Of a DNA stretch of 64,000 nucleotides, positions 1 to 64,000 are shown piece after piece. The notes beneath the pieces were generated by a model that was given only the letters and a program-made list of their open reading frames with translations, made no database searches and was not told the origin of the DNA. The position numbers were made by a program, and so were the translations under genes. The stretch is taken from the NCBI GenBank assembly GCA_964247055.1, contig OZ176053.1:3410001-3474000 (forward strand), read 5' to 3'. Numbering within the stretch: the first letter of the stretch is position 1; each line of letters opens with the position of its first letter. This DNA comes from Paragordius varius (taxonomy: Eukaryota > Animalia > Nematomorpha).

Positions 1-123
1 TATTAAAGTGTATTAAGAATTTGTATTTAATACCTGATAAGTTATTTTTATGATTGTTTTAAAAAATATATATATTTTAATTTTCACTGTTTGTATATTT
101 TCATTTTTAAAAATTAATGGAAC

Positions 124-1106
124 CTGAGGATATCGCCTCCCAATCATCTTCATTTTCATCTTGATCGTCTTTATTATTTAAAAGTTTTTCATAAATTTCC
201 TCCACTTCGGGAAAAATATCTAAAAAAACATAAAATTAATTTATTTAAAATTATACAAAATGAGTTGTAAAAAATGTTGATTAACAATTTTGGTATTTTA
301 CTTGGAGAAGAGACAGGACTGACCGGAGTCCATGAATGGTATTGATTGACTTCACTGAAAGTAACACTCTTTCTTGGTTCTATTTATATATAAACATTTG
401 TATATTTTATAAAATATTTATATTATTTTTTTGTATGGTAATATATTGTTGATAATATTAGATTTTAAAATTTCACTTGGCTCAGAAGGTACATCGGGAT
501 GAATTTCCAATCTTTCCCCTTCGTTCTTTTTCTTAAAACAGCAAGAAGATATGCGGCACAGATATCTCCAGCCTGTGATATTAATTATACTTTATGGTTA
601 TAAAGAAAATGAAAATACTGACTTGGAAATTTGAGTGATATAAATAACTGAATTTCGGTCAATGTTAGTAATCAAAATATATATAAAATGATGATTGCCA
701 TCATTTACCCTAAAACTTTTATTGTGGTCAATAAATATTGTCAAGCCAACTTTAACCAAAGAACCAAGTTATTGAAAGTATAAATTTTAGATTTAGTAAA
801 ACCAAAGCTAATTAAACATAGATATAATTGTAAGTTGGCAATAACAGTGTACATTAACAAATCTGTGTTATAAGTTATGTTTTAAACGTCAATCTAAAAT
901 TTTATTCAATTATTTTATTTTTTATTTTCATTTATATCAAAAAGGTTAGATGTATTTAACGAAATATCATTAATATATATTATGAATTTGCTGATTTTTA
1001 TGGAAAATTATGAAAAAAAATGTTATATGTGCATACCCTGACTCTTTTCTTGGGTTTCGCCACCATTTGTCGTTTTAACAGCGAATATCCTTGAAAAAAA
1101 TTTCAT
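124..1106 (-). CDS. Unassigned small-protein family, copy 1 (exons 1-4; the rest runs off the window start)
   Basis: Minus-strand exons 1106-1037, 572-477, 379-302 and 219-124, all GT-AG with phase-1 junctions. Reads MKFFSRIFAVKTTNGGETQEKSQG-WRYLCRISSCCFKKKNEGERLEIHPDVPSEP-KPRKSVTFSEVNQYHSWTPVSPVSSP-NIFPEVEEIYEKLLNNKDDQDENEDDWEAISS. Matches copies 2 and 3 exon for exon, with one in-frame codon deletion in exon 2. Confidence 0.8.
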
Positions 1107-1855
1107 TAAATGATAATGAATGTTTGTTTTTAAAAAAATTTTTTTGTTAAATAGCAAAGCGAGAGTTTTACAAAGTGATTGTTGCTAAATAGAATACATC
1201 TATAGGCTTAGGCATTATGAGACTTTAAAAAGTGATTGTTGTTATATAAAATGTATTATAAGTATATAAAGTGATAAAGTTTTTTTTATAATTATAAACT
1301 CTCAATAATAACCAAATTCGATTATGCATTCGCTAAAATATAAACGCGCATTTAAATATTGGATTTTAAAGGGTAAAAATATTGGTGTCTAAAATATATT
1401 ATCTTCTCTATAAAGTTAATGAGCATTTAAGAAAAATAAAAAATTATTTTAAAATAATCCATAATAATCTTTAAAAATTTTTACATTTTATAGGCCATGT
1501 GATGTTTGAAAAGGGACTTTAACACTTAAACTTGCCTTGGCTAAGTTCTATGTTTTAATCACAAATACAACAATGAAAATATTTTAGGACATAATAAATC
1601 TATATCAAAATATACTTGGTTTTTTCCGTCGATCTTTTTATCGGAATTAAAAAATGATTAAAAGCGACCTATGACAGGCAAGTCGTGTATCATTCATCTA
1701 TTTTATCATTTTTAACCCCTTTGTATTTAATATATACTTAATATAAATATTATTTTTTAGTCATTAAGAAACCAGATAATTAATTAATATCCTAAAAATC
1801 TTACATATTTATAAGATTATAACAACACGCGATTAAAAAACATCAAAGTTTTTTG

Positions 1856-2538
1856 CAGGGCTTGAAACCGTAACCCCAACCGTGGGATTTTGACAAGAAC
1901 CGGTTCCATTGGGATGGAACCAACGCGGTTCCGGTTCCACCCCCTTAATTACTGGTTCCCATATGATTTTTATTAAAAAAATTTATTTTATTATTTAAAT
2001 TTGATTGTACCACTACATATTAAATACTTCAAACTTCAAACCTAAAACTAAGCCCCTAATATTATATTAGCGATACTTTCAGAATTTTGGGCGATTCGGC
2101 TTTTTTTTAAAAAACTAATAGTCATAACTCAAGTTAATTTATAATACACATGTTAGTTTGTATTTGTCTCTGATGAAAGATTTTTAACCCTTAATTTATT
2201 TTCAGACCTGAGAAGCAGTTTGACCAGCAAATTGTTTGGTGCAAAAATTTTTAAAGTTAAATAAAGATTTTAGATGCCATACTTAATTTAACACTCATGA
2301 TATACCTTTGTACTTATACATTTCCCTATTATATTTTTATAATTGTTTCATTAAATTATGCTACACTATATTTCTTACACTCTACAAATTTATAATATAT
2401 TGTTTGATTTATAATTGTTAATATTTTGGTTGTATTATTATTATGATAATTTTGTAAGAAAATCATTTAATCTAAAGTCAGGAACCGAAAACGCTAAATT
2501 AAGGAACCAACGCGGTTCCGGTTCCACTTTTAGCCTTG
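1856..2538. mobile_element. Non-autonomous hAT-like element (MITE)
   Basis: Ends are CAGGGCT...AGCCTTG. The 8-bp flanks GTTTTTTG and GTTTTTGG match at 7/8 positions (TSD). The motif GGAACCAACGCGGTTCCGGTTCCAC occurs near both ends. Confidence 0.6.
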
Positions 2539-2740
2539 GTTTTTGGGCTAAATAAAATTTTCATTAAAAACATTTTTAATAATTTTGTTAAATTTGAAAT
2601 TAGTTTTAAACAAAAAAGTGATTTTTGAATAATAAAGTTTATTTTTTAATGAATAAATACATTATAAATAAAGAATATGACGTTAAAAAATAATAAAATA
2701 AATGCAAAAATTATGGTTAAATCCAAACTTAAAAAATTTT

Positions 2741-2879
2741 AGGACCAACCTGAAGTGTTCAAGGACCAATTTGAAGTGTTCAAGGACCAACTAGAAATGT
2801 TCAAAGACCAACTTGAAGTGTTCAAGGACCAGATTGAATTGTTCAAGGACCAACTTGAAGACTCTTGAAGTGAAAATGG
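2741..2879. repeat. 21-bp tandem array (about 5.7 units), probably one end of the Tc1/IS630-family element seen at 26311
   Basis: Unit AGGACCAACTTGAAGTGTTCA; the array ends GTGAAAATGG|TA. The unit is about 16/21 identical to the reverse complement of the 26320-26450 repeat unit. Confidence 0.65.
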
Positions 2880-5114
2880 TATATATAATAATTCAATCAA
2901 TTATATAATAAGTTTTTGTCTTTAACCGTTGTTTTATCGAATTATTTTACAAAATATTTTATTTTAAGCCTCATAATTGTTAAATATTTTTTAAAATTTG
3001 ACTAATTTAATATATAAATATATAAAAAGTGGAAGGATGGTTTAAACATAATCGGAATATATTTGGCTTAAGACCAAATTAATTTTATTTGTTATTTTTT
3101 GTCATTTTCTCAAATACATGTAGGGTATGCCCGTTTAACTGAAATATATATATATTTTATTCTGTAGAAGAGCCGATCACAGTGCCTTTTTTGAATTAGC
3201 ACGAGTGTTCAGCCCCTCCTTCAATTTTTAAAAAATAAAAAATCACAATTTTATCAGGAAGCTAAGGGTAACATTTGAGCCCATCGAAATCATCAACTAA
3301 ATCTTGCAACTTCCGATAATGGCTGAGTCAATCTTATTCCTGTGTTCAGCCCTAAAGGGATCGCAAAATACAAAGATTTAGGGCAATTTTCAATCGAAAA
3401 ACCTCGTAAACATTGGTCGAGAATGTGTAAAAAACCAAGCGAGGTGACCTATTTTAACTTTACAATCTAGGTATTTCTAAAAAGTAAACTCTTGGCTTTG
3501 AAACAAGTTTAATAAAAGGTGTGGGCCCTTTCTCATTCATACACATTAGATGTAAGAGTTTCGTTTAAACTGAAGTCGCAAAAACCGTGTTTTTGGATGA
3601 TTTTTTCGGGGAACCCATAAACGCATTAATATTAAATTGCGTCCATTGACTTTTTAAATATCATATTAAATTGAGCGTCTTTTATAATTTCACTGCACCC
3701 CACACCTTAAAACTTTTAAAAATATGTGTAAATTAAAGTAATTTGTTTGACTGTTATGATATTGAATGCAAATAAAATAAATTTTGAGCAGAAGAGCAAA
3801 TATACATTTGCTAATTAAAACAAATCAATAAAATTATTAACAGTTTAAATGGTAACTATTGGATCTCTTGAAAATATTATAATATAATAAATATTCTTTG
3901 CTTTTAAAATAAAATTTATTATATAAGGGTACCTACTTTATTGTTGTCCAATTGTTAAACTAGAGTATGCTCTATAAAAGAGTTTGTTCATAATAAAATA
4001 ACCAATTTAATGTTTTAGTATAAAAAAAACTAATTAATTTCAACCATTTGTCCGTTACAAATGCGCTATAATATTGGTAATTGGCCAAAAATAATGCATT
4101 ATGGCCCACAACAAAGTGGTGATTGTATTAAATAAAATTATTAGAATCACTAAACATTTTGCATAATGCGGCTAATTTTGCGATTTTTAAAGTCGGAACG
4201 ATTACAATAAAAAACAATATCTTACTTAATACTTAGGTTCGAATTGGGCTGTATACCAAAAATAATTTATGGACGGTCTCAAATGCTAATATCTTAAAAA
4301 CAAAAATCAACTATTTCGCCGCTTTTTTAACTTTATCTGTTAAATTTTAAATACATAAGAATTTATTGGGATAGAAGGGAAAAACGGTTAAATTAGCAAA
4401 GTTTTTATATTTAACTCATGGTCCATTAATATCGAAATTTTTTATTTAGTAAAAGTTTAATAAGAATTATTTGGATAAGTTTTTTATATATATGTGCATT
4501 AGTGTCAGTATGCAAACTTTTGAAAATAGTCATGTGTTACATCAAGGTGTATCAAGAAAAGTGTGTAGCAGACCCACGTCGCCACTGTCCACAAAAGACG
4601 TCCCTTGCTGCCCTTCCAAACACCAGTCAATGGTGGTTCAGTGACAGCCGTCTAGCTGCGTCGGGGGTCGGGTTGACTTCTAGGGATATAATGATAAGTT
4701 TATATAAAGACTATGAAATAAAATGAAAATACATTTGGAATTTAAAAGTAAAATAAATATAATTGATTATATCCTATACATCTATACTAATAGTTAATAT
4801 AGCTAGTATTCTTTAAAATATAAAGTATGGAAATTCTAGCTTAATTCAACCTAGTGTATATTTATTATACTGTACATTTGTAATTTATTTGGTTTTAAAG
4901 GACTGGGCTTGTTAACGATGATACTTTCTATCGATCGAAACAAAGAACTAAATTTTTAGTCAGTCAAATATCTTATATAACCAAAACCAGCACCATCCAT
5001 ACATTCCTGCGATATATATTTTATAAGGATTTTTTGCGTGTAAAGATTTCACGGGTAATGAGGTGGTATTTAAGATCATATTGTTTACAGTGTTGAGTTC
5101 GACGCCTGGGCAAC

Positions 5115-8100
5115 ATGCGAAAAATAATACCCGTTTTGAGACAATTTAAATTTATTTTCCGAACATATAAAAATGTTTCCATATATCACACATTTTATTG
5201 CCAAAATTTACTATTGCAGCAAGTTAGCTCCCACCAAGGTTATGCATTCAGGCATTTTGGTTTTTTCTTTCTCTCTAAATTTAAGCTACATCTAATATGC
5301 CTCCGCACACTAAAGTAACACTTCCAGCTCTATCACCAACCATGGAAAAGGGAACATTGGCCAAATGGGAAAAGAATGAAGGCGATGATGTCCATGAAGG
5401 TGATTTGCTTGCCGAGATTGAAACAGATAAAGCTACTGTTGGCTTGGAAGCAAGTGAAGAAGGTTATGTTGCAAAAATTTTAATTCCCGCCGGCACCAAA
5501 GATATTCCGTTGGGAAAGGTTTTAATTATTTTATTCTGGCTTGGTATTTAGAGCATAAGTAAATCTTTTAAATTATAATATTTTAAATCATAAATTCTTA
5601 GCTTTTGTGCATAGTTGTGGCTGATAAAAATGATATTGAAGCCTTTAAAAACTACAAAGTTGAGGATGATGGTGCTCAGTCCCAAGCCCCTGCAACTTCT
5701 GGTGTATCGAGTCCATCCGAATCACATGCCCAAGGTTTTGTTCATATAGTTTTAGCGTTCTTTAACGGTTTTTAAAACAAAACACATTTTATTCAAGAAT
5801 AGAAACTAAAAAACTTTTTATGGAAGATGTTATAGTCATATAAGTTAATCAGTTTATTTTATATTGTCATTGAATACTATATTCAATGAATTACCGGTAG
5901 AAACTACTTGCAATCTCCCATGTTTTCTGATAAAGCTTTGCCATATATTGGTTTTAATATTAATTTTTATCATTTTGAACGGGCTTCAATTTTTAGTTTA
6001 TTTTAAATTTATACCTTCCCTTTTTATGCATTCCCAGATACAGAAAAACATGTGCCATCAACAACAGAAACCCACGGGCAAGAAAGCAAAAAGATTCAAG
6101 ATATGACTTCTTTGCATTATCAGACCTCCCATCAATCTGTAGTTCCTGAGGCGGGGGGCGCCACCCCCTTTGCTAAAGCATTAGCGGCCCAATCTGGAAT
6201 CTCTTTGAGCGTAATCATATTTTTGCATAATTTTAAAAAATCATTACATGCCAGTAAGTTTGTTTTTGGGCAGGACAAATCATTTAATATATGATTTTAA
6301 AAATTATGATAATGTTTTTTATTACATCTTTAGAAATACATGATGTGTAATAAGAACAAATTTTTTTCATTGCAGAATTGTGAAAAAAATGCATATGCAT
6401 AGTATAGAAAACATCCAAATCTCAGTTAGTTTATTACGTTGATTTAATAAACACCAAATAGGAATTAATCTAAAATCGTAAATTTGGGTCTACAACAACC
6501 ACTTGTTTTTATTGTAATCAAACGCTTTTTCTTAAAGCATTGGCGGCCTTACTGAAATTTTATTATGATCATCCATTATTGTTAAATATTAAATTAAAAA
6601 CTGTTAATTAATAGTCAATTATTTCCTTAAAAATACCATATTTCAATATGACTTTGTTCTATTTTATATCACATAAATCTACTAAATTTAGTATTTAAGC
6701 CCTTATAACAAAATTAAAACAACTGGAAGATTTTTTTGAAAATGACAAAGGGAAAATTCCCGAAATTCAATAATATTAATTTAAATATACGAAACATTTT
6801 TGAAACTTCGATTCAAATTGGCGTATCTAAATACCACAGACAATATTTGAATTGTTTTAAAAAACTATTGAAATAAACGGTCCCGATTTAAATTTATGCT
6901 TCTACCCTAATAAAAATTATATAAATAAGACAAAATATCTAAAGAAAATTTAGTCTTGGAAAAATATCTAACTACTTGGACGCCATTATATTTTACATTT
7001 TTGCAAAATATCGTGTCTTTTTGATTTTAACCCTGAAATTAAGTTTGTTTGTTTATTAAAATCAGAATTAACATTGATATAACAGAAAAAAAATGGTATA
7101 TATTGCATTATTTTTGTATTTAACTTATGCACACATTTCATGTTGGCTAAATTTTTACCTTTGGGTTTTAACTCCGTCTAAGTATGAAGTATTTTTGAAT
7201 GAATTTCTTTTTAAATTTTGGTTAATTAATGTTATTAAGTGCAATCTTTTCCCATGATTTCAATTTATTTCCTATTTTTTGAGATATTTTTTTTAAACAA
7301 GCCTGGGGTATCTAACTACTCCAATTCGAACCGAAGAACTGAAATGAATGCGTTGTATCCAAGTGTTAATACTATGCCATATTTCTCGCTAGTAAAAGTT
7401 CAAGTCATGAAACAGAATTTTAAGATCCTAAACCGGTGGTAGGTTGATTTTTAAACAAACGGTTGAAATCAGAAATTGTTTTTAATTAGTTCCATGTATC
7501 ACACAACTTCTCTGGGACCCCTTAATATAAAATATCCCAAAATCGTTTTTATTGCTTTGGTTTCAGGCCATTTTAAAAACACAAGTATAATCCATGTTTT
7601 TTTATTATTTAATTAGAATCTAAGTGGCAGTGGTCAATTTGGCGCTATAACCGGTGCAGATATTCTGAAACAACAAAGTCAACAAGGTCATGTCCAAAGT
7701 TTCGGATCTGATGAACAAAAGCAATCAATGATTTCTCGTCCGGCAATAAATGTTCCCCCTCATCAATCCTATAATGACCTTGAATTGACAAATATGCGAC
7801 AAGTAAAATTCAAGTCATATATCTTATGTTTTTTGACAAATGTATAAACAAAAATAATGTTTTTTTACCAAGATTAATTTCCCGAAGCAAATATATTGCG
7901 AATGATTTAGTAGTGTTCAAAAAATATTTTAAATATTTATCACAATATTGATATATATGCCAATTTTAGATGAATCCTAAAATCAATGAAATCGAATCTC
8001 AATTAATTACTTTACTTTACGTTTTTATGTTATCTTTTTTACAGACTATTGCTAAAAGATTGTTGCATTCAAAACAATCGATACCCCATTATTACTTAAC

Positions 8101-10996
8101 CATGGAGATTGATATGACACAAATTGAAAAGTATTATTATTAGCAAATGTTTGCCTTTTATAGATAGATAGATAGCTGTTATCAAGGGGTCCCTTGGCAT
8201 CTCGTCGCGACGGGGTTTAGGTGTTCATTATGATCCTTTTTAAAATATATAAAAAATAAAAATTTTGAAAACTTATTTAACACTACAACTTATACAATAT
8301 TATCATCAACAATGATCTTTAAATTAAAGCAGCTGAATTGAGATAGGTTTTTTTGTTTTTCGATTGCTTCTATTTCTGCATCTTCTTTACTGTTTATCAT
8401 AATAAATGAGGAGATTACAAAGAACATTCGCAGGGGTTTACCCTTGGAACTGCTTTTTGCAGATGACCTTATAATGGATTCAACTGAAGATGGCCTTTTT
8501 CTATCTATTGATATTGAATATTATATAATTATCAGTAGATAATGATTAAAAATATTTTTTTTATCGTTTTATAAAATGGGGTTCTATATTACTTACAAAC
8601 AAGTAATTTTAATAGAAAATGTTCTTAACTTTGAACGACTATAATATACAACTGTGTGGTTACAAATCTGAAAAATAATAATGCATTGCTCAGAATGATT
8701 TAATTAGTTTATACACTTGTATAAAAATCTCATGTAGTTGTTTTAAATTATTTAAATTATTAAATGGTTATACATTCCATATAGAGCCCGTAATCAATTT
8801 AATCAAATGTACGCCAAAGAAAATAGCAATGAACCGCAAGGTCCACAAACGATTAAACTTTCTGTTAATGATTTCATTATAAAGGCTTCGGCTCAAGCCT
8901 GTTTACATCACCGTGAATGCAATTCAGCTTGGATGGATACATTCATTAGACAGTATATTTTAGTTTACTTTACTTTTTGTTTCTAATCAAAAAATATGGT
9001 TAAAAATTTTTATTGTATGTGTGAAAAAATAAAAACTATAAGGGACTTTTAACCTGATTGTATTCTTATTAATTCTTTAATAATCTTTTGTCAAAATTTT
9101 TGGTGTTTTAAATTAGGTTAAGGTTTTGACCAAATGACTAATGCTTTCCGTTAATTACAGTTTTCAATCATAACCAATTATTAAAATTTGATAGCGTTAA
9201 TTCGTAACGAAAAAAATTCAATTTTATTTAACAAATATTTGAAAAAATATACAAATATTTTAATTGCATTTTATCACAATATTTTATTCTATAATCATAA
9301 TATCTTAAACTTATATTCAAGCATTCTGACTGGCTATATTTTCAGACTGCCTTAGTTACGACTTATTTTACCCGAAATGTTTAATATAAAAAATAAAATA
9401 GTTTAGGTGTATTATTTTTGCATTGATAATGTTTAAATTTTATAAAAAGTTGTGGTATATTGCTCAAATAATAAATTATTAACTTATTTTATTATTTAAA
9501 TAGATTCAATAACGTTGATGTGAGTGTGGCTGTTAGCACTCCTGCTGGTCTCATTACACCAATCATTTTTAATGTGGAATCAAAGGTTTTCTTAAAAAAA
9601 ACATTTCATTCAAAAATTTCAATTGATTGAAAAAATGTATTTTTTGCAAAAAGGCAAATATAATGGTTTGTCAATTAAATAAATATTAATTTTTATAATC
9701 CATTTTTAGGGTTTAAAAACCATTAGTATGGAAATGAAAGAATTGGCTCAGCGGGCTCGGCAAAATAAATTAAAACCACAAGAATTCCAGGTATTTCCAA
9801 TAAGGGTGTTTTTGATTAGCTAATAATATTCCACAACTTTTTAGTATATTTTTTTTAAAACAATAATTAATATCGGAAATGGCTTATTCGATTATCTTGC
9901 AACCATAGGTAATTTTGAATTATATTAATTATGTATTATATATGTGGTTCTTATACGTAGGGTGGAACCTTTACCGTCTCCAATTTGGGTATGTTTGGAA
10001 TTGATCAATTCACTGCCATAATAAATCCGCCTCAATCATGCATTTTATCCATTGGATCGACGCAAAAACGAATCGTGGAAGATAAATATTCACAACAAGG
10101 GTATATATATTTTTGTTTAGTATTTAAAATTTCACAAGGGTAAACAATTAGCATTAAAAATATCTTAAATTCATATAAAAAATAATTTATTAAACGATTA
10201 CTGGTTAAAATGTTGTTTCATTTCATGTTATAGAAAAATTTTTTAATTGTAGCAATATATATATATATATATATAACATTTGGTTATTCTTTCGCTTAAA
10301 TATGTACAATTACACAATAAATTATACTTGCTTCTCGAAAAAATCTGAAGACATAATATAGAGTATGCATATTAATGGTTGCTTATTTTACATTATTATA
10401 GTAGTGTATGGAAAAACGACAAAATGTTGAATAAACAATCTTTTCTTTTTTCGATACACTACTGTGTTGCAAATGCCCTACTATAGTGTGAAATAAGCTA
10501 CCATTAAAATGCATACTGTAAAAAGCGCATGAGAGGATCAAGGTATATGTGTAAGTACACAATGGAATGTTTGTTTTTATAAAACATTTAGTTATTTTTC
10601 ATCCAAAAAATTACTCCAATTATTGATAAATAATGGAATGTGTATATACCAAATCGAAAAATGATCAATTATTATTTTTTTTCGAACACTCTATTATACC
10701 TCTCTTGTATGCTTTTTTTATTAAAATATTTTCTTTATATATAGTATATATGTTTTTTCTTTATTAACGCACTAAAAAAGCCTTGTAACCAATGATTATT
10801 TGTACATACCTTAAAATCAAATTTTTATCAGTTATTGCCATTTAATATTATAAATAACATATGCAGGTTTAAAGTTATACCATCGATGAAAGTAACGCTT
10901 GGTTGTGATCACCGTGTGGTTGATGGTGCCATAGGGGCTCAATGGTTAAAATACTTCAAGAGCATTATGGAAGATCCACTTCATATGTTATTATGA
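5115..10996 (+). CDS. DLAT: Dihydrolipoamide S-acetyltransferase (pyruvate dehydrogenase E2), mitochondrial, single lipoyl domain
   Basis: Exons about 5115-5238, 5286-5518, 5602-5734, 6038-6210, 7617-7802, 8046-8130, 8785-8952, 9504-9585, 9709-9790, 9961-10100 and 10867-10996, in continuous frame. Shows a basic transit-peptide-like N-terminus, lipoyl motif EIETDKA, subunit-binding region [22 protein letters not shown] and catalytic DHRVVDG, ending EDPLHMLL*. Confidence 0.95.
6930..7380. repeat. Dispersed repeat in DLAT intron 4, with a second copy at about 57190-57600
   Basis: Shared collinear blocks include AACTACTTGGACGCCATT, GGGGTATCTAA..CCAATT.GAA and TCCAAGTGTTAA. Confidence 0.6.
8405..8495 (+). 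mobile_element. Non-LTR retrotransposon (RTE-like) reverse transcriptase fragment in a DLAT intron
   Basis: Translates [28 protein letters not shown], containing the (Y/F)ADD RT catalytic motif. Confidence 0.7.
10361..10518. mobile_element. Tc1/mariner-type MITE in DLAT intron 10
   Basis: Long TIRs AGTATGCAT.TTAATGGT.GCTTATTT.ACA...GCATACTG with TA flanks. A sister copy in opposite orientation lies at 18842-19026. Confidence 0.7.
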
Positions 10997-11549
10997 TGTG
11001 ATTATTGCATTTTAGATTTAAATTAAATTTTGCATTACTTTTGAGACGTTATATAAGAGACTCTATCATTTTTTCTATTTTTATTTTAATTAATTTAGCA
11101 AATTTTATACATACAATCATTTAATTATATCAAAGGGTCTGTTTTTTCACATTCAAATAACATAAGTGGCAATTATATAATAATTTTGTGGTTGTTTCTA
11201 ATCAATATATTACTAGTAATAAATTTGTGTAATAATAATCATTAATAAATTGCAATATTTTTATGTTGATGCTTGTGAATATATATAAAACGCATTTACA
11301 TACATGGTTAATTTTGAGTTTAAAATAATTTAATATTTTTACAATAATCACATAATTAATAAATACTACAATGATATATCACAATAATTTTGAGGAATTA
11401 AAATAGGATTGTTAATTGTCATCACATTGCATTGCAGTTGATTTAAAGATGGTCTAATAAGTTTTTAGTCATTTTTTTGTGCATGAAAGAATTGTAACTA
11501 ATAAACTAAGTAGTGTTTTTTGTCTATAGCTAATAATGCAAACAATGAT

Positions 11550-13730
11550 TTAAATGTGTTCCCTTTTAAGTTTTAACAAGGCTTTCATTTGCCGTGCTAA
11601 TTTATCTCTAGCCGTCTGTATGCCAGATAATGGAATGAGTTTTTGAAGTTGATTGGATATTTTATGGGAGGTTGTGCCTTCATAAAGCTTAGGGCGTTCG
11701 AATGTATCACTAACTTGTTTGATAGTTTTACTGTATTTTTCACAATAATCATCCCAACCTACGAAATCACACATAATAATACCGATTCAATTTAGTATTA
11801 ACGCTTAAATTTTGTTAAAATGTAAATAACCAAGTGAGAATTCATTTTTATTTTTGGACATTTTTTCTGTTCTACTATTCAATTTTATCATTATTAAAAA
11901 ATTATTATCCAAAAATTCAAATGTTATAAGCAAAGTTTCATTTTAAGCGCGCTGGTTCAATAAATTTAATGCAAGTTTAAGCGTAAATATACATATAAAA
12001 ATGATTAAAATTTCCTAATCATTTAGAAAATGCAGTTAATATTTAAAATACCATTGGCATTAAGGTAGGCTATTTGAAAGGGGCCCAGAAAAGCCCAACG
12101 CAAACACAATCCATCAGACATAACTTTATCCACATCTTTAACCGTTAAAATGTCATTCTATCCATTTAGTTAAATAAATTTTAGAAAATATTTTGTCCAA
12201 TAAATATAATAGGGTATGGAGGATTATTACAACCAATTCGTTTTAAGATGTAGTTAAAAAATGGTAAAATATATGTTAAAATAATAATTAAAAAATTATT
12301 TTGGGGATGGCTATTCTTAACATTTCTTTATTTTTATATAATTTGTGGGATTACATTTATAGCGATACTAATTAAATTTTATTTTTTATCATCATGAAAT
12401 ATGTCGGCAATTAATTTAAGCGATTTCACAAAAAAAATAAAAATATTTGGTAGCTATAAGGTTAGAATACATATTAATTTTATTGTTAGAAGAGGTATTT
12501 TTTTATGCGCCACACAAAACATAAAATGCATATTATTAATTTAGGTTAATTTCATCAGTATATTGGAAAAAATTCTCATTAAATTTGTTCTGAAGTAAAA
12601 TTCACTTAAAAGGGAGTAAGTGTAGCTAATTATCAAACAAAAATTTAAAATCACAAATTATTGTAGTAATTAATTACATTGACCAAATTGTAACATTCAT
12701 TAAGGATGGCATATTGAAGTCGATTAACAATGAAACCGGGTATTTCTTTGTGCAAAACTATAGGTTCCTTTCCACATTGGCCTATAACATTTTTCATTGT
12801 GCCTACTACATCGGAGTCAGTCCATGGTGCTGGAACTATTTCCACGATAGGTACCACATTGATTGGATTAACCTATAATTACAATTGCTCTAAAACAAAA
12901 TATTGCTTTTTCATAAGAAAAATATATTTTAAATTGATCTAGAAAAATGGGCGCCCAAAATAATTATATAAAACAAATTTTCAAGGGCAAATTTAATATA
13001 AAAAAAGTTCTTTATATTTACATCATTTCTTTTAAACAACATATTTAAACGGATATTGACTAAAAGTTTGAAATTCTAAACTCCCAAAAAATCGATTTGG
13101 AAAATTAGAATTCATTTATTCTCTTTTCTAATATTTTTAAAAAGATGATACAAATAAATTTTTTTCTTGTATAAATTTATATATTTATTTTTAAAATTTC
13201 CAATGTATATTATTATAAAAAGAAATTGTTAAAAAATAAATATAGTTTGCTCTGTTATTACTGGATGACAAACTATCATTCGATTTTTATGCTTGAGATT
13301 TTGCGACAAAAGCGAAGGAAGCAATGTACTAGTAGATGAAGATAATATTTGATGAGATTGCATAATGGGATCCACCAATTCGTAAACACTGCGTTTAATT
13401 TCCAAACGTTCAGGTACACATTCCTAATATGATTACCAACAAAACAAAACTTGAATAATAAAAGCCCCTTGAATATGGACCTTGATATCAGTTTGTGGTA
13501 TTATGCGGCTCATTATTTCATCAACCTGAATATTGTCGTGAATTTTAGAAGCCTCTATCAAATCATGTTTAACATTTTCTATGCATTTGTTAATTTGTTC
13601 GGGTAAAGCATCATAAATGTGCACTATATATCCATTTAATGCGTACATTTCGGCATAAGATTTGCCAATTATACCACTAAAATTAGAGTACTTTATACCT
13701 CCCTATTATTGCAACTATTTTATTAGTCAT
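11550..13730 (-). CDS. CRYL1: Lambda-crystallin homolog / L-gulonate 3-dehydrogenase (3-hydroxyacyl-CoA dehydrogenase family)
   Basis: Exons 13730-13699, 13676-13451, 13423-13262, 12872-12678, about 12167-12052 and 11758-11550. Motifs: Rossmann IIGSGIIG, IQECVPE, ILSSSTS, HPVNP, VEIVPAPWT, PGFIVNRLQYAILNE, GLCLRWAFLGPF. Confidence 0.9.
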
Positions 13731-13791
13731 TCTGACCTTTGCTTAAACTCAATGCGTAAAATTCATGGATTCATAACATCAGAGGTAAAAC

Positions 13792-18118
<4,327 letters not shown>

Positions 18119-18552
18119 TTTACATATATGAAAAAATCGCCATTTTTTCATTTGTATATATTTTTTTTAAATATTATAAAAAATAAAATGATACTATTTA
18201 ATTTTATTTTAATTAATTTTTATTAACTTAATCGATAGTAATTGGATTAGTTGACTTCCCTCTGATCCTGTTAAGAATCAAATACAATTATTTTTTTAAC
18301 AATAATTCATTTAATTAGCATAAAAAATTTTATGAATCTAAATTAAAAAATTAAATAGGTGTCGTTGATAACAATATCATGGCATAAAATTATTTTACCA
18401 TTTAATTTTTTAGCTGAAAAATATAAAATTACACGGATACTTAGTTAAATATGTAGAAGAGATGTTACCTGATGTTCAAAAAAATTATCTTGAGTAAAAT
18501 TAAATTTAATAATTACAAAAATTTATTATGCAGTATATATAAAGCCGTAAAA

Positions 18553-21500
18553 CTATATTGCGGCAGCATAATCTAATGTTAATTGAAAATGCTTGGGATC
18601 CACACTCAAATCACAAAATTTGTCCAAAATGTCAACATTTTCATCCCTTAAACGATCCAAACAAATTTTTTTCGGATCCATTTGACTAATGACTCCAATC
18701 TAAAATGATGTACATATAAAAATATTGTTTTTATACCTTAAATCCACCCTGGAACATTTCAAATTCACGTTAAAATAATTTGTATGCTTTTTAATATAAA
18801 AAACTACCTATTTTATATTTTTAAAAAATGAAATTTTTTTACAGTATGCATTTTAATAGTTGATTATTTCACACTATAATTGGGCGATTCGCAACACAGT
18901 AGTGTATGTAAAAAAGAAAAGAAAAAATTGTTTATTCAAATTTTGTTGTTTTTCCATACACTACTATGTTGCATTTTGACCAACTATAGTGTGAAATAAG
19001 CAACCATTTAAATGCATACTATACTGTAATTTACAAAGTTCAAGGGTAAAATTTGAGGTCTTAAGTTATTTTTTATTACAAATGAAATACTATAAAATAC
19101 TCACTATATTTTTTAATTTTGAATCATCTTTCATGATTTCATGCGTAAGAGTTGGGTAACCTTTAGGATTTTCCCTTAGTAGCGTATACTTGGTAGGTCC
19201 ATTTGATTGTTTATCATTGTTATTCATTTCAATATTTATATATTTGCAAAATGGCCTCGATTCATTGAGTAATTGTTCAAATTTATACGCATCTTTTGTC
19301 TTATCAATAATTTGATTATTTATTGGTTTATTGCCTAAAACAATAAAAGTTCCAATTTTGCGCTCGGTATCACTATTAAATACGCATAAATCTCGAATCA
19401 TTTCATCGGTTATAAAAGTCCAAGGTATTATCGCTTGATATTTATCAACTGCTTGAGTTAGCGTTGGATGTGTACCACACAAAGCTTGATAGGCTTTGGA
19501 ATTGGTTAGATCAGATTGTATAGAAATGGGATTTAGTTTAGCCGTAATTTTATCATAAACGAATGAGGAATGTATAACGAGATAAATATCTAACTTAAGT
19601 CCCCAAGTTTCCGTCAAAGTTCGAATCTAAAAAATAATTATGGTTCGGAATTAAAGAAAAAAAGTGTTATTTCTAGGAGATATTGAGATATCATAGGGTT
19701 GTCATAAATTTAAACAAAAATAACACTTAAACTATAAAGTATGAGAGGCATTTCATCATTCATTATCACATACTAATATTGTGATATTTAAGTGTTTTAC
19801 TTATTTATTTCATATGAATACCAATTTTGTGGAATATTTAATAAGTTATCAAAAAATAGAAATCAATTGAACAAATAATGTATTAAAGAATAAACTTACA
19901 TTATTATCCAATTTCATTTTGTCAGTCAATGTATTTGTACCAAGAATAACAGCCAATAAACTTTTTTCTAAAATGGTATTCGCAGAGATTTTAGATGAGT
20001 CCTTTGGTTGCATGTAGATCAGGTTAAAAAATTGAGTGGTAGGCATTTCCATATCATGATTTGAAAAGCCATTTACCAAGGTTTCCTTAGATATAACCTG
20101 TTTTAAAATTCAATAAGTTTGATTTGATTGTGGAAAATTGAATGTATTATAAGATCAATATGTATATACTTTTGTATCAATATTTTTGTTTTTATATTCC
20201 TGTGTCCCATATAGTTCAATCTGTATTTTGGCTTTTTTGATCTATACGCATATGAAAAAAAATCAAATTTTAAAAAGGGAGATTAAACAATGTAAAATAT
20301 GCTCCCCTACCTCAGAAACCTCCGATATAATTAAATGATTTGTTGTGTCACTACTTTTCATTGCATTGAGCGAAATAAAGGGCCTTTTAACCACATCTTC
20401 AATATAGAGTATCCACTTTTTTGATGGATCATGGTCACTCAACATTTCGTTAAAACGAATATTTGGATCATCTTGTAATACCTTGTAACAAACGGTTATT
20501 TCGTCGAGCGGAAGTAAGTTTGCACGTTTTCGCAATTTTTGAATGCGATTGATAAGTTCCCTTTATATAATAATATACCATTTACTATTCAAAATCACCC
20601 TAAAAATGAATTATGTGTTTTTGGGCGCCAACATCATTAATATGAAATATATCTTTATGGTATAGTTGATTATATTTTCAATATTATTTTAATTTTAAAC
20701 AAAATTTCATTTTTTTATAAAATATAGGTAATTTTAAATCTTAAAAACACTTAATTATCTTAGGGTGGATTAAATGGTTCAAGGATGAATTTAAAGTGTA
20801 AATGGTATATCTTACTCTTATGAGAATATAAAAATAAGAGCCAAATCGTAAAAATATTTACTTATTATATTAAAATAATTAGTACTATGATATACCTAAT
20901 ATATTATCATAATATATTTATAAGGAAAATAAAATATTGTTGACATTCCTATCAATAAATATATGCTATTAAAGTTTTTGCCGATCAAAAGCGTTTTCCC
21001 AAAAAATTTCTTTTTATTTATCCTAACATCTTTTTAGAAAATTTACATAGCAATCCAAATTCATAAAAATTAATGGGAAAATATTCTTTAAGGCAGGTAA
21101 AAAGTGGTATAATAAATGAAAGCTTTTCATTTATTATTTCATTCATATTTTTTAAATACTAAAAACTTAAAACAAAGTTCCGACCTGGCATAACCTTCCT
21201 GTAACATATCTTGATCGGGTGAAATATCAAGCAAAACTAAAACGTCACCCAAACTGGCAGCCTCGTAATTTTGAACCGGTTCCGCGGATTCATCAAATCC
21301 ATTCACAACTATATTATTTTGCCCTAAAGTGTTTTTCTTATCCCCATTTGATGGGCTACTTTTTTTGTCATCAAATGTATAAAGGATTCGTATTTCATCG
21401 ATTAATACAGGACAGCCGGGTATAACTTCAAAGGAACCATCCTTTTGTAATTGTGTTATTTGGCTATCACCTGAGATTATAAACATGAAAGATTTATTGA

Positions 21501-24500
21501 ATACTAGAAAATTAAAAATAGTTTGGGCAATATAAATTTATATAATTTATCCAAATTAAGAGGTACAACAAAATTAAATTTTAACTATTCATTAGAGTCC
21601 AAATTTTCGCTTTTACAGTTTTTTACACTTTTACAAGAGCAAAAATCGCATTTTCTCAATTGGGGCATAACATTATACTGGGCAAAAATTCAGAAATATA
21701 TTTCCTTATATAATTTTTTTGGTTAACATAATTTAAAGAATTAATTCTATAATAGTTCCAAAACAAAAAAATCTTATCTTTGTATCAAATCTAAATTTTC
21801 TCATATAATTAATAAAAAAAACCTGTCAAATTTTTTGAAACCCATTATAAAATATATTATACTCATTTCTTTGACCGCTTTTGCCAGTTGTTTGAATTGA
21901 GCCTTGTACTTGGCTCCAAGAGTTTTATGATCCGGTTCGGCCCGCATCTGAACGCCATAATCAGCCTTGGACATTGTCATAGTTATGCGTTTGATATTGA
22001 GTTCTTGCAATATATACGGTTCCAATACATTTATTTCATCCCGAAGAGCTGGATCATTGTATATTATAACGAGTTCATTCAATGGATACTAAAGTTGGGC
22101 GCATTTGATAAAAAACTAGCTAAAAACTTTTAATTTCAATACTATGCCATTTTTTTAAATTTATCATATGTATCTAAATGAATTCATAATGATATTATCG
22201 TGAAAATGATGGTTAGGTTACTTATATGATATAAAAATAAATGGTATATCATTAAAATTAAAGGACATAATGCAAAAATCAAATAACCTTTATAGGTAAT
22301 GTTTTACGATCTCTAATAAGTCTTCCCAATTCAATGACGGTTTGCATACATTCGACTGATCGTTCAATACTTTTATTGATCAATACTGAACTATTTTTTT
22401 ATAAATTATGGTAATTTATAAAGTTGAAACAACATATTAAATTATTTAAAAATTAAAACAAAAGCTAACTTAGATTTTGGCAGCATGAGATGATGTATAG
22501 ATAAAATATTTTGTTCTTTGGTACGTATAACTTTCTTCAAATTTTGATACATGTATTCCGTGATAAATGGGGTAAAAGGAGCCTATATCATAAAATTTTA
22601 ATATTAGTGTCCAGTAATATTTAAGAAGTTAGGCGTATCTTATGACTAATTCTAATTTGTTTAACTTTTTAACTTTGAAAAAGATTAAATAATAAATCTA
22701 AAATATTTAATTAAACTAGTTCATAGCTGAAACTATATCAATTAATTAAGTGTGTATATAAGAATAATTCTAAAGTTTAAACATGTAAAATTAGCATATT
22801 TTTTAGGCAAAAATTAAATAATTTTAATATATTTTGAGTAAAATTAACCATCATCCGACACAAACTAAAAATGACAGTAAATAGGGTATCAAGAGCAACT
22901 TTGCAATCAATTTCACCAAGCTCACCTTTGAGTCGTTTTCGATTGAAGCGAACATACCAATTGGTCAAATTATCAATGAACTTAAGGAGTTTAGGCACCA
23001 CAGTAAATAAGTGATATTCTATCAGCGCACATTAAAATATATATCTAATTAACATAAAAACTGATCATTTCGTTTAAAGATTTGTAAAAAGGTTTGAATG
23101 GTAAAATAAAAAGCCGCTTATGTATACTTTAATGGTCTTAACAGGTCAAATATTACTATTAATGCATATGTTCTACTAATAAAAAACCAATCAAACCAAT
23201 CGGTTTAATAATAGGGTAAATAATACAATAATTATTTTTTTAAATTTCACAATTTCCTGCAACATTAATCAAACGATGATACTATGGTAATTTTGATCAG
23301 TTTAGACAAATTTTTTGAGGAATTATCAAAAGCAGTCAAAAAGACGGTCAAAAGAATCGATTTTACATGAAAACTCTAATAGTAAATAAAAATCTAATAT
23401 ACCATTAATTCAAATTCACCCTAAAAATAAATTAAGTGTTTTCGGGCTAATATAACTCATCATTAATATGAATTATCGAAATGACATAGTTTATTATTTT
23501 TTCAATATTGTTTTAATTTTAAATAAAATTTTATGTTTGAAAAATATAAAAAAGTATAGCTAATTTATATTTAACAACACTTGATTTATTTTAGGGTGAA
23601 TTTGAATTGTTCGATGATGAATTTAAATAGTTTAAGGGTGAATTTGAACTGTAAATAGTATTTTTAATTTGGAGACGAAAAATATATGAATGAATATTAT
23701 ACTTTCCATTTCATCATAAAAAAATTGAATTAGGCTATTCGTGTATGATAGTATCCATAAATCCATTATGTTTGAGCTTATTTCATTGTGTGCGATACCC
23801 TCGTAAAATATGTATTCTTTGCCATTCGTCTAAACTCGCCAAAAAAAGCAAAACAAATCAATGATGAGATTAAAATACAATGAATAAACTCAAAAATATT
23901 CGTAACTAAATTTTGATTTACTAAGTAATATTATAATATAAACTTGTTGCCATAATTCAATATTTTGAACGAGAAAACGGTAAGCATTGTACCAGGGAAG
24001 AAAGGCTTCTTTTAACAAATCATAAACGTGCTCCTCCTTAAATTTCAAGAAATCTCCCCTGACCACGGGTGAATTTATTAAATATAATCTAAATAATAAA
24101 ATAAATTATTTTGCAAAAATATCATGTTTTTTTATAACCAACCAAATATAAAGAAATAATAGATTGTCATATTATAATGTGAAAAACCTTTTATTCGAAA
24201 TTAAAAATTGTAAATATTTTTTTAACTTATCAAAAAACCTATAAAAACCGCTTTTTGCTTTTAAACGTTAAGTTTTAAATTAATTATACCATCTATTATA
24301 ATCTTAATTTGATTATTTATATGCAAGACAATTTTTTAACAAACTTGGCAAAGATATAAATTAAATAAAAAAAATATATATTTTATCTACCGCATCATAG
24401 CCATTTTTTTTATAATTTTTATTTCAAAAAAATGAAAAATTTGAAAGGAGGAGAACAAATGATTCAACGCTTGCTTATAATTTCGCGGTAAAAAAATATT

Positions 24501-27500
24501 TCAAAAGGGGTGAATAATTCAAAGGACAAACCGTAATGCATCGGCACCATATTTATCAATAACGCACATTGGATCTGGATAATTCTTTTTGCGTTTACTC
24601 ATTTTTTGACCATCACTTTATAAATATATTATATATATAATTATTAAAACAATATTTAACAGCTTTATTTAAAAAACAGATATATTTGTTAAATATAATT
24701 TTTTGTATATATCGTTTTGGGGTATGAAATAAAGAATATAGATGTAAATTGGTAAAACACTCATTTTTTGCAATTTACATCAAATAACAAAAGTATATAG
24801 AAAATTAACATTATTTTTGGGTTGTGAAATAAATGTTAATTGATAATACATTTAATTATATATGTCACATTTAAATTTTTAGCTTATATAAAAAAATCAA
24901 GGAAAAAATCCTGTTTTCAAATATAAAAGGATTCATTTGTCATCTTTTTGTATTTTAATAATATTTTAATTTATATTTTGGTATAAGTAATAAATATTAC
25001 CCGGCGAGCACCAATCCATTACAAATCAAATTTTTGAAGGGGGCTTGGCCAAACAATAATGTTGATAGGACCAAAAGGGTGTAAAACCTAAAAAAATAAA
25101 TATGAATGAATTAAATTTCAGAATAATATATTAAAAATATATTAAATAAAATCAACACACTTCATGAAACCATTTCACTTTGCCTAGTTGACATACTTGG
25201 GTAGTTTTATATCCCAGAGCCTTAATTTTGTAAATAAACTACAGTTTAGCAAGTTATTTCAGTTATAATTTACAAACAATGTTCGCATATTAGATAAATA
25301 GCTTATATTTATTATAGTTTTGTGGTTAGAGTCCAAAATTGGGACAGTTCAGAAACACGAGAACGAGCTGATGTTAAAATCACAATATATCAAGTGTATC
25401 TGAAAATATAGCCTGAAAGCTTTATAAAATATTGTTTACATTTTACCATAATATATACATTTATTTGCCTGTTGCATCAACGATTGTAAAAAAATTGCGG
25501 CGATAAAGTTTGAAATGTGGAATTTTTTAAAATTTTACATTTTACTATAAAAGTTTTTTTAATGCCTTGCTAAAGAAAGCATATTTTAAAATTCCTTAAA
25601 ATTTTTTAAATATTCGAATTTTAAATCGCTTTATGGGATATAAAACTCCGACAAAAACTAATGAAAATAAATAAATTAAAAATAATTATAAAAAATGATA
25701 ATGAAAGTAAATTTCATTTAAATATTTTTATAAAACAGTTTTTAATAGTTTAAAACATAATTTTCCCAAAAATAAGATAAAAATCTCAATAAACTAAATA
25801 AGAATAATAATTTATGAAAATAATAAAAAAGCAAAAATTATGATAAAAAATATTAATTAAATATATAAAAATTCAAAAAACGTAAAGCAAAACCATCCAC
25901 GCGTCTGATCTATGCCCTCGGCAATAAAATCGGCCGGGAAATAATTGTCAACAAAGTATTCCGTGTCAAAAAAGAAGGGAAAGTGTTGTTGAGCATAAGG
26001 CATGCTACCTGATTCAAACCAACAATCAAACACATCTGTTACACGTTTAAGGGGTGGTCCTCCCCCGGACCTACTTGAAGCTATTTCAATGTCATCCACT
26101 CTGAAAAATTATACATAAAGAAATAAAGATATACTACTGTAAAAACTACTAAATATAGAAAAATAGATAAAACGTAAAGAATCAAAAGACGAATTATTTT
26201 TTAAAAAAGGACTACAATACTTTTTTATATCTTAATTTACGCCCTATACCTTAAACCCGCTGTAATGGCCCGCCTCATGATAAACATTTATAATATACAG
26301 CGCTTATATAGCATTTACGGTTCAAATTCACCTTTAAACAATTCAAACTTACCCTTAAATAGTTAAAATTCACTTTTGAACAATTATAATTCACCCTTAA
26401 ACAATTCAAATTCACCCTTGAACAATTCAATTTCACCCCTGAACAATCACCCCTGAACACAATGGTAATTTGAACTTCATGTGATCAAATTAAAAGGGAA
26501 AATACTTTAGGGATTATTTTCCATATCTTTATATTTTGCACGGTTTATTAATAAAATGCAAAGTGAAAATACCTACATTTAATAAAAAATTTCAAATTTT
26601 TTTTGATGTTCCAAGATTAAAACAATTATTAGTCATATATCATTTCTCAATATATTTATAATAAGGTATATAGTGTTAAAAAATAAATATTGGTGCACAT
26701 AAGCACGTCCCTCCGCAGCATTTACAAGATTATGGTTAACATGATCGCATAAGCCTATAACATCCGATGTCGTTATCTGTTGACATCCATAGTTAATTAA
26801 ATCCTTTAATGATACATTACTTTCCTAATTAATTGAGGAGCAGATATAAGATTTCATCTTGGAAAACGCGTTTTCAATTGGGTTGAGCATGTAACTGTAT
26901 GGAGCCAAAAATGAAATATTGTGGTGGTATCCCTCAATTATATGGTTTAAACTTTCTTTTTTGTGAATCTTGCATTATCCATTATAAAATGATTTCCTTC
27001 CAAATTCGAAGAGGAGAAATATTCACATGATTCTTTGAAAAAAATTAGAAAATTTCTCTCCATTTACATTCCTCTCACATACGAAAACACGATTCCTGGG
27101 ACCCCATAGCTATGATAAGGGTATTTTCTTCCATTTATGTTAGAAAGCTTAACAATGACCCTTGTACCACGTTTTCCAAAATTTTGCCTGAGGTCGATGT
27201 GGAAACCACACTCATCGATGAAAACCACTTTTGTTGTATCACAACCAAACGTTTCATTAAACCAAATGGCATATTCATTTCTTTTTCATATTGTATGTGG
27301 ATCATTTATTTTATTAATCTGGTAAGTTTTTTTCAATGTTTTAGCTAGTTGTTGGAAAATATTTTAAATGCTACTGGAAGAAATGCGAAAATCGCATTCC
27401 TGTTCTAAAAATAATTTAAGCGATTTTAGAGTGATTAAAGGGTTTTCGCCAATTATTTCTTCGACTATGGTTATAATGCGATTAGAAATCTTTTCATATC

Positions 27501-30500
27501 TCTTTCCACCTTGCAATTTATACTTAATATTTTTTTTGTACTTGATAACAAATGATTTGGCGGTATTATAATTGATATCCAGCGATTTAGCCACCATTTT
27601 TATCGAATTCATTTCCATAATTGTTGATTTTATTAGGCGTTTCTTATCATGTTTATTTGTTTCGAAAAATTCTTTTTAACATCTATGTTAAAATAAAAAT
27701 ACCATATAGCTGAGAGGGATACCACTACAATATTTCATTTTTGGCTCCATACAGTTACATGCTCAACCCAATTGAAAACGCGTTTTCCAAAATAAAATCT
27801 TATGTCTGCTCCGCAATTAGTAATGAAAGCAATGCATCATTAAAGGATTTATTTAACTATGGATGCCAACAGATAACAACATCGGATGTTAAAGGCTTTT
27901 GCGATTATGTTAACCATAATCTTGTAAATGCTGCGGAGGGACGTGCTTATGCGCACCAATAATTATTTTTTTAACTATATACTTTATAAATATATAAATA
28001 AATGATTTATGACTAATACTTGTTTTAATGTTTGTAGTGTAATCTTGGAACATTAAAAAACGAAAAAAATATGAAAATGTCTATTAAATGTATGTTTGCA
28101 TTTTATTAAAAAACCATGCTAAAATATAAAGATATGGCAAAACAAAGTATTTTCGCTTTTAATTTGAGGCTATGAAGCTCGAAATGGCATTTGCTTCAGG
28201 GGTGAATTTGAATTGTTTTTAATTATATATATTGATTAGTTTATGCTGATCATAATGCACTTTTCCAATTTTTAAATAGGACGCTATTTTTAAGTATCAA
28301 CCGTCAAAGGTTAGGAACATTTTCCCACAATTTACAATTTGGCGGTAGCATGAAACCCTTATAATGAATGAATCATAAATAAAAATTACAATTAATCATC
28401 AATTTAGTTTACAGGGGGAACAAAACATATACAAAAACTATGGATTCCATAATCCGCATGTAGAAATGTCATGAACTGTTATGAAAATTTTTTCAAGTAC
28501 AAAAATATTTTATACGCTTCTCTATGGATATCCTTAAACGTTTTCCCCGTCAACGATTCAAGTTCAGCAATGGAACCAACACAAACCGTTTCCTGGCCGT
28601 CGGGAGAAATCCAAAGAGGTATGGGTGTTCCCCAATAACGATTTCTACTGATGGCCCAGTCTCTGGCCTCTTTCAACCAATTGGCAAAGCGTTTATCCTT
28701 AACGAATGATGGTACCCTGTAAAATAAGATAATATTCCAATTTCTCTTATTACACCAATAAAACTTAAATATGATTGGAATATTAAATATAATTCACTAC
28801 TCCAATTAATATGAATTCATATATTGAAACATGTCAATAAAGTTTTGCAATCGATGTTAGTTAATGCAAACGGATTACATGAAGAATTCTTTCAAATCTA
28901 ATAACTATGAGTAGCTTAACAAACAAATGTTTGCGAATGATGTAAATTTTGAAGTACAAATCTAAATAACTCTTTACTCTACTCAAAAAAATTAATTTTT
29001 TTAGAGTTACTTTCAATTTACCATTTCAAAATTCTACTAAAAAGAAAAACGAACGACATAATTGTACTAAATACATAAATAAAATTCTTTTACACAACAA
29101 AATTAGAGTGAATAAAGCGAAAATTACCAATAAGTGGTATCATTGTTGGCAAGTAAAAGCGACTTAAATAATTCAACACGAACAAACCACGAAGGAACAG
29201 CGCGGTATATAAGGGGAGTTTCTGACCTCCAACAAAATGGATAGTTATGGTTAAGCGTTGCTTGATGGAATAACCTGCCTCTGTCTTTCAAATCTTTTAT
29301 AATGAGTTTATCAGCGTCCTAACAAACACGTAAGTTATATTTATATGGGTTAATTTTAAGAAAATTTAATCTTTTAAAATAAAAATACAAACAAATGAAA
29401 ACATAACATCGCTTAAATGCATATTTTGATACAATTTTATAAATTTATATTTATATTAAAAAAGGGTACCTTAACATACATCCCTAGATAGGGGGTAACA
29501 GGGGCTGTAAACCTACCGCTATCATCGACGGGACATACAATATCCTCATCATCCTTAAGAACTAAACCATGTTCCACGGCTATTCTATAATCATCCTATT
29601 GTATAATATATATTCTATTATTAGAAAATGCTGAATACTTTGTTAAGTGTTGAAATTTGATTTAAAGCACTCTGTTAAGTTTTGAAAAATTCGTTTTAAA
29701 GGACTCTTAATAAATGATTAATTGTAAAAAATTATCTGGATTTCATCTTGTCAATTTGTTTTTTTATTTTATTAATTTCACATGGTTAAAAATTAAATTA
29801 ATTATTCACTTTTGTTAGTTTGAAAAATTCGATTTAAAGCACTCTGTTAAGTTTTTAAAAATTCGGTTTAAAGGACTCTTAATAAATGATTGATAAATGT
29901 AAAAAATATGTTTTTTGAAAAATATTGTCATTTGTTTTTATTTTATTAATTTCACATGGTTTAAAATTATTTATTTAATTATTCAAATCTGTCTCTCCTA
30001 AAAAATGATAAATAAATTCGCAAAAGTTCATATTTTTTGGAGAATATATCATCCACTTACTTCGCCAAAATAAGGGGCTTGTTGAACAATACAGGTCCCG
30101 GCATCTTCTGAAACATAAGTGTCCGTAAGAATTTGGAAAAAGTTTCGTTTCTTTAGCTTTTAAATATCAAATCGTAATTAATTAAAGTAACATTTTCAAT
30201 TTAAATAATATAAAATAAATATAATGCAAAGAATTAAATAAATTAATATTATTTATTCCTTTACCCCCCAAAAAAAGATATAAATTTATATCATGTTATA
30301 CATTTAAATCCGAGGTTGTAACATGTAGTTTCAATGTTAACTTTTTTATATTTAGTTAATAAACATATTTAAAATAGACAGTTAAGCTTGTAAAATTTAT
30401 GAAAAACGGGCATTACCCTTGTTAAAATTATTATATTATTGTAGTTACCTTATCAACATAAAAGGGAAATAATGGTTCATAAAATTTTCCCTTCAGAGTC

Positions 30501-33145
30501 TCACCCATAAATCTGTAAAAAAATATATTTCTATTATTTTAATACAAAAAGCTAAAGCATATAATTTTAGTTTTTACCTTAGAATCAACACAGTTTTGTG
30601 ATTTTTATAGAATTATTTTTATTGATACATAATATGTATGATAGGGACTTTTATATCATTTTATGACAATAATTGTTTATTAACTTTTACAAATATTTAA
30701 TTTAATATTTTTAGTGTTTTTCACCCATATTGATATGATGGCATAAAAATTAAAATCAACTGCGTCAATTCCAAATAAAAAGCAGTTTTTTGGGTAAAAA
30801 CTATATATATATATATATATATATATTTAGGAAATTTAATTTTTTAATATAAAAAGTAAAATATCAATATTTACTTGTCCACAATTTTATATGATCCCTT
30901 TTTGAAGAAAGTGTCAACTTTTGATTCGCCCACAATATATATTTGACCGTCTTTTTCATCTATAAAACATTTCAAAAAATATTTTAAAAAAACATTGTAA
31001 AAAATAAATTTTTATTATTAAATGATCTGACTATTTCTTGCAAAAATTCTAAACTTTCAAACAATAAAAAAAAATTATCAAAATAAAAAAATATTTAAAT
31101 TTGAGAAAAATTAATTTATAATTTAAAAATGATTCACTTAAAACTTTGGCATAAATCATGGTAGGATGAACGCACAAAAAACAATTTGATGGCAAGGTCC
31201 AAGGCGTTGTCGTCCACGCCAATAAAGAAACTAAAAGGGATATAAAAATTAAAAAAACCTTGAATTTTTTTTTATACAAACATTACTAAAGAATATATTT
31301 TTTAAATAAATTTCACAATATCAAATGAAACCATAGGTTAAAGGCTAACTTTAAAAAAAAAATTTGAAACTATTATAAAATTATAGGGCGTTTTATAAAG
31401 CGTTTTAAATTCGTTTTTTCAACTAAATCGCGCGGTCTCTGGAGGTTAAAATATCATGTTTTGATTAATAATTATGTTTAATTTGGCTTCAATTTCTAAA
31501 ATATGACCACATCTAATTTTAATATTTAAAAAAGAAGTAGAATATAATAAATTCTGATTTTTAACATTTGACTTTATTAATAAGCTGTATATCATGATGA
31601 TTAGGCCATCTATTTTAAATAACCGCATACCAATTAAAAAAGTTCAGACATAAAACCAAAACAACACAACTCTATTTACGACCCCTGTATAAAAGTAAAG
31701 AAAGGGAACATAATAATTAATCTTGTAAATTAAAATAATAAAATTTATAATAAACCATTAGGTTCATCTAATAAAGGAAAGGAAACTGTAATAGCCGGAT
31801 CAGATACATCTTTGTAATTGAGTCCTGATTCAAAATTGGACAAAGGCGTGTGACAAGCCGTAGAAAACGGCATTACCTATAAATTGTTAATAAGATTGAA
31901 TTATAAAAATATTTAATAGATTTTTAAACAAATCTTTAATATAAAATATCCAAGTGTTTAATTATACAGCAAGAAGATACTTTAATTAATATATTTGAAT
32001 CCTAAGTTAAGTAGAAAAATTTGCAATTAGTCAAAAATTTAGTTAAATTATGGTGTATGACCATTATAAGCATGAAAATATTAAAGTTAAGCAATAGCCA
32101 ACCGATATCTTTCATTATTTATACTATATTATTTTTAAATCTAAAAAAGGTTTATCGGGAATGCACAAGTTGAAAGCTTTTAGTTAATAAAAAAATTGCA
32201 TAAGATGCAGTCTATACTATGATCCATAGTGAGATTTTTTAAGAGAACATTTAGACCAATCAGGATAGTTTATGCCTAAAATAATATATTAAAAAATAAT
32301 ATTTACGATTCATACAAAGAAAAAATTAACATTTTAAAACGATTATCTAGGTTTTTAAAATTTGTTTATAATATATTAAAAGTATATTAAAATTCTATTT
32401 CTAAGCCAAGCAATATAAAATTTTCAGCACGTTATCGAAACCTATTTTCATATACATTTATATAGCGTTTAAAACTAATCAAACCGCATTACAATTATTG
32501 CCACCCAAAAATATTTTTAAAATTTGTAAAAGTACCTTAAAACCCCGGTAAACTAATCCCTTGTTGTAAAGTTGTTTAAAGACCCACCAAACCGATTCCA
32601 TGAACCAAGGATAAAGTGTTTTATAATCATTATCAAAATCTATCCATCGGCCTAACCGATTAATACAATATCTCCATTCCGCGGAATATTTCATCGCAAT
32701 CGATCTGCAATGAGAATTGTATTGAGCAATTCCCATTTCAGTCACTTGTTCTGGTGTTTTGATATCCAACATTTTATCTATCTCATATTCCTGGATATGT
32801 AAAAATTGATTGGTATAACGATAAATAATTTAAATATTGATAAATTGTACAATAGGTAAGCCATGACAATCCCAACCAAACCGTCGATCAACATAAAACC
32901 CATTTTGGTGTGCAAATCTGGTTATAATATCTTTAATAGTTCCTGCTAAAATGTGTCCATAATGAGGCAAGCCTGTAGCAAAGGGTGGCCCATCATAAAA
33001 CCGAAAACTAAAAATAATTTGTCATAAACCTTGGTTTATTTTTAGATTGTTCGAGGCTTATTTCAAGAGGTTTTATTTCTTCCCAAAACTTTAATATATT
33101 GCTTTCTTCCAAAGGAAAGTTTATGTTTTGAGGGGGTTGCAACAT
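18553..33145 (-). CDS. IARS1: Isoleucine--tRNA ligase, cytoplasmic, with metazoan-type C-terminal extension
   Basis: Starts [14 protein letters not shown] at 33145. Motifs: [76 protein letters not shown]. The 3' end is less certain: a GTGAGT donor near 19104 points to a last exon at 18699-18553, otherwise the stop is at 19090. Confidence 0.95.
18842..19026. mobile_element. Tc1/mariner-type MITE (same family as 10361-10518)
   Basis: TA|CAGTATGCATTTTAATAG...AATGCATACT(ATACT)G|TA; the internal sequence is the reverse complement of the DLAT-intron copy. Confidence 0.7.
20578..20805. mobile_element. MITE of the CCATTTAC-ended (Tc1/IS630-like) family in an IARS1 intron
   Basis: TA|CCATTTAC...GTAAATGG|TA ends, with subterminal inverted motifs TCACCCTAAAAAT and TAGGGTG. 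Confidence 0.7.
23402..23658. mobile_element. MITE of the CCATTTAC-ended family, second copy in an IARS1 intron
   Basis: TA|CCATTAATTCAAATTCACCCTAAAAATAA...TTAGGGTGAATTTGAA...GTAAATAG|TA; the interior resembles 20578-20805. Confidence 0.7.
26311..28215 (-). mobile_element. Decayed IS630-Tc1-mariner element with an inverted duplication of its 3' half, in IARS1 intron 26101-28516
   Basis: Minus-strand transposase pseudo-ORF about 27618-26690: HTH-like N-terminus [22 protein letters not shown] and third-acid motif [17 protein letters not shown], broken by stops and frameshifts. The left end TA|GCATTTAC is followed by about six 21-bp repeats. 27700-28215 is an inverted copy of about 26440-26945. 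Confidence 0.85.
29640..29990. repeat. Tandem duplication of about 170 bp in an IARS1 intron
   Basis: Two collinear copies of GATTTAAAGCACTCTGTTAAGTTTT..AAAGGACTCTTAATAAATGATT..ATTAATTTCACATGGTT. Confidence 0.75.
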
Positions 33146-33679
33146 TTCACGTTTTTTTGCTTAGCGAATGTTGCACATATGTTTTGGAAAAATTGAGAAT
33201 ATCTTTACATCATAAATATATCATATTGCTTATGAATTTTTTGGGCCCTGATAATATTTTAAAAATTCGATTGTGCAAATAGTTGATTTTATTGTTTATA
33301 TGAGTTTTTTGGATATTGTCCGCCTTAATTAGGTACAATATTTAAGGTTGATCTGCTAAAATAATTCGATAAGAATTTATATTAAAAAAGTTTCATATTT
33401 CCAGCATATATAGGAAAATTATTTTCAATGCTATTATATGCTAAGTAAAATATAAATATAAAACATTAAGAAAAAGATCAGACTTGAGGTGTTATATATT
33501 TTACTACTCCAAGTTTTAATTATTAACTTTTCATTACTTTTTCAATCTTTTTAAGATTACATTTTGGGGTAAACATCCTAGAGCTCAGTAAATAAACTAC
33601 AATATTTAAAGTTGTTTTAGTTAAAATTTAAATATCCAACATTGTTAAAATGTATTAGATAAAAAATTTATAATTTTTA

Positions 33680-34497
33680 CAGTTTTGTAATTTCTAGAGT
33701 CTATTAGGGGAGTTACAAACACGATTAAAACGAACAGCTGATTTAAAAATAAAAATATATCAAGTTTTGCTCTTAAAATATGTTTTTTTTAAAGTTATTT
33801 ATATACATTTTTTAACCATAATATACATTGCAAGTTGCCTTAGCGAATAAAAAAATATAGAAAAAATGGCAATGTTTAAGATGAGAATTTTTTTACAATT
33901 TTATATTTATTTAAAAATTATTTTTGCATAATGCGCATAAAATACTGAAGAAAGCATATTTTTAAATTCGGCAGATATTCAAATTTCACGCTCTGGAATC
34001 CAAAATTACGCTGATTATATAAATTATTTATATAAAATAGGAACGCATTCATTTATATATATTCGAAAACTAGAAATTATAAACTTTAAATTAGTAATAA
34101 ATATTCGCTTCAAGTTTTAAGCCATGTTTAAAATAATTTCGATACATTCAAATTTTAGACATTAAACCGAATGAATGTATTTTTAATTTGAATTAAAAGT
34201 ATTTTAGGTCTTAAGCCAAATCCAAAAATGTGCCTTCTTTGGTCTTTTAGGCGCATTATTCAAAATATTTTTAAAAAAAATGTAAAATTGTAAAAAAATC
34301 TACATCTCAAACTTTTTTGCCGCCATTTTTTTCTTATACATTTTTCGAATCGCCAATGGTACAGACAAATTTTTGCATATTATGATTAGAAAATATAGAT
34401 TATTAAATTTAAAAACTTTCAGGCAATTTTTGATATCAGCTCTACGTTTCAATCGTGTTTGTAGCTCTTCAAATAGACTCTAGAAGTTACAAAACTG
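33680..34497. mobile_element. MITE-like element upstream of IARS1
   Basis: Imperfect TIRs of about 70-80 bp: CAGTTTTGTAATTTCTAGAGTCTATT..AAACACGATT versus AATCGTGTTT..AATAGACTCTAGAAGTTACAAAACTG. Confidence 0.6.
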
Positions 34498-36039
34498 CAA
34501 AAAATATAAGCTTTTTTATTGTATACATGAGAACAATGTTTGATATTGAACTTTGACTAAAATAACTTTTAAAACTGTAGTTTACTTATAAAATGGATCT
34601 TTCTGGGATATTAAACAACCCCAAAATAAAGTGAAAAGGTAATAATCTGTTGAAATTGGCCCAATAATATTATTGAAATTTAAAAGTTTAGAAGCGATAA
34701 AATATAAAATTAGAGTTTATTAGTATTATATGCGATATCAAAATTTTTAAAACATGTAAAATTAGCAAGGATATTTTAACCGCAAGAAAAATGAATCCGT
34801 CATGATTAGACATTAGTTGTTGAAAATCAATTACAAAGCAAGTACAATAAGATAAATTTGGATCGTATTTTAACAATTTAATATTTTTTTATGTAGTTGA
34901 ATCAGTGGTATGTCAATCACGAATATATTAAGTTACATATTGTATAAATCCATAATTTAGATAAAATCTGTAGGCCTAATATCCATAATGAAATTTAATT
35001 ATTTATAAATGCGCAGGGGTGAATAAACCGTTTTTAAATTAGCCTTACATTTTGCCCCACTCGTGTAATAATAGAGGTTTTCACAAAAAATATTATTTCC
35101 GAAATTCTGAGATTTAAGCGCATGATCAAAAGACAATTATACCCATTCGATTATAACAGATTTTTTAATTTTTTACGAATGCGCTAAATATGAATAAGTC
35201 GTTTATTTAACCCTCTGGTTAGTACCCACCTTAAAATTGTTTTTGAATGAATATATATTTTAAACAGTTTTTGGGTAAACTTTTGGCCTAAGTGCCAAGG
35301 GTGACCCAGTTGCTCCTTTAATTAGCATTAAATTAAGCGCTCCCTTTAATCAAGTTTTTGCAATGCGTTACGATCATATTTATATATTTCTAAACAGTAA
35401 TGTTGTAAATAACCGCTCGGTACTTGAACTTGTTGAAAATACACTTTGAAATATAATTGTCAAATATTTTTTACGATTTGTATGGCCTGAATATTAGCAT
35501 ATTCTTATGGCTGGAATTAATTTGTCACTTTTTGGTGGCTCTTAAATTATTCTTAGCGAAATATTATCACAATATTTTTATAAAATTTAATGAGATGTGG
35601 GCTTGAAAGCTCTAAATTTTTGCCCTTCTAAAATAAGCTAGTTGTCTTAAATTAAACGCAAAAATACCAAGATTTGCGATAAAAAATTTACTATATGATG
35701 GCATCAAATAAATATTGTGAGAAAAGGCATACATGTTCCAAAATGTTATTAGCAAAATTTCGTTGAACATACTTCCTATTGAGGCATATTGGAAACGCCA
35801 TAAAAACGCTGGAAATATTATAAAAATTTTCCATATAATCCATGATGCTGAACATTACTATCACTTCCGGGTTTTAAACTAATTATTCGTAGAGAAATTG
35901 GTGTTAGACCTTAATTTTTTTGGAAAAAAATCATCCAATTATAAAAGAAGACGAAACTTTAAATTAAAATTCCGAAGTGTTAACTTTCAGCATTATCGGT
36001 TTATCAATTTATAGAGTAAAAAGTGTTTAATTATTTAAA

Positions 36040-36230
36040 ACATTGTGTTCCGTTGCCAATGCTTTAAAATACCATAAAACTCTAATTGAAAATCCATTTT
36101 TCTCATATATTTATTTTATTACGCAATCTCAGCTGTTACATAAAAAACTAACCCATTTTAGAAGGGCAAAAAAAATTTGCTTCTTTTGGAGCCCACATCT
36201 AAAAATTAATTATAAATATTTTTGCTTTAC
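36040..36230. repeat. Dispersed repeat fragment, with a related copy at about 58190-58340
   Basis: Shared ATGCTTTAAAAT and GGAGCCCACATCTAAAA blocks in the same order. Confidence 0.4.
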
Positions 36231-37332
36231 ATGTAATTTATGATATATATTGCGAAATTTTTTGGAATAAAGCATCTAGCTTTCATCAAAAAAATTATTT
36301 TAACGTAATGGAAAATTTTGAAATTTTTTGATAGAGAGTTACCATAAAATTGTGAATAATTTTCTTAAATCACACTGAATGCAAAAACCATAAGTACGAT
36401 GATGATCCTGATACATTTTCCAGAAAATATCAATTTCAACAGGATATTTTTACGACAGTGTATAATCTGATAAAAAAATACATTGGAATTTTAATGGTGC
36501 TTCTAGTTGTTGATTTTAAGAGTCTTTTATGCTTACCTTTTAATTGTTCTATATCAGAAAATCTTAAAATTAGCGCATATTATGCTAAAAAATTCGTAGA
36601 AAGGTTAATGCTTTATTCCAGTTTATAATAAATTTATAAATTTCAATATGGCGTCCGAAATTCGCAAATTTTTATATCCCTCTTAAACAGGCTGGTTTTT
36701 TTTATAGGCGTTCAATGCCAATTATATAATAATATATAATAAATACTTTAAATATATTTTAAAAATGCTTACTCTGATTTTACATTTAACCAAAATTTTG
36801 TTGCGGCGTTATGGTATTTTTTGAAACATGATGGAAACGGTATCGCTTTAAAATTTATGCAACTTTTTCAAAAAATAATGTGCTAATCTCTTATTTGCAT
36901 TGTTGGATTTGTCATTAAAACGTAGAACATGTCGACAGCCGTCTATAAGTTACCTACACTATGGAGGCATAAATAAAAAGTGAAATATTATTTTCAAGGC
37001 TGATTAATCTTTTATTATTAAGGACTGTATATATAAGCAACCAATTATTCTCCCAATCGCCTAAAAGTGTAAAAGCTAATTTTTTAATGAGTATTCAATT
37101 GTTAACAAATAGATCATCCAATTCGGTTATTATTGAAAGTTAATATGTGAAAAATTTTATCACTTTTATACACTTATAAGCCCACATTCTATATAGCAAC
37201 AATCATACTTTTTAAGGTCTTATATTGCCTAAGCCTATAGATATATTCTATTTAGCAACAATCACTTATTATAACTCTCGCATTACTATTTCACAAAAAT
37301 ATATAAAACAATCATTATCAAAATCTAATTTA

Positions 37333-39458
37333 ATGAAATTTTTTTCAAGAATATTCACTGTAAAAACGACAAATGGTGGCGAAACCCAAGAGAAGAGTCA
37401 GGGTATGCACATATAACAATTTTTTTCCATAATTTTCCACAAAAACCAGAAAATTAATGATAAACTTTATCAATGATATTTCGTTAAATACATATAACCT
37501 TTTTAAATAAATAAAAATAAATTAATTCAAAATTTTAAAATAGATTAATGTTTAAAACATAACACATAACTTTGATTAGTTGAAAGTTTAATGCTTTTAC
37601 ACTGTTATTGCCAACTTACAATTATATTTATGTTTAATATTAAATAGCTTTGGTTTATAATAAATTTAAAATTTATAATTAACTTAATTTTTTTGTTAGA
37701 AGTTGGCTTGACAATATTTATTGACCACAATAAAAGTTTATAAAGGTAAATGATGGCAATAATCATTTTATATGTACATAATTAATTAATAACATTGACC
37801 GAAAATCAGTTATTTATATTACTTTAAAATTCCAAAAACCGAATCGGTATTTTCATTTTATTTATAACCATAAAGTATATATGTTAATATTACAGGCTGG
37901 AGAAGATATCTATGCTGCATATCTTCTTGTTGTTTGAAGAAGAATAACGAAGGGGGAAGATTGGAAATTAATCCCGATGTACCTTCGGAGCAAAGTGCGA
38001 TTTCAAAATCTAATATTATCAAACACAAAAATAATATAAATATTTAAATAGAAATGTTTGCATATAATTAGAACCAAGAAAAAGTGTCACTTTCAGTGAA
38101 GTCAACCAATACCATTCATGGACTCCCGTCAGTCCTGTCTCTTCTCCAAGTAAAATACCAAAATTATTAATCAACATTTTTTACAACTCATTTTACATAA
38201 TTTTAACTAAATTAATTTTATGTTTTTTAGATATTTTTCCCAAAGTGGAGGAAATTTATGAAAAGTTTTTAAATAATAAAGACGACCAAGATGAAAATGA
38301 AGATGATTGGGAGTCGATATCTTCAGGTGGTTTGTTGTATAAGAAATAAAATCAACGGAAATTGTGAACACAAATATATTTTCGAAAGACAATTATATTT
38401 TTAAAATCTTTGAAATTAAAATAGCTCATCATTTTTATTAAGATTATTCTTAAAGTTTAAATTTGCAATTGATGTTAATTGTGCCAAAACTCATTTTAAG
38501 GTTATAAATAATATAATTTTTTTAGATTCTTTTTCCGAAGTGAATGAAATTTATGCGAAACTTTTTGCTGACGAAGGTGAAGATGATCGGAATTCGATAT
38601 CTACAGGTTATTTTTAATGTTGAGTATTTAGAGGATTTTGCTTAAAAGTGACAAAATGTGTCAATAAAAATTACCATGAAAGTTTAAATTATAGAAAATT
38701 GAAATTTTAGAAATTTTAATATATTTAACATAAAAAAGCGTAATAAGAATATGTGATGTGGTTGAAGCAAAAGGATTGTGTTTGAGGTATCCAAAATATC
38801 AAAAAATGTCATAAAAGTAACGAATCCAAATCCAATATAAAAATAAAGAATCCAAAAAAGCGTTATATAAAAGATTAGTGTGATGTAATGTAAAAAGATA
38901 AATGTAATTGGATGTAAAGAGTGAGTAGATAGGTTTGATTGATTTGTAAGTGTAGGTAGGTGTGGGATGTAATAAATAATGTAAAGAATCCAAATGTATA
39001 AAAAATACAATATATAAATATGAATAGTGTGAATATGGATGTAATGATCTGTAGATGAGATGTATGGTGGAGAGTTTGGATGAGTGTGAAATACAGGTTT
39101 TTAGGCTTAAATAAGATTTTCGACTCATTTTAGTAACAAACTTTTATCATAATTAAATCCGAAATCGCAAATTTTCCCCATATTATGTCACCAATATTTC
39201 CCCAGTTAATTATTGCAAAATAGTAGGGATTGTGTGAAAAAAAAATTTAATACTATTTTGAGGTGATGGGTGTAACCCTAACAATCTCTCTCCTGAAATA
39301 AATTTTCTCTTATACAACTTAATGTATAAATTATGAGGTGTTACTTATTTCTACCATTAACATTTTTAGAAAAAACGGTGGAGAAACCATTGAAAGAATA
39401 TAATGAATATGAAGTTGTGGATTGGAGTTGTCTTTCCACAAGGAATGAGGCGGATTGA
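37333..39458 (+). CDS. Unassigned small-protein family, copy 2 (6 exons, 170 aa; candidate PP1-docking protein)
   Basis: Exons 37333-37402, 37896-37994, 38072-38149, 38231-38326, 38526-38606 and 39370-39458 (70+99+78+96+81+89 = 513 nt), all GT-AG and phase 1. Protein: MKFFSRIFTVKTTNGGETQEKSQGWRRYLCCISSCCLKKNNEGGRLEINPDVPSEQKPRKSVTFSEVNQYHSWTPVSPVSSPNIFPKVEEIYEKFLNNKDDQDENEDDWESISSDSFSEVNEIYAKLFADEGEDDRNSISTEKTVEKPLKEYNEYEVVDWSCLSTRNEAD*. Confidence 0.85.
38750..39090 (-). repeat. Inverted unit of the downstream compositional repeat inserted in intron 5 of copy 2
   Basis: Reverse complement of about 39820-40150 and 50470-50790 (about 85-90% identity by eye); absent from intron 5 of copy 3. 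Confidence 0.85.
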
Positions 39459-39529
39459 TGATTCGCGGAACACAAAAAATTCTCAACTATAATTATTTTT
39501 TATTTTCAATATTTCTTCAATATCCTACT

Positions 39530-40640
39530 ACTTATATCTTTTATTATATATTTTGGATTTTTTATGCATTTGATTCCTTTACATATTTGGATTCATTCAA
39601 CTTCTTTATTCCTTTACATCTTTGTCAAACTTATTCTATCTACATCTAACTACATTTCAAACAAATCAAAACCTATCTACTCACTCTTTACATCCAATCA
39701 CATTTTTCTTTCATTACATCACACTCATCCTTTATATAACATTTATGGATTCTTTATTTTTATATTGGATTTGGATTCTTTACTTTTTATGACATTTTTT
39801 GATATTTGGATTGTCACATCTTATACTCATTCAAACTATCCACCATACTCCTCATCTACACATCATTACACCTTCATCATTTATATATTCTATTTTTTAT
39901 ACATTTGGATTCTTTAAACTATTTACATCCCACACCTACCTACATTTACAAATCAAACCCACCTACTCACTCTTTACCTCCAATTACATTTATCTTTTTA
40001 CATCTATATCACACTCATCAATTATTATATAACATTTTTGGATTCTTTATATTTATATTGGATTTGGATTCTTTACTTTTTATGACATTTTTTGATATTT
40101 TGGATACCTCAAACACAACCCTTTTCCTTCAACCACATATCACTTCACACTCATCTCTACACTCTCAACCCTTACACATGTCATCCACACATCATTATTT
40201 ATATACATCATTCAACATTTATATATTTATCATCATACAATTGGATTCTTTATATTTTCATCATTTTTTGAATCCTCATTTTTTATGACATTTGGATTTT
40301 GGATTATTTTTTCTTTTTTGGATTTGGATTTTTTATACCCTCACACTCAACCTCCCATCTCTACTCAAATACTTCACAAACTCACATGCACTCATCTCTA
40401 TTACAACTTTACCTACATACTCTCATATATTATTATTGCTTTTATATAGAAAAATTTGGATTCAATTTTTATTGAATTTTGGATTACTTTTTTTATTTGA
40501 TGGATTTGGATTCTTCGATATATACCTCACTCTCTAACACTCAACCCTCAAACTCACATACACACATGCACACACCTTTATCATCAACCATCAATTTATT
40601 TAACGCCACACTTTGTATCATAACTCATCACATATTACAT
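39530..40640 (+). repeat. Strand-asymmetric tandem macro-repeat (units of about 200-300 bp) 3' of copy 2
   Basis: G-poor C/A blocks (CAAATCAAACCTATCTACTCACTCTTTACATCCAAT) alternate with T-rich blocks (ATATTGGATTTGGATTCTTTACTTTTTATGACATTTTT). Confidence 0.85.
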
Positions 40641-42191
40641 ATTAAATTGTTAATGTTATATTGTTTATGTTGTTATAATTTTATGTATAAAGTTAATGAT
40701 TTTTAAGTTAACAAATAAATTATACCTATTTTAACTTACAACGATTTAATTTTTTAAGTTCTGTGTGTATCGGTTCTAGAGAGTTAAAGTCATTAATTGA
40801 AAAGATTACTAGGGAAAATTCACATCAATTTATTATGATTGTTTCAATTTCTATGGCAAAAATAAAAAATTATCTTTTCACAACCTGGTTAAATTGGCCT
40901 TGAAGCCAAAAGACCCCTTTTTTCAGAATGACTGTCCCTGGACAGACGAGTGTTAAAGCATAAAGTCCTAAATAGAATTTAAGATCCTACTCTTTAGGAA
41001 AAGCAAGTTTTATACTGATTTATTTTATCATTTTGAAAATTGTAACGGTATCAGAAGGTATGGACACTTCATCTATTCAAATTAGAATATATTATAACAA
41101 TTAAAAAAGTTGTTTAGTCAATTTTTTGTAAAACGAGTAGGCTCACTCAAATAAAATGGATATTTTATTCAATACCTTGTTTATGCACCTCTAGGTTTTC
41201 TACCTATGTATAGGATCTTTTTGAAAAATATCTTTAAAACAAAATATATGCATATTAGAATTGAGCTTTAAATTAAAATTGGGTTAGAGTCACCTAGAAT
41301 ACGATTTTACACATGCCATTAAAGCTTATCCTGAGAGAATAGTTTGAAAGTTATTTATAATTGACGTTTCTTTGGTTAATGCACATTCTAATTTTTAAAT
41401 TAGTTTTATTGGGCCGAGCACAACTCTAGTAATTGGCTGTTATAAATTAATAGAAAATCCAAGAGCTCATTAAAAATGAGTATTAACTATTATTTACTCA
41501 GTAATCTAAATTTAGCATTTAAGTCCGTCCAGTCTCCCTTAATAAGCATCAATTCAAAATCAAATAAATATTTTAAACATTTGTCGATAATATCTAAACC
41601 TAAAAACAATTTTATATGCTAGAGGGCCCGCGAAAATTTTAAATTACCAAATACATAAGATTTTTATAATTTTCAAAAATATCCTGTAAAATCCTAATTT
41701 AAAATTTTTAATATGTCATATTGGCAAATGCAAAAATTGGTGAAATAAATAAAATTATATTATTTTTTTTTCATATTACAGTCCTACACTAAATAAAATA
41801 TTTATGAATGCCCATATATTTTTTAAATGCAAACACCCCTGCTTTGGAAAGTTAATTTTTTAATGCCTTTTTTGATGTCCTTTATCTGCCATCCAATCTT
41901 GTTAATTGACTCATCTTCCCCCGCCTCGTAAAAAATCATAACCTTAAAAAACTATTCCTGATAACATGGCGCTCATTTCATATGGGCTATTATATTTTAT
42001 GAAGGTGCTGAGTCGGCCGATTAATTTGATACGCTGATACATAAATTGTAAAATAAGTTTGTTTAGAAAGTAAGATTTACTCCTGTATCGAATCCAAAAA
42101 TGGAAAATATTTGGTCATTTATGAATGCACCGATTATAGTTTAGCCAATTTATTAAATTAACCCCCTCTTTTATACGCCCAAGTTATAGTT

Positions 42192-42205
42192 CAGGGGTGT
42201 CCAAC
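42192..42205 (+). mobile_element. hAT (Buster/Charlie-type) terminal inverted repeat CAGGGGTGTCCAAC
   Basis: Complementary to GTTGGACACCCCCG ending at 47139. The same TIR is at the paralogous site about 56836, and a reverse TIR at about 56458-56471. Confidence 0.7.
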
Positions 42206-42649
42206 ATAAATGACTTGGCCGTATTTTTACCCCAGAAAGCGGGCGTGCATAAAAAAACTTTACTTTACCACTTATTCTATTAAGTATTTACATATTTCTT
42301 AGAAGATAAAAATTTTTACTCGGATAAACAATGTTTGGCCCACAACAGTGTTTATTTAACATGATTTATCTACAAAAAAAGATCTGGGTCGCATGTGGAC
42401 CATTGTAAATTGTAAGTCTTACAAGAGTGTTAATACGTAATTTAAATATATGTTGCTAAAAAGTATATTTTACGATCGATTTTGAAAATTCCAGGTTTTA
42501 TTAAAGATTTACAAAATTGAAAAATATTTGAAAAAAATTCACTATAAAAAATAATATAAAAACAATTAATATCCATTCATCAAAAATAATTTTTAATTTT
42601 GACCGAGAACTTAAAGAATTTTTTTTATAATTGGCACAAAGGAGGATGT

Positions 42650-44702
42650 AGGGTATAAAAAAATACAAACGTCCTTAAATGCTCATTTAAAATTAATTTT
42701 AGGATCTTGCAAATGTTTAACCCTATCAATTCTTCTAAGTATTTGATGCCAGAAAAAAATAAATGTTAAAAAATTAAAATTTAAATCACTGTGAAGTAAA
42801 ACGGATGCCTCACTTCTTGTTTCACTAGTATTTGAAGTATATTTACTTAAATCTTGTAATAGCTATATCAAATCATTTACTCCTTGAACAATGGCATTAA
42901 CAGCTTGAATTCTAGCACTCCATCGAAAGTATATATTTTTATACGGTCCCATCTAATAGTTAAACGTGAAAAAAGGATTATTTTGAATTATTACTAAACA
43001 GGTCACAACAATAACATGTTGTTTTGCTACCGTGACTCCTATCAAGGAATGATTGTGACAATTGACAAATATTGCTCTTTTTCCAGAATTCTTTGTTGAA
43101 CGCCTGAAATGTGACCCGATATCACAGCTGCATTATCATAGCATTGAGATCTACAATTTGATAACTGAATATTATCCATATTTAGATTTTCTAAAATTAC
43201 CTTTTCATTGACATTGCATCTTTGTTGAATAGAAAAAAAACCAAAAAGGATTCTTTTGTGACAACTTTCTATTTCTCATAATCAATAAAACATACCTGAC
43301 GAGCAATTCGTTCTCGGCGGGCTATAATAATACTTTTATATCATCAATCAATTCAGCTTTAACTCACATAGGATAAAGTGTTAGGAGATTCAAAGTTTCT
43401 CAGTGTTTTTCCATTATTGGGTCAAACTGAGCCACAAGTTTTAGTAAAGTTCAGGATTTGGTGCTGAGTCATCTAGATACATTAAACTTTCAACATGTCC
43501 TCAAAAAGAAAGATTTTGGGCGGTAAATCTTCCAGGCCAATATAAAATACGCCTTCTCTTTCCCGATTGTAAGCTTCAAGAGCAGAATCAATTCCTGTTT
43601 TATTTATCAATCTTCTTTCTGCCTCTTTCCAAGTAGTAAATGCTTTCCAAAATGTTTTCCAATTATTGAGGCTATTTTCATGATGGATTAATTTATCTTT
43701 TTTCCTTTATTTATTATAACCATGCGTAGTTATAAAAGATGATGGTAAAGAATTAGATCGATCAAAAAGTAGGCAACAAAAACAATACGAAGATCTGTTC
43801 TTTGGTGAATATAAAAGCCAAGAACTCTCAACTTCAAATCCTTCTTTTTTACCGTCCCGTCTAAAAAACCAAGGGCATGGAACGATGATTTTTTGTTTCA
43901 AAGAGATTGCATTCATTTTGAAATTCTTGGGATCCACTTAAAACTATTTCTGTGCGAAGTTGATTAAATATTACGAGAACATTATCATTAGTAAATTTTA
44001 AAAAGACGACATCACTAAACTCTATAGGTATAGCGCTTTTACTAATGGTATTTTTGTAGTTTTTTATCCTATTTATTAAATCAATAAGTTGCAGGTGTAT
44101 TTATGTTATTATTATTGAGGGGCACAGTTATGTTTGCGTCGCGTCCACTTTTTTCAATGTTATGGTCAGTTATTTCCGTTAAATAAGATTTCATACTCAT
44201 TCGCATTTTATTTGTTTAATTCTCTTCCTGGATTTTTCGTTTCCTCTTTGCGTAACCGCTGAGTTTCGGCATTAATATCTGAAGAAAATGTAAGTAATTA
44301 TAAAAAATACAAAAATCCTACCTTGTTAGAGATGGAATGATCTTGGGGATTTATATAAATAAAATTGGATATTGAAATAGAATATAATTAAAATAAAAAT
44401 GCAATTTTTAATTATAAGATTAGGTTTTGAACAAAGTTTTTTAGGCGAAAAAATAAGTTTGCACATGTTAAAGGGAATACCTACATGAAAGTTGTTTTTT
44501 GCATAATGTTTGCTCTTGATCTCATTTATATAATTTTTATATTATTTTAGGGATTTTTACGTGAATTGCTGAGAAATCTTACTTGAAAGTTGGTATTTAT
44601 TTTGCATAAAAATTTAATCAAAAAAATCATTTATGCGCCCCTAAATAACGGCGCCCGGGGCATGATGCACCCCCTTGCCCCCCCCCCCTCGGTACGCCCC
44701 TG
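42650..44702 (-). mobile_element. Decayed ZMYM1-like hAT transposon (TTF zinc finger plus DDE domain remnants)
   Basis: Contains WLLYSPKNRSSYCFCCLLF (TTF-type zinc finger) and CRSQCYDNAAVISGHISGVQQRI, with many stops and frameshifts. A GC-rich terminus reading CAGGGGCGTACC on the minus strand lies at 44702. Confidence 0.75.
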
Positions 44703-44949
44703 ATATATCAAGACATTGGTAACAAATAAATTTATTATATCAACATCTAGAAGTGCTAATTTTTATATCAAAAAGAAAATAAACAGTATAAATATAATAA
44801 TGCTTTGCTGATTAAATTATATCAATGTGTAAAAAAAGATAAAAATACATGGATATGGTACACTTATTGCAATTCGATAGTATGACTGTAACCTTTTTTA
44901 TCTAATAAAAATAAAAGAAATAAATATTTTTCATTGCATAATTAAATTT

Positions 44950-47139
44950 TTAATGGGATATTTGTTTTGTAATTTTTTTGCTTAATTTACAAATCTATAT
45001 CAATATTTGATACAACACATCTCAATTCATTCTCCAAGTTTTCATCAATTTATAAAGAACGTGAAAGAGATTTGTGTATTTCATTTTAGAAAAAAAACTT
45101 TCACAAAGATAAGTGGACCCAAAAGCACAAATTAATCTTTGTGCAAAAATTTTTAAATTAGGAAATTTATCAAACGTTATATATTTTTTATAAAATTTAA
45201 TTTTATTTGTGTGCCCAAATAATAATTTTAATTCATTATTGCTTTGCAAATCTAGTAATTCCATTTGTAAATTAATTGGAGCGTTGATAGCTTCAACGTA
45301 GAATGGACAACAAATTAACATATTTTGTCATATCCTCGTATCGATTATCAAAAGCTTTTGATAATATGTTAATTGATCTGCATTTTTTGAAAAATCGTTA
45401 GTTTTACCAGCTTTAAATTCATTCGATTCTGGAAAATGTTCAGCATCATTTTTTTAAATGGCATTCAAATAAAGTCAATTTTTTACAAAACGCTTTAATA
45501 TGGTTATTCGCATCAACAATTAAATTATCTTGCTTTTGCAAGGAATTAATTGATTTAGTTTTTCGTTAACATCTAAGGAAAAGCATAAATCTGACAACCA
45601 ATCTTCATTAGTTAATTCCTCTACCAAATAATTATTCTGCAATAGAAAAATATTTATTTCTTTTAATAAATAATAAAACCTTTTTAGACATTTCCCCAAC
45701 TAAGCCACCTTACATTTGAAAAAACATAAAATCTCCATATTCTGAATGAATTTCTACTAACTCCTTAAACTGTCTATGCTTCAAAGCATGAGATTTTATA
45801 AAATTAACTACTTTAATAACAACGGTCATAACATTGTGCATTGTCAGAGCATGTGCGCAATTTTCACGGTGAATCATGCAATGCATTATATATATATGGT
45901 CAATATTAATACCATCGGATTCCATCTTATTTAACAATATTTTCAAGGTTCCCTTGTTTTTTCCCATCATAACTGGGGCACCATCTGTTGTCAAACAAGA
46001 TAGCGCCCTCATATTTAATTTATTGTCCTCAATACATTTTAAAATTGCATGAATCATATCATCTCCCTTAATTGTATTTTTCATCGGAAGTACTAACATA
46101 TCTTCTGTTATATTAAAAAAATCATCTATTCGTCGAATAAAGACTACCAATTGTGATATGTCGCTTATATCTGTGCTTTCATCAAATGACAAGGAAAACG
46201 CCACAAAATTTTGAAATCTTTCTTTTAGGGAAAGTTAAATTTCTTCTGCGATGTCTGAAATTCGTCGACACATAGTATTACGCGAAAGACTTATACTGGA
46301 TATATATTTAACTTTATTAGGCAAAACACATTTTATACGCATTCCTTTGCAAACTCACCATCAGAATAAGGCTTCATTTTTTGGCGAGTAAATTGGCAAC
46401 AATGGTGAATTAAATTGTTGGTTGGAGATTATTAATATTTTTTAAAGATTCTAATTTTATTATTTCATTTCTGTAGTCATATTAATAAAATCCAAATGCA
46501 TGGTATTGGCATGTCTTTTTAAATTATGGTCGCGAAACCCGTTTGTCGTAAATTTGCAAATAAGGCACTCCGCTTTGTTGAAAATTTGAGTACATCCATA
46601 TTTTAATTCCCAGTCGGGATTGTATTTTCTAGTTACTTTTTTATTTATGCATATTAAAAGCTAAATAAATTATTTTAAATACCTATTTTTTGCAAGTAAT
46701 TTAATGTTTCAATGGACCCAAATTATAATTCCCAGTATTGGTGTACAAAAGCTAAATAAATTATTTTAAATACCTGTTTTTTGCAAGTATTTCAATGTTT
46801 CAATAGACCCACATTATAATTCCCAGTATTGGTAAGAAAGCTAAATTTATTTTAAATGCCTATTTTTTGCAAGTAATTTAATGTGGAAGTTATCATCTTG
46901 AAGTTGGAAATAACATGCAGCAAAAAATGTGTTTTATAAATGATTAAATGAATGCGATGATGGATATTATAATAAAGAATTTTAAAAGGCTCTAAAAATA
47001 ATTTAAATCTCAAAATAAAAATGCATAATTTACATATAAATTTTTTTTAAAAAAATTAGAAATTTTTTTCAAAATTTTCAAAGAGCCACTCTTTCAATGA
47101 GCCACTAGCGGCTCGCGAGTACCCTGTTGGACACCCCCG
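44950..47139 (-). mobile_element. Decayed GTF2IRD2/SPIN-like (Buster-family) hAT transposon
   Basis: Contains FSLSFDESTDISDISQLVVFIR, LTTDGAPVMMG, HCMIHRE and FGSTYLCESFFSKMK. The terminus GAGCCACTAGCGGCTCGCGAGTACCCTGTTGGACACCCCCG ends at 47139. An internal ~90-bp tandem triplication lies at about 46650-46880. Confidence 0.85.
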
Positions 47140-47865
47140 ATCTAAGGCTTTTATGATACTTTTTTGCGACTACAGACTAATGACATGATTGGCTTAAATT
47201 TTGGATATAAATGTTGCCATAGACAGATAAGTGTACGTTCAAAAAATTATCAAAAATTATGAGCCATCTAATTAATGGTGAGTTACACTAATACGTATCT
47301 GTTAAATCATATAAAAGTGTCGAACACGCGGTTCGCGAAAAGTTTGGAAATTCATAATTTGCAAAAAGCTAACAAAATCTTAATAAAAATTTTTTTTAAA
47401 CAATTTTTCTAAATAAGAATGCACATCTATTTTCATAATTAAACATAAAAAATAGTTAATGTGGGTTTAAATTTTTGAGCACCCTTTTAAAAATCATATG
47501 GATTAAATGTTAAAGTTTATAATATTTAAATGGCATAATTTAAAATAAATTCCTATTTTTCTTAAAGGCTGATTATTTTCCTAATAGGGACTATATTTTA
47601 GATACCGATGTGTTTACCTTTTTGCTTATAAGTATAAAATCTTAATTGAGTGTTTAAATTTTAGCAAATGCATCATCAAATTGAGATAAACTTTATCACT
47701 TTTTATATATGCTTATAAGCCCATATTTTATATGACAACAATCATTTTATAAAGTATCATACTGCTTAAGCCTATAATTAAATTCTATTTAGCAACAATC
47801 ACTTTTTAAAATTCTCGCATTGCTATTTTACAAAAATATTTTTAAAACTTTTATTATCAAAATTT

Positions 47866-49797
47866 ATGAAATTTTTTGCAAGGATATTCAATTTGAAAAC
47901 GACGAGTTGTGGTGAAACCCAAGAGAAGGGAAAGGGTATGCATATATATCAATTCTTTTCCAAAATTCAGCAAATTAATGAGAAAATTTATCAAAGATAT
48001 TTCTTTAAATACAACTAACCTTTTTTCATAATGAAAAATAAAATAATTCAAAATTTTAAAATTTTAGATTGATGTTTCAACATAATTTATAACACAGATT
48101 AGTTGGAATTGGAAGTTTAATGATTTACTGTTACAAATTAAAATTATATTTATGTTTAATATTAAGTAGTATTGGTAGATTAGATTCTGATTGGCTTATT
48201 TCTTTTGTTAAAATTTGGCTTAATATTTATTGACCACAATATAAGTTTAAAGTTAAATGATGGCAATAATCATTTTATATATATTTTAAATACTAACATT
48301 GACCGAAATTCAGTTATTTATATTACTTTAAAATTCCCAAGTCGGTTTTCATTTTATTTATAACCATAAAGTAAAAATGTTAAATTTTACAGGCTGGAGA
48401 AGATATCTGTGCTGCATATCTTCTTGCTGTTTTAAGAAAAAGAACAAAGGGGAAAGATTGGAAAGTAATCCTGAGGTACCTTCGGAGCCAAGTGAGATTT
48501 TGAAATCTAATATTATCAACAACATATTACCATACACTAAAATAAGCTAAATATTTTATAAAATACAAATGTTTATATATAAATAGAACCAAAAAAGAGT
48601 GTCACTTTCAGTGAAGTCAATCAATACCATTCATGGACTCCGGTCAGTCCTGTCTCTTCTCCATGTAAAATACCAAAATTATTAATCAACATTTTTTACA
48701 GCTCATTTTGTATAGTTTTTAATAAAATTTTATATCTTTAAGATACTTTTCCCGAAGTGGAGGAAATTTATGAAAAACTTCTAAATAATAAAGATGACCA
48801 AGTTGAAAATGAAGATGATTGGGAGTCGATATCTTCAGGTAAAATTATCGGACATAATGTGAACACAAATATTTTTTCGAAAGACAATCATATTTTTAAA
48901 ATCTTGATTTTAATTGAAATAGCTCATCATTTTTATTTAGATTATTCTTAAAGTTTAAATTTGCAATTGATATAAATTGTGCCAAAACTCATAAGGTTGT
49001 AAATAATATAATTTAATTTTTTTAGATTCTTTTTCCGAAGTGGAGGAAATTTATGCGAAACTTTTTGCTGACGATGGTGAAGATGATCTGAAGTCGATAT
49101 CTTCAGGTTTTTTTATTTTTATTGAGTATTAAGAGGATTTTTAAATGTTAGCATTCGCTGGTTATGATCTAATACAAAATATGTCTAAATTTATATAAAT
49201 TGATATAAAAATAATAAATACCGTTGAAAGCTTATATTATAAGAAATTAATCTGTGTTGATAATTTTAAAAATATATTTTACTGTAAAAAGTCTAAATAA
49301 GATATGTGAAAAATATATCCTTTTGTCGATAAAATCTTGATGGAAAAATGTATAAGATTTAGGCTCAAAGTGTTGGGAATTAGGCGTTATTTAAGTATAA
49401 CAACCTATTATCATAATTCCGAAATCGCAAATTTCGCCCATATAATTTTAATAATATTTCTCCAGTTAATTATTCTAAAATTTATAAAAATATATGCATT
49501 ATTTACGTATAAGCTTAACAGCCTCACATTTTAAAACCCGTAAAATGGATTAGCGCTTTCTAAAACACAAAAAAACCGGGATTGTGCGATAAATAATTTT
49601 AATACTATTTTGAAGTGATTGATCTAACACTAAACTTAAACTCTTTTCTCTAATCAATTTTCTATTCAACTATGAGGTGTTACTTATTTATACCATTAAC
49701 ATTTTTAGAAAAAACTGTGGAGAAACCATTGAAAGAGTATAATGAATATGAAGTTGTGGATTGGAGTTATCTTTCTCCGAGGAATGAGGCGGATTGA
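47866..49797 (+). CDS. Unassigned small-protein family, copy 3 (6 exons, 170 aa)
   Basis: Exons 47866-47935, 48393-48491, 48587-48664, 48743-48838, 49026-49106 and 49709-49797, the same lengths as copy 2, with an open frame. Reads MKFFARIFNLKTTSCGETQEKGKGWRRYLCCISSCCFKKKNKGERLESNPEVPSEPKPKKSVTFSEVNQYHSWTPVSPVSSP...VVDWSYLSPRNEAD*. Confidence 0.85.
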
Positions 49798-49879
49798 TGA
49801 TTCGCGGAACACAAAAAAATCTTCAACAATGTTTAATTTTATTTTTAATATTTTTTCGATATCTTATTACTTGTTTCAT

Positions 49880-51320
49880 CGTTTATTATACATTTTGGAT
49901 TTTTTATGCATTTTATTCCTTTACTAATTTTGATTCATTCTACTTCTTTATTCCTTTATAACTAAACTTTCCAACATCTACCTACACCTCAAACAAATTA
50001 AACCTATCTATACACTCTTCACATCCAATTACATTTATCTTTTTACATTACATCACACACTTTTATAAAACACTTTTGGATTCTTTATTTTTATATTGGA
50101 TTTGGATTCTTTACTTTTTATGACATTTTTTGATTTTTGGATCGTCACATCTCATACTCAAACCCCTTATCTCACACTCATTCAAACTCTCCACCATACT
50201 TCTCATCTACACATCATTACACCCATAATCACACTATTCATCCTTTGTATATTCTAATTTTTATACATTTGGATTCTTTAAATACTTACATCCCACACCT
50301 ACCTACACTTCAAACAAATCAAACCTATCTACACACGCTTCACATCCAAACACATTTATCTTTTTACATTACATCACACTCATCTTTTATATAACATTTT
50401 TGGATTCTTTATTTTTATATTGGATTTGGATTCTTTACTTTTTATGCATTTTTTGATTTTTGGATATCTCATACTCATTCAAACTGTCCACCATACATCT
50501 CATCTACACATCATTACACCATATTCACACTATTCATCATTTATATATTCTATTTTGAATACATTTGGATTCTTTAAACTACTTACATCCCACACCTACC
50601 TACACTTACAAATCAAACCTATCTACTCACTCCTTACATCCAATCACAATTATCTCTTTAAATTATATCATTCTCATCTTTTAACTAACACTTTTGGGGA
50701 TTATTTATTTTTATATTGGATTTGGATTCTTTACCTTTTATGTCATGTTTTTGATTTTTGGATACCTCAAACACAACCCTTTTTCTTTAACTACATATCA
50801 CTTCACACTCATCTCTACACTCTCAACCCTTACACATGTCAACATCAACATATTACCTTTTATCCACATCATTTGTATATTCTTTATCATACAATTGGAT
50901 TCTATATATTTTCATCATTTTTTGGAACATCATTTTTTATGACATTTGGATTTTGGATTATTTTTTATTTTTTGGATTTGGATTTTTTTACCTCATATTC
51001 AACCTCCCATCCTTTATCCTTCACTCAAATACTTAACAAACTCACATGCACTCATCTTTATTACAACATTACCTACTCAACTCAAACTTCTCATATATCT
51101 ATATTATCATTGCTTTTATATAAAAAAATTTGGATTTATTTTTTATTAAATCTTGAATTACTTTTTTGTTTGATGAATTTGTTCCATATACGTCTCACTC
51201 TCTAACCCTCAAACCTCAAACTCACATACACACACGCAAACACATTTACCATCAAACCTCCTTTTATTCAACGCCATACTTTATATCATAACTCATCCCA
51301 TACTACATATTAAATTGTTA
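49880..51320 (+). repeat. Strand-asymmetric tandem macro-repeat 3' of copy 3 (about one unit longer than in copy 2)
   Basis: Same alternating C/A-rich and TTGGATT-rich blocks as 39530-40640. Confidence 0.85.
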
Positions 51321-51658
51321 ATGTTTTGTTAATGTTTACTTTTATTTATGACAAATAGTTAATATAAATTATAAAGGATATATTTATTTATTTAGTATAA
51401 CATCAAAACTGAATAATATAATATAATGTGTTCTGTGTGTTACAATGATTCCTTATATACATTAGGAAATTTGGTTATTGCATTCACAAGGATAATGGTT
51501 TAAACGTTGTTAAAGATAATAAGTATAAATAAAATAATTTGCATTCACAACCAAGGTAATATATATTTTTAACGTAACAAGGACCAAAGTGTATTATGCA
51601 CTAAAAAAGAGAAGGATAATTTGCGTATGATGATAACCCTTTTAACATACCTTCTTCC

Positions 51659-53773
51659 TTAAGCTTGATATCGGTCGGGTGGCTTTCGGGATCTAATCGG
51701 GTACCGGCGAGTTGTGGTAGGAGAAGTGTCACTTGTTTGCACAGGAGTATTCTCACTTGAAGGCGCACTTTCTGATTTCGGATTCTCCTGGATGTTTTCA
51801 GGGGTTCTTATTTCATGTTCCGTGGGATGTTTTCGGAGGTTATTATCATTGTTGTTTAAGTTGTTGGTTAAGTTTTTAGTCTTTTCCTCACTGTTATTAT
51901 CATTGTTGTTTAAGTTTTTAGTCTTTTCCTCACTTCTCCCTTCTTCTCCTTCGGCCGACCAATCCATGCGATTCCTTAATTGATCAGCATGTTTGCGGAT
52001 GATTTTGCCATTGTCGTTGACATTGTACGATAACCATCCCGTTCTGTCGACGATTTGTCCCTCCCTCCAACCAGAACACAATTCATTCTTGATATATACT
52101 TTTTGCCCCTTTTCAAACTCCTGCGGAATGTCGGGAGTATCCATGAACTCGTTGGGTTTCGTTTTCATCCATGTTAATGGGCTTTGCATAGTTCTTTTTA
52201 AAAACAAATGCGCGGGAGTCTCCTTCGTAGAACTGTGATGCGTGTTTCGGTAAGCCCATAAGATTTGGTTTAATCTTCGTACTGGGTCTGCGGAAAGGTC
52301 TGCGGAAAGTGGGGTTGACATCGAATAATGATTTTTTAGAGTGTAAATTACCCTCTCTACCAACCCATTTGTTCGGGGGTGGTAGGGAGCTGATGTTACG
52401 TGTTTTATATTAGAGGAAGCTAAAGTTCTCTCAAACTCCCCCGATTTAAAATAAGAGCCGTTATCAGTAACCACCATTTTTGGGTACCCATACCGGCAAA
52501 AACAGGTTTCCAAAAACTTAAGGATATTACCGGTATTCACAGAACGTAACGTTTCTACCTCCACCCAGCGGGTGCAATGATCAATTAGTACCACCCAGTA
52601 TAAATTGTCAATGGGTCCAGCGATATCTAGGTGGAGCCGTTCCCATATGGTTGTATTCTCGTTCCATTGATAGGTGGGATTTTCGGGTATATTTGGGCGC
52701 AGCCTTTGACAATTTTGGCAACTACGCACCCATTTATCGATATCTTGGCTCAACCCGGGCCAATAAACCTTTTCACGGCTTAATAGTTTCATGGCTTGTA
52801 TTCCCGGATGGCCACTATGCAGGTATCTTAAAATATCTGGCTTAATTTTGTTCGGGATTATTACCCGATCTCCCACAAATAATAGACCGTATGCATCCTC
52901 AATTTCATTTTTTATTGCTATGAAAGGCTTGACCAGGGGGTCCGTCCAATTATTAGACCTTAGGGCTACTTTTAACTTTGCTATAGTAGGATCCTTCATA
53001 GACTCTTGATAGATAATTTCTCTATTTAAATTTAATTCGTTGGACCAAATCAAATGAACATTGCTACTTTCATCATCTTTCTCAAACGCCATCGGCTCCT
53101 GGTTTTCAATGGGGAGTCTCGATAGGCAGTCAGCTATGTTTTCTGTACCAGGGTGATATTCTATGTTGAAATCGAATACCGATGTTCTAGTTATCCAGCG
53201 TACTAGTTTACAATTATTAATTTTACTTAGATCTCTTTGAGGCCCAAATAGTTTCACTAGAGGTTTGTGGTCCGTTTGTATTATAAATTTCCTGCCATAC
53301 AAAAAGGTTTTAAACTTCTCTAACGCTATTAGGATAGATTTTGCTTCTCGCTCAATTACTGAATAGTTTCCTTCAGCCTGAGAGCATTTTTTTGACGTGT
53401 AGGCGATCGGGCGATTACCCGCTGTTGTTCTATGTGATAAAATAGCACCGTATCCCGACATTGACGCGTCGGTTTCCAAGACTATAGGTAGTTTGGGATT
53501 ATACGGATGCAAGGAACTACTCTGGCAGATCAAGTCTTTAGCTTTTTTGAATATCGAATCATGCGTTAGCGTCCAACACCATTTTTGTTTGTTACCTGCT
53601 AATTTATGTAGTTCTCCCATTAAAATGCTTAGAAGGGATGAATTTTGCATGAAAATTAAGTAAACCCAAAAATGATCTAAGAGTGGTTTTGTTGGTCGGG
53701 GTCGGGCACTCTTGGATGGCTTTAATTTTGTTTGGGGAGGGCTTAATGCAATTTTCAGAAATAATGTGACCAA
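51659..53773 (-). CDS. Gypsy pol, second part: RNase H and integrase (frameshifted from the upstream ORF)
   Basis: LETDASMSGYGAIL, DHKPL, integrase zinc finger HSGHPG..CQNC, core WERLHLDIAGP/VTDNG/NGLVER. The homologous frame starts near 53635. Confidence 0.9.
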   Translation of the reverse strand: MVTLFLKIALSPPQTKLKPSKSARPRPTKPLLDHFWVYLIFMQNSSLLSILMGELHKLAGNKQKWCWTLTHDSIFKKAKDLICQSSSLHPYNPKLPIVLETDASMSGYGAILSHRTTAGNRPIAYTSKKCSQAEGNYSVIEREAKSILIALEKFKTFLYGRKFIIQTDHKPLVKLFGPQRDLSKINNCKLVRWITRTSVFDFNIEYHPGTENIADCLSRLPIENQEPMAFEKDDESSNVHLIWSNELNLNREIIYQESMKDPTIAKLKVALRSNNWTDPLVKPFIAIKNEIEDAYGLLFVGDRVIIPNKIKPDILRYLHSGHPGIQAMKLLSREKVYWPGLSQDIDKWVRSCQNCQRLRPNIPENPTYQWNENTTIWERLHLDIAGPIDNLYWVVLIDHCTRWVEVETLRSVNTGNILKFLETCFCRYGYPKMVVTDNGSYFKSGEFERTLASSNIKHVTSAPYHPRTNGLVERVIYTLKNHYSMSTPLSADLSADPVRRLNQILWAYRNTHHSSTKETPAHLFLKRTMQSPLTWMKTKPNEFMDTPDIPQEFEKGQKVYIKNELCSGWREGQIVDRTGWLSYNVNDNGKIIRKHADQLRNRMDWSAEGEEGRSEEKTKNLNNNDNNSEEKTKNLTNNLNNNDNNLRKHPTEHEIRTPENIQENPKSESAPSSENTPVQTSDTSPTTTRRYPIRSRKPPDRYQA

Positions 53774-55628
53774 GATATTCTACAGATGGTTGAAAAAGTT
53801 TTATTTTATCTTTGCGCAATTTTAATCCCATTGTCTCCAATTTGGTAAATACCTTTATTAGGTTGTCCTTGTGCTTTGTCTCGGTTTCTCCTGTCACGAT
53901 AACGTCATCTAAATAAACGGCTGTACCTGCGCAATCTTTTAATAACTCGTCCATTATTTGTTGAAAGAAACTGGGGGCGCAATTTAACCCGAAAGGCAAT
54001 CGTTTATACTTATAAAACCCCTTATGTGTCGAAATTGTTAGTAAGTGCTGACTATCTGGGTCTACTGGAATTTGAAAATAGGCGTCTTTCAAATCTAGTG
54101 TCGAGAAAGATTTGCCGAAGGAAATTTTTGAGATGAGGTCGTCAAAGGTTGGGATTATGTATTGCGGCGGTTTTATGTGTGGATTTATACTTATTTTAAA
54201 ATCCGCGCATATTCTAAGCTCTTTATTAGGTTTTATAATATTTACAGTAGGGCTGGACCAAACGATTCTAGTCTTTTTTGGATCAACAGGCTCAATTATA
54301 TCCAGTTTTACCAATCTATTTATCTCATCCTCCACTTTGCTTTGTAATGATAGTGGCACCCTTCTACTTGGAAAAATTCTACCACAATTATTATTACTTA
54401 AAAACACTTTAATCGGGTCGCCCTTCCAGCAACCAAGGCCCTCAGAAAATAACTTGCTAAATTTGTTATATATATCATATGAAGATAAGTTATTTATTAT
54501 TACATGATTGGGTAATTTTAAATTAAATTGTTTTATCCAGTCCATTCCAAATATTGATGGTAAGTTGTTGTTTATAATAAAGCACTCTAGAATGTGCGTT
54601 CTTTTATCTAATTCAACCTGTAATTTGCATTTACCTAATGTTTTTATACGATTATTATTGTATGCATGTATGAAAATATTATTGTTATCAAAATCTAGTG
54701 CTGGCTTGCCTAGACGGCACCAGTTTTTATAATTTATGATGGAAATATCGGCACCCGTATCAAAAATCATTTCAATATGAATATTATTTATTTTAGGAAC
54801 AATTTGGGTTTTTTTTGTCTTATTAAAAAGGGAATATGTTTTAAACGTTACCTTACAACATCGAGCAAAGTGGTTTGAACGATGGCATTTATAACATTCT
54901 TTCCCATAGGCAGGGCAATGTCCAAACGAATGAGTCGTCCCACATTTTGTGCAGGTTCGTCGGTTATTATTACTATGGTTGGTTTTTGATTGGTGAAGTG
55001 TGGCTATTTCGTTTATTTCACCATTACTACTGTGGTTCTTATTATTGTTACTTCTATTATCATTATCAATATTGATGGACAGCACTTCTGTATTCGTTAG
55101 TCCATCTCGTGCCTTCTCATGTGATAAGGCAATATTTACCACCGTATTTAGAGAAACGGGAGCCCCGTTTTCTAAAGCTTCTGGGAACCGTGTGAATAGT
55201 TCCATTTCCACGGCTTGCTCGTCTAACCCGGCGATGAATACATCTCTGATGTGCTCGTCAATGTTTGACGAGAACCGGCAGTGGATGGCCATTTGCTTAA
55301 CTCTTAACAGGAATTCTGTGAACGTTTCCATTCTCCCCCTCTTCATTTTAATTAAATCAAAACGCGACGAAAAAATATTCCTTGAGGGGGAGAAGATTTT
55401 TATACCGGCGTTTAATAGATCTGGGAATGGTATGTCGTCTATTGCTTGTGGATAGAAATAATTTTCAATTTTATTAATATTTTCGATTCCTCCGAAAGCC
55501 AACAAACATGCTTTCATATTTTCATCGGTGGCTGCGACATTCTTGACCTCCAAATTGCGTTTAATATATGTAATATAATTTGTAAACTCAACATTTGGAT
55601 TAAAACATGATAAATTAATTTTTTCCAT
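53604..55628 (-). CDS. Gypsy gag-protease-reverse transcriptase ORF
   Basis: Two zinc knuckles (CTKCGTTHSFGHC, CYKCHRSNHFARCC), protease FDTGAD, RT motifs LRICADF, DLKDAYFQ, LPFG and YLDD. Confidence 0.95.
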   Translation of the reverse strand: MEKINLSCFNPNVEFTNYITYIKRNLEVKNVAATDENMKACLLAFGGIENINKIENYFYPQAIDDIPFPDLLNAGIKIFSPSRNIFSSRFDLIKMKRGRMETFTEFLLRVKQMAIHCRFSSNIDEHIRDVFIAGLDEQAVEMELFTRFPEALENGAPVSLNTVVNIALSHEKARDGLTNTEVLSINIDNDNRSNNNKNHSSNGEINEIATLHQSKTNHSNNNRRTCTKCGTTHSFGHCPAYGKECYKCHRSNHFARCCKVTFKTYSLFNKTKKTQIVPKINNIHIEMIFDTGADISIINYKNWCRLGKPALDFDNNNIFIHAYNNNRIKTLGKCKLQVELDKRTHILECFIINNNLPSIFGMDWIKQFNLKLPNHVIINNLSSYDIYNKFSKLFSEGLGCWKGDPIKVFLSNNNCGRIFPSRRVPLSLQSKVEDEINRLVKLDIIEPVDPKKTRIVWSSPTVNIIKPNKELRICADFKISINPHIKPPQYIIPTFDDLISKISFGKSFSTLDLKDAYFQIPVDPDSQHLLTISTHKGFYKYKRLPFGLNCAPSFFQQIMDELLKDCAGTAVYLDDVIVTGETETKHKDNLIKVFTKLETMGLKLRKDKIKLFQPSVEYLGHIISENCIKPSPNKIKAIQECPTPTNKTTLRSFLGLLNFHAKFIPSKHFNGRTT

Positions 55629-58600
55629 AGCCTCGAATAGCCGCGCCAGTTGACAAATAGTTAATATAAATTATAAAGGATATATTTATTTATTTAGTAT
55701 AACATCAAAACTGAATAATATAATATAATGTGTTCTGTGTGTTACAATGATTCCTTATATACATTAGGAAATTTGGTTATTGCATTCACAAGGATAATGG
55801 TTTAAACGTTGTTAAAGATAATAAGTATAAATAAAATAATTTGCATTCACAACCAAGGTAATATATATTTTTAACGTAACAAGGACCAAAGTGTATTATG
55901 CACTAAAAAAGAGAAGGATAATTTGCGTATGATGATAACCCTTTTAACAATTTATAAAGTTAATGATTTTAATAGTAAAAAATAAATTATTCCTATTTTA
56001 ACTTACAACGATTTAATTTTTTAATTTCTGCATGTATCGGTTCTAAATAAATTTATGATCTTAATTGAAAAGATTACTAAGGTAAATTCACATAAATTCA
56101 TTATGATTGCTTCAATTTCTATGGCAAAAAAAAATTATCTTTTCACAACCTGGATAAATTGGCCTTTTGAAGCCAAAAGTCCCCTTTTTTTCATACGTCC
56201 CTGGGCAGACGAGTCTTAAAGCTAACTTAAAATCCTTAGTAAAATTTAAGATCCTACTCAGGAAAAGCAAGTTTCATACTTATTATTTATTTTATCATTT
56301 CGAAAAATTTAACTATCAGAAGTTATGGACACTTCATAATGGCAAATGTAAAATTTGGAGAAATAAATAAAATTATATTGTTTTTTTCATAATACAATCC
56401 TACACTAAAAAATTATTTTAAATGCTATATATTTTACAACGGCCCGCAAAGCCTTTGTGTTGGACACCCCTGCGTCAGAAAGGTAATTTTTCAATGCCTT
56501 TCTGAGATGTCCTATATCTGCTATCAAATCCTGTTAGTTGACTCATCTTCCCCCGCCTCGTAAAAAATCATAACCATAAAAGATTATTCCTGATATTATT
56601 GTTCCTATTTAATATAAATTTTGGACAAATATATTTTATTAAGGTGCTGCTTAGGTCGGCCCATTAATTTAATAGACTGATACAGATATAGAAAAAAAGT
56701 TTGATTCGAAAGTAAGATTTACTCCTGTATCGAATCCAAAATGGAAAGTATTTGGTCATTTATAAATGCACCGATTATAGTTCAGCCAATTTATTGAATT
56801 AAGCCGCTCTTTTATTTCCTCCCAAGTTATTAGTCCAGGGGTGTCCAACACGAATGACTTGGGCCGTATTTTCACCCCAAAAACCTGGCCGCGCATAAAA
56901 AATCATTCTTACTACTTAAAATTCTCAGAAGATAAAAAATTTAAACTCGGATAAAAATGTTACGCCCATAAGAGTGTTTAATTAACATGATTTTTTTACA
57001 AAAACGATATGGGTTGCATGAAGTGGAGCATTGTAAATTGTAAGTCTTATAAGAATGTTTATATGTAATTAAAATATATTAATGTTGCCATAAAGTATAA
57101 TTTACAATTAATTTTTAAAATTCCAGGTTTGTTATTAATTTAAATTTATGCGTCAATCTCATCATAAATTAATAAATAAGCCAAAATATCTCTAAAATAC
57201 CCAGTTTTGAAAAAAAACCTTATCAAACTACTTGGACGCCATTGTTTTGGAAATTTTGTTTATATGAATGTTAAATGTGATTTTAATAAAGAAGTAAACT
57301 TAATTTTAGGCTTGGTATCAAATAAAGTATTTGCATAATTTATTTGCTAATGCAGACATGCCATGTTGACTAAATTTTTACCTTTGTGTTTTCTGTATAA
57401 GTAATATCAAGTATCTTTGAATGAGTTTTTTTATGTATGGGTTCATTAATGTTATACAGGTGTAAATTTTTGCCATGGTTTCAACCCATTCCATATTTAA
57501 TTTTAAACAAGACTGGGGTATCTAAGTACCCCAATTTGAATCAAAGAACAGAAATAAGTGTTGCAATCCAAGTGTTAAATATGGCTAATTTTTGTAATAG
57601 ATTTATATTTAAGCTTCTGCACTCATAAGAGAATGGTCTAATACATTTTTTAGTAAAATATAAGGTTAAATTAATTTTTTATTTCCTCTATTTATTGCAA
57701 TTATTTTATATAAGACTACATCAAATGAGGCGCAACAGGGCTAGCTAGTAATATATAAAAATAGAAAAATATTTTTATACAATTTTTCACAAAATTTTGG
57801 ATCCGTCTAAAAGGGGTTATCTTAAATATAACACAGACGATGTTTCACTAAAAAAATTAAAAAAAATAAATTTCGACATAAAAATGTTATTCCCGAAAAA
57901 TTGGACATTCGTAAATAAAATTTATAGCAAAATTTTGATAGAGTGATTATGCAATTTGAGCATGGTGGAAACATGAAAACATCTTAAGAAAAACATTTAC
58001 ATATTCCGTTATGCTAAACATTAATATCACCTTAGATTTTGGAAATGTGTTTGATCAATGTTTAAAGGTTTTCGTTAACAGCTTATATATGAATTTCAAC
58101 AAATTTTTTTATTGAAATCTAAGGTGAAAGAACGTTTAGCCTTCTCGAAATATACAAAAGTGTTTTAATACTTTTAAAAAGTGTTTTTTACCATATCCAC
58201 CATGCTTTAAAATGCCTTTGAATCGCTTCACCAAAATTTTTTTGCTTTTCGTTCAAAAAAACTTGCCTCTTTTAGATGGTTCCAATAATTTCAGATTTTG
58301 GGAGCCCACATCTAAAAGTTAAAATTATATGAAAATATGGTTCTTTTATAAATAGTTATGATAAATTTTGATGATATTTGGCATGAAGTATTTACCTTTA
58401 CTAAAAATATTTATTCAGCATGATATGCGCAAATGTAGCCATATCGAGCACTAACAACAAAGGTATACTTATATCCCTCGTAAGGCCCAAAATCAAATGC
58501 ACCATTTCTATAAGCATATTACCACAGGGTGTCTATTCACAGTGTTATCTAAAATAGTGTTATAAAAAGTGTACTTTGCCTTATATGTTTAACAAAATTC

Positions 58601-61600
58601 TGAAGTGTACTATAAGGTGCAGCATAGTAGGCACGATATAAAAGCTTTAGATAATTTGAGGCAATTATTTAATTTTTATTGCTGTAAATTTTTATCAGAT
58701 CTTTAGAGATAAAATCCTCTCAAGACTATAGGTTTAATTGAATCATAGTTTAAAATATATTTTCGCGAAATTGATAGTGATTAAATCTTTAACTTATAAA
58801 TCTGAGGTTGCAGATTCCACAGCTTAATAATACTTTTTTTAAAATAGCGTATTTTGTTTTATACCGCTTCCATTATGCTTTTAATTGTCATAAATTACAC
58901 CTTAGCAAAAGTTTTTTTTTCAAAATATGAATTTTAGATTAAAGTTCAAAACGTTGATATAATCAAGCACATGGAGTTAAAAATTTAAGATTTTTTAAGG
59001 ATATATCTGAAATTATAATTATATGTATAAAATTTTTAAGTTTAAGCCTTTAGCTTTTAGCCCCAAAAAAATTATCCGATATAATAAGTGCCTATTTGCC
59101 ACATATTGCCACAAAAATGGATATATCCTTCTTATGTGTCGATAATTTTTTTTATTTTTTTAAATTTTGTGTCGCAAATATTAAATTATCCTCATATGTT
59201 TAGTGTATGCTCTCTGTAATGTATGCTTAAATATCATATGGGGAAATTTAAATTTGCCGATTGATCCGCATAAACCGATGAAGGCCTTAGCGGCAACTGG
59301 TATGTTTTAGCCATTGTTTCTTTTTCACATTTTAACAAATTATCGATTTTAAATTTGTTCGTAGATACATTTTGTTTTTATTCTCATGAGAATATGTCAT
59401 TAATGATAAGTTTGTTGAACCTTTGTTTTACAAAGTTTTTTGATTAGTTGTGATCACTATCAAAAAGTTGCATTTGTAGCAGTAGATAATAATCGTAAAA
59501 TGAATTATATTATCATACAAAATTAAGATACATTACGAAATGGACATTTGCTTCTTTTGATTATTTTTAGATTATGCAAGATTGATAGGGTAACTAATAT
59601 AAAGTAAGTACGAAAATAAAATAATATACAAATGTTCATACATCTCAGAAATAAACATTTGAAGATGATAGCTCTGATAAAATTATTAAAAATGTTGGTT
59701 TATTTCATCAGGAATTCGGCTGGCTAAAAAATATTATTATTTATTTTTTATAACAACGAACATTATTTTTATTTTTTTGATAATTTGATGAATTCTTTGA
59801 TATATAATTTTTTTGTTTTTACCAAACTTTGTTACATGATTTAATTAATCCAATTATTAATTTATTATCCTCCTTATATTTATGTAAAAAGGTAAAATTA
59901 TATTTTAGCCTTTAAATTTTATAAATATATAGATTACAGTTTTGATTTTGAATTAAAAACGTATTATTTATAGATTTTTTGTTTTATTTTAAATCAAAAT
60001 TTATTAGTGTATGATGATGTGGTGTAATGTGATGTTCACACAAAATTTAATTGAAAGTTAATAGACTAACTAACTCTCTCTACTGCGTGTTGGTCTGGAC
60101 TTTATCAGTTTTTTTATTTCAATTACCGCGATATCCTATGAATTAAGTAGACAGTCAGTTAATATAAAATATGAACATGGTTTTTAACCGGCCTCATTTA
60201 TTTTTTGATTTTCAATAATTCAAATAATACAATTTCAATACAAAAAAATTTGGTATTAAACTATTGAAGCATTTCAGGATACCATAAGACTTAAAACTAG
60301 ATATTATAAATTAATTTGATACTTTTAACTGTCTTGTCTTTATTTATAGTTTTGTCGCATTCGTACAGTATTCAATTATAATCAATGTTAAAAATATGTT
60401 TTCGGAAAATATATATATGTATATTTGTTTAAATTCTAACATATTTCTAATCTGAAATTTGTCATATCTGAATAATATAATATTTAATAGTATTTAGCGA
60501 TATTTAATTGGAGAAAATGAAATCAGAAATATTTTTTTTTTCTTTATTTTCATTCCAAACAGGTTAAACTCTGCAAAAGTATTCTGCAACTTTATATTTA
60601 TACAGGGATGGTTTATAATTATATCCATATACATATATTAAAAAAGCTTTTTATGTTATTATATAATTAATTAAATTTTCCTATAAATGTTTATTCAATA
60701 AATTAAAATGTATAATTTTTTAATAATTTCATGTTGCATCTTTTCACCATTATAATGCACACGTTGGATAAAGGAGGAAAGGGGGGGGGGATTGGTTTTA
60801 AAAATTTTTTTAATAAAAAATATACGCTAAGAAAAAATAATACTTCCAATAATAATAATATTAATTTATTAAATAGTATAATAAATTGTTAGATTTATTA
60901 TATTTATATATATTTATATTTATAATAGTAGTGTAAATTTTGGAAAATCAATATTTTTGCTTTTAATAACTTTATATATATTTTTTTACTTTATGGATAA
61001 ATTGCATTTTTTCATGCATGCTCTTTTCACATTTCCATTATACTGTGCCTGCCTGCTTATATCGTTTTTATAATGCTGCAATGTTTAATATTGTAAGCTC
61101 ACTAAACTATAATATAAAATCTGATTGATAATATAAAACATTTATTAAATAACTGAAATTCTAGTTTTTATTCCGCTAGAAAATACATGTATAAAGGGGG
61201 TGGAGTTATTAGCTCTAAGGGAAAGAAAGGGAGGGGCCAAGCCAAATATAATTATTGTATTACATGAATGTTTTATAAAATTAAATCATAGGCAAAAAAT
61301 AATTAAATTTATAAGTTTACCGGGAATCAAGAAAGTAAATTTATGTTTTTCATAGAATAAACTGGAAAGAAATGGTTTGGATATTTTTAAGTAATGCTTT
61401 GTGAACAGGACAAATAGGACGATTAAATGTGTAGGGGTTTTAATTTTTTCCAAAAATCAAAATCTCGATATAAACCAACCATGCCGTCGTTGCTCTAATA
61501 ATGTGTTGTTTGATACCATGAATGCAATATATATCTATTATTGCAAATAAAAAAAAGAGTTAAACCAATTACATTGATTTTTTACCGATTAACTGTCAAT

Positions 61601-61967
61601 TTATTGTTTTTATACCAATGAAAATTTGAAATTAGCCTTTTTGAAGCAGTAAATGTTCAGGTATCTGACCCAACCCCCCTGTAGGCAAGAAAATACATTG
61701 TTGCATTACATATTAGTTTTACTGAGACCAAACTTATTTTTAGATATTTTTCCGTTTATTATTACGGTTAAAACAAAAATTAAATACTAATGAAATATGT
61801 TAAAAAATTGAATAAGACCATTCTAAATGTATAATGATTAATAGGAAGCATTAAAGAGTCGCCATTTAAAATTGACTTATTAAAAATGCCTACATAAATT
61901 TACAATGCCCTTATCGTAGTATATCTTTTAAGTTTGATTTCAAAATTTATTTTTAAATCTAATTTAG

Positions 61968-63523
61968 ATGCATTTAACAGTCCTGATTCTGGTTTAATCG
62001 AATCAAGGCAAGGGGTTAAAGGGAAAAACCCATCTATAAATAATACTCAACAACAAGGCTCTCCATCCAAAAGTACAAATACAGTCAAATCAACATCTCA
62101 TGCTTCAACACCTGAAAATCTCCCTCCTAACTCTACATCTAAAGGTTTTTTTTAAATTTTTTAGCAAATTTTAATAAATTTCATATAATTTTATAAACCA
62201 GACTAAAATAAAACATATTGCAAATTCTTAGTTACTGTTTCATTGATATAATTAATTTTTAAGGGTTAATGTGACTAATATTCAATATAATATATTCTAA
62301 CAAAAAATTAATAAAAATTTTTTTTCACTCCTTTATTAAGCATCTTTGTTGATAATTATCAAATATCACAAACTAGTTTATCCAAGATTCATAAACAGGG
62401 ATATACAATTTATTTTATGTCATTTAATTAAATTTGCAACAACCATTTCAATTAAATTTTTCAGATCATTAAAGGTAAAATGTCATTAGCTAAGTCAAAA
62501 ATTTTGTGCTTGAGTGTTTTGTTTTATATAAAAATTGATATTTTATACATCAACCTTAGTTTTTTCGGCACTTGTTAAAAAATAAGGTTTAAAAATATTA
62601 TTCGCATACGCGTTTTTACAAAGTCATCGGCTCCAATTTCACAAAACTACTCTCTTTTTTGTAATATGGTAAATTACGGAATTGATATTTTGCATTTACA
62701 ATGTTTTCCGTGAAATAATGTTATAAACGATAATTGCTGAGAATTAATCTTAAATTTAAACTAAAATACCAAAGTACGCTTCATCAATAGTCAAATTTTT
62801 AATTTCGTTAACTATTTAAAAAAATGTAATATTTAAATTGGTAAAACCGACTGCGTTTTTACTAAAATTGCATAGTTGGATAAGTTGTGTCATACTGATT
62901 AGTGCTAACAGTCTGCCAATACTAGTTACGAAGTGTTTTATATATCTTTGCGTTTTTCGTTTACTTTTAAGTTTTAATTTTCAGTTTAATTTCATTATCT
63001 CTTTTGTAGTTATTAATAATATGCCTATGTTTCCAGCTCTATCCACATCATTAAAATCGGTGAAAAATGTTAATAAAACTGTCAGTCCCAAACGTGATGA
63101 TCCATTAAAACACAGCCTTAGTCCTAAATTATCACATCATCAAACTACTACAGCTTCAACACTACCATTAACTTTTACAAGGACCACTCATACAAATACC
63201 TCGACAGAAAAACTCCTTAAACCAGTCACCACCCTAAAAACTTTACCACAAGCTAAACCAACCAGTAAACCGCTTGGAATCCCACTTCACCCTTCTTCAG
63301 GAAGTCCAGGATCGCCAGGAAAACTTGTTGTTGCAACAACCACTGGGACAGGTGGTAAACCTTTAAGTACCAGTTGGCAAGCAGCACTGATTGCCGCAAA
63401 TACACTTTCGAAACGCAGGGCTCGTCTCAAAGCCCCGGCCTCTAATAGGCCGGCACGAGCCCTGTTTTGTCTGACGCTCAAGAATCCTCTCAGACGCTTG
63501 TGCATTTCAGTCGTGGAATGGAA
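61968..63523 (+). CDS. Cav1: L-type voltage-gated calcium channel alpha-1 subunit (Cav1 family), N-terminal exons, partial
   Basis: Exons 61968-62144 (phase 1 to 1) and 63037-63523. Ends [26 protein letters not shown] at a phase-2 donor, as in Cav1 channels, and contains the NSCaTE-type motif SWQAALIAA. The start codon was not located. Confidence 0.88.
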
Positions 63524-63726
63524 GTAAATTAGTTTTTGTCATTCTACTAACTTCCTACACGCTTTATTTAACGAATTATTAAATATTATTAGGGCCTTAA
63601 ACGCTGTATTAAAATGAATATTTAGGCTCATTAAACTTATAAATAAGCGCGTGACTGTATGCGAGAGTGTTTTAACCTTCTATCACTATCATCCCTGAGC
63701 AGACGAATCAAAATGACTTCCCTTAG

Positions 63727-63752
63727 ATATATATATATATATATATATATAT
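63727..63752. repeat. (TA)n microsatellite (others at about 10255-10274 and 30802-30826)
   Basis: Perfect dinucleotide runs. Confidence 0.9.
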
Positions 63753-64000
63753 CCATATATCCATTTAATAAAACTGAAAAAATAGACTTTACACTGTACT
63801 GTATCCTAGGGCCCTATCTTGAAATGAATATAATTAAATGGGGTGGCATTATTTAATTTTCCACCTGTCAAAATAAAATAATTAATCTAACCACCTACCT
63901 GACTAACTATAAAATATATTACATAAATACTATGTCTGTCTGTAATTTAAAATGTATATATATCATATGTCATTGTCCAAACTCTCTTCTTTTTGTGTTT

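Follow-up and report, generated by a model that had tools for sequence, protein, structure and literature searches.

A tandemly expanded family of small-exon genes in Paragordius varius with a candidate PP1-docking module

The stretch of DNA analysed here raises the question of whether the short exons that recur in it belong to genuine genes and, if so, what the encoded proteins might do. This stretch, referred to as the window, comprises 64,000 nucleotides of contig 4 (C4:3410001-3474000) of the Paragordius varius assembly (110.6 Mb, 44 contigs) and has a GC content of ~25%, the host genome being that of an AT-rich invertebrate. A preliminary description had placed three paralogs in the window, at 1106-124 on the minus strand and at 37333-39458 and 47866-49797 on the plus strand, positions that were borne out by blastn searches of the exons against the window. 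The paralog at 37333-39458 on the plus strand, copy E, has six exons of 70, 99, 78, 96, 81 and 89 nt, whose boundaries were scripted from the read sequence and which together form a CDS of 513 nt encoding 170 aa. All of its introns are bounded by GT-AG and all of its exon junctions lie in phase 1, in agreement with the small-exon model proposed earlier. The exons of copy E, and the segments of interest within them, are as follows:

37333-37402, plus strand: exon 1, with the ATG; begins M-K-F-F and ends in phase 1 at a GT donor
37896-37994, plus strand: exon 2, with the Cys-cluster segment W-R-R-Y-L-C-C-I-S-S-C-C-L-K-K at 37898-37942, a candidate S-acylation anchor
38072-38149, plus strand: exon 3, with the docking-like module K-S-V-T-F-S-E-V-N-Q-Y-H-S-W-T-P-V-S-P at 38080-38136
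38231-38326, plus strand: exon 4, a repeat unit in which a short segment of helix-like character is combined with the acidic Trp motif E-D-D-W-E-S-I (38299-38319)
38526-38606, plus strand: exon 5, a degenerate exon 4 repeat
39370-39458, plus strand: exon 6, with the second acidic Trp motif Y-N-E-Y-E-V-V-D-W-S-C-L at 39399-39434, followed by the stop codon

The encoded protein is rich in E (14%), S (12.5%), K (9%), D (7%), N (6%) and P (5%), a composition that fits an unstructured protein. A signal peptide, and with it a secreted effector, was ruled out by eye, the N-terminus having no hydrophobic core. Intron 3 of copy E is 81 nt long and happens to be open between exons 3 and 4, creating a 93-aa frame (38068-38346).

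A DNA search of the whole assembly, together with 40 kb upstream of the window, revealed that the copies belong to an 80-kb cluster on contig 4 with six intact members (A-F), which span C4:3385432 to 3459797, and one decayed member (G) at C4:3381744-3382916. Four minus-strand copies are followed by the window's housekeeping genes and then by the two plus-strand copies, and a fragment of exon 6 lies at C4:4886897, 1.4 Mb from the cluster. Copies B, C and D have an additional repeat exon, 4b, which is a duplicate of exon 4, giving them seven exons and 200-202 aa. At the Trp position of the exon 5 repeat there is an Arg in five copies and a Leu in copy F. In copy B exon 5 no longer has its GT donor; since all internal exons are phase 1-1, skipping of exon 5 in this copy would preserve the frame. 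The position earlier given for the minus-strand paralog, copy D, was correct, whereas its size and completeness needed revision, as it passes the window start and actually has seven exons and 202 aa. The other two window copies and a cluster-specific repeat were located as follows:

124-1106, minus strand: copy D, exons 1-4, at 1037-1106, 477-572, 302-379 and 124-219 (blastn and exon models)
C4:3408777-3409825, before the window start, minus strand: copy D, exons 4b, 5 and 6 (assembly DNA search)
47866-49797, plus strand: copy F, six exons, 170 aa, at 47866-47935, 48393-48491, 48587-48664, 48743-48838, 49026-49106 and 49709-49797 (blastn and exon models)
38774-39093, minus strand: inverted copy of a ~296-bp cluster-specific repeat within intron 5 of copy E (blastn)
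39642-40117, plus strand: direct copies of the ~296-bp repeat in the 3' flank of copy E (blastn)

The last exon of copy E is bracketed by the ~296-bp repeats in intron 5 and in the 3' flank, and the same repeat is found 3' of copy F, at 49970-50775. A Ty3/gypsy element at 51659-55628 is separate from the family copies.

Pairwise Nei-Gojobori values, calculated per exon and then summed, gave dN/dS ratios of 0.19-1.03 that were mostly 0.2-0.6. By a parsimony count there have been 36 synonymous events on 96 sites and 59 non-synonymous events on 393 sites, where neutrality would lead one to expect 80% of events to be non-synonymous; this corresponds to an omega of 0.40 among the copies (binomial p = 2.7e-5 versus neutrality), and the purifying selection proposed in the preliminary description therefore withstood the dN/dS check. 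The most constrained exons by pN/pS are exon 6 (0.19), exon 4 (0.20) and exon 3 (0.25, with a pN of 0.026 versus a pS of 0.107), and the least constrained is exon 2 (0.85, close to neutral). Among the three window copies exon 3 is, as had been claimed, nearly invariant, with four synonymous differences and one R/K change, and the codon split between exons 3 and 4 carries one further change, N to Y in copy F. The single coding indel among these copies is indeed in frame, being the loss of 3 nt from exon 2 in the copy on the minus strand. Variable alignment columns number 25, 20 and 42 at the three codon positions, the third having approximately twice as many as the first or second. The copies are under moderate purifying selection, which is strongest in exons 3, 4 and 6.

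It could be argued that the copies are non-functional, either as recent segmental duplicates that look conserved through their youth or through gene conversion, or as the cargo of a mobile element, an explanation to which we give a very low probability. The dN/dS of 1.03 between copies A and C and the lost exon 5 donor of copy B are what such an explanation would draw upon, but it must also accommodate the omega of 0.40 with its low p value and a divergence among copies that is about half as great in exons (5-9%) as in the aligned introns 1-3 (8-16%). Open frames have been maintained in all six intact copies; the unconstrained copy G has in-frame stops in two exons, has no exons 1-2 and has the V of its motif changed to F. 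Mobile-element cargo is further contradicted by the lack of any transposon protein domain in the copies (Pfam) and by their arrangement, since they are clustered in one region with conserved flanks and are not dispersed. The family genes are not part of a transposon.

The family extends well beyond the cluster. Deep paralogs were located by six-frame single-exon searches of the assembly, after which the loci were read and modelled. These searches gave weak exon 3 matches on contig 3 and at C4:12.67 Mb, and a DNA pattern for F-x-[DE]-x3-Y-x2-W-T-P matched 25 sites in the genome compared with one for the reversed control. Seven of the 25 sites are in the focal cluster, 14 are in eight genes on contig 3 (C3), two are at C4:11.13/11.14 Mb and one is in the locus at C4:12.67 Mb (L039); the 25th contains a stop and was discarded as a chance match. 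Approximately 11 diverged paralogs share the exon and phase design, namely eight genes at C3:1.61-1.94 Mb, two at C4:11.13/11.14 Mb and the one at C4:12.67 Mb, and together with the cluster copies these counts indicate a superfamily of about 17 intact genes and two decayed pieces. L039 is the closest of the deep paralogs, with five exons, all in phase 1, that encode 169 aa; in the exons that align, its identity with copy E is 48%. It retains the M-K-F-F start, the Cys cluster, the exon 3 module, D-D-W and Y-N-E-Y-E-x-x-D-W-S-x-L, and the survival of all phases and motifs in a gene so diverged and 9 Mb from the cluster is a further argument against the copies being non-functional. The ~296-bp repeat was considered as a family-wide 3' element and rejected, there being none beside L039 or L040.

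The sister subfamilies resemble the focal cluster in their size (~170 aa), in having exons that are all in phase 1, in a motif exon that opens at the same A-A-C-C acceptor and in the docking module itself. The C3 genes (L036 and its relatives) have five phase-1 exons, 174 aa and a model that ends E-T-R-V-stop, and carry two docking modules, each of which opens its own exon. Both these and the C4:11.13-Mb genes differ from the focal cluster in having two modules and only one Cys and in lacking repeats of the exon 4 type, whereas the cluster genes combine one docking module with two or three acidic Trp repeats. The last exon of the cluster genes begins E-K-T-V-x-K and resembles the second module exon of the C3 genes in an ungapped alignment of ~18 residues, so that it may be a decayed second docking module.

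That no homologous family could be recognised, as noted in the preliminary description, was confirmed by searches of Pfam, of PDB sequences, by words and by HMMER, all of them run with single exons or open frames as queries. At E <= 10 no Pfam model, those for PP1 binding included, matched any exon of the focal gene or of three distant paralogs, and a six-frame genome search with PF10488 was likewise without a match, although control genomes were equally silent and this negative therefore carries little weight. A word-based protein search with the 155-aa open frame of a C3 paralog produced seven candidates, none of which scored, and among PDB sequences focal exon 3 and the C3 motif exon matched nothing but designed Kelch-like repeats and fusolin, which were dismissed as due to chance. 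The query of the full HMMER search, against 1.84 billion representatives, was the natural 93-aa frame at 38068-38346, which includes the residues of intron 3. Its two matches, both to repeats in proteins of 2.6-3.2 kaa, were rejected as spurious because one alignment passes through intron-derived residues and the other lies mostly inside them. There was no self match among the representatives, hence the gene is unannotated in that collection; the lack of an annotated protein in the collections searched is a point that a proponent of non-functional copies could also claim. The gene family is real, selected and an orphan. Its proposed recent expansion and lineage restriction are upheld by tandem cluster copies under selection and by the lack of a predicted-protein match outside, the apparent restriction meaning only that no predicted protein anywhere matched, the DNA-level searches having covered this assembly.

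The best indication of what these proteins might do comes from exon 3. All family members have in common the core K-x-V-x-F-x-[ED]-x3-[YF]-aromatic-x-W-T-P, in which the basic residue, the V, the F, the acidic residue at +2, the aromatics at +6/+7, the W at +9 and the T-P that follows it are invariant across subfamilies. Within this core is the RVxF consensus [KR]-x(0,1)-[VI]-{P}-[FW] of PP1 regulators, in the form K-S-V-T-F in five intact copies, K-C-V-T-F in copy C and K-K-V-R-F, K-R-V-V-F, R-T-V-R-F or K-R-V-T-F in the deep paralogs. A spacing of the PhiPhi type, with [YF]-[HYF] at +6/+7 and W at +9, is present in every family member as a pattern match only. PhiPhi motifs are nearly impossible to call from sequence alone (PMC9813921). 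The general PP1 motif consists of RVxF plus PhiPhi[xF], both of which are used by 90% of solved PP1 holoenzymes, and RRP1B, for instance, has K-V-T-F with PhiPhi at +7/+8 and Phe at +10 (PMC9813921). In Ki-67 and RepoMan PhiPhi is also at +7/+8 and the anchored Phe is at +9, RepoMan carrying R-V-T-F (PMC5005033). The spacing of the family's module lies within this range, and its invariant basic residue, V, F, +6/+7 aromatics and +9 aromatic coincide with the positions that contact PP1 in solved complexes.

Among random 170-aa sequences simulated with the family's composition, 36% contain a bare RVxF by chance, 2.4% its strict form and 0.7% the extended pattern, the last of these having been defined post hoc from sequences already viewed. 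Since the bare RVxF is so frequent by chance and the extended pattern is post hoc, the argument for PP1 rests on the conserved PP1-contacting positions and not on the match as such. On that footing docking of PP1 by exon 3, for which we would give even odds, is the best available mechanism and is better supported than by a bare RVxF match. The partner is plausibly present in the genome, as four loci, of which PP1 may be one, match PF16891, an N-terminal domain of PPP-family phosphatases. A language-model search (ESM atlas) with the C3 motif exon provided a weak lead, its top match being a viral 71-aa cluster in which 29% of members have PF10488 (PP1c_bdg), with a score of only 0.84; no usable match came from focal exon 3 as the query. 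MyPhoNE, SILK, FFAT and B56 LxxIxE motifs were also examined by eye and set aside. For LxxIxE, F-[PS]-E-V-E-E fits in the cluster but has no counterpart in L039, and this reading was dropped for that reason.

A different partner for the module is possible, if somewhat doubtful. The W-T-P-x-S-P tail is family-specific, is absent from published PP1 motifs and equals the V and F in invariance, so that the module may bind something else, such as a proline-directed kinase, a Pin1/WW-type reader of T-P/S-P or a lineage-specific protein, in a family that is real but whose likeness to RVxF is coincidental. Such a coincidence would be made easier by the chance frequency of the bare motif, and is compatible with the silence of the PP1-binding Pfam models and with the two modules per protein in the C3 and C4:11.13-Mb subfamilies, an arrangement that is unusual among PP1 regulators. 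It would, however, leave to chance both the strict form of the motif, which is rare in random sequences, and the correspondence between the positions that are invariant outside the W-T-P tail and those that contact PP1 in solved complexes. Phosphorylation of RV[S/T]F prevents PP1 binding (PMC9813921). Thr occupies the x position in the focal subfamily and in one module of the C4:11.13-Mb genes, the residues found across the wider family being R, V or T.

Two other segments of the cluster proteins have motif-like features. In exon 2, C-C-I-S-S-C-C is flanked by W-R-R-Y-L and [FL]-K-K, with neither a signal peptide nor a transmembrane segment, and such a segment is typical of S-acylation sites, making palmitoylation plausible. 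The Cys cluster is C-C-L-S-C-C in L039, whereas the C3 and C4:11.13-Mb subfamilies retain just one Cys of it; within the focal gene cluster the number of Cys ranges from three to four, one having been replaced by Arg in copies A and D. This variation, and the near-neutral pN/pS of exon 2, count against the proposed anchor. The acidic Trp motifs resemble the LIR, defined by acidic residues upstream of a [WFY]-x-x-[LIV] core, and in the focal cluster a core of this type is encoded by exons 4, 4b and 6; the motifs are likewise similar to the W-acidic and D-D-W motifs of other systems.

These Trp motifs could in principle embody the main function, the proteins being membrane adaptors for autophagy or transport (through Atg8/LC3 LIR, kinesin-light-chain W-acidic or Arp2/3-type D-D-W interactions) and PP1 being secondary or absent; we regard this as improbable. 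E-D-D-W-E-S-I and V-D-W-S-C-L both fit the LIR core with its upstream acidic residues, exons 4 and 6 are constrained like exon 3, and exon duplication has increased the number of motifs in copies B, C and D, yet the exon 5 repeat has been kept in all six copies after losing its Trp and the LIR core of exon 4 is broken in L039 (D-D-W-D-L-T), that of exon 6 being kept (W-S-S-L). Moreover, several unrelated motif classes fit the acidic Trp motifs equally, and for this reason none of them is specifically supported.

The explanation that we favour, with a probability of about 0.5, is that the genes encode small (170-202 aa), disorder-like and presumably cytosolic proteins, in a family that is restricted to this lineage and has expanded in tandem. 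The proteins are built from symmetric phase-1 exons that would each supply one short linear motif. Exon 3 would dock the catalytic subunit of PP1: K-x-V-x-F would fill the RVxF groove and the aromatics at +6/+7 the PhiPhi groove, and an adjacent aromatic pocket would take up the Trp at +9. Docking could be rendered sensitive to phosphorylation by the Thr in the motif (focal subfamily only) and by the adjoining T-P/S-P sites. S-acylation of the Cys cluster of exon 2 would tether the complex to a membrane, and the two or three acidic Trp motifs, which would have changed in number as phase 1-1 exons were duplicated, may bring in a second partner or a substrate. A more far-reaching proposal, which we put forward tentatively and consider unlikely as it stands, is that the whole set of about 19 represents phylum-restricted, membrane-anchored, multivalent PP1 scaffolds that arose de novo from motif-bearing phase-1 exons, with exon duplication tuning the numbers of modules and Trp motifs.

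If the module does bind PP1, the family would represent a clean case of a young orphan family of PP1 regulators, one in which the genome itself records evolution by tandem gene duplication and by duplication of symmetric exons. Another lesson would be that standard gene finders overlook a whole family of small-exon genes in a poorly studied phylum, and the paralogs, which differ in having one or two modules and two or three Trp motifs, would serve as natural variants for testing combinations of motifs in PP1 targeting. Should the scaffold proposal be true, a lineage of host-manipulating parasites would possess in these genes a natural and evolvable set of tools for redirecting PP1. If PP1 turns out not to be bound, the module is a new, strongly conserved motif of 17 residues.

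The family can be compared with three groups of known proteins. Runs of Cys near the N-terminus beside basic and hydrophobic residues, in the absence of a signal peptide or transmembrane segment, are a feature of GAP-43, the SNAP-25 linker and cysteine-string protein, and the family is similar to these small S-acylated, anchored proteins in having such a run near its N-terminus. It differs from them in lacking homology, in the number of its Cys (three to four in the cluster, one in the sisters) and in its acylation being predicted here from sequence. The PP1c-binding region of the PPP1R15/GADD34 type (PF10488), which includes that of viral DP71L, is found in small proteins with K-V-x-F-x-E followed by aromatics, as is seen in the family, although the latter has no HMM match and no recognisable region for recruiting eIF2alpha. 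From the regulators with RVxF-PhiPhi[xF] (NIPP1, RRP1B, Ki-67/RepoMan, PNUTS and spinophilin) the family, known here from its sequence alone, is set apart by the lack of homology outside the motif, by a Trp at +9 in place of a Phe at +9 or +10 and by the invariant T-P-x-S-P tail. What it has in common with these regulators is a basic residue followed by x-V-x-F, five residues, two hydrophobic or aromatic residues and an aromatic two positions on, in a low-complexity context rich in Ser, Pro and acidic residues, and with a Thr at x, as in NIPP1, which like RepoMan has R-V-T-F.

A C/A-rich repeat of ~296 bp, specific to the cluster, is found 3' of copies E and F of the focal family and in an intron of copy E, and the window also contains the pol region of an LTR retroelement. 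The features, in window positions, are as follows:

38774-39093 (-), ~296-bp repeat, inverted copy inside intron 5 of copy E
39642-40117 (+), ~296-bp repeat, tandem, 3' of copy E
49970-50775 (+), ~296-bp repeat, tandem, 3' of copy F
51659-55628 (-), Ty3/gypsy-type LTR retroelement pol, two overlapping open frames

Owing to the inverted copy in intron 5 and the units 3' of copy E, the last exon of this gene is flanked by ~300-bp inverted repeats. The repeat was not found adjoining distant paralogs of the focal family. The pol frame at 53604-55628 (-) comprises protease and reverse transcriptase and that at 51659-53773 (-) RNase H and integrase, with a GC content of 33-40% versus 25% in the surroundings.

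Intron 3 of copy E (window 38150-38230, 81 nt) is without stops, resulting in a 93-codon open frame that spans exons 3 and 4. An isoform retaining this intron is nevertheless unlikely, since only copies E and C share the stop-free state and stops interrupt intron 3 in the other copies. Exon 5 of copy B (G000:C4:3397741-3397821) has AT in place of the GT donor; it may be skipped with the frame kept, or else the reading frame may run on past its end to a stop close by.

Sister genes on C3 each have two docking modules, the PP1-docking-like stretches found in exon 3 of the focal family:

L036:1617-3112 (-), C3 subfamily gene, plus seven sister loci at C3:1.61-1.94 Mb

The focal last exon (window 39370-39458) aligns without gaps to the second docking exon of these genes (L036:1720-1905), and both start with E-K-T-V-x-K. 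Judged from sequence, the focal last exon may be a decayed second docking module, its V-V-D-W matching Y-F-T-W of the C3 exon. Four C3 copies are spaced ~39 kb apart, which suggests that they originated by large segmental duplications. The C3 gene model terminates in E-T-R-V-stop, a predicted C-terminus resembling PDZ ligands of class I.
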